This document shows, piece after piece, positions 1 to 64,000 of a stretch of 64,000 nt of DNA. The notes under the pieces were generated by a model, which was not told where the DNA came from, made no database searches, and saw nothing but the letters and a program-made list of their open reading frames with translations. This DNA comes from Iphione sp. A-MEVVRFRX5 (taxonomy: Eukaryota): NCBI GenBank assembly GCA_976226885.1, contig OZ320313.1:100130001-100194000 (forward strand). The letters are read 5' to 3'. A program made the translations under genes and the position numbers. Positions within the stretch are counted from its first letter, which is position 1. Each line of letters opens with the position of its first letter.

Positions 1-1750
1 AACGACAGGCATAACTACAATAAAACAATTCAGGGGATCTTTCCAAAGGATCTGATCGGGTATACGATAAGATTTTACAAAATATTCTTCATACAACGTT
101 CGCCTCGATACGGTAGTGTTCAGGGTATGGATGGTACATTGATAAATGACAGTAATTCTTGATCAACTAATATACAATATAAAACAGTACAATACAAACA
201 GGCAGTACAAAAATCAATACTAATAAAGGTACATCTGATCAAATCAATGTCTGTTGTGATTTATCATATGAATCTGGATACTCGTCTGAATTGACTGACA
301 CTGCCAGGACTCCTCAGGATTATGTCCAAACTATTCCAGTCTTTTATACTGTTGTAATGAACAGATCTTTGCACTAGCTCAGACTATGGGGTAGGTAGAG
401 TAGATCTGCATCACGCTGTCTAGTTGCTTGCTTATTTTGCTGTGGTAGTAAATTTAGCAGATTTGGATTGTGAACACTGTTCACTAAGAACAATCATCTC
501 CTTTGATAGGTATTCACCATATCAAACTGAATTGCTTGATTGCATAGCCTTGTTGGTATTGTACATTCTCGTCCTACTTTTCTGGATTCATATAACTTTC
601 TTTTGTAATAGAACTCCTTATGTGCCTTTACATTCTGATGTACTTGATTCGTTAAATACCTGGCAATTCTCAAGAATTCATCATCTAGTCTTTGCTTGGC
701 TTTATATATATAATAATTCAAACGTATGTTTTTCAGTAATACTTTACTCATACAAGGAGTTCTATTGTCAACTGGAACCTTTGTACATTTTACTGGGTTA
801 TGTTTTCTACAGTCTTCCTCATATTGTCTTCCATTATCTCCCATGCTAGATTCACATCATTGGTATTATACAGCGAATACCAATTGCAGCTTTTTAGACT
901 GCTTGAGACTACTCGGGTATTTCTTCATTAAGCTTTCTATAGTTAAAAGTCTTATAGGTGTTTGTTGCATCATTATGCTTACTTATTCTTTTAAGTACAT
1001 AGGTCATATGTTGATCAAACAAAATTAGACCTGTAGCTCCTGATTCATGTATATATTGACAGTTTGTAGCCAATACATCTATGCTTGTCGAGGAACGTTT
1101 GGTAGTTCTAGTGGCGCTATTTATTTGGTTCACTAAGGAATGATTTTGGAGTAGGTTCAGAAACTTCTTTCTATCATTACATTTAAAGTTACTAATATTA
1201 ATATTGGCATCACCTAGATATCTCTTCTGCTGTTAATTCCTTTTAGTACATTATCCAGTTCAGTTATAAACATATTTACAGAGCCTGCTGGCAGCCTATA
1301 GAAATTCACTATGACCAACTTCTTCATTTTGCTCTATGTAATTTCTACAACTTGAAATTCAATATGCTCAGTGATTTTGTCCCAAATATTGTTCATAATA
1401 TTGCATTCAAGGTGATCCCTACAGTAGATGATTAAACCACTTCCATTTTTCTTGTACACTGAGTCAGAAAGACTAGTTCCTCTGTCTATTCGAAAATGGT
1501 TGTAATTCTTTATGGAAATAAGATCATTGCTGTAAGTGCTATTTAGCCAACGCTAAAATATTGATATTAAGATCACCTACTAACAGTTTCAGAAGGCATG
1601 TTTATTATACAGACTGCATATATTTTGTTGTGCAATCAATAACCTTTTCTATTGAATTTGATGTTAATGTTGAGCATCAGATATTAAGAGAAGTAATAAT
1701 TATATTTACATACAAAAAAAACAAGAAAAATAATTACAATATTTTCAATA
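1..1750 (-). mobile_element. Decayed CR1/L2-group LINE (APE endonuclease plus region leading into RT), runs off the window start
   Basis: Minus-strand fragments match APE motifs: LVGDLNI (~1570), FRIDRG..GSGLIIYCR (~1420-1500), and NQINSATRTTKRSSTSIDVLATN..SG (ORF 909-1133, the PTR.T..S.T.ID...TN motif). Many stops and frameshifts. Confidence 0.8.
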
Positions 1751-2149
1751 GCTACTAAGACGCAGAGAATTCAGGATGGTGGGGAAGAGAGACGACAATG
1801 AAAATCTCAACATTTACATAGACAGGTCCAATACAACAACACGGAGTCAAAAACCGTTCTTGAGAGATGGAGATAACATGAACTGAGATACTTGCCATGG
1901 CACCTCGTCCTAATTAATCACGTGATCAGCAATGCCATTCAAGGAATGAGCTGTGCACAATCTAGCCATTCTGTGTCTGTTGCTTAGAGTGTGCCTATGA
2001 TTCTGTCACTCACTCCTGCAACCTAGCTGTTTTCTCCCTCTCTAACAAGTGTTATTGAGGAAAAACACTCTGGAGAATAAAAGGATCATAAGTACCCCTC
2101 TTATTCTTGCTTATAGTCCTGGTATACGAGGTTGTTGGTATTGAGAGGC

Positions 2150-4200
2150 TAATCTGCCTCAGATTTAGTGGTTTCATTCCCAGCAAAATTTGCAGGCCTA
2201 CCCTTGTGGTATTTTCAGAGGCCCTGGAGGCCTGGTAGGCCAGGCTAAGGCCATATTTGTTGGTTTCGTTTTTTCAATGGAACCATATAGGCCTCATAGC
2301 CTGCAAGGGGATAGAGAAATCCATTCCTCAAAACGAAGTTTGGTTGCAAAGATACAGGCCGTTTTGTGCAGATACAGAACATTTGTGCATCACCACCAAA
2401 CTCAGCAGTCCCACTTATGGGGTGTTTTCTTACGCCTGGAGTGAGTTGGAAGACCCTAGAGGCCTGGTAGGCCAGGCTAGGGCTGTTTTTGTCTGACTCA
2501 TTTTCAAGGGAACCAGACAGGCTTCATGACCCACAATACAGAAAAATCCACATACGACCACGCATGACCATGAGTCAGATCCTGACGCTGTGGCCCCAGC
2601 AGCTCCAGCCCCAAGGAGAATGACTTCAGTTGGTGTGTCATGGACCAGGACACTTCCAGGTGGTGCGGCCCCAGGGGGATGACATTTGGTGAGTTAGCGA
2701 TTTGGAAGCTTCTTGTCTGCAGGCCACTTTGGGGGATGACCCCAGTCGTCCTGGCCCAAGCAACACCTATGCCAGTTGTACCAACTGCTCCAGACCAGGA
2801 GGTGGCCTGGATGCATTCCATGTAGAGAGGCCTGTCCAGGAGGACAGGACCAAGGAAGCAGCTTCACTAGCAGTGCAGAGACTGATCTCCACTTACTAGA
2901 ACTAACCACTGACTCCCTCCAGGGCCAAAGAGGTCATGGACAACTTGGCTCGACCTGAGAGCATCAGGGTGTTCTATGATATCCTCAGCAAGTCAGGAGA
3001 CCCTAGAAACCAGACAGACTAGCTTAGGGCCAATTCTCATACCAACGGATGCCTACACATTGGTGTTGCCCATCGTTCATGCTCAGCATTGTGAGATATA
3101 GTTGACTTTACGGCCATGAAGAACACAATCAGATCCCAACCTAATTTAGTAGCCCAGGCAGCCAAACTGGACTGTACATCAGCAGGGTGATGAAGAAATG
3201 GGATCTAGGAACATCCCCTCTAGCACACCTCCAGGAAAAAAGGGGGCCACATGTAGCCAGGACAGCTGCCGGAGAGACACTGGGGATTGCAGAATGGCAA
3301 TCTTAGTCTCTTATCCCTCACCAGATAGATAGGAGCATACAAGTCAGTCAATACTAGGGCCCATACCCCAGGGGGTCATGGACCCCAGATGATTTACCCA
3401 AAGGGACAAAGGTCATCTCTCCCCCCAGAGGTGGGATGAGTCAGCTTATCCCGTTTCACATGGGCCCCCCTCACACACAGATGCTGCAATAAGCAGCATA
3501 CCAGTTAAACTGGTATGGTATGTGGTCTCTCGTACAATGGACAGCTTTTCACTTCATACCACTTGCTTTGAGGTCACTGCTTCCCCCTCTCAGTTCCTAC
3601 CTCTTGAACTGCAAAACTGCCCACAGACCCACAACACAAGTACTGGTCTTCGCAGCAAGGCCAGAAAAATGGGGTGCCCCCATTGGAATCCATCCACAGG
3701 GAGGTTGGACAGAGGAACTGTTCCTCACACTGGGCTGGTGCTGACAGGGGACCAGACTGCAGACAATCTCTCTCCTGCTGTTACCTCTCTGATGGCCATA
3801 TACTGGCTGCCTCAAAGGGTGACTGCTCAGGACAGTTCCACCGTTGCTTTCCCCGCGGCCGACAGCCCTGTGATGATGCAGGGGATGTATTTTTGCGCCA
3901 CTTGGAAGCTTCGCAGTGTAAAATTGCTGAATCATCGATTGCTAGCTGGTCCAGGAAAAGCACTACCAGGTACAACTACACACATTTTGTATCCTATGCG
4001 CTGGCTTTGATGCATGGCTTCAGTTACCAACTGTAGAAGTGAGGCTGCTAAGGATGACAGCTGGGACAAACTTTGATAAGAGTCTCAAAGGTTGTCACCA
4101 GTCTTTGTAGTGATTATCATTTCTGCCCATAAGCTATTCCCATGCGGGCATGTATAGTTCTATCTGTGTTTTCCTGTGGGAATTCTGAAGGCGTATTTCA
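2150..4200 (+). mobile_element. Highly degenerate DIRS-like tyrosine-recombinase retroelement relic
   Basis: GC-richer block with fragments in DIRS order: gag-like LTPSRAKEVMDNLARPESI (~2900-2970); RNase H-like KWGAPIGIHPQGGWTEE (~3665-3720) and GDQTADNLS (~3745-3775); YR N-terminus-like IAESSIASWSRKSTTRYNY (~3920-3980). Similarities are short and judged by eye. Confidence 0.45.
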
Positions 4201-5006
4201 TGTTCCATTCAATGAAAAATGTATAGAGAGAGGGAGGAGTAGAGCATGGTCTACAAGGGACAGTATATACAGTGCGAAAAGTGGAGTACATCATTCATTT
4301 GTATGGTTATCATGAGTTTTCATTTTCGGCAAATGACCCAGGGCAATGACTGACCTTCCTCGCTGTAAGGTATTTATGGCGAAAACAACTAGCCTAACCG
4401 AACCGATCAGCACGCTATCCACGTGGTTTACAAATACTCTGCCAAAAGGAATTGTCTCAGAAGCGTTATGCAGAATGTAGGTCATGCCGTGTCCAATGTT
4501 GGTAACAAACAGGATACATACAACAATGTGATATACATTAGATTGATTTCGTGTGTCTCAAACAGAACGCTTAACATATGGGTAGAGGTGAAGTTCAGAT
4601 GTGTTGCTGTTTTGTATTTTCATATCACACTTCTAACTGACTGAAAGTCTTTCCTTGTACCCATGTACCGGTATTAGAAATTATTGACTGTGAGCTGGTC
4701 CGAGGATTTTGAATAGAATTAGACCTAATCTTCTTGACGTAATCGACATATTGTACAATTACAGGGGGTTGGTTTAATTCTAATTAAAGCATGGGGTGGC
4801 CAACTTTTTTCTCTTTATTCCTATTAGTGCGACTGTGGCTGTATTTCACATATGCCAAGGTTATGGATGAGTGAATTGACCGATTAAGGTGGTAGTGGTG
4901 ACTCTGAAAATCATTCTGTTGGCTTGGGCAGGGTGGAATTAACTAAATCAATCACATATTCACACAGAGGACAGACATGGATGACTGAATTGGGCAATTC
5001 GGGTGG

Positions 5007-5084
5007 TGGTGGGGACTGGGGATTCGAACCCACCTCACCCAGATTGTACCACCAGTGTTCTAACCCACTAGACCACACAGACCT
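5007..5084 (-). mobile_element. tRNA-derived SINE head / pseudo-tRNA
   Basis: Minus strand has A box TGGTCTAGTGG, B box GGTTCGAATCC and ends CCACCA. Acceptor and anticodon stems do not pair, so it is not a functional tRNA. Confidence 0.7.
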
Positions 5085-5124
5085 CAGTATGTGAGAGAGA
5101 GTTGTTTCTTAGTTATTGTTTGTC

Positions 5125-5446
5125 CCCTGTGACCCTCTGTAGACCTGTCTGCTACATGCTGTGTGTCTACTGTAACCCTCTGTAGAATTGTCTGTTACCT
5201 GTTGTGTGCCTACTGTAACCCTTGGTAGAGCTATCTGCCACCAGCTGTGTGTCTGCTGTAACCCTCTGTGGAATTTTCTGCAACCTGCTGTGTGTCTACT
5301 GTAACCCTCTGTAGAATTGTCTGCAACCTGCTGTGTACCTACTGTAACCCTCTGTAGAGCTGTCTGCTACCTGTTCTGTGTCTACTGTAACCCTCTGTAG
5401 AGTTGCCTACTACCTGCTGTGTACCTAGTGTAACCCTCTGTAGAGC
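5125..5446. repeat. 43-bp minisatellite, about 7.5 copies
   Basis: Unit ~ctactgtaaccctctgtagaattgtctgctacctgctgtgtgt; tgtaacc recurs at 5171, 5214 and 5257. Confidence 0.95.
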
Positions 5447-5447
5447 C

Positions 5448-5625
5448 AGTGAGAAAGAGAGGGGAGAGAGGAGGGAGAGGGAGAGAGAGGAGGGAGAGGG
5501 AGAGAGAAAGGGACAGGAAAAGAGGGGGAGAAAAGAGAGAGAGAGACAGAGAGAGAGGGAGAGAGTCTTTGCTTCTCTGTGTGTGTGTGCCATGCTTTGA
5601 GTGAGATTAAGCTTGTGTGTGTCTG
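5448..5625. repeat. GA-rich then (GT)n simple repeats
   Basis: Direct reading; these explain the low-complexity ORFs at 5339-5715. Confidence 0.9.
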
Positions 5626-6779
5626 TATGCAAAAATAAACCCACAGGTTGGATTGCACACTCGGCTTCGCCTTGTGAGCTAATACAACCCATGGGTATAT
5701 TTCACATACAGCCACACACTCATTATGTATCTATCACATAATAGACAAAGCACGCCATGGCGATCCTGCTAAGAACTGATATCAGTATAAATCAACGAAT
5801 TTCACATCTGTCAGCATAAAAACCGGTTGTTGGCCAATCAACTTTCCATCTAGTTCAGCATTATGTACAAATCCATGGGTGGTAGCCAGCAGTTTCCGAA
5901 TGTCTGGATATTCACGCATTTCACACATTTTAAAGCATGATTTATGTGTGCATGAAAAACCCAGCAGATGAAATGTAGAGTCTGTGGACTGTGGATAGTT
6001 TCTGTTAATTCTTTAACCCCATTAGCAGAGGATCTAGCGTGTAAAAAAACAGCAGAATAATAATACGATTGCTTGCTAAAATTAGGCCAGATTTCTATGT
6101 GCCCTTGTTTGCCTTCTTTATTTTGCCTCAAAACAATGCAGAGCCAATAAGGCTGACTTTTCATGCACATGTGTCTGCATGAAGTGTGTTTTAGTCTGAG
6201 TACTGCCATGAAAGGTTTGTACCATGCTAATCCCCAAAACCACTGAAATACCATCTGTGTAGTGTGTTTGTCATTTACACCTAAGTAACACCCGTTGTAT
6301 CCCCATTGACCCCAAAAACCCTGCTGAAAACATGGCGGACACGGATACATAAAAAAAAACATGCTACACAGAGACACTAAACACGCCATATGCTACACGT
6401 TTATATGGATACACTCCGGCTACTATCCAATATTCCGCAAAAAAACATGCATGGGCATGTTACATGTAGACATGGGTGCATGGAAATTCGGCTTAAAAGA
6501 AACATGGGATCCCTGTTGTTTTAGAAACAAAACCTGCCCACATGGAATTAAGGCTTTATAGTGGCAGTGAATGCAAGGGTAGTGGGTTATCGCTGACATT
6601 TTCAAAAGTATGATGCCCTTCCCTCATTTTATGACGAATCATTTGGTCAGAGATAAGGGATGTCAAGGGTGACATCATGGACGAAATTTCGCCGGACCTA
6701 CGTGATCACCTGTCGTTGGTTCAGACGTCATCCATCCATTTATTAGTAGGTCGAGACTTAATGCTCTGCTGCCGTACCG

Positions 6780-7540
6780 AGCCATACAACCCCTCCTACT
6801 CCTTTACATCCAGTCCTTCACCCCTGTTCCCCCTCCAATCATTTATTATTCCCTGACAACCTTTCCCCGCGGCCCCCATCACCCCTTCCATGCCTGTCAC
6901 ACCTGCCAGCGACCGCCCCCCCTTACTACTGACCCCCCCTCCTGCCACCAGCACACACCTGGCTGACGCTACGGCGCCACTGCTTAAAGTAGCAACAGTC
7001 TTCCCACCTGCGGGGCAAAGCAAGGTGAGTGTGTCTGTGTCTTAAAGGCTAGTGGGAAGGTTGGGAGGAGGCAGGGACAGCCGGAGAGAAGTGTCGGATG
7101 GGGGTGGGGCGGGCGGCTGCAGTTCAGCAAGTGACGTACAACTGCTGGGTGGGAGGTGAGTGGGGGGGGGCGGTCGGAGGAGACGGAGAAAGGAGACCGA
7201 TTGGGTTCGGGTCGTTCGGGAGAAGTAGGGGAGGTAGGCCAGTGTGTTGTCACATCCCTCCTGCACTAAAGACAGCCGCCACCACTGTTGTTGTCGCCGA
7301 CGTCGTCGTCGTTGTCGCCGCTGATGACTAGTACCACCGGACCCGCAGCCGTGACTGCCACCAGCCTCCGTCCCCTTGTAGCAGCAGTCTGCACACTTGC
7401 ACGACCCGCAGTACACCAGGCACGTATGTAGAGCACGAAAGGAGAAAACTTGTAACTAGCAGCAGCCACCGCCGCCGCCGCCATTCCCGCGCGCTCCTTC
7501 AGTTTCTCCCTGTGACGAACGACACGGAAAACACATCTAG
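6780..7540. other. GC/CpG-rich island with splice signals; candidate exon(s) or promoter of an unidentified gene
   Basis: (GCC)n and (GTC)n runs. Plus-strand donor AAG|GTGAGT at 7024/7025 followed by G-runs. Minus-strand acceptor ttttccgtgtcgttcgtcacag| with exon starting at 7509. ATGGCGGCGGCG at 7484 on -. No recognisable domain. Confidence 0.3.
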
Positions 7541-8327
7541 GTAGGCGTAATAGTTAGCAGCCGCAACACACATACACGCACACATACACACACTACCACC
7601 GTAGGCATGTATGTACAGTTGTATATGTATGTCAGCACAAGCTGACAAAGGACTTTAGTGTTTTCCAGCATTTCCCAGCGTTGTGAGTGAAGGTGAACCG
7701 AGAGATGTAACGGTGTGTGGACACATGTGTAGACCCCGTCTCTGTTCCCGCCTTAGCTGTCTGTCTATAACGGCGCATTGATCCCATTATTGTTGTAGCA
7801 CTCGTCGTCTTACCGGCTGGTGGACAGTTATGGGCGATGTAGAGAGGTACAACTGTGGACACACATAGATGTACATATGTGTATTGTGTGCAACATGTTC
7901 TCGATGGTCCTCCGTCAGACCGTCACATCCCTAATGTCGCTGTCATTGTTCTTACTGGTGTGACCGGGGCCGTCTTCTACTTGTATACGTATATATGTGA
8001 TTCACACGCTTCACAAGGAGGTCACTGAGGAATGCCATTGCACTCACTCAGTCACTCAAGAAATGTGGCTGGAAGTGCTACAGTTTTGGTAGGGCCATAT
8101 GTGCGCTGATCCGCAATGGTATTTCTAATATAGAATAGGGGAGAAGCAACCGCAATAAAAGTGATAAACCATGCAAATGTACTAAATTTACCATCTACAC
8201 ATGTCTAAGGTCCTTCTAAAGCCTAAATTTATTTGTCTAAACAGTTCATCAACACAAATTGGAAGAGAACAAGTTGTGTCTGTATTAACCATGTTACCCA
8301 TGTGTACTAAACACAGGGGGGTCAGGG

Positions 8328-8830
8328 GGTACCCAATAGCGCATCACCAAGAATTTAGAACATCTGTAACACTTAAAAGAATGGCAAGTAACGCTTCACC
8401 TGGAAATATTTCTTGAGTAGCGCTTCACCAGGATATGCCTAATAACGCTTCACGTGAAACTAGAAGGGTGAATAACGTTTCGCGTGGAATTGAAATCAAC
8501 AATAACGCTTCACCAAAATAGTTGATACCTCCTGTCTAAACTAGAAGTCAGAAAGGTAAATACCGTGGCATCATTCAATATGGTGAATAGTGTGTTTTTG
8601 AAGAACAACAAAAACCCTACATAAGGGTAATATTTCCGCTAAATTATCCTACAAAAACTAGTTCGAACCACATTTAGGCCTAACTATGGTTTCAAGTAAT
8701 AGGTCATTCTGATTAACTGACCTTTGAATACATGTAGTTGAATGCTTAGAGATAGGAACTCACTAGATCCATAAATGGATGAAGCCCATTGGCGAACCAC
8801 AGGTTTTCCGAAGTAAGGATGCATATCCAA
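8328..8830. mobile_element. Probable non-autonomous DNA transposon with an array of subterminal TAACGCTTCACC motifs
   Basis: 12-bp motif recurs 5 times at 8389-8515 with unrelated 13-18 bp spacers. Left end gggtacccaatagcgcatcacc; weak inverted counterpart gatgaagcccattgg near 8780. Confidence 0.45.
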
Positions 8831-8933
8831 GGTGCATAATACTCTGACTTTAGTCATTAAGGTGGCTTCCAGGGGTTGCCTAGTCTACTATATTGAATAT
8901 TTGTAGAATATTGAATACTTGTACATAGAAGAC

Positions 8934-9277
8934 TAGGCAAAAAAAATAGGTGTGTTTCTGGTAACGACCACCCAAAAACCTAGGTAGGGAGGGGGAGTAT
9001 CTTCTTTTTTAAAAATTTTCTGTCTACTTTCTTCCTCTGGTTTTTAATAATAATAAAGGTAATATGAAGAATTTTGACCAATTAGCAGTTTTTTGCTGAA
9101 TTTCCATGGATTTTACTGTTTTTCTACTGAATTTACCAAAAACATGTGCTGTGAAAACACATATTTATGAAGATTCAGCCTTGGAAACTCTTTCAAGTGA
9201 AAAAATTTATAGGTAGGGTGAGGTTTTACTAGGTAGGGGTGGGTTACCAGAAACACACCTATTTTTTGTTTGCCCTA
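8934..9277. mobile_element. MITE with ~33-bp TIRs (PIF/Harbinger-like)
   Basis: TAGGCAAAAAAAAATAGGTGTGTTTCTGGTAAC ... GTTACCAGAAACACACCTATTTTTTGTTTGCCCTA. Related single ends near 27560-27595, 34490-34535 and 36070-36110. Confidence 0.85.
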
Positions 9278-12200
9278 TCATACTCCCATGCCTTTCAGAA
9301 CAACACTGATAACAAAAATTGTGTCGGGAAAGCCCGACATAAGCCTGGTTTCCATACCTGCATTGGTGTCTGTGCATTTTTGGTATGTTGGTGTGCATTT
9401 TAATTGAACCAGTGATATCTGTTGAATGATGTTTTGACTACATATGTCTTTCTGTGCATTTCTGTACATTTGGCATCCATTCTTCATTCATGAACATGTC
9501 TGATAATTTAATACACAAATACAAGCTCAAATTTGTTGTTTTTCTGCACATTTCCACACATATAAATGCTTTACAGACTTTTTCCAGTCATTCTCACTAT
9601 ATTTCGCTGCTTTTAGCATCATATTTTTCCTTTGTAATCATTTTCATCATTCACACACACAAACGCACTGTTCACGACATACCTCGAAAGACACCCCTCC
9701 CTATTGAGGATGCATGAAAGAAAAACTCAAGGAAACAGACACCAGTACGTGCACACAGAGGGCAAATGCAAGGTAATGGATATCAATGCAGGTGTGGAAA
9801 TATGGCCTTAACATATCACTGAAACATCATGATGGAGAAAGACGTTGCTTTGACATGTGCCTATGAATGAACAATACAGTGTCATTGATAAAGTGCGAAA
9901 CACGTCATCGCTACCTGTTTCACTGAATGTTGTAGTCAGATAGTTATGGGTATTTTGAACCGGTACTCATCTACTCGCGCGTCTCCTTACTGAGGACTGT
10001 TCATTCCTTTGACAAGGACATCCGTTTGTTTTACACACAGATCAGACAGGAGTACGCAGGGAGACCTACACAGTACTATACTTCCCGACCATGAAGTTGA
10101 GTGGAGGTGGGGGGGGGGATCCTACATTCCAAGACCAAGCTTAATGGTTCCCTGTACAGATATACTGCACGCGTGTACATGCGTAAAAGATTGACTAGTA
10201 TTTTCGTGCTCTCCATGTCATCCTATGTATATTCTGACCACTCACGGCGGTACACCTCTTAACGGTTAGATGAACACTGGCGAGTGATCTGTTTACCACG
10301 GGATCAGGCTCAAACGTCTGCTTGGCTAATCTTCTTATGGAAAAGGAACGAAACGAATGCACATCCCCGGGAATATGCAGATAATCCTCGGATAATGTCG
10401 GTAACGTTTTCCCCGACTGTCAATGCAGACCGTGACTGTGAAACCGTCTGGGATTTTATCAGATTTACACTTCATTTATGTGGCTAACGGTGAGAAGTAA
10501 ATTATATTTGATATCTGTACTTTAGTCTTCATGCTTTGGACTACATGGTCCTCGTTCTTTTTTGTCGACAGAAATGTAAAGCATCAAAACGTTAGGCATA
10601 TATTTTCTTTCTCAAGGGAGTTTTAGGTAGCAGAGATATTCCATCTTCCCTTTCCTTGCACCTTTAAGGGAGCATCCTGTTTAGCAAGACTTTTCGGTCA
10701 CGTAGAGATCAGTACGTATAGTGGGGATGTTTTTATTATTGGTGACAGATTAACAGTTTTAGGCAAAAACTCATAAACGCCGCTTCCAAACTGCCTTTAT
10801 GTCAACTTATGGCAAATTGCCCAGTACAGAAGTGTACTATTGTCTTCAAGCCTAAGCTGCTATTTCCATGTACACTGACACAGACAAAGGGGCAGATAGC
10901 TAGGTGTGGGGAGACTGCTATGTTAAGTGGTCTGTCGAGATACGCATGCAGATCTCGACAACCCAGGCGCATGGAAATGCCTTAATAAATTATGGTAAAG
11001 TCGTACTCCCTGGATTCATACAATCCACGTGCATGGAAGTACATGTATCCCCTTACGCCCAGTTTCAATGACTGCAGATTTTTTCCACATAAGATGACCC
11101 TTCTGGATCCTTACAGACACCTCATTTCCAATTGACCATTCGCCTTTTTACGTCATTTTGCGGTAAAATGACATTGTTTATGTTTTCCCACGAGTGACGG
11201 CCAAACTTTACAAGGCTGTAGAATCATTCGTAATGGCTCTAGAGGGCCATGCTATGGTCCGGGGTGTGGAGAAAAAACTGTACACATGTAAATCAGGCCT
11301 TAGGCTGGGAACCTAAGAACCACCTGACCAGACAATTTTGCCCTTAACTAAAAAAAAATATATATCATTAGGAACAATGGAATTTGCCCTTAATTCTGAG
11401 TTACCCTCCCACTTGAATTACCGAAAAGGCGAGTATGATGGATATGTTTGATATGCTTTGTCTTACTCAGTCACACTCTACATCGTTAAGTGGAACCATG
11501 ATCAAAGGAGCCAGTAAGGTTCAAGGTAGGATTTCCCGTGAGGACTGATTACTTTGCATAAAAACACAATAATTTAATGTCAGCACGTTAACCCTGATCA
11601 AATTGCAGCCAATTCCGAAAGACTGCCTATACGAGAACTTAAAGAATGAGCTTTTTTGGTTAGCCTATATATATAGCAAACGTGTGCTTGCATGTGCTAA
11701 ATTGGCTATCCTGTAGCGTAGGTCCTGTCATACCAGGGCCTCTTGATACTTCAACAAACGTGTGAATTTAGTGATTGGCATTGCAGGACCCTTGCTCAAT
11801 ATTAGATATATTTATAAAATGTCTACCAAAGGCTAACAAAGGACGCATAAATTTATCCTGCTACAACTCGGTAGTAGGCCCCATATTTACCCCACAAATG
11901 CACTTTATCTTGCATCGTACAGTTCAGCATGAATAAGTTGAAATGATCATTGCTGATGCACCTCGGAGTATAGGTCACACCTGTGGCGCTGTAGACCTGC
12001 TCTGTGCTACGCCAGATATACTGGGGTAAATGAGGCAATTCTGATGTCAACGAAGATGGAATCAATGGAGTAATTAAGCCAGGTGGCGTAACAGATATAG
12101 CATTGGTAATTACACTTCACCAGTAGAACTGCAGAAAGCATTGACATGAAGGTAATCAAACGTTTGCCTCATAAATAAGATTATCTCTTCTCCTGACACT

Positions 12201-14218
12201 CTGTTTCTCTTACATCTATGTAATATATATGTGTATGGATTTGCATTTATGTACATGTACAGCAATTCCAGAATGCCCAACTGGTAATTCGGTTTTTCAT
12301 AGCTACACAAGTCTGATTTGACTGACCATTTGGAGGGCCTAAAAACATGTTTAGAGTGATAGACATACATCTACATAATTACATGTACAGGATGTAATCA
12401 ACACATCACTTCGTAAGCAACATCAACCAAGGACATGGATAAGGAATAACAGTGAATATAGCACCAATTTAAAATGGGCTCTCTGCGTTAGTACTAACAG
12501 TTCAAATACAAGAAATGACAGCATTTGCGTGGCTATTAAGACATTAGCAAAACTACGGCGGAGTTACATGTTAAGCCAAGTTCCTGTCAGTCTAAGGAAT
12601 ATCCTTTAGGGCACACCAAACAGAAACAAATGGTGAAGATCAATGGCTCCTTAAGCCCGGGAAGCATTAGGATTGCCACGTAATTAGATTGGTACAGAGT
12701 AAATTTAACCCGAACAATTGGGCAGTACAACCGCTACTGGAAAAACAGAGATTTCCTTCATTGCTAATGAGTTTCTCAATTATTAGAAACAACCTACCAG
12801 GAGTATGCATGTACATGTAGATTTGCTTGTCAGCGATTTAGTCACCCCAAACATTTTCCAAATTTCTGCGTCTCCTCCTTTCTGAGCGGTTGATGTTCAA
12901 ATCATTGATGAGTTTTCCTCGACAGGTTTAAACAAAGATATTCTTGTATTTAGTTCATTATAAAATTACAGTCATTGAATACAATAGAATGCCACATTGT
13001 AACCACCCTTCTGTTCCGAGCTCAAGTGGTCACATTAGTGGTTTTGGTCGAAATATGGAAAGAGTGCTAAAAGTGCCAAATTTGACTGAATTTGACGAGT
13101 AAACAGTGCACCAAAACAGTGCATGGACATTTGAGAGGTCAGGCTAACAACTCGGCCCAGTATGTGATACTCAAATCCTATAGACACGGCCCTAAGACGT
13201 AGTCGCAGGTCGATTTGGCCATATTACAGCCTGGCCAAATTGTGTAATAATCTGCTACATAAGTTACCAGAGGCAAAATATTGTGTACCAAGCTTGTAGT
13301 TGTATAAATAGTTTTGGCTGCTATACAGTCTGGTTGTATAGTGGTATTTGACTGGGATGGGAATAAACAGGGATGTAAAGAACCATTAAACCCATCTATA
13401 TTGATGTTATCCCAAGAATGACACAAGTTGCCCAGACACAATGACCTGCTGTGTGACTTTGATGTCTTCTCGTGTGCCCACATCTTACACATAAATCTCT
13501 ACTCTAATATTAATCAGATGGTAATCAAAATGGGCAACCAGTAATTTGCAAGGGAAAGGAGCTTTCACTGTGTAAGAAGGCATACCAGAGAAGCTGTCTA
13601 CCATGTATAATACTTCGTAGTAAATTCTTCTACTCCTGGCTAATGTTTAGGCAATATATGCTTTCTGCAGAAGCATAATAAAGGAGTATGTATATGTTTT
13701 GCCATTGTGTACATGTATATTAGCTTTCCGATTTCCACGGATGTACCACCATGTTGATACCGTGATTTTTAGTGACTATTATTATGTACTCGAGTGATAC
13801 ATGGTAACAACATGTTGAAATGATAACACGGTAGCATGCTTCACAGCACTTCACAGCACCCAAACACAACAATGAAAACACGCTTACATGGAAATTTGGT
13901 CCAAATATAGACATATTTTTAAAATATATTCAACTCTCAGGCCAAATTACTGAGGAGACCAGACGAAGGCATCGACCAGTTTCATAAAACCAAAAAAGTA
14001 TACTGTATATATTTCTCTATAATAAAAGACAACAGAAGTGATCATGCGCCAACAGAGGCCAGGTTTCTCCAGCTTCATATGTGGTTCTGCAAGTAGGAGT
14101 TGACTGCGTACTCTTTATAAGAAACAATAGCTTGAGTTTCCTCATGTTACATATCTCGTAGATACTTGTGCATTGAGATATACGCGCAACAGAACGTCCT
14201 TGTAGCTTCTTGATGTAA

Positions 14219-14327
14219 CTACAGTGGAAACCCTCATAGGAAACCGATTTTGGGACTGGCTATGTTTGGTCTCTCACCTTTTTAGATCTCCCCCCGTGAT
14301 CTAGTCTTTAACTGAGTCTCTACCGTA
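14219..14327. mobile_element. Short TA-flanked MITE (Tc1/mariner-type ends)
   Basis: TACAGTGGAAACC ... GAGTCTCTACCGTA, imperfect TIRs. Confidence 0.5.
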
Positions 14328-17239
14328 TTGTTATACATGAACATGTACTACAGGTTTCTACTGCTCCTCCTTTATCATGCACCAGCAGAAGTGGCCCGTT
14401 CTGGATCACCACTGTGAAACATTAGCACGCAACTATGTAAGGTCAGGCTGGCCTTACCACTCTTGATGCTCGTAAATAGGACGGTCCTGAAAAAAAAAAT
14501 ATAATTGCAAATCTGCCTAGAAAATAGGTTACGTGCACATCTATAACGCATGTGGGCCCCTTGGTTTCAAACGTTTATGAAAGCCGTTTTAATTGGAAAA
14601 GGTGAGGCATAACCGACCAACACTAACGGGCAGATCCACTGAATGCCATTGGTGCTGTTCCTACGAAAAACGCCACTCGTTTGAAACCAAACAAGATGTT
14701 GCCTTGAAGAGTGATTTTCTTAGTTTCCGTTTTGCTGTTCAGGCATGTCTCCCAACAGCCACTCATGTTTCTTGGATTTTCATCCCTCTAATCCACGAGA
14801 GAGGATGTAAACGGCTCTACATCACCATAAATCAGCCGTGAGGATCTCCCGGTGTGGTCACAGCAGTAAGATTGGTCAATCCCTCATTTACAGCCCCGCA
14901 CCTCTTACTAAGAACTAGATAGATACTGTAAGTACCCTTTAAATTTAATAAGCAATAACGTGAAAGAAGGCACGCATTAGTTTTTACAAAAAAAAACAGC
15001 CTTCTGATAGTTACTAATTTCTTTTGTAATTGAGGCTCTCACTTTAGAAACACAAGGCACTCGAACACCTATAGAGAGCTGGCATGCGATGAGTATAATA
15101 TCAAAGTAGGTGTGAAGGGGGTATGACAGGTCGGCTGCCACCTTTAGTGAGAGAGTGTGACCGGTGTGATATTCCCCCGACTCTCCAACCCAGTAGGTAG
15201 GTGTGAGTTTCGAGAGAGTACGGGTGATGCCACACCTTCCTCCCCAGGGCCTTTTGCGTAACCTGATGCGATGAATTAAGTGCTCGCGGAACGGAAATAA
15301 GAGACGGGATAATAGATGCATGTATACAAATGGTTGGTCGGGACCATAAGGGTAATAGAAACTTTTAGACAGCCAGGGCCAGAAAGGGGCTTCTAGCTGT
15401 GAACATAAGAACATCAGGACTACACACTATTATGAGGGGAAAAACAATGGTCTTGGGAAAATATTAATTACACACAGCAGCACTTTCCTTCAGTTTGAAA
15501 AAATAGTCTCGATAAAAGGAAGCAGGTATCAAGTTTTCTGTTTGGTTCACCTACAACGAAGTTGGGAGCACAAAGTGCAGTGACGACTACCAACTCGACG
15601 AGGTTAGAGGGCACCATTTACACCTGCAGGTTATTGTGGCAGTGATTGCAATTCGTATCCTTTTTCTGTATGCATACGGAGTTCATATACGAAGGAAATC
15701 TATAGCGCCTTTGTGTGTCTATCTGTGTGTGTAAACGACTCTGTGAGGATGCGAAAGTCGCATTGGCTCAAGTCAGTTTTCTTTGTTATCGTGTCGAGCA
15801 GATTTTAATTATTTAAACACTTCAACAGAAAGTCAGTGAGAACCACTATTCTCCAATTTACACAACTATGCGTGTCAGAACTGAACCAGTCCTACAACTA
15901 AGATAGCCGTCCAAAGTGGTCCATTGTAGCTGTTCGAAAGGGCCAAGTGTCCCCCGTCTGGGGGTCCCTGCCCGTCAATTGGATGGGTAGGATTACTTGC
16001 ACTAACGTAATGGACTATAAACATCCCAAAACACCTGCTTTGTGTGGAAACTGGAAAAGCACTTGCAGGTATGTGGGAAAAATCGGTCAGTGTAAGTCCC
16101 CCCAACACTTTTAAACCAGTGCTACTAAACCTTAGCAGATAATGTCACATGAGTGTATTTTTATGTAGCTCTGAGATGATTTTTTGGCTTGAATTTTAGT
16201 AGTACTTTCAGTATTGATTCGACTGTAAATGAATACATGTATAGGTCCTATACATGTATAGGATTGGCTCCACCTCAGTAAGTTTGATGCTCACATTTTG
16301 TTTCTTTTTCTGGAGACGTACCCGAGGCCTGTAAGGCTGCCCTGTAGGTGTATCGTGAAAGAAAGTAATGTTGCACGTTGACTAAGCGGTCCACAACTTG
16401 CAATAAAGGCTATGGTTGGAAAAAATTCCGTCTTGTAAAAGAGGAACTCAGAAACCTATTTGAAGTAAGAGCAGTGGACAACAAAAGTATTCTGGTCTCT
16501 CGGTAAGAGATGGCAGTATGCGACCCCAGGACAACATAGTAGAAGCAGTGAAAGGGAGCTGGATGTCTAGGTTCTCGTTACAGATGAAATGAAATAAATA
16601 CAAAATATCAGCCGAGGGTATGGCCTGCCGCAGGCAGTTTTCAGCCAGAAATGACCATACCCTTTGCTTATGTAGACACATTAGGATATCATATTCTGCC
16701 GACATTCCCCTGAGGAAACAAGTAAGACCAAAACGAGAACTTAAAAGTGTATCACGAGAACAGGTCAGACATTGCCTTAGGTACAACAAAAGACATTTGT
16801 TTGGATTTTCATTCTTTTCCTCCTCATGTTGGACAGCAAAACGCCTCGTACCTTCAGGGGCTTAGCGTCTTACTTGCCTGACTTTCTCACCCTTTAACTA
16901 GCGAAGCTTGCAATTCAATGGTAGCATTACGTAAACCCTATTTCAACATATTTCTCTTGTGCTGGTCCATGTTTTTATTAACAGACAGCTATAATTTAGG
17001 TTCTAAAACTTGTCAGGTTCGCTGATAGATTTGTTCTTCTGGTCAAGATGAGGATATTTATATTTTGAAGTAACGAGGGAAAAACGTGTTACTATTTCAC
17101 GAGGAAAGACCTTAGAGTCCACGACATAACACCAAGATGGAAACCAGATAAGATGAGGCCACAGGCGAAAAGAGTCAGTTTTCGTCTTGTCAAACAACCA
17201 ACAAAAACCGTATTTTGTATGACTTCTTTAATCTGAATA

Positions 17240-17369
17240 TACAGCCATCTTAGGGACATGTCTGTAAAAGGGATATGGCTCTAATAGGGACACTTGTGCG
17301 AAAAGCAGATATTGTTTACTTTTAAAAAGAATAAACCAAGTGTGTCCTAATTAGAGACTTTCCATTGTA
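17240..17369. mobile_element. Inverted, internally deleted copy of the 22929 MITE
   Basis: ttagggaca..ctctaatagggacact..aaccaagtgtgtcctaattagagactttccattgta aligns with the reverse complement of 22929-23106. Confidence 0.75.
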
Positions 17370-18829
17370 TATCTTTATTATATATATATATGCGGATTCG
17401 ACACGCAGAAACAAAAGAAAATCGTATGATTTCTGCTGTTAAGTCTCTGCTTGGGCCTTTCTGAAATTAGTCATAGCCAACGTAGGCGATGCATCTGTCC
17501 TCTCCATTCACCCCCCCCCCCCGCTTGTCATTGTAGGACAGTGACACGACAATGAATTATACAGCAGGTCAGTCTTGGCAGATGTCCGGGTTTTCCTGCT
17601 GCCGTCAATCGATTTGCATTAGGTCGTGGGTTGGTGTCAGACCTGCCCCTGTAAATATTTCAGCTTGCCCCTGGCCCCTTCTATAAGTAGGACTCCGCAG
17701 TCTCTGGGCACGAACATACAACTGTGTCCCCGGCACAAATATGTGATTTTTGTTGTTGCGCCTACACGTTAATTAGAGCAGCCTCGCGCGGATCCAGAAT
17801 GGCTGTCGGGAAGCAGACTATACGTACAAAGTGCCTAAATAGATTTTCGCCATCTCTCTGTGTTTTATCTTGAAAGTGGCTGTTACCAGAGCGGGCTTCT
17901 TTCCGTTATAAACACTATAATTGACTAATCGCCTACCATCAGTCGAAAACGTTTGCAAAATATATCGTCATTAAACTGAAATAGTCATGTCGCTGTGCGG
18001 AATGCATTAAGCACTCAAATGGCAAAGGCTAAAGTAATAAACTGCTTTGGTGCTTGAAACTGAAAAAGGATGTCATCAAAAACGTCTGACCACAGAGTTA
18101 AGTAACTGTGTTGAAAATAGTGTCTAGAGTGGCGTTTTTTTCCTCTCCAGGTTCTTTAGAAGAGCCCCTTTCAAGTCAGGCCTATCATTTTTATGACACT
18201 GGTGTTGTTAGTCTGCCTTTTGTTGTCTTAATGTTATTTAAGTGAAAAGAAATTGAACAAATACATCGTTTCTTTTTGCAACAGATGTATTTGCTTGGAG
18301 CTGGGAGAAAGACATATCGCCTATGTAAATACAATCAGATGACGAAAAGATTTTTTTTAATGATACAAGAAAGTATCTATAGTAAAGGAGAGACAACTGA
18401 TGTAGAACGGCAAAATCTGTTTCAAAACATTTCATCTGTCACAATTAGTTTATCTTATTCGTAGAGATGAACTATGTCTGAGTGTAGAAAGATGTAGAAA
18501 ATATACAATCACCATTTTTATAGTACCTTTTCGCACGTCGCGGTCTCTTTCAGAATAACTTCTGTGCAAAGGCCATGACTGAAGGAGCAAGAAGCTTAAT
18601 AGAAACAAACACATACCACAGATGTATCTGTTACCAGTTTGGTAATTCAAGCAGACTTTCCGAGGAAAGCTCACGATGCTGACTGGTGTTCATTCGATAT
18701 GATGAAGGAGAATTTTGACTGATGGAGAAAATTCTCACATGTGGCGCCTTCAGAATACCCCCTCCCCTAGCGACGTTAAAGAAAACACCACCAGGAGTCG
18801 AACACGGCGTTTGTTCGCCCCATACGGAA

Positions 18830-18935
18830 TATATAAAGAGGATCTGGTTGGTATACTCTTCGAAGAGAAAGAAAAAAATATTTCGTCCAGAGTTTGTTTA
18901 TGCTATCCAGGCATTCCGTTGATAAATAGGTAAAA
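18830..18935 (+). promoter_or_regulatory. Candidate TATA promoter and non-coding first exon, possibly of the CRP gene
   Basis: TATATAAAG at 18830-18838 and donor AG|GTAAAA at 18929/18930. The CRP ATG exon starts with an acceptor (28211-28212), so an upstream non-coding exon is likely. The link between the two is inference. Confidence 0.25.
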
Positions 18936-20411
18936 AGGACCTAGGTCTATGGCAGGGTCGAGTGTCAAGTCAAGCGTGTCTGATTTATTCCCATACTCTT
19001 GCTTTTATATCTGCCGACTACACCTCAAAAGGGACTCCTACGCCTGATCCACTTCTACTTGAATGATATCACGACATCATGCCTCGTACATGTATATATG
19101 TTCAAACGTGTACATATAAGGCCAAAGTGGGCTAGTTTTGATGGCAATGCATAGTCTGGCTTAAATGTATACATATGTAACACATGATGAATGTACGTGT
19201 ACCTATATATATGGGAAGAGTGAAGGTCAGTTTACGGCCATTTCCATCAGTTAAAGTTACTTTCCTTTAAAGTGTACTTGTGCTCACAGGTTTCTTCCAC
19301 TCGTTCGTGTCCGTTCACGTATAGCCCACATGCATTGACTTATTTCGATCATTCTAATCATGCAAGGTATCAGGTCATTCAGTTGTGGGGGCAAGACCTC
19401 CATATTTACAGCGTCGTCTTTAACCAATCCTATTTGATGTGGTTTGATTTTTGTGGGGGGAGGGAGGCGAGGGGGTCTTTTATAGTAATGTCCTTTCAAC
19501 TTACAAATAGTTCATGAAAGGGAGGAAAATGAGAATAGCACTTCGTTCAGACTGGCTTGATGGCAACATGTGTTTGTGTGTGTATGTGTGTGCATGTACA
19601 TGTATGTGTGCTATGTGCGTGCAGATAATGTGATAATGTATGCTGACATACAGGCGCCAGTTTACCAGCATGTTAAGGATGATCTCAGTGCACCAAAGTA
19701 TGATTATCAGCGGTAATATACTATCCAGTAGTTCTTCGGTTTCGTCTACTCAAATGCGTTTTGTCCTCTCTCCCAAGAGAGGGCAAAACGTCCGACTCGA
19801 CATCCTTTGATTTCAGGGTTCAGCGATAATGAAGAAAATGTAGAATACATGTATTGTTCCTAGTCACCCGCATGTGCAGAATCACAACTAACGAAGCTTA
19901 TTATATCAATAGTGCGGGACGGTTTCGACATGTTTAATGGGAAGGGTGGGGGCTAACTGCATGTATGTGAACTTACGGGGATGGAGGGGAGGGGCACTGA
20001 AAATCTCTACTCCATAGGTAATAGAGCATATCGCTTTTCGCTTATCAGTTTTCTTTGCTGCCAGCAAATGTCCCTCTAGATATGATGAGGACTATGGAGG
20101 CTTCGGTAAAGAATAATAATTTCCACACACATACATACTTACATACACACATGCCAACCTGTCAGTATGGGAGATGGGGAGGACAGTACATTCACCTCCC
20201 GCCCCCCTCACCTTCTACTCCCATGCGTGTGCATGATTGCTACCCGTATTTGAACATTAATTATAGCTCTTACATAAATTAGTTCCAGTTGCGGATCCCA
20301 TATTTCTGTATAGATTTCTGAACTGATGGATTTCCAGTATGAACTGGTATTACTTGGGCTGTCCAGTCCGCACCTTCATGTACATAAAACCACAGCTGTA
20401 ACTTAATCATA

Positions 20412-21265
20412 CAGGAGAAACTCGCTTTGCGACCTCCTCACTTTGCGACCAAATCGACTATTGCGACCATTTTTGGTCGGAACGGAATTATTCTCAGTAC
20501 ATATCCTATATGAGAGGAACTCACTTTGCGACCATATTGCTTTCCGACCAAATTCACCGTACGACCACATCTCCTAGGGTCGTTTTTAGTACATTTTAAT
20601 ATCACTTTGCGACCGCCCAGCCTGGAGGGGTCTGGAGGGGTCAACGGGGACGTCTTTGATGGTCTCTCACCCTGGAGGGGTGAGGCCAAGAGTGGTCGCG
20701 GGCGTCAACTTCGACGACTTTGATGGTCTCTCACCCTGGAGAGGGTTGGCCGGGGTGGTCGCGGGCGTCAACGGGGACGACATTGATGGTCTCTCACCCT
20801 GGAGAGGGTTGGCCGGGGTGGTCGCGGGTGTCAAAGGCGACCTCTTTGATGGTCTATCACCCTGGAGGGGTGAGGCCGGCAGTGGTCAAGGGCGTCAACG
20901 GCGACCTCTTTGATGGTCTCTCACCCTGGAGGGGTGAGGCCAGCAGTGGTTGAGGGAGTCAACGGCGACCTCTCTGATCTCTCATCTCTTTGAGTCACTT
21001 TTAGTCATCAAATTCAGCACTTTTTGGACTTAAAGCCATCAAATTCAGCACTTTTTGGACTTTTAGTCATCAAATTCAGCACTTTTTGGACCTAAAGTCA
21101 TCAAATTCAGCACTTTTTGGACGTTTCATATGTTAATAAAGAGAGAGGGAGAAAGGGATATGATTTCAAGCCCAGACCCCCATACACAATCACTTTGCGA
21201 CCATATTCAGAATTACGACCATTTTGGGCCGACCCAAGTGGTGGTTGCAAAGCGAGTTTCCCCTG
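20412..21265. mobile_element. 854-bp TA-flanked MITE carrying 63-bp and 31-bp minisatellites
   Basis: TIRs CAGGAGAAACTCGCTTTGCGACC / GGTTGCAAAGCGAGTTTCCCCTG with TA on both sides; repeated CACTTTGCGACC subterminal motifs. 63-64 bp unit at 20658, 20722, 20785, 20848, 20912; 31-bp unit at 21006, 21037, 21068, 21099. Confidence 0.9.
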
Positions 21266-22928
21266 TATTTAACTTGCTTCGGGACTTGGTCATTCAATTT
21301 AGAGAAGACATTTTGTTTACACGTATTGTGCTTTTCCCTCGGTTCCATGTTAAAATTAACCGATGACCCAGCTATGGAAACTTCTGTACAAGAAACAGAT
21401 CTAGTTTGGTTAAGTGGGGTTGACTGTACATATAGTTGTATTATTGATTATGTACAATGAAATGCATATCGCCCTGGGAGATATTTTCAATGTCCTGAAT
21501 TGCAACCAGAATTTTTACAAGACATTATGGTTACCAGGACATTCCTGTCTTTATTCTAGTTAAGTCATTGATACATTGCATCCAACAATCCCGTGAAGTC
21601 TACCTGGCAGGCACCCTGTTTCCTTTCCATATGACTTGAGGCCAAACCCGCAGACTCATTGTGAGGAGACCGAAGCTTACAGTCAGGGTTGGCCGAGAGC
21701 CAGAAGGTGGGGGTGGTGATGGGGTGTGGTTTGGGGGGAGGGGGTTGTGGACTCAATGCCTGGAGCACTCTTGGTGTGTCCCCACTAGGCGGGATCACAA
21801 ATGGCAACTTCAGATGCGAGAGACAGTCCGACGTACATACAGAACTCGGCACAATGGCGGACATGGGGAATGTAAGGCAAATATCTTGAAAACATGGAAA
21901 GAGTTGCAGTGCTACTGCTGTAGGAATCAAAGGCCAAATAATACAAAGAATCACTTCATTGGTACAGAGAACTTCAAGGCATGACAGGGGGAGCCGTATG
22001 AGGACCATCTGTATTCTGTGTCGATGTATACGGCTTTAGCAATGTAAAATTTAGAAAAGAGAGAAGAAGAGAGGGGGACCAATTGTCCAATGCCCGTGTG
22101 TCTATGTCTATTGTCCGTTTGCCTCAGTGCACTCCATCTATTGGAATAGGTCCATTTCCAAGGAATACGGCGTCCATGTTGTTCCAGGCAAAAGATATGG
22201 GCACTTGAAAAGTTGGCCTTACTCCCCAAAAGTTTACATGAATGGTGTTGGTTTTATTACAAAAGTGTAAATACCACAACCTTTAGGATGAACATCGCAA
22301 ACTTCTATATGTACTATGCAACTGCCTTTATAGCAGTGCAGTTGTCAGTAACTATTAGTACACTCATGCTAAGGTTTCCGCCGATTACATGGCCGCAATA
22401 ATTCTCTCAGCTGTAATATGGGCCTACTTGTATCATTGGTAAATGAGATAACCACTTCATCTTTGTATAATTACAATTATCCGTGTAATTTTTTCTACCA
22501 CCCTCATGGTAATTATTGTCGATTGTGTGTGGAGAATTGCTGATCTGTTCTTGAGGTTGCTGGCCCGCCGCCTAAACCGGTCCCCCAGAATCATTAGCCT
22601 CCTTAGACCTAACCAAGAGGTTAATAAAAGTGTTAACACAAAAGTGGATAAGAAGAAATGACTTTCTGGCCCTTAGTGAACAAGCAACATGACTCCAAGA
22701 AGGATTTACAGTAGAAACCTTCTGATGCAACCCACTGGAGTGACCAGCCAATTCTGCCCTTAAGGGCTGCTTTCGATACCTATGTTGGTATCTGCGGAGT
22801 ATCCTTTGGTATCTGTGTGTATTGGTATGCACTTTTTGTCCACACAGCCTCACGGATAGTGGTGTCTATTGAGGCTGCATGAAAAACGTTGAAAATTATG
22901 GCAAAAATGATGAAAAAGGACAAATATA

Positions 22929-23106
22929 CAGTGGAAAGTCTCTAATCAGGACACCCTTGGTTCTGTCCCAAAGTGTCCCTATTTGAGACGTGTCCCTATT
23001 AGAGGCTTCATTTAATATAGAACAAATAGGATCTGTTCTTCTCAAGAGTGTCCCTATTAGACACTTGTCCTTATTGGAGATGTGTCCCTAAGGTGGCTTT
23101 CCACTG
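22929..23106. mobile_element. 178-bp TA-flanked MITE (Tc1/mariner-pogo type) without cargo
   Basis: TA|CAGTGGAAAG ... CTTTCCACTG|TA with repeated GTGTCCCTATT motifs. Diverged relative near 26690-26840. Confidence 0.85.
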
Positions 23107-23589
23107 TAATGCTATAAGCTATGAAAAAAGCAAAAATGATGGGCAAAATTATGAAAAAGGATGAATATGATCCTAAAACACATGAAAAATGGCAAAAATG
23201 ATTGAAAAAATTATGTTAAGGGACAATTGGTGCGTAAATGTGCGTAAAAGATGCTGAAAAGTTAGCAAAAGTAAGTAAAAATGAGGAAATGTGAGGAAAT
23301 ATGCCTACCTTTACCTGATACATAGCATGTATCCTCTATGCTACAGTGCGTTTGGGGTCTGTGTGTGTCACATTATCAGACAGTGACTGTTAATGGACAA
23401 CGAATACCAAATGCACACCAATGGACACATATAACCCAGCCAAAACAGAAACGTTTTAAAAACACTCTAGAAACATTGCTTTAAACGTTCTGAAAACGTT
23501 TTAAATGAAAGTTTGTATAATGTTTTCCTAACGTTTTTAGAATGTTTTCCAAAAACCTTTTTAGAACCTTTTTGAAAAAAGTGCACCAA

Positions 23590-23672
23590 CAGCCTAAGCA
23601 GGGTTTGAAACCAGTTCTCCACACAGTGAACTAGGCTAGGCTAGCACTCATATCCCCTGTACCACAGACGCT
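23590..23672 (-). mobile_element. tRNA-derived SINE head (degenerate)
   Basis: Minus strand has A-box-like TGGTACAGGGG and B-box-like GGTTTCAAACCC at tRNA-like spacing; lies within an AAACGTTT-rich repeat (23435-24480). Confidence 0.45.
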
Positions 23673-23702
23673 GTACACATGTTGTAGCATGACTTTGACA
23701 GG

Positions 23703-23975
23703 AATTAAATGCATCTTTAGCATGCCCTCTAGATATATTTACCACTTTTTCATAAATTCAATACATCTTTAGCCAAACCTCCAGTAATATTTGGCACTTT
23801 TCATAAATGTATTTTTAGCATGACCTGCAGAAATATTTACCACTTTTTCATAAATTACATCTTGAACCAAACCTCCAGTAATATTTGCCATTTATTTAAT
23901 AAATTAAGCACATCTTTTGCATGACCTCCATTAAAATTTGCCAGATTTTCATAAATTAAATGCATCTTTAGCACA
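23703..23975. repeat. ~50-bp tandem repeat with alternating A/B variants
   Basis: A: gcatctttagcatg.cct..ag.aatatttaccactttttcataaatt; B: acatctttagccaaacctccagtaatatttggcacttttcataaat; order approximately A-B-A-B-A. Confidence 0.8.
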
Positions 23976-25515
23976 GCCTCCGATTTTTTTCTGTTGATTA
24001 ATGTGTTGGGGTGACCACCTTCCTCTTCTTGTTCACATTTCAAGTCCTCAAGCCTCTACCCCTATCCTCACACCTCCTCAAGTGCTACCCCCATCCTTCA
24101 GCATCCTCCTGTCGCTCCTACAAGTCTCAACAAGCCTACATGGGCTCCTCCAGACTTGGGTGTCCTGATGTTGCTCATAGAAGTCCCCACACTTCATCAG
24201 ATGGTACTCCTATCCTAGACCATCCTCCTGTCACTCCTACAAGTCCCCACAGAAGGTTCCACATCTCTCCAGATGCTACCCTCACCCTTGGCCGTCCTCC
24301 TGTTGCTGTTAGAAGTCCCACCCTCCCCGCACCTACCCCACCTTTGAAATGTTAGGAGACTACGTTTTTAAAATGTTTTAAAAGGTTACAAACGTTTTAA
24401 CGTAATGAAAACGTTTTAAGAAAGTTACAAACGTTTTAAGAAAGTTACAAACGTTTTAACCAAATAAATACATTATAAAAGGTTGTGCGCTGCCTGTGAA
24501 GACATCCCACATTGTAATCAATACGATCTATAAAAATGGACCCCAGTGCAGCCCAACACACATGGACAGCCCAATGCACATGGATGCAATACACAGATAT
24601 GGAAACCAGCCCTAATAGAGAGGTGCCCTCCTTGTAGAGTTGTTCTTATATACTGTATAGTCCTAAGACAAACTAAATTGCCCTTAAGTTGATCCTCAGA
24701 GGGTGAGTTTCTACTGTAACTTAGCATAGATCTTCAGATCATGCTCTAGGCTAATATTAGTCAAGGGAACCAAGGGTGGTCCCAGTTGCAGAGGCCGTAC
24801 TATAATCATAGTTTGGTGTTCACGCGGTTCATTTCGTATTTAGAACGAACAGGAACTTATAATGAGCTGAATTAGTCTTGTCCTGAATGATAATGCCTAC
24901 ATAGAGATAAAAACACATTATTGAAAGCTTAATTGCTATGGAAATTCCATTATGAAAGAGAATGAGTTTGATATACAGTAAAAACTCACTACAGCAGACA
25001 TCGGTAGGGCCGCCATCAGTGCATCCAGAGAAGGTAGTGTCCACTCTACCTAAGCTACCTCTTCTCCCTCTCTCTCTCTACTTGAACAGTAGGGGGGTCA
25101 AACTTGGAAATGATATCCCCTTCTCCCTCTTGTTCACAGGCCGAATTTACGTGAATTTCACCATTTTTCTGCTGAATTTATGTGAATTTTGCCGTTTGGG
25201 GGCTGTTTTTTTTCATAGTGAATGTCACTATTACCACTGGTGTTAGGGAGGAGTGGTCAGGCTTACACCTATAGCCACACCTTAGAAAATGAATTAAGCT
25301 CAAACGTTCTGTTTAGGGAGGAGTGATCATGCTAATACCTCTGCCCACATCTTAGACACCCACAAGGGTGTTAGTGGTGAGCTCATGCCTCTCCCACCTG
25401 TGGATATCCTTCCTCCAGGGATTCTGTCTGCTGTAAACCCTGTAAAATAGGCTTTGGGGACTGTAAAGTGGGTGTCCAGAGGTATATGACAGCCCTGACC
25501 CAACCATCTGACTAA

Positions 25516-37148: not shown

Positions 37149-38075
37149 TATACAGTCCATTTCATGTTGCCTGTAGATCGAGTAAATATCATTAAATTTC
37201 TGATGAGTGTACATTTGCACGTAATAGTATTGCAAAGTCGAAATATATATTACGACTTTCTTTGTTTTACTTGAGGTGTGTAAGCCTGATAGTAAGATAT
37301 ATGTATCATTAGATTATTTCAGTTCAGTTTAACATATGTAGTCTACCATCCAGAAGCAAATTCTTAGTTAATAGCACGTATTGTGAACCCTGGTAGCGCC
37401 TCTGTGGTTTTCATTTCATTCTGTAACAAGTTTTGATCCTGCTTTGACTGCGACTATTTACAATGTTGATCTATTTCGTTTGCATTCATTGTGAAAAAAG
37501 TGCCTGCCATTATATGTCGTTGTAGATTTGCAAAAATGCAACTGCATCGAATCCTTGTCAATAGTGCTTGGGCCTTATGTATATTGTAACATTAACGCTT
37601 AATCTTATGATTTTGAAGTCAAAGTAAACAATCTAAAGGAGTTGTACTCCAAATTTCACTTTCTGATTTCGTGATTTTTATTAAACATGTAATTCCCACC
37701 AGCTTGTGGAATAAACATGTATCCTTTTATAGCATGATTTCTACTGTTCTGTTTCTTATGCAATGAATACTACATTTCATGGGAGAATTCAATTTAGGTG
37801 CGGTTATAGGCAGTGCTTTCATGTGTGTATCAGAATCATTGCGTCAGTACATGAGATTTCTACACATAATTCTAAGAGACGTCAGTATATTAGCAAGAAC
37901 AAAAATATGATCTGATGTGTTAAAACCTGATATTTAGATATATTAATGCACCAGTACTATGCATATATAGAAACAGCAATTACGTTTTAGTTTCATAACA
38001 CAGCGAATGAAGGGTTTAGATCGACAAGTAGATACAGACAATCAGTTATTGAGTTTGGGGTATTTACACTACACA

Positions 38076-38135
38076 TATAAAAGGTTGCCGGAAAGTAGTA
38101 CTGCCGTGGAGAGGAGGTATCACACAGATGTGAGT
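38076..38135 (+). promoter_or_regulatory. TATA box followed by a short first-exon-like segment and a strong donor
   Basis: TATAAAAGG at 38076, donor GTGAGT at 38130, forkhead-like TATTTAC at 38061, acceptor ttattttgttag at 38230. No downstream CDS found. Confidence 0.3.
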
Positions 38136-39689
38136 TAAAACAGAGAAAGTATTTTTTATTATAACTTATGGATCCAGTGAAAACATTGCAGGTTCTTTCC
38201 AGAATGCAATTTATTTCGTTATTTTGTTAGTTCTGGATGTATACCATGGTAAAACATTGGATGGTCTAGAAACACAGTCTTTAACGGTAAACACTTAATT
38301 GAATTATATCATACATCGAAAATCAGTCCCATTTACTCTTACCATTTGCCCTCCTTTGGCGAGCACTTCTTCCTACCCTCTGTATTAAAGTTAATGTTCT
38401 CACAGGGCAGTAAATTACAGCCTGTCCCTTTTCAAGCCATGGGCCTTACCTCTAAATATTTTCTATCCTTTTACATACACAATCCTTACCCATGTATCAT
38501 TAATTGATAGATATCTCTAGCATCCTCCCTCTCCTATCTCAATCCATAACATTTTACTGAGTAGTTACTTCTCCCCTGTTCCTTTCTGGACCTGCCCCAT
38601 TTGAACTTTTCCCTTCAATCTCATTCTGTAAGGGGGCCTTTGTATGCACAAGGACCTTTTGGCCCTGCGTGCGGGGCAGGACCTTGTAGGGGAACAGATC
38701 TTTGTATATCTAACAGGAGCCTTTCCATGCACCCGGACCGTTATCCACTGGCCCCACATGCAGATTGAAACTCTCAGAAGGTCTGGCCTGCCTGCATGCT
38801 GGTGCAGATTGTTGGTGTGCTGATTGAAGATCAGAGGCAAAAGACTGGTTAAAATAGGAGCATGTGTGTGTTTGTGTGTGTGTTTTTTGTGCAGTTCAAA
38901 TTTCAAATGTCAAACATTTAGTCACCATCTCATGTGCAATAGAGAGATATTAGTGTTGACATGCAATACAGTGAGGTAGATATAATGAGCTGTACATAGA
39001 TGTAGCTTTGAAGTGATTAGATGGATAAGTGATAATAAACCTAGAGAGAGAGTAGGTAGAGATGGAATGGATCAACATGTACATGCAGAGTGTTAATATT
39101 TCAATAAGTTGGAATGGTATGCAAACTGCATGGTGGCAGTAGCCTCACAACTAGATTCATACAGTTTCTAGTGACATACCATTCTCGATGAAAGTTCAAT
39201 TACAGACACAGTCACCTTAATCCTTTACCCAGTGGCAACAGCAGCACCCTTTGTGCAATCATACAGTATTACTGTGTGTCATTATGCCTATTCATGGCCA
39301 ATAACATAACCTTCCCATAGCATAAGTTATTTCCACAGTGTTTGAAATGCTTTACATATGGCAACAAGGCCTGTAGCTACAGATGGCCCAAAGTAAGATC
39401 ACTTTAGGTCTGATCACCATAAAGTATGAAAACTAATAATTAAAACACCTGACGGACAAGCAGTAACACCCTTAAGGTACATATAACTAGCAGAGTAGAA
39501 TCAATTCCCCTCAAAGGGGGATGTGCAATCTCATAGCTGGCCCACACACCATGGCAACCCATACATTATAGTCAGCTCCCAGCTCACAGGGTCATTGTTA
39601 ACTCATCCATCCACACCAAGGTCAAGCTGAGTTACCCTCATCTCGACTCCTGTGCTTTAATTCACTGTCGTCCTGAGACAAATGACACT

Positions 39690-39860
39690 CATCCAGAGTC
39701 AGGGCCAATTTCCTCTTCGTCACCACGGAGTCGAAGGCATTTCTCAATGGCTCTGTGAGGCAGCTTTTCACGTGCTCTCAGATCAGCTGGTAGACTGTTC
39801 CAGCATTTCACTCCATGGTAGCACAGGGACGAAGCAAATTTGGTTGACTGTTCGGATGGG
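39690..39860 (-). mobile_element. 3' fragment of a CR1/L2-group LINE
   Basis: SSLCYHGVKCWNSLPADLR, matching the SF.Y.G.KLWNSLP terminal motif. Confidence 0.65.
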
Positions 39861-40399
39861 GTAACTACCCCAGTAGCTCCTTTCCTCTCCAAGTCCTGCT
39901 AGGGCTGCAGTTCTTTTTGAATTCCTGTCAAATCTGCATCATTTATGTGTTTTTGTGCAGATCTCTTTGAATTCCTGTTAAATCTGTGTAAACTTTATGC
40001 AAATTAAATAATTTAATCTGAACTAACATATGTTAGACAGTCCCATTTCTACATAATTCCATTCTATTCTATTCTATTCTATTCTCTAGAATCGGCAGTC
40101 CAGGCATTTCCAACCCATTATATACATGGATCCCCTAACCCACACCCTGTTGTGTGGTGTGCGTACTCTGCATAGTCTGGCCCTACACGCAGATTTCAAT
40201 CCATATGCATGGAAAAGGTCCCTTAACCTCAACTTTGTGTCCTAATAGCTCCTGATGCCCACAAATCCATAACACATGTATTTTTATTGTAATGGTTATT
40301 ATATTCAATTTTATAGAGATATTAAATGCATCTTAAATGCAATATGTTATTCACAATAGCAAGGAGGTCAAGTAGGGATGAAGACTGGGCATATGTTAG

Positions 40400-41640
40400 G
40401 GAATACAGATGGTATTGTAGATTCTTCATACGCTGGAAGGAGAAATGCATGATACAGGAGGAGCCGACACAGAATAAAAGGGATACTGGCTAATTCTTGA
40501 CAGTCTTTAAGAAAGACAGGGATTGCATAGTCAAGACTAATCTGTATGTGGAATGTAGTGGCCTTAGGACAGGTGCGGCTGGAAGCAGGGAATGCTGTAA
40601 ATGAAATTTTCATGGGTATAGGTGCAGAGCTAGCAGAAAAGTTAGGAGATTATATCCCAGATGAGGCGGAGCAAAACATACGTCATGCTTGGGTTTAAGT
40701 TATCAGAGGTCACACCAAAATAGGTAAAGGGATATATTAATTCACTGCATAACAGCAAGAGGCCCAGTGTAGAATCAATACCCAACGAGCACATGAAAGC
40801 TCGTCTAACAGCCCTACTTGGCCATGTAATAAGCTGCTTTGATTGGAATCTGGGTGATGTTAAAGGATGCCTGTAGAAACAATTTAGACAGAAAAACAGT
40901 GGTCTGCTACCAATAAGATTATGGTCAATGTGAATACAACATTCATGACCTTTAGGCACTGGTTCCCTATAAGAAACTGTCCCAAGCACAGAGATGAACA
41001 AATATCAAGAGTCCATTGCTTTAAATACCTGGGGGTAATGCTAGACAGGCACTCACTTTCCATGCCCATGTAAGTAAAATTTATGGCAAGATATTTGGGA
41101 AATTGAATATTACAAAACTGAAGGGCCTACTAAGCAGGCAGATAAGGATCCTTATTACTAAGGTGATGATTCTTCCAATAATTGAATATGGGGTGAAATA
41201 CTTCCGGTGAACAATGCAGTAGCCTTTGTCAGGCTGGAAAAGCTATACAAACGGGTTGTAAGGTGACTAGTTGGAAGCGGGTTGAGCAGCAAGGAGAGTC
41301 TGTGGGTAGCCAACTGTAGCAAGCTCGCAACTAGACGTGATTTCAGAATTCTGTACATCATGTATAACAAGGCAAAGGATGGGCAGGACGGTAAGAATCC
41401 CACAGCGAGGGTGAGGCACAGATGAAACTGTGTTTTCCAAGATATAGACCTCAAAAGGAAGGATATGAAGCCAATACTGAGTACCAAGGAAGCATTCTCT
41501 GGGGGCTCCTACCAGTGGGAAGTGAGCATCTGGATAAACCCAACTTCAGGTAGGTAGCCTCAGGGATGTTAAAAGAAAGGAGGTAAAATAACTGTGGGGT
41601 GATCTGGTATGGTGAGCATCATCAGGTGAAGACAAGGCGG
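40400..41640 (+). mobile_element. CR1/L2-group LINE relic with the RT core deleted
   Basis: Pre-RT motifs NAVNEIFMGIGAELAEKL and YINSLHNSK..SIP (~40590-40800) are followed almost directly by post-RT motifs FKYLGVMLD..HVSKI..ILPIIEYG (~41020-41195). Confidence 0.7.
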
Positions 41641-43847
41641 TTCCAAAATAAAGAATAAATGCAAAGAATGTCTACTCTCATCAGGCGCCATTTGCTGGAG
41701 AATTAACACAAATCCTGTGCTGATGATAGGTCAGGAACAATACTGCAGCTGAGATTACATTTTTAGGTATGTTGCGTCCTCTTCAGGCGTTGTCTGATGG
41801 GGACCTACCTATAACAATGAAATAATGAGGATCTGCTTTCTGTGACAAAGGATATACTTTAAAACTTAGATCAGCTTAACCATTAAATAGCTGAAAGAAC
41901 GTATCAGATTTATACTATCCCAGCAGCCCGTGCAAGCCATGATGATTCTACATTATGTATATAAGTACAATGTATTTAATGTATATATTGCGTAAATCCA
42001 CCTATTTCAGATTTCGGATACTGAGAAAATCCCAGTATCGCACGTACTTTATGTATATGAATTATCAGGAAAAATAAAACCCTAAGAAAACCTTTGGACC
42101 TCACGCTAATATACTACTGATACTATGTTCCTTTGTATCAAGCATTGATATTTTCATGAAGCACATACAGTGGAGACCAAGATGGAGGCTGGATCACAGT
42201 AGACACCAAACCAGGAAAAAGACAAAGATTTCAGAGAACTAAAGGCGAGAAAGATTCGTGCCTATTTGACTAAACTATTGGAGAGACCATTGGAGAGACC
42301 AGCATTGCCAAGCCCCTAGTTTGATAAGCTTTGTAGGTTTTTACTGTATTTTAAACCTCTGCTTCTCTACAGAGCACATTTAAGCACTATCCCCATGGAC
42401 ATGAATAAGCGCTATTCCCATGGACATGAATAGTTGGCACGCAACTCGTTGCTTGGTGTGTGCTACCCGGACCTTCCCACAACAGATGGTGGGGTCTACC
42501 CCCATGTGTGCAAAATATACATTGTCTTCCTGATGTGTGTGTATGTGTGCACATCTCCCTGGATTCCTCTCAAATTGGTGTAAATAATGTGTTTTTGTGT
42601 GCAGATCTCACTGAATTCCTGTCAAATTTGTGTAAATGATGTGGTTTTTTGTGCACATCTCATTGAATTCCTATTTTTTCTACTCTATTCTGTTCTATTA
42701 TATTCTATTCACAACATGCAAGAGGTGGCAGGGTGCGGGGTTCCCAGATGAACACTGATCACCCCACACGCAGCAGGTGGTGGGTCCGGGTATACCCGCG
42801 CACATTGGGGTAGTTCTACGTGATGCGTGGGGTTTGGGTGGGGGAATATGGGTGACAGCCGTGACCTGCTACCATTCTACCGAGGGACATGCGAAGGCAG
42901 AGCGATACTTACGAGATCTGTGTATTTCTAATTGTTCAAAACATCTAATGTTTTACTAAGGAAACCAGGTTTTGGAAATAAGTCTTTCAGTACACAATGG
43001 CCTCACATAGCCATAACTGTCAGTATCTTTAACAGCTAACCACGGAACCGATTTTTGTTAAACTGAATTATCACAAGCACATTTCAACCATGCACTGAGC
43101 AGCGCTTTTTTTTACCAGCTCACCATTGCCCTCTCTTTCTCACCCGTATGTATCATTTTTTCAATGTGTCTAATGTAGGATAACATGTACATGTTACAAC
43201 CAATATATGCATAAATGTCACTAGTAGATCACAGGCTATTAAGATCACAGCTATTGGCCTGACTGTTTCGAAGGCTTTGGTGTATCACAGGTGGACATTG
43301 ACAGTTTAAAGCTGCAAACCTTCCCCCTTAAAATTTTTTATGAGTGTCAACAAAAATATATCACAGCAAACTTGTGTATAGCGATAAATAAAGGGAGCTG
43401 TAGCTGAATCTGTATGAATGTTACCTTTCAGTGAGTCTCAAACTCCTACTTTAGATGGGTGTTGACAGTGAAAGTTAAAACGGATAAAAAGTAATAAGGC
43501 TAGATGGGCAGGTAGTTGTTTGCCTATGTTGCACCCAAGCTTGAAATGATGCAATCACAAATTCAGAGTATAATAGAACGCATAAATTACGTTAATTTGA
43601 GCCTATATGTACACATTTAAACATTTTCTATGTGCACCTTCAGACTGATCATATATCGGGTCTCACAGTCTGTTAAATTTTAGCCGAATTTTGTGACTAT
43701 GCCTACAGTATATTCATAGCACACAACATTACCTCAGTGCAGAGCATTCCAATTCACAACTGCTTCATAGCACAGTGATCACTCATATAGGAATGACAGC
43801 CTGGTATGTGGAATAACATCAAATGCTTTTTTAAAGTCAAAATAGTA

Positions 43848-44584
43848 CAGTACACTCTCTCCATTCCGGACACCCTTGGTTCTGGCCCAAACTGTCCGCA
43901 TTTGAGACGTGTCCACATTGGAGATCGCTACAGGGGGGTCAAACTAGAAAATGGAATCCCTTTCTCCCTCTCTCTCTACAACTGATATGTACATACCAAA
44001 TACAAGGCATCTCTAGTAACAGGTGTATACTCTCTGAAACATCCAAAATGTGCTGAATTTGATGACTCTAAGTCCAAAAAGTGCTGGATTTGATGACTAA
44101 AAGTCCAAAAAGTGCTGAATTTGATAACTTAAAGTCCAAAAAGTGCTGAATTTGATGACTAAAAGAGGTGTGAGATACGCTCCCTCCAGGGTGTGAGAGA
44201 CATCAGAGAGGTCGCCATTGACACTCCATACCTCTCCCACCTCCCTCTCCAGGGTGTGAAGTACATCAGAGAGGTCACCGTTGATGCCCCTGGCGGGTAT
44301 AGACCACGAATCGGCAGGTTTAGACCGTGAATTGGGGGGTTTAGACCAAGAATAGATTGGTTTAGACTGATTTCAAGGTGTGAATTCACATTTCAAGGTG
44401 TAAATTCGCACAAAAACATGTACAGAGGGTGTCCAGAGGGAGGCATCCCCAAAATTTTGGTGTCTGCATTGGAGACATCAGCTTATAATGGGAAACAATA
44501 GGAAATCATTTCATTCTGCGTCAAATCGTCCGCATTGTAGACGCGTCCGCTTCCGAGACGCGTCCGCAGGCAGGGAGTGTACTG
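43848..44584. mobile_element. 737-bp TA-flanked MITE carrying the 31-bp (x4) and 63-bp (x2) minisatellites
   Basis: TA|CAGTACACTCTCT ... AGGGAGTGTACTG|TA. Subterminal GGACACCCTTGGTTCTG.CCCAAA.TGTCC..ATTTGAGACGTGTCC is shared with the 22929 MITE. Internal repeats are reverse complements of those in 20412-21265. Confidence 0.88.
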
Positions 44585-45379
44585 TATAAGACAAGTATTT
44601 TAACCTTGGTTGCAGTTGGTTAGACTGCTGTAAGTGTGCGACTTCTTCCATACTTATCTGTGACTTAAGCTGGCACTGCACCATAAATATTTCCATTGTT
44701 AGGAATAATGTTGCTCGCTATGCATGCTGTAGCCCTTATGCTACACACCCGATTGACTATGCTTGGTGACCAGAGTCATTAGTCACTTCCAGTGAGTGTG
44801 TGTTCAAGTTAGTTGTAGACTCTTGTACTCACCCCCACATGCCGTTCTACACTGACACAAATAATTGTTGCCTTAGATAACAATCCTCCCACTCCACCAC
44901 AAGCAGAACGCAGCCCATGGAGTATTTCATGAGGCTGTACCTTTTTGCACGGGGTCATCAAGAATATGTCAGAGTACTCCTCCACTCCAACATGTTGTCT
45001 TCATCACCACCCGCTTTCTCTATGCCTGCATACCCAGCCCTCTATTCTGTCCATCCCAGACAGACTTCTTCCTGCATGTCTCTCAATGTTCTTTATCCTT
45101 TATCATCTCTGTAAGCAACCCACCCACTCCCCTCTCCTGTGAGCCCCCCCCCCCTCAGCTGTCAAATACTTTAACCCCCTCCTTTCCTTAGATATCCTCT
45201 AACCATTTTACTTTTCACACATCACCCCATTGTCCCCATGCCAATTGCTCACTCCCCCTTTTAACAAGTATTGTATCTACACAAGTTCACCCTGGCCAGG
45301 AGTGCAGCTCTCGCCACTGACAGAGCAAAAACCTAGACGCCAAAGCATGACTCCAGTGGGTCCCTGTTTAGATCAACCC

Positions 45380-46050
45380 AGCATTTGAAATTTGGCTTCT
45401 CTACTTTCCTTACCACATCTGGGACACAGTTCCAGATCAATGCTGCCTTGTACTGCAGGCTCCGTGCATACGAGCCACTTCTAGGGTGTTACATCTTGAT
45501 TCGTGGATCAACACCTATCCTTGTCACTGTCTGTTTGGCATGGGTAGAAGGCCCAGTATCATCAGTCGATGGATTGTGGACATAAAACAATGCATAATCA
45601 AATCCTTTGCCCTCTCAACCCTGACCTGCTCACAGATCCTCCTCACAGATGGCCACCTACCATTCTGCATGCACAGTCCCACACATCTGTTCAGATGAAT
45701 TTGCAAATTCATTAACATTGCCTTTGAGCACCTGAAGAACAACAGAGCATTAAACTGCAGATGTGTAAAGACTAATGCCTAAAATAGCATTATCCTGGCA
45801 CGTAGTGGTAGTAGCTGTTTGCATCTTCTTATCCGCAGGGATGCAGCCCACATTTTTGCCTTAGTTTCTTTCAAAGCTTCTTTAATTCAGTTGCGAATCC
45901 ATGACATACCCCAGTACTCTGTCTTAGTGACCATCTTAAGTTTTGCATCATTTGCTACAATGTCTAGGTTTGTATTTATTGCTTTACCAAGGGGTAGGTA
46001 GCAACATTTGTTCTCACTTATCAGTAAGCCATTATTACTACACCAATGGC
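45380..46050 (-). mobile_element. 3' part of a CR1/L2-group LINE
   Basis: WCSNNGLLISENKCCYL..KTEYWG, ..ARIMLF*ALVFTHLQF.., and SLQYKAALIWNCVPDVVR on the minus strand. Confidence 0.72.
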
Positions 46051-46079
46051 ACACTGCATCAACCGTTAATAATAATGTC

Positions 46080-49000
46080 ACTAACAAGGAAATAGAACTA
46101 CAATCTCATATGTGGATTAGGAATGGCAGGAAGTATGGTGGAGTAGCATTTCTAATAAAAAATAATCTAACAATGTTTACAACGGTTAATGATATAGCTA
46201 CTATTTCATCCAGAAATATTTAATCTCTATGTATTCAAATACAAAAACCTAACAACAGATTAAAACACTCATGGTAATACATATACTGCCTAATGGATCC
46301 GTCAAGGAATGTTTTAGAACTATGAATAACATTATTGACACGTGTAAAAACATCTGAAATTATTGTCAAGGGTGATATGAATATTGATATGAGCAAACAA
46401 CGAACCAGTGAATATCATGAAATGGTACATTTTTTGTATACAAACAATTAATATTAGGGAAGAACCAAACCAAGAAGGGGTACAAATACTACCCCGTCAA
46501 CAATTGATCTATTACTGACGTATATCCCTAACAAGATTATGTATCATGGAAGAATTATCAAAAAATTCAGTGACCACTATTCTTGGAGTTGGCAATCCGG
46601 GCACTTCTAGCTAGTGAGCATGTAAGCAAACAGCTGTCAGAGCTGAATTCTTACCAATTTAAAAAGCATCATATATTTTCATTGTGAACAGTGTATAAGT
46701 TTACCCTTAATGTAACTGATCACATTAGTGTTTAGATTAAAATACTCTTCTAAAAGTTTTAATTTAGCAAAAATACTGCAGACGTGAAGAGTGGGTGATA
46801 ATCAGGGAGTTCCTACATATTCTAATATAAACTCTTAGGCCTGGTGAAAACAAACTAATGATAGTTTTGACATATGCACTTAATCTAGAGCTAGTTCTAC
46901 ATGTATTGTCATCATGATATCATTTTTACCTCTGAAATCATTGCCAACAGATTATTGTAGGCATAAACATTATAATAGTTCAAAGAGAGAAACCCACTTC
47001 TTTTCACCTCCACCCCAGGCAACCTGACTAAAGCTACAAGCCTTATCAGTCACTGTGACGTCATGCCGACTTGTAGTGGATATATGCTACTTTCAAAGTA
47101 CCTAAGTCGATTAAACCAAAAAGAAGGACTGTGATGAAACGAAATTTCGAAAATGTAGATAGCGGACTATGATAAATAGAGTGTTAGATCGATGCAAGAT
47201 GTTGAACGAGATCCAACGATATTTTATTGTAAATTTATCGAAGTCCTGACAAATGAGTGTACTCTGGTAGCTCCATTCGAGGAATTTATAGTTACTTATG
47301 ATAAAGCGACATGGACAGATAAAGATGTAATGGAACAAATTAATTTAAAACGATAGTAAAGCAAAGAAAACAAAAGGTGATGACCACTGGAAAGCAGCGA
47401 AACTTCAACGAAATTTATGTAGGAAATATTTAATTTCAAAGAAAAGATTTTTTATCCAGCAAAGGTTGTATGAAAATGTCAAAAATCCTTGGATTGTCTA
47501 TAACAAAGTAAGTGGAAGTGGAAAAGAACAGAATAGTATTGAAAAACTACATTAATCTAATAACACTCTCATAACACATAACGGGCAAACGTCTGAAGTA
47601 TTACATAAATTTAGTGCAAAAGTTCGTACTATAATACACAAGAATATTCCTGAACGAACAGTGGAAATACAACAGGGGGAACTGACATATGACCAACAAA
47701 TATTTTACTTCAGACAAATAACAGAAGATATCGTCAAAAAATAATTCAAGGATTACCTACTCATAAAAGAACAAGTATTGATCTATTACCAATGTTTATT
47801 TTGAAAAAAAAAGATATAAATGAATTTTCGTATACCAACAAAGTTAGTAAACAAAATTATAAACGACAACAAAATGTTTGACGACTTAAAGGTGGCAACT
47901 ATCACTCCAATATACAATGGTGAAGATGCAAGGAAAATGGACAATTAGAGACTAGTTTCGGTATTCAACGTAATGCTCCAAATAGTTGAAAACGTGCTGA
48001 GAAATCAACTGTATATGTATTAAGAAAGAGATAATTTATTATATGAGAAACAAAGAGGATATCGTAACAATAGATTAACATTGGATATAGCATGTAATGT
48101 ATTAGATAATATGAAAAAAACAAGTATCCAACAAAGAGACGTGTGGTGTGCTTTCTAGATTTAAAAAAGGTTTTGACACAGTAGATCACGGGAAATTGAT
48201 GAGAAAACTACATAATTACAACCTATCAAATGATAGCATACAGCCATTAAAAATATCTAACAGGAAGAAGACAAAGAACAAAGGTTAATGGAATTGTTTC
48301 CTCATATAAACAGGTAAATAAAGGAGTGTCACAAGGATCTATCATGGGACATATTTTAGTCAATCTATTTATTAATGATCTGCCACAGTATTGTAAAGAC
48401 CTTGGTATTATTTACATATTTGCTGATGACCATACTTGTAATAACTCATGAAACAAACATCCTGACAAGGCGGTTGATAATATGAACAACATGCTCTCAA
48501 GAGTACATGAATGGTTAATTTATAATAGATTACAATTAAACATAAAGAAAACTCAATATAATACTATTAACAAACAAAATGAAAAAGATATAAGTAACAT
48601 TTCAGGGATCAACTTCAATGGCATGCCTATCTTACAAGTAAATGTATATAAACATGTTGGTATGACAGATTGACCTTCAAGTATCATACTAGTGAACTAG
48701 AAAAGAAAATAAGAAATAATGGGAGTTGTCTAACAAGAAATTCAAAATTATTCAACACAGAACAAAAATTGTTATTGTACAAAACAATAGTTGTACTTTT
48801 GTCAGACTACATGGATTTTGTATCGGCCAACAACAAAGCCAATATCAAGAAAGTGCAAATTAGTCATAAGGTACTCAAAAGATTAATTACCATTGATGTT
48901 GTGATGCCGATGCACTAAGGATGTATTCAAACAATGTAATATATTGACAATATCACAAAGAGTCCAGTTAAATTTTCTAATAATGGGCTATATGGCAATG

Positions 49001-49260
49001 AGAAGGTATCTACCATCTTTTGAAAAAAAATATTACAAACAAAGAGATATGACTATCAATTTAAGAGTTACTGAAAGACTACTATTCAAACAAGTGATTA
49101 TAAATCTGCATTGGAAAGTGCAATGACAAGAAACAGAGTAACCAAATTGTGAATACTTATACTCCACCCCCAGATAGCGGTTTGGACAGAGAAGAATTTA
49201 AAAAGATGACTACAAGGTTGACCTTTGAAAAAGTTGATCATCAAACAATAATACAATAAT
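46080..49260 (+). mobile_element. Near full-length but decayed CR1/L2-group LINE (APE + RT)
   Basis: APE: YGGVAFLIK, GDMNID, STIDLLLT. RT: KVATITPIYNG, FLDLKKGFDTVDH, GVSQGSIMG..LFINDLP, IFADD, WLIYNRLQLNIKKT. Many stops. Confidence 0.88.
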
Positions 49261-52200
49261 TACTGGATATATAACTTACAATTAGTAATACAACACCATA
49301 TGCAGATGCATATGAAAATCGATTGTCTTATCGATTATGTACTTGAAGTTTCTTCGACTTGGAGAGGACCTCATATGGTCAGGGTGGCTTGGGAAGTGCC
49401 TGCTGGCCATGGAGGTGTGCTGAGAGTCTGGGGACGGACCTCTCATGGCCGGGGCGGCTCGAGGAGCGCCTGTCGGCTACAGGGGGCTGTTAGAAGTAGG
49501 GGAAGGGTCTGTCACAGCCAGGGCGGCTCAGGGGGGCGCCTGCTGGCTTGGGGGGGGGGGGTACTTGGAGAAAGGGGAAGGATCTGTTGCAGCCATAGCG
49601 GCTGTATCGGGCAGGTAGTGGCTGTGATTGATGCTCCCACCTGATTCCCTCCCACCCTGGGGTTCACATCAATCACCCAAGCTCCTGACTAGGGTGAGAA
49701 AACACCCAAACTTGCCAGCTCAGCATCAAAGAGGGAACACTCTTTCAGTTTACCAAAGGATTCCCCATAGGCCTTCGAAGAGAAGCAAACCCTGACATAA
49801 CACAATAAACACTTCAAAGAATAAGCCCCTCCCGCCTTAATATTGAGTTCCCCCTTGCAGTATGGAGGTTCCAGCTCTGCTATATAAGACAGAACTCGGC
49901 TGTGACCCCTGAGGGCCGGATCAATAGCTGCTAGTAGCTGAAATAAACTAATCACACATCCTGGATATGGACCCATGTGCATGTTCGTTTTCCCCTATGT
50001 AGAGTATACATAATGATACCAAACTTGGGAGCGACCAATGTTGGTCAGTCCGAAGCTTGGTCTCTTATACGGGTTTCAACCGTATTTGGGAAGAATACAG
50101 TCCATGACATTCTCCAATACAGTGAGTACTAGTTACCAGTTCTTGTGACCGAGGAAAACCTCAAGTATCAACTTGTTGGGAGACAGTAAGGTTTATAGTC
50201 GCCCTGAAGTTGAATGACGTACAGTGGTCCAAGGTAACATGTTCCAGGTAATGTCGGTATGATGTGGGAATTGGTGGTCGTGGTCGCCTATAGTAGAAGC
50301 TCCAAGTACAGTATTACGTATATATCAGTCATTTAGGCAGTATTGTTGGTTGGATGGCTGTTGGTTGCAGAGCAACCACTGTACAGTGAAAGGAGCCATC
50401 CTCTTCAATGATCTCCTGAAGAAGGCAGAAGTCTTCAGAAAGGCTTTGAAATGGGGGACTGTACCTGCATAGTGATGTCGCACAGCCACCTATACTAGAC
50501 CTTTGATTATACTGGACTAAGGGGCAATCACGTATCCATATATTCCTACGTCTGCGGATGTGTAGACGTAGAAAAATACCCATCCTGTATTAAATCATAT
50601 AGACCCTTCAGTTGTGCATGTGCTTGTGTACGTCAACGGAGCATACACATAGATGACGAACTGGTCCAGGGTGGGTTTTCTACATCTTTGTTCCGTAGGA
50701 AGCAGTGGTGAAGAGACATCTGGTTAACGTATGTAATTAATTAAAATAGACACTGCAGGAGGTATTCCACATCTCTGGACATGTAGACATGCCTTTCGTC
50801 TGTTGCATAATGGATACATGTGAACCGCCCCTAATTGTTAAGTGAGCAGATGTGCTCAAGAGGTAGTATGGATAAGGATCTTGTATTTGGCAATGACACG
50901 TAGGTATTTCTGTAACACTTAATGTGAAACTATAACTGTAAACTGAAGTTCTTGCAAGGTGATATCAGCAGTTCGGATTCTTATGATATATAACATTTAA
51001 AACATTTTGTGGAATTTGATGGAGCATTCTTCCGGTAAGATGGGTGTGACTAGTGATGCGGCAAACATGTATAATAGATAAACCTCTGTATGTGTTAAAA
51101 CGTCAGTTATGCCAATGTCTTATACGCTGAAATTTTGCTTTCTACAATAAATGCCAGATTCGAGCCTACCAAAGAAGCGTCTTGATTGGTAGCTCTAACC
51201 CTTATGCAATGCTGTTGTTCATATATAATGCAATGAAAACGCACAGGTTCCTATTTATGTAGCTCGGATAGTAAATGCAATAACATTAATTTATTTGTAG
51301 AGTAGGGTGTTTCAATGAAGTTGTCTTTATTGTGTACCCGAATTTTTGTAAATTTCAGTGAATCAAAAATGTGCTGAAAGCTGAAGAAAGAAAGACAAAT
51401 TCTGATAAAGATAACTTTATTTCAATACAGAAACTTGGCAATACCGTTGAGATTCTTAGCTCAGCTTTTAACGACATCCGAAAACATATAGACATTTACA
51501 TTTAACATAAATAAAGTAAACAAGAGAGGCGCCTCTATACCAGGCTACACTAAAACAATTGCGACAGTCCATTCTATTCCAAAAACTAAAACATTGAGCT
51601 TTATCAGGCTGAGGAAAGCATTGTAATACAGTTAGCTGATTTAGTATGCTTTCACTTCAGTAGGCAGTGCATATCCTCTGTAATACCCTGAAACATTAAA
51701 GTACGAATTTATTTTGTATCGACAAGATAAGAGATCTTGAATAAAAATGTATATACGAATGACATCTTTATCATATGATCACATGTAAGTGCTTTGGGTA
51801 ATAATTTACTTTCCTCTCTGAATCTACAATAGTGACACACTTAGCAAATAAATAGAGAATATGAGATAAATATATTAAACAAAAAAAGTATTGTGAAAGA
51901 CAAATCGGAATTGTAATCCTTGGTTAGAAAGTTTTACCATCACATCGTTGTCTGACGAAGACCCGGGAGGGTCGAAAGTTTACGACCATATTGCGATTTC
52001 GGGAACTCGAAATAAAGCCAGAATTTTACTTAAGCCGACGTTAAAGGTATTTTGATTTCACATCGTTTTACCTTACAGTTCAGCTTATTATGTACTTGAC
52101 TACTCGATTAATCCCATCTCTTGATATCCATTCTGGGATGAGTGATCACTGTATCTTGACTAACAGGTATATTCTTCACATTTGTTGTACTAGTTAGCAT

Positions 52201-52786
52201 GTTCCGTTTGATATATATGTACAAGCATTTTAAAGTCCAAAAGTACACAGAAAACGAAAGTCCTCGATGGAGAAATGCTTGCCTCTCTCTGCCCTGTCGA
52301 GTGATTACTCTCCCCATCTACCCGTTCCTGCTCCTCACTGGCTCAGAGACCCACCTAGGGCAGTCAGTAGAGGCAAGTGGCAGCTCAGCACTGGCTCCAG
52401 AGATCACAGGACCTGCTCTCTACTGGGTGTTTTGTATGCTGCATAAAGTAGAGTTCAGACTACATAAACTCTACCAGTGGTCTGACTTCCACTGACCAGA
52501 ACATTTAGCAATATCTGAATCGCCGAATTTGCAGTGACAAAGTTTTAAATAATAATGTTTGTCTTCCAGCAGCTAGCTGAGATATGCTGTGTTGACAAAA
52601 AAAATACAAATATAGAAGGAGGACAAGATAACAAACTCAATAACCGGTGGACGTACTCCTATAGGGCCTCGTGTGAACCGACCAATCTGGTCACACAGTA
52701 GACCACTGCATCTAGAGGGGGGAGCCGAGCGTCTGATGCCTTAACTTCACTAAAACAGAGAACGTTGGCGCAGCGTCGGAGAGGGG

Positions 52787-52978
52787 TCAGTCTATGTGGC
52801 CGGCATCCTTGATGTTGACGTATCGGGCGGCGATGCAGGCGGCGACGATGGTTGACAGACTGACCACGAAGGCAAAGATGTAGAAGGTCTCCTCGTCAAA
52901 GAGATCGGTGAACTTCGGCAGCATGCCGGAGATGCGAGTCACGATCTGGTGTTCGGCGGAGCCCTTCGGGAGAACCAT
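52787..52978 (-). CDS. 63-aa single-pass membrane microprotein, uncharacterised
   Basis: MVLPKGSAEHQIVTRISGMLPKFTDLFDEETFYIFAFVVSLSTIVAACIAARYVNIKDAGHID. Kozak gccATGG; 52 of 63 codons end in G/C within AT-rich flanks; one ~20-aa hydrophobic helix followed by R/K. Confidence 0.8.
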   Translation of the reverse strand: MVLPKGSAEHQIVTRISGMLPKFTDLFDEETFYIFAFVVSLSTIVAACIAARYVNIKDAGHID

Positions 52979-54835
52979 GGCTGACGATAGCGGGGGTCCC
53001 TTAACTTACAGATGTACAAAGCGCCGTCGTTCCAATGAATGAAGTAGCAGGGATTCGCCACACAGTCAATGCCAATACCCTCGGAATATGCTCTCTGTGC
53101 AGTGGGAGAGTTTTCTATGGCGATGGCTCACAACAGGTCTACAATTGAAATAACAAAATTGTGAAAAACAAAACCAACCTGTAAAAAAACAGGCTGATAA
53201 AGCAAAAGTTGCACATGAACCGAAATGGTTACAGACCGTCCTTAGGAAGATACATTGGAAACTCTCTTTAAGGACTACCATAGGCTAGTGCTGGTTCCTC
53301 ATAATAGGTGGCTGTTAGAGAAAGGCTACTTTTACTGCTAACTTTGTTCACTCTTTGCTTTGGTCTTTATAAAGAGTAGTTGTTGCAGAGAGGTGGCCAA
53401 TAAAAGAGTCTGTATTGTGCGTGATGTGCACAATTAAAACATACATCTATAAAAGGAAGGCTTGCTGTCCATTCACTGTGATCAATGCAAGGGCCGTGAG
53501 TGTACAATGAATATTAAAACAATGGCAAGGAGTGGCTACACTGCTGTCCACCCCTTCTTAACACCCCCCCCCCCCCTCAGTCCTCTCCGTACGTCACCAC
53601 ATAAGCGGAAAAAGCTATTACTTGAAACATGGAGAGCCCACTGTGGCAAATGTACATTTTCCCCTGAAAATATCCAAAATTTGTGACAAAAATGTTTTGC
53701 GCGCCAATGTTTGAAATTTGCTGCAAATCTATGTTTTTTGGCCCAGTACGGTGTAAAAGTTGTGGCAAATGTGTTGTTTTGGTGCAAATGATGTGTAAAT
53801 TAGATAATTTTCGACAAGATCTATCATAAGCTAGGTGGTCTCCCTTCACATAGCCCCTCACAGCAGGGGGTTGATAAGTAGCTCTGACACTCTTGTAATT
53901 TTATTGCAGCCACCTCTCACCTAGTGGCATCCAGTAGGGTGGCGGACTAGCTGGGACGTAGGGGGAACACTCGTCTCGTCAGCACAGAGATCACAAAGCC
54001 TCTTCTCTAGTCTAATTAGATGGAGGTGTCGTAGGAACCTCTCGCCGCTGCAGAAGTCACAACTGTTCTCTACTGGACTAGTATTTTGAACACTGCCTTT
54101 AGTGGAGTACAGGCTTCCCTTTGACTGATCAACTGATAATGGATCCCTGTACTCTCCAGACTAAAGACATGTCACATGTGTCACACTTGTCCCATGCAGT
54201 GGAGGTCAGTAGACAGTGTCAGCTTTGAACTGACTTTCACTGAAAATGTGTAAAATGCCTATTCATGAAATATCCATACCCGCGATAAAGAGCGGTCACA
54301 ATAGATCTAAAGAGATTAGAAGGCACTGGGACTATAGTGAGGGTTCCCACAGTCAAAATAGGGTACCTAACGACTTGCATCAAAACTTTGTGGATATACT
54401 GACTCATCCCCATGATACATCAACGTTGACTTATTTCGCCCAACCCCAAGTTATTTAACCCAGGGTCAGATGCTCATAAGACCTTTAATATTTATGCAAG
54501 TAAAAGAGACAGAGAAAATGAAATCCCTAGTTAACAATAATATGGTCACGTGGTGACAACATAATAATTATTTAAATAGTTAGATCAAATTTACAGTGGG
54601 TGGAATTGATTTTAACATGGGCGGAATCGTCCGGGTGAAATACGCTACGGGTGAAATCGACTATCTACTGAAACGTCCTCGACCACCTTCCTCCTAAGCA
54701 CAGTCCGAATCAAAGTATTATTAAATTCCTCTATCGCCAAAGTCGATTTCACATAACTGGAATTTCATCTAAATAATGTCCCTCCCTTTTTATAATGATA
54801 TCCAGGTCCATATACAATCGAACGTACCCATTACC

Positions 54836-55719
54836 GGTAACCGACTGTATATCGAATCCCATTATATCAATTGACCATATGATTGAAAGGACGTTTATCG
54901 AAAGACTATCGAAAATTTATATTGAAAAGTGTGTGGAGGAGTTGATGTGACATTAGGTAGATATCAGTGAGGTTATCACTGAAGAAGCAGCCAGTAGAGA
55001 GAGAGGTAGAGAGAGGAGAAAGGTAGAGAGAAGTATAGAGAGGTAGGGAGAGAGAGTGTGAGAGAGGGAGGGAGGGAGGGAAGGAGGATGGGAGGAACAG
55101 ACAGGTAGAAAGAGAGACAGGTACAGGGAGAGACAGTGGAGGAAAGAAAGATACAGATAAAGACAGAGACAGAGGAGAGAAAGGGTAGGAGGGAAAGAGA
55201 GATAGAGCATAGAGGATATAGAAAGAAGTAGGGAGAATGGAACAGAGAGGAAGATAAAGAGAAATCCAAGGAGAGATAGAGGGAGAGACAGACAGGTAGA
55301 GGGTGAGAAAGAGGAAAGAGAGAGGTCAAGGGAGGAGTAAAACAGAGATAGAGGAGAGAGAAGGAAGGAGGAGATGAGAGGCAGAGAGATAGAGTAGAGA
55401 AGAGAATAGAGCTCAAGAAAGGGAGGAAGAGAGGGAAGGGAAGGCAGAGACATAGAAGTAGAGGGAGGGAGAGAGAGGGAAGAAAGAGACAGGACGAGAG
55501 AGAGATAGGAGGAGGAGAGAATGAGAGAGAAAGAGACTGGTAGAAAGAGAAAGAGATAGGATGGAGGTAAGGAGAGACAGAAATAAGGGGAATAGGGGGG
55601 GCAATTCGATATAGTGGGATTCGATATAAGGTCGTTTGATGGAATGTCCTATCGATAAAAAGTCTGTTCGATCAAATGGTCATTCGATATAATGGGATTC
55701 GATAAAAGGTCATGCACCC
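54836..55719. mobile_element. Foldback-type non-autonomous element: ~80-bp inverted arms around a ~600-bp GA-rich core
   Basis: Left atcgaatcccattatatcaattgaccat, right atggtcattcgatataatgggattcgat; purine-rich tract at ~54994-55610. Confidence 0.75.
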
Positions 55720-55728
55720 CCAATTATG

Positions 55729-56280
55729 TACACCCTCTGTTCTTCTCCAAATCGTCCACATTTCAGACGTGGCTAGATTATGAATCTATTAGTAGGATAT
55801 GAAAGTCCTAAAAGTACTGAATTTGATGAATAAAAGTCCTAAAAGTACTGTCTCTCTGCAGCACCAAATTGGCGCCACAACACCTTCTTCACAGGGGTTA
55901 TTCATGTCTACCTTTCAAAATGACTTCTGAGGCCTCTCTGAGCCCCAGGTTCGTAAGACAACACCTCGTTCACGGAGGTTATTTATGTCTACCTTTGTAG
56001 AATGACTTCAAAGTCTCTCCGCAAGCCTAAATTTGCACGACAACACCTCGCCTACAGGGGTTATTCATATCTACCTTTGAAAATATCTTCTGAGGCCTCT
56101 CTGCCGCCCCAAATTCGTGCGACAACATTGTCCATAGGAGGACGCTCTGTAAAATTAGCTGTCCTTATTGTACACATCTTGGTATAATGGTTAACTATAG
56201 GAAACAATTCAGTTCTTTCTCAAATCGTCTACATTGACGCATCCACTTTGTAGACGTGTCTGCGAAGGGACGTCCAACTG
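55729..56280. mobile_element. MITE related to 43848, carrying the 31-bp unit plus an 82-bp repeat (x3)
   Basis: Right end ggaaacaattcagttctttctcaaatcgtctacatt...actgta matches 44500-44586. 31-bp unit at 55814 and 55845; 82-bp unit at 55877, 55958, 56040, 56122. Confidence 0.65.
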
Positions 56281-56439
56281 TATGGGGGACAGTCCATACA
56301 GGGTCCAAACAAGGAGCAAGACTCCTTATCAGTTATTTTTAAAAGAGCAGACCTAGGAGTAAGCACCCCGAGGGGGTATACATATATGGACCCTCCTAGA
56401 CAGGGCTCTGGCATTCATCGATCATCTGCTGATCTTTCA

Positions 56440-57400
56440 AGATATTGTGTGCAGCCTTTGTTTTATACCATGATGGCATCTTCCAACATTGAAGTTAAAG
56501 CAAAATCTGACGATATGCGGTCTGGGTTCTGAAGTAACATTCAACCCAAGCCTTCAGTGTAGTCAAGGCTGCCCTACGGGAGCAGAATCTGAGGATCCAG
56601 CAATCTAGAGTTGGTCCTCAAGGAGGGGGGCATCAGCAGGGAGTGCCAGGTGGTGGAGATCTTGCATCTAATACAGTTTGCTGCCATTCCCCTCCTCAAT
56701 AACGTGATAGACCATAATCAAAACCATCCAAAGGATGGGGAGATTGTGGATACAAGCATGATGACAGTACTTCACCTCTTAGGTAAGGTGGCGTTCATGG
56801 CCAACCACCAGAGGCAGGACATCATCCACCTTAGGCTGCCCCAGGCCTACAGGAGACTGCGCCAGACCAGACCGTAGGAGGACTGGGAACTGCTGCTGGG
56901 CGAGAATATTCTGGACAGGGTGAAGGAGTGTTCTAGGGCCAACAAGCTGGAACAGGCCCTGACTGCAAGGGATGGGAGACTCATGTCAGTACCTGCTCAA
57001 CTCAGGTCTTCATTGAAGCCATGTCACCACAGCCAGGTCCACAGTGGAGGCCATGGAGGGCACCAAGGCAGCAAGAACAAGAGATAGCCCCAGAAGCCAT
57101 TAAACAGAACAAGATGCTGGTGACGTGTAGCACTTTGTCCAAGTACACCCTGAAGGCGTGTGGTTTGGACACCAGCCGGTTCTCCACACAGCACGTGACC
57201 TACCTCTATGAGCAACGTACTCAAGATGGGCCTCCTGCTGGACACTATCCTACAATGGGAGGTTGGTCAGAGGCTTCAACCTCCATGAGGTGTGACTGGC
57301 AGAGGACTTAAACCACACAATCCTGCAGAGTGTTACCTCGACTTAGCCCTGAGGCTTGCCACAGACTATACAGTACCCTGAGTAGTTAGCATTATGGTCT
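56440..57400 (+). mobile_element. DIRS1-like retroelement relic: gag joined directly to the tyrosine-recombinase C-terminus
   Basis: gag-like LIQFAAIPLL..LHLLGKVAFMANHQRQDII..AYRRL..LLGENILDRVKECSRANKL (56611-56960), then YR-like LKACGLDTSRFSTQH..MGGWSEAST (~57150-57285; compare L..AGIDTS.F..HSTR..GWS..ST). Confidence 0.72.
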
Positions 57401-57593
57401 TTGGTGTTTGCGTTAATATGGGGCTCTTTTGTTTACTTCAGAAATACAGTTACCAATGGTCTTGTTCAGGTCAACTCAGGACTTGTGTTCCCTTTATTAG
57501 AAGGAATTGGACACTATCCTTTTCTCTCCTTGCCTTTGGGCTACACCAGGCCTTGCGACCCTTGATCAGAGTCAAGCAAGTGTACATGTGTCA

Positions 57594-58204
57594 GTAGGCT
57601 GACTGTATTATATCGAATCCCACAATATCAGAGGGACAGTTTATTGATAGGGCTTTTTTTCTCAAAAGACTTTTTAGCAAAAATCTTTATCAAAAACCTT
57701 TTGAGTTAGTCACTTCCGACACTCAGCCACTTACCATTCGTTGCTCAAACAACAGGTAACACCTAGGTAGATGGTAGGGTGTCCATACACCAGCGAGAGG
57801 GAGGGAGGGAGGGAGGAAGGGAGAGAGGGAGGGAGGGAGGGAGGGAGATACAGTGGGCGAAAAGGAAGAGGGAAGGAGAGACAAAGAGGAGTGATAGAGT
57901 GAAAAGAGAGGCAGGGAGAGATAGACAATTGAGAGAGAGAGAGAGGGAGTGAGAGATAGGAAAAGGGACAGATAGAGAGGGCAGGAAGAGGGATAGAGAG
58001 AGACAGAGAAGGAGGGGAGTTGAGAGATGGGGGCGGAAATAGGGAGGTAGTAGGAGGGAGAGGGAGAGACAGAGTGAGTGAGAGAGAAGGAAGAGGTTTG
58101 GATGACAAGTCGTTCGATAAAAGGTTGTTAGATAATATGTCCTGTCTACAAAAGGTCTCTTCTGTAATAAGTCCAGTTGATAAAGTGGGATCTCATAACA
58201 CCCC
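57594..58204. mobile_element. Second, more diverged foldback element with a GA-rich core
   Basis: Left atcgaatcccacaatatc, right gataaagtgggatctcataacacccc; GA tract at ~57793-58095. Confidence 0.6.
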
Positions 58205-58249
58205 AGGTGTCAGGATTCAAGGGTAACACACATTTACATCGGTAAATGA

Positions 58250-58955
58250 TATGAGGGTCTAATAAAAGCTATCTATAAATCTGGCTATCCAAAATCCGCA
58301 GAAAATTACAGGGGTATCATGCTCTGTAGCAACCTTGCCAAAGCTCCAAGTTCAGTCCTAAACAACAGATTAACATCATTTGTGGAGCCTAATAACATCA
58401 GGGCAAAGGAACAGATAGGATTCAAAAAGGCCTCCAATCCAGCAGACTACATCTTTGTTCTAAAGACAATCATTGACTCTTACATTAGGTAAAAAAAAAA
58501 AAAACTTACATGCATGCTTTATTGACTTGAGCCTTTGGCAGAGTCTGGTGGCCGGGTCTGTTCCTTAAACTAGTAAACTATAGAGTCAGAGGCACCTTTT
58601 ACCAGTTCATAAGAAGCATGTACCATAAGGTCTATAGCAGAGTATGAATGGAGGCAGGAATAACACTGCCATTTATGTTCAACCAAGGCATCAGGCAGGG
58701 TGAGATCCCCCCACTATTGTTCACTCTGTTCATCAATGACCTGCCAGAATACCTGGCAGAGGGGGAGACCTTTCCAGCCAAACTACTAACCAACATTAAC
58801 TGCCTAATTTATGCAGATGACATTGCAGTCCTCTCTAAATCCAGACAGGGCCTCCAGAACTCCCACAAAAACCTCCACGCCTACTGCACAAAATGGAGGC
58901 TTGAGGTTCATATGTCCAAAAATAAGGTAATGATATTCAATAGACCTTAACAATC
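58250..58955 (+). mobile_element. LINE (RTE-X/L2-like) RT core, 5' part of a split element
   Basis: IYKSG..ENYRGI, EQIGFKK, ACFIDL, GIRQGEIPPLLFTLFINDL, CLIYADDIAVLS..GLQ..WRL..KVMIFN. Confidence 0.9.
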
Positions 58956-59024
58956 TAATTGAGTTATAATGGTATGTATGTTGAGGTTGTACAGAGTTAC
59001 AACAAGTAACAGATGCAGAGATCA

Positions 59025-59580
59025 TGTTCTCACTCATGTTTTCACTCATACTCCTTCTCATGTTCATGAAGAGAGCATAAGTATGAATGAGAACATGAAT
59101 GTGAGTGAGAATATATAACAGAGTAAGGATGTGAGAGTGTGAGTGTTAGTGAGAACATAACTTAGAATAAGAATTAGAACACGCATCCTCTTTTATATGT
59201 TCTCACTCATATTCATGCTCTTATTGACACTCATACTCTCTTCATGTTCTCGTTGACACTTATGGTCTCATTCATACTCTCACTCATGTTCTCACTGATA
59301 GTCATGTTTTCACTCATATTCTCACTCATACTCATACTCATATTCATGCTCTCATTAACACTTGTGCTCTCTTCATGTTCTCATTGAAACTTATGGTCTC
59401 ATTTATACTCTCACTCATGTTTTCACTGATAGTCATGTTCTCACTCTTGTTCTCACTCATACTCATGTTCATGATGAAAGCATGAGTGTGAATGAGAGCA
59501 TGAATGTGAGTGAGAATATATATGAGTATGTGTGAGTATGAGTGTAAGTGAGAACATATTGGAGAATATGAGCATAGAGT
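59025..59580. repeat. Hexamer-based (CTCATR / YATGAG) satellite that switches orientation repeatedly
   Basis: CTCAT blocks at 59030-59065 and 59195-59470 alternate with ATGAG blocks at 59070-59150 and 59475-59575; ~132-bp internal duplication. Confidence 0.85.
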
Positions 59581-59939
59581 GATCCAGTCCAGAGGTGGGA
59601 AAAGAGAAACACTGTGATAGAAGCAGATCAGCATGTCCCAGTTCAGAGGAGGGCATAGACAAAAACTGAAATTACTGAGAAACTATTGTACAGTAGAGTC
59701 TCTATTTATGACCAACACTTGGGACCAAGCTCAACTGGTTGTAATGGGGAATTTGGTCGTAAAGGGTCGTTTAGGGTGACCCAATCTAAGGATAGGTAAA
59801 GAGAAAAACTATGGTAACTTGGAAACTATTGTACATAGAAGGATGGGACTTTGACCAAAATGCTCTGGAGGAAGAGGAGGAGGAGGAGGGGGAGAAGGAG
59901 GAGGAGGAGTACCGGTGGCTGGGGACCAGCGGTGGCAGG

Positions 59940-60790
59940 CCAGGGACCTCTTGGGCGTTCTCGCTGGCTGCAGCCTGCTTCACGGTCCCCATCTTGTTCC
60001 CTCCCACTCTAGCATCCTCTCCTTGGGCATTCGCGCTTGATGCAGCCTGCTTTACGGTCCCCATCCGGTTCCCTGCCACTATGACATCCTCTCCTTGGGC
60101 ATTCCCACTGGCTGCAATGTGCTTCAGACTCCCACCTGGTTCCCTCCTGCTCTAGCGTCCTCGTCTCAGGCATTCCCACTCATGCTCAGGGTGATTGACA
60201 CCAACCACCTGGTTCCCTCCCGCTCTAGCATCCTCCTCTTGGGCATTCACGCTGGCTGCTGCTTGAGTGACATGCCCACCCAGTTCCCTCCCATGCTAGC
60301 CTCCCCCCCTCAGTGGTTCATGGTTCTGGCTGCATGAGTGACGTGCCCACCCAGTTCCCTCCCACTCTAACCCCCTCCCCATGGTCGGCCATGCTGGTGG
60401 CAGCCTACTTGACACTCCCACCCTATTCCCTCCCACTCTGGCCTCCATCCTGCGGTAGTTTGCGCTGGCTGCAGGCTCCTTCATGTTCCCACCAGGTTCC
60501 TTACTGCTCTGGCCTCCTCCCCTCGGTCGTTTGCACTGGCTGCTGCAAGAGTGATGTGCCCACCCGATTCCCTCCCACTGTGGCCTCCCCCCCCACGTTC
60601 GTTCACAGTTCTGGCTGCATGAGTGACGTGCCCACCCAGTTCTCTCCAGCTCTGGGGGGAGGGGGGGGGGCTTGTGCACCATAATATAAGACTGACTCCC
60701 ACCTGGTTCCCTCCAGCTCTGGGGGGAGGGGGGCTTGTGCAACATGATATAAATTGAGGATAAGTAGTACTTGGAGGCCCAGCCTCCATG
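59940..60790. repeat. Degenerate GC-rich tandem repeat with ~72-bp period, decaying to the right
   Basis: Unit starts at 59970, 60042 and 60114; core cccacc(c/t)(a/g)gttccctcccac recurs about 11 times. Related motif at ~49635-49660. Confidence 0.8.
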
Positions 60791-60839
60791 CCGGTGCATA
60801 GGCTCCTCCCCCTTTTTCAGGGAAACCGGGCTGCAATAA

Positions 60840-62060
60840 TGGAGGTCATCCTATCTGCTAACCTCACACTCAATGCAGATATGACCTCCATTAATTATCT
60901 AGGGCTCAAAATTACAAGCTCAGACTCCTTAGCAAGGGTACTAGATAACCTCAAAACAAAGTTTCTAAAGGCGACATTCAAGCTGAAATTGTTGGTAGGC
61001 AGAGAGTTGTCTCCCCAAATTGCTGTATCCCTGTTCAGCTCCCTTATAAAACTGGTTGCCCTATATCGCAGTGAAATATGGGGGCCCACAATTGCTGCAG
61101 ACAACCTCAGGAGTCTTTAGAAACATGGACAATATCCCACCCAAGAAAACTTTATTAAGCTATCTGAGGGTTTGCTCTGGGTGTCAACAAGAAAACCACA
61201 ACAGCAGCAGTGAGAGGAGAACTAAGAATACACCCATTGGGCAGTGATGTAATAAAGAATGTCCTAAATTTCACACAGTACCTTAAGAAATAGAGCAAAG
61301 ACTCACTACTGGGACAGGCAAGTGCCCAATCAAAGTTGTTGGGAAACTAAAAAGCAGGCTCTTGGTGGGAGAAGGCCTCATATCTAAAACAAGTACTAAA
61401 CTGCAGGGACCACTCACCCCCCAAAAAATAAAATTAAGGAATTGAAGCATAGGTTCAAAGAACATTAGCGCCACACCCTATCTAGGCCCAATGCAAACAA
61501 ACTAAGCACCTGCGCCTCTTTCAAAACAGACCTATAATTTGAAAACAACCTTAAAGATATTAAGAAATTTTTACATCATCAAGCACTAACTCAACTTAGG
61601 TCTAGGAGCCATAGCCTCTATATTGAAATGGGGAGTTACAAAAGACCCCCTCTAGACCCCCAGGACAGGTTCTATGAGATTTGCAGCTCTAGAATGGTAG
61701 AGGATGAGGTCCATTTCTTAACATTCTGGCCAGCTTATAAGGAAAGAGACTAAATGTACTCTGTAATAGGACTGGAAACCCTGAACCTGGCCTCCCTGAG
61801 TAACCGAGGTAAATTCACATTCATGTTTTGTATTTTTGCTTTTGTCATTTGACCCTGTGCTGTCCCATTTGACTTATCTATGTATTGCCAACTTTGTCCT
61901 TTGTGTATGCCATTATACTGTGTTTGTTCTGTTTTGTTATGTGTGTATACTAAGGGGTTCGAGGTAGCACCTCCTCCCATGAATTCACATTCCATCCAAG
62001 GATTCTGTCCATGTATGCTTTAACCCCTAGTGGGTGTTTAATGCAATAAAGTATTTCTTC
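60840..62060 (+). mobile_element. 3' part of the same RTE-X/L2-like LINE
   Basis: INYLGLKITSS..LALYRSEIWG, VNKKTTTAAVRGEL..HPL, and ALTQLRSRSHSLYIEMGSYKRP..VEDEVHFL (C-terminal zinc-knuckle-like region); AATAAA near 62045. Confidence 0.85.
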
Positions 62061-62241
62061 TTTTTCACAAATCATCGTTTAAATGATGACACTGATCGTA
62101 TGATTAATTTATTAGTTAAACAATTTTAAAACATTTTACTGTAATTAATCTGGTGAACACATTACATCACATTAAGGGTCCTCCCTGGGAAGACCAAGGC
62201 CACATATCATAGGCCCAGACCTGCCCCATTGACATGGTCGC

Positions 62242-63393
62242 AGTAGTTACAAATGTTATAGGTGGCATTACTGTGGTCACCTGGCAACCACCTTGGAGGT
62301 ACAAACAACCCCTAGCAACAATACATAGCAGTTTAGTTTCAAAGGCTAGATATCATTGAATATTTTGTCTAAAAATCTATTTAATACACAGAATTATAGA
62401 ACCATGTGCTAACTATGAATTCCCATTTGCATTAGTATGTAAAAATAATATTTCATATTGTACTGATGAGTTTTTTAAGCTAGCTTGAGGATAGCAATTA
62501 CCCTATTATCACTCACTTTGTAAATCTCACACAAAACATAAATAAACCATTCTATGGTAATAATTAATCCTGGGAAATAACTTAGATATAGACAGAAAGA
62601 CAGCAGTATGCCTATTAAAGAAAGACAATTGCAACTTTTAGAGTTACTAAGGTTTAGACAAGTTGTTTGTACCTCCCACATGTAAAAAATACGACTGGAA
62701 GTGGCCGAGGCGACTCCTAGAATGACCCTGACTTGTTGTCTTGTATCCCAGCACCAAACCTTACAAACAATGGCTAGATTGCATACAGCTCATACCTTGC
62801 TAGGAGCAAAGCACTATAGCAGCCTACCCCCGCCATTTTGTATGACGTCACAATGACGTAGACAATAACAATAGCCTTCCTACTTGATTACATATCTATT
62901 TAATGAAATAATGCTATCGAGACAGTCACAGTGGTTACAAATTTTATAGAGGGCGCTGCTGTGCTCACCTGGCAACCATCTTGGGAGTGCAAACACCCCT
63001 CAGCAACAATACATATCAGTTTAGTTTCAAAGGCTAGAGCTCATTAGATATACTGACTAAAAATTTGTTAGTTCACCGAATAATAGAAGAATATGTTGAT
63101 TATAAATATACATTTGCATTAGTATGTAAAATAAATATTTCATGTAGTACTGAGGAGTTTTTTAAGCAGGCTTAAGGATAGCAAACTACCCTATTATCAC
63201 TCACTTTGTAAAACCTCTAACAAAACATAAGTAATCTATCCTATGATCAAAATTACTCATGGGGAATAACTTTGATATACACAGAAAGCACAATACCATG
63301 TGTATTTAGAGAAGACAATTCCATATTTTTCTGTTACCAAGGTTTTGACAAGTTGTTGCACATCCAACATGTAAAAAATACAACCGGAAGTGG
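62242..63393. repeat. Diverged ~464-bp direct repeat (62242-62704 and 62930-63393), probably inside a DNA transposon beginning near 62172
   Basis: Collinear blocks such as cacctggcaacc, cagtttagtttcaaaggctaga, ctaccctattatcactcactttgtaaa and catgtaaaaaatac..ggaagtgg. ggccacatatc (~62198) is inverted near 63672 and 63982. Confidence 0.85.
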
Positions 63394-64000
63394 AATTCCT
63401 ATCCCTAATCCTAACCCTCTTTTTGATTTTATAAAGCCAACACTAACCCTAATTTCTTATTTATTTCTCTAAATTTTGGGGGCTTTGCCCCCAAACCCCC
63501 TTGATTACGTCATGGCCGCCATCTTGGATTCGGGGGTAGGCCGCTGAAGTGCATTGTAGGCCCTTGCCATAACATCACTGATATCGCAAGATTAATTCTA
63601 GTGAAACTTCATAAAATAGTTACACTTCCTATATAAAACGTTGACCGAAAGTAGTCCGGCCATGGAGGCTGACATATGTGGCCCTGTGGATTTGCGAGAT
63701 TTAGTATCAATACGCCTCTGTGTCCAGTCAAGCAGAACAGAAGGTTGTAAAATACTATCCCTCCGCCTGATAAGACAGGCGTTGTAGGCGCTTGTTACAC
63801 TACCTATATAAAACGTTGCCCGAAAGTAGTCCGGCCATGGGGGCTGACATGTCATTCTGATGTGATGATTCCAAAATAAATTATTTTTGTTAGGACTTCA
63901 TGCATAATGATATTGTAGGACAAAAGAATGATTATTTATCTACTGTATATATAAAATGCTTAAATTACTAAAAAGTATATGACATATGTGGCCCTACTTT

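What the first reader, a model, noticed from the sequence alone, without database searches (positions are those of the whole stretch)
52787..52978. Unnamed 63-aa single-transmembrane microprotein with a clear coding signature
Seen: perfect Kozak context, about 83% G/C at third codon positions in AT-rich surroundings, and an acidic/aromatic PKFTDLFDEETFY motif directly before a 20-aa hydrophobic helix, followed by a RYVNIK positive-inside tail. There is no signal peptide. It is short enough to fall below usual annotation cut-offs. From memory, not verified, it resembles uncharacterised short invertebrate proteins with a P.F..F.EETFY..TM..R[YF][IV].IK pattern. Inference: a conserved membrane micropeptide, possibly a regulator or subunit of a larger membrane complex. 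It lies about 17 kb from a muscle-type LIM gene, but no link is shown.
Basis: partly seen in the sequence, partly recalled or inferred. Interest (0 to 1): 0.7.

Follow-up and report, generated by a model that had tools for sequence, protein, structure and literature searches.

The report
Conserved protostome single-pass membrane microprotein gene
This is a real, single-copy gene for a 63-residue one-helix membrane protein from an unnamed family found across worms, molluscs, rotifers, flatworms, nematodes and insects; a 16-residue stretch at the membrane edge is almost unchanged in all of them, but nobody knows what the protein does.

Summary
A 63-codon ORF lies on the minus strand at 52787-52978. 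Its GC3 is 82.5% in a window of 41.8% GC, with G at -3 and G at +4 of the ATG. It has one hydrophobic helix (about residues 32-51) and a basic tail.

It is a real gene:
- It is single-copy in the 1.18 Gb genome.
- Relatives are conserved exactly from ATG to stop.
- dN/dS is 0.03-0.29 where it can be measured.
- 27 of 31 invariant residues use more than one codon.

An exhaustive profile search found 121 cluster representatives. Named members come from annelid, mollusc, rotifer, flatworm, nematode and insect genomes, and all are called hypothetical. The family signature is P-x-F-x-D-Φ-F-D-E-E-[TS]-[FW]-Y-I-F, then a helix with a stripe of small residues, then S-[RK]-[YF].

No Pfam, NCBIfam, PDB or literature match exists. 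The FXYD model does not hit it.

Charge distribution, a subgroup with an N-terminal signal peptide, and subgroups with long charged C-tails point to an N-outside, C-inside orientation. This is the FXYD-like layout, so I read it as an accessory subunit of a larger membrane protein. The partner is unknown. A co-fold with Na/K-ATPase fragments gave no answer. No transcript data were available for this locus.

The parts
52787..52978 (-). Complete CDS of the microprotein (63 codons plus TGA stop at 52787-52789)
   Evidence: ORF list and translation. 100% self-match and the only significant match in the genome. Homologues have the same length and the same start and stop.
52922..52966 (-). Residues 5-19: moderately conserved amphipathic N-terminal helix
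   Evidence: AF2 model helix 5-19. Hydrophobic moment peaks at residues 7-22.
52871..52918 (-). Residues 21-36: near-invariant juxtamembrane block P-K-F-T-D-L-F-D-E-E-T-F-Y-I-F-A
   Evidence: Invariant in the five closest sequences. Over 204 unique family cores: P21 96%, F23 99%, D25 84%, D28 96%, E29 100%, T/S31 96%, F/W32 100%, Y33 98%. The codons differ while the residues stay the same.
52826..52885 (-). Residues 32-51: transmembrane helix with a small-residue stripe (A36, S40, T43, A47, A50/A51)
   Evidence: Hydropathy. AF2 helix 29-53 with pLDDT 93-96. Fraction of small residues: 0.64, 0.93, 0.75 and 0.98 at positions 36, 43, 47 and 51.
52790..52825 (-). Residues 52-63: basic juxtamembrane R-Y-V-N-I-K followed by D-A-G-H-I-D (the lophotrochozoan-type ending)
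   Evidence: R/K52 80%, Y/F53 69%, I/L/V56 96% across the family. The GH[ILV]D ending is shared with the Paralvinella and Potamilus proteins.
52979..53138 (-). Putative 5' leader of the coding exon, preceded by an acceptor-like ...ttcaattgtAG at 53139-53149 (inferred, not shown)
   Evidence: A pyrimidine-rich ...TTTCAG/TGTAG site aligns in all five relatives upstream of the ATG. There is no ATG in the leader.
52500..53250 (.). Unique-sequence island holding the exon; dispersed repeats abut it at 52400-52498 and 53251-53396
   Evidence: DNA search of the own genome.

Best explanation
SHOWN. The locus is an intact, single-copy, protein-coding gene under strong purifying selection. It encodes a 63-aa single-pass membrane protein. 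The protein belongs to an unnamed, uncharacterised family found in annelids, molluscs, rotifers, flatworms, nematodes and insects. The family is defined by P-x-F-x-D-Φ-F-D-E-E-[TS]-[FW]-Y-I-F at one end of the helix and S-[RK]-[YF]-[IV]-x-[IL]-[KR] at the other.

INFERRED, topology. The protein inserts without a cleaved signal. Its short acidic N-terminus is on the exoplasmic (luminal or extracellular) side and its basic C-terminus is in the cytosol. This is a type III orientation.

INFERRED, mechanism. It works as a small accessory or regulatory subunit. The helix packs through its small-residue face (positions 36, 40, 43, 47, 51) against a transmembrane helix of a larger secretory-pathway or plasma-membrane protein. 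The invariant acidic/aromatic collar and the Ser-Arg-Tyr clamp dock at the two membrane interfaces. This is the layout by which FXYD proteins bind the sodium pump.

The partner is unknown. The Na/K-ATPase is only the leading named candidate, at about 10%.
For: Coding and selection:
- Searches give homologues of 61-65 aa.
- DNA conservation starts at the ATG and ends at the stop.
- dS is saturated; dN/dS is 0.03-0.29; one close pair shows 4 synonymous and 0 non-synonymous changes.
- third codon positions vary in 57 of 63 columns against 22 of 63 for second positions, and 27 of 31 invariant residues use more than one codon.
- single copy in the genome.

Family breadth:
- One search found 121 representatives at E<=1e-3.
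- name Paralvinella, Lottia, Potamilus, Brachionus, Dicrocoelium, Heterobilharzia, Cichlidogyrus, many nematodes and Cotesia.
- The Atlas shows arthropod clusters.
- Some relatives come from the 'merc' source under ERR run labels. From my own knowledge, not checked here, this is a marine metatranscriptome catalogue, so the family is probably transcribed.

Topology:
- The N flank has net charge -3; the C flank carries 2-3 K/R.
- A subgroup of about 240 aa carries a conserved N-terminal signal-peptide-like segment and a long acidic C-tail.
- Rotifer, flatworm and nematode members have 40-170-residue charged C-tails, too long for tail-anchor insertion. The nematode tails carry a conserved NPF.

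Packing face and interface conservation. Structure: helices at 5-19, 23-26 and 29-53.
Against: - No partner was identified. The co-fold with Na/K-ATPase alpha fragments gave no answer.
- No RNA or protein evidence exists for this locus.
- The topology is inferred from charges and from subgroups whose N-terminal extensions come from automatic gene calls.
- Most members have only a 12-13-residue C-tail and no signal peptide, which also fits a tail-anchored protein with the opposite orientation.
- The whole juxtamembrane block is conserved on every helical face, so it could equally be a lipid-interacting, self-assembling or enzymatically processed element.
Confidence: 0.55

Rival explanations
1. 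It is a tail-anchored ER/SR protein with a cytosolic N-terminus and a short luminal C-tail. It would act like the regulins (phospholamban, sarcolipin, sarcolamban, endoregulin) on SERCA, or on another ER membrane enzyme.
For: There is no signal peptide, and in most members the helix ends 12-13 residues from the C-terminus. The nearest named Atlas cluster is SMIM6/endoregulin, but only at 0.82, which is lead level. From memory, sarcolipin also has aromatic residues at the cytosolic edge and an R-S-Y-type luminal tail.
Against: - The acidic N flank and basic C flank favour the opposite orientation.
- Family members with 40-170-residue charged C-tails, or with an N-terminal signal peptide, cannot be tail-anchored this way.
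- No Pfam hit to any regulin family at E<=10.
- Insects carry this family and, from the literature, also have sarcolamban.
Confidence: 0.12
2. It is the protostome functional counterpart of the vertebrate FXYD proteins. It would bind helix M9 of the Na/K-ATPase alpha subunit and tune pump kinetics.
For: It shares the FXYD architecture as defined in PMC7953255:
- a short ectodomain with a Pro/aromatic/Asp motif just before the helix;
- a close-packing helix face;
- a juxtamembrane Ser followed by basic residues (S51 82%, R/K52 80%).

No canonical FXYD gene reaches the PF02038 cut-off in this genome. All named members are protostomes, whereas FXYD is, from my knowledge, vertebrate-restricted.
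Against: - The PF02038 model does not match the protein.
- The motif spacing differs: P-x-F-x-D plus FDEETFY abutting the helix, against PFxYD several residues away.
- There are no conserved TM glycines.
- The co-fold with alpha M5-M10 pieces scored 0.00. The tool counts this as neither for nor against.
- Many other single-pass auxiliary paradigms fit equally well.
Confidence: 0.1
3. It is a membrane-trafficking or sorting factor, or a structural lipid-interface protein, not a regulator of a transporter. The acidic/aromatic collar and the cytosolic tail motifs would recruit coat or endocytic machinery.
For: Nematode tails carry a conserved NPF (an EH-domain ligand type). One subgroup has acidic, serine-rich tails typical of sorting signals. 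The R-Y-V-x-I element resembles YxxΦ.
Against: The tails are lineage-specific, whereas the invariant part is the exoplasmic collar and the helix. The Y sits only 2 residues from the membrane and is F in 26% of members, which is poor for an adaptor signal.
Confidence: 0.18
4. It is not a gene of its own: a chance ORF, a transposon fragment, or one exon of a larger protein.
For: There is no transcript evidence for this locus. Dispersed repeats lie within 300-500 bp on both sides. Splice-like GTAAGT and TTTTAG sites bracket the ORF.
Against: - The purifying selection is frame-specific.
- Conservation runs exactly from start to stop in six genomes.
- It is single-copy.
- Annotated 63-64-aa orthologues exist in Paralvinella and Lottia.
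- There is an in-frame stop 10 codons upstream.
- The bracketing splice-like sites are not conserved in relatives.
Confidence: 0.02

Closest known systems
FXYD proteins (Pfam PF02038; phospholemman, Na/K-ATPase gamma subunit)
   Same: Both are single-span proteins of about 60-90 aa. Both have a short N-terminal (inferred exoplasmic) segment with a Pro/aromatic/acidic motif next to the helix, a helix face built for close packing, and a juxtamembrane Ser followed by basic residues. Some FXYDs also lack a cleaved signal peptide (from my own knowledge).
   Different: There is no sequence homology: the PF02038 HMM is silent. The motif is P-x-F-x-D-Φ-F-D-E-E-T-F-Y directly abutting the helix, not PFxYD. 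Ala/Ser/Thr take the place of the two conserved Gly, and there is no conserved Cys after the Ser. The taxonomic range is protostome rather than vertebrate. Binding to the pump is not shown.
Regulins: phospholamban, sarcolipin, sarcolamban, endoregulin (SMIM6)
   Same: They are of microprotein size with a single helix, aromatic residues at the membrane edge and a short polar/aromatic C-terminal tail. They are also the nearest named Atlas neighbour (0.82).
   Different: Regulins are tail-anchored with a cytosolic N-terminus. This family's charge pattern and its long-tailed and signal-peptide-bearing members indicate the opposite orientation. There is no HMM similarity.
Database orthologues: hypothetical proteins of Paralvinella palmiformis (LSH36_108g02088), Lottia gigantea (LOTGIDRAFT_215104), Caenorhabditis nigoni (B9Z55_010924), Cotesia typhae (LOC141535002), Brachionus plicatilis (BpHYR1_037604)
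   Same: They belong to the same family and share the same core motif. The lophotrochozoan ones also share the length (63-64 aa) and the D-[AS]-G-H-x-D ending.
   Different: None has a name, a domain or a publication. Nematode and rotifer members carry lineage-specific C-terminal extensions.

Membership tests
Unnamed P-x-F-x-D-Φ-F-D-E-E-[TS]-[FW]-Y / TM / S-[RK]-[YF] microprotein family | Significant profile similarity over the full length to the other members | tested here: met
   E-values of 1e-15 to 1e-17 to four relatives with the single sequence. 65 and 121 relatives with profiles.
Unnamed P-x-F-x-D-Φ-F-D-E-E-[TS]-[FW]-Y / TM / S-[RK]-[YF] microprotein family | Core motif immediately followed by one hydrophobic helix and a basic juxtamembrane element | tested here: met
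   The window protein has P21, F23, D25, F27, D28, E29, E30, T31, F32, Y33, a TM at 32-51 and R52-Y53. It has A51 where 82% of members have Ser (16% have Ala).
FXYD (PF02038, ATP1G1_PLM_MAT8) | Match to the family HMM above the gathering score | tested here: not met
   No hit at E<=10 for the protein or for 46 relatives. The genome-wide six-frame search with PF02038 does not list this ORF, and nothing exceeds the cut-off.
FXYD (PF02038, ATP1G1_PLM_MAT8) | PFXYD motif in the extracellular segment (PMC7953255) | tested here: not met
   The family has P-x-F-x-D and F-D-E-E-T-F-Y instead, with different spacing and register.
FXYD (PF02038, ATP1G1_PLM_MAT8) | Two conserved glycines in the TM helix | tested here: not met
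   No conserved Gly. The small positions are filled by A, S and T.
FXYD (PF02038, ATP1G1_PLM_MAT8) | Juxtamembrane serine followed by basic residues | tested here: met
   S51 82% (A in the window protein), R/K52 80%. The Cys that FXYDs have at +3/+5 is not conserved.
FXYD (PF02038, ATP1G1_PLM_MAT8) | Physical association with Na/K-ATPase alpha | tested here: inconclusive
   The co-fold with own-genome alpha exons M5-M7, M8-M9 and M10 scored 0.00. The tool's verdict was 'no answer'.
Regulins (phospholamban, sarcolipin, sarcolamban; SMIM6 in PF15831) | HMM similarity to a regulin family | tested here: not met
   No Pfam hit at E<=10. The Atlas feature score to the SMIM6 cluster is 0.82, below the 0.9 lead threshold.
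Regulins (phospholamban, sarcolipin, sarcolamban; SMIM6 in PF15831) | Tail-anchored topology with a cytosolic N-terminus | tested here: inconclusive
   Charge bias and the long-tailed and signal-peptide-bearing relatives argue against it. No experiment has been done.

The most novel reading that the evidence does not exclude
The family is an obligate auxiliary subunit of a conserved ion pump or channel of protostomes that nobody has recognised. The most attractive version makes it the invertebrate equivalent of FXYD regulation of the Na/K-ATPase. That would mean single-helix tuning of the pump arose independently, or diverged beyond recognition, in the two great branches of bilaterians.
Probability: 0.1. 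Interest if true: 0.8.

Novelty: new variant of a known kind. Interest (0 to 1): 0.5.

Why it matters
Single-helix microproteins such as FXYD, phospholamban and KCNE are potent regulators of pumps and channels, yet invertebrate counterparts are largely unknown. Here a 16-residue membrane-edge motif is kept almost letter for letter in annelids, molluscs, rotifers, flatworms, nematodes and insects. The family has no Pfam model, no solved structure and no paper, and it includes parasites of medical and veterinary importance. Conservation this strong usually marks an obligate protein-protein interface. Orthologues exist in Caenorhabditis and in insects, so the function can be tested directly by knockout and partner proteomics. 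For annotation, the case shows that a 63-codon gene can be called confidently from comparative evidence alone.

Tried and rejected
- Pfam, NCBIfam and PDB sequence searches gave nothing meaningful. The weak hits (MrpF/PhaF, DUF5654, pilin) are hydrophobic-segment noise.
- Atlas feature and shape searches returned only unnamed arthropod clusters, plus SMIM6 at 0.82.
- No RNA runs were listed for the locus.
- Literature searches for the motif strings and for six orthologue locus tags found nothing.
- Database names 'Anoctamin' (Angiostrongylus), 'Hydrogenase' (Nippostrongylus) and 'NhaP-type antiporter' (a JGI entry) were examined. I rejected them as rule artefacts, because Pfam finds no such domain in the proteins scanned, P0107, P0196 and P0197.
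- Three long proteins fuse the motif and helix to a DEAD-box helicase of DDX55/SPB4 type. I read them as merged neighbouring gene models in nematodes, not true fusions.
- The GTAAGT and TTTTAG sites, and the 9-base repeat AAGTTAAGG that brackets the ORF, are not conserved in relatives and were dismissed.
- Co-fold of the microprotein with own-genome Na/K-ATPase alpha pieces gave 'no answer' at score 0.00. The pieces were exon-wise separate chains covering M5-M7, M8-M9 and M10, with no beta subunit. This is evidence neither way. The exons were not joined.
- I did not verify the host organism. The C-terminal D-A-G-H-x-D ending matches the lophotrochozoan members.

Full report
**The observation**

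The window holds a 63-codon ORF on the minus strand, from ATG at 52978 to TGA at 52789-52787.
- Third codon positions are 82.5% G/C, against 54% and 37% at positions 1 and 2 and 41.8% for the whole window.
- Local GC peaks at 0.595 exactly over the ORF.
- The start context is GCC-ATG-G, with G at -3 and G at +4.
- An in-frame TAA lies 10 codons upstream.
- Residues 32-50/51 form a hydrophobic segment with mean Kyte-Doolittle 2.34.
- The 15 residues before that segment have net charge -3. The tail after it starts R-Y-V-N-I-K.

The only corrections are the strand, and that the Kozak match is strong, not perfect.

**Is it a gene?**

A word-based protein search found four proteins of 63-64 aa at 57-62% identity. 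The block P-K-F-T-D-L-F-D-E-E-T-F-Y-I-F-A is invariant among them. I fetched their DNA and aligned it with 200-bp flanks. Nucleotide conservation begins at the ATG and ends at the stop, and the flanks do not align.

Nei-Gojobori estimates show synonymous sites at or near saturation. dN is 0.08-0.36, and dN/dS is 0.03-0.29 wherever dS can be computed. One close pair differs by four synonymous and no non-synonymous changes.

Third codon positions vary in 57 of 63 columns, against 22 of 63 for second positions. Of the 31 invariant amino-acid columns, 27 use more than one codon.

The protein has one significant match in the 1.18-Gb genome, namely itself. At the DNA level, 52500-53250 is unique, and dispersed repeats begin only outside that island. 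Chance ORF, transposon fragment and exon of a longer protein are therefore excluded as far as sequence can exclude them.

What is missing is expression evidence for this locus, because no RNA run was listed. Some relatives come from the 'merc' source under ERR run labels. From my own knowledge, not checked here, that is a marine metatranscriptome catalogue, so the family is probably transcribed.

**Gene model**

In all five relatives a pyrimidine-rich acceptor-like site (…TTTCAG) aligns with …ttcaattgtAG at 53139-53149 in the window. This suggests a non-coding first exon and a 160-nt leader, which contains no ATG. The first AATAAA is 1,074 nt downstream of the stop, with its first base at 51713 on the minus strand. 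These points are inferences.

**The family**

A profile of the five sequences recovered 65 proteins in the word-indexed database. An exhaustive HMM scan of 1.84 billion cluster representatives found 121 at E<=1e-3. A broader profile added more.

Every name attached to a member is 'hypothetical' or 'uncharacterized':
- annelid: Paralvinella palmiformis;
- molluscs: Lottia gigantea and Potamilus streckersoni;
- rotifer: Brachionus plicatilis;
- flatworms: Dicrocoelium, Heterobilharzia and Cichlidogyrus;
- nematodes: Caenorhabditis, Ancylostoma, Necator, Heterodera and others;
- insect: the wasp Cotesia typhae.

The ESM Atlas adds arthropod clusters of 54-88 members. No deuterostome or cnidarian name appeared. 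That is an observation, not proof of absence.

Conservation over 204 unique core sequences:

| Position | Residue(s) | Frequency |
|---|---|---|
| 21 | P | 96% |
| 23 | F | 99% |
| 25 | D | 84% |
| 27 | F | used as the alignment anchor |
| 28 | D | 96% |
| 29 | E | 100% |
| 30 | E | 73% |
| 31 | T/S | 96% |
| 32 | F/W | 100% |
| 33 | Y | 98% |
| 34 | I | 68% |
| 35 | F | 80% |
| 51 | S | 82% (A 16%) |
| 52 | R/K | 80% |
| 53 | Y/F | 69% |

Inside the helix, small residues dominate at positions 36, 43, 47 and 51 (0.64, 0.93, 0.75 and 0.98), with V/T at position 40. The spacing of 4-3-4-4 puts them on one helical face.

**What it is not**

- Pfam gives no hit at E<=10 for the protein or for 46 relatives.
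- NCBIfam and PDB sequence searches give only hydrophobic-segment noise.
- The FXYD model PF02038, searched in six frames over the whole genome, neither lists this ORF nor finds anything above its cut-off.
- The motif strings and six orthologue locus tags occur in no searchable paper.
- Automatic names such as 'Anoctamin', 'Hydrogenase' and 'NhaP-type antiporter' on three relatives are not supported by any domain.
- Three long proteins that join the motif and helix to a DDX55-type DEAD-box helicase look like merged neighbouring gene models in nematodes.

**Topology (inferred)**

Three lines of evidence agree on an exoplasmic N-terminus and a cytosolic C-terminus.
1. The charges point that way: D25, D28, E29 and E30 precede the helix, and R52 and K57 follow it.
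2. A subgroup of about 240 aa carries a conserved signal-peptide-like N-terminal segment (M-R-P-F-T-F-I…V-C-S). Its reading frame is kept across indels. The core follows, then a long acidic tail.
3. Rotifer, flatworm and nematode members have 40-170-residue highly charged C-tails. These are too long for post-translational tail-anchor insertion. The nematode tails carry a conserved N-P-F, a cytosolic EH-domain ligand type.

AlphaFold2 with the family alignment (mean pLDDT 80) gives an amphipathic helix at 5-19, a short turn at 23-26 and a 25-residue helix at 29-53, with pLDDT 93-96 in the membrane part.

The opposite, tail-anchored orientation is not excluded for the short-tailed members.

**Mechanism (inferred)**

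The interior of the helix is free to vary apart from one small-residue stripe, whereas both membrane interfaces are nearly frozen across the named phyla. This is the signature of a helix that docks side-on against another membrane protein and is clamped at both surfaces.

It is the architecture of FXYD proteins as defined in PMC7953255: an ectodomain motif, a close-packing helix, and a juxtamembrane Ser plus basic residues. I therefore read the protein as an accessory or regulatory subunit of a larger secretory-pathway or plasma-membrane protein. My odds are about 55% for this class of mechanism and about 10% for the Na/K-ATPase specifically.

I tried one co-fold. The partners were the own-genome Na/K-ATPase alpha exons encoding M5-M7, M8-M9 and M10, given as separate unjoined chains. 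It scored 0.00, and the tool's verdict was 'no answer'. This counts neither way.

**Rivals**

| Reading | Odds |
|---|---|
| Regulin-like tail-anchored SERCA modulator | 12% |
| Trafficking or sorting factor | 18% |
| Not a gene | 2% |

**Novelty and score**

The gene is an orthologue of proteins already deposited as 'hypothetical'. The sequence family is therefore not new to the databases, but it is undescribed: it has no model, no structure and no paper. It is not a member of FXYD or of the regulins, because defining features were tested and not met. It belongs to the known kind 'single-helix membrane microprotein' as a distinct, deeply conserved variant. Interest is moderate (0.5): the motif conservation is striking and genetically tractable orthologues exist, but there is no functional evidence yet.

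Noticed in passing
window 54950-55560: A strongly strand-asymmetric purine-rich tract (GC skew about 0.8, AT skew about 0.7) built of degenerate GA-rich 10-24-bp repeats. It also creates spurious 146-166-aa ORFs on the minus strand.
   Followed up: partly
window 55850-56127: A tandem array of 3.4 copies of an 82-bp unit (69% matches).
   Followed up: no
window 52400-52498 and 53251-53396: Dispersed repeat copies (69-87% identity to 10 other places on several chromosomes) flank the unique island that holds the microprotein exon.
   Followed up: partly
window 52743-52751 and 53006-53014 (minus strand): The 9-mer AAGTTAAGG occurs on both sides of the ORF, once inside a GTAAGT donor-like site and once just after a TTTTAG acceptor-like site. 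Neither is conserved in relatives, so this is probably chance.
   Followed up: yes
P0139, P0141, P0175 (proteins): Three predicted proteins join the family motif and helix to a DDX55/SPB4-type DEAD-box helicase. This suggests that in nematodes the microprotein gene lies directly upstream of that helicase, possibly in an operon, and is often merged with it by gene callers.
   Followed up: partly
P0107/P0197, P0238, P0149: Public automatic names 'Anoctamin', 'Hydrogenase' and 'NhaP-type Na+/H+ antiporter' are attached to family members of 75-105 aa. The ones scanned with Pfam show no such domain, so these are likely annotation-rule errors.
   Followed up: partly
G000:C17:50276894-50278307 (L030:1402-2815): The last three coding exons of a Na/K-ATPase alpha-subunit gene (M5-M7, M8-M9, and M10 ending …ETYY), with clean AG/GT boundaries. 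No canonical FXYD gene was detectable in the genome.
   Followed up: partly
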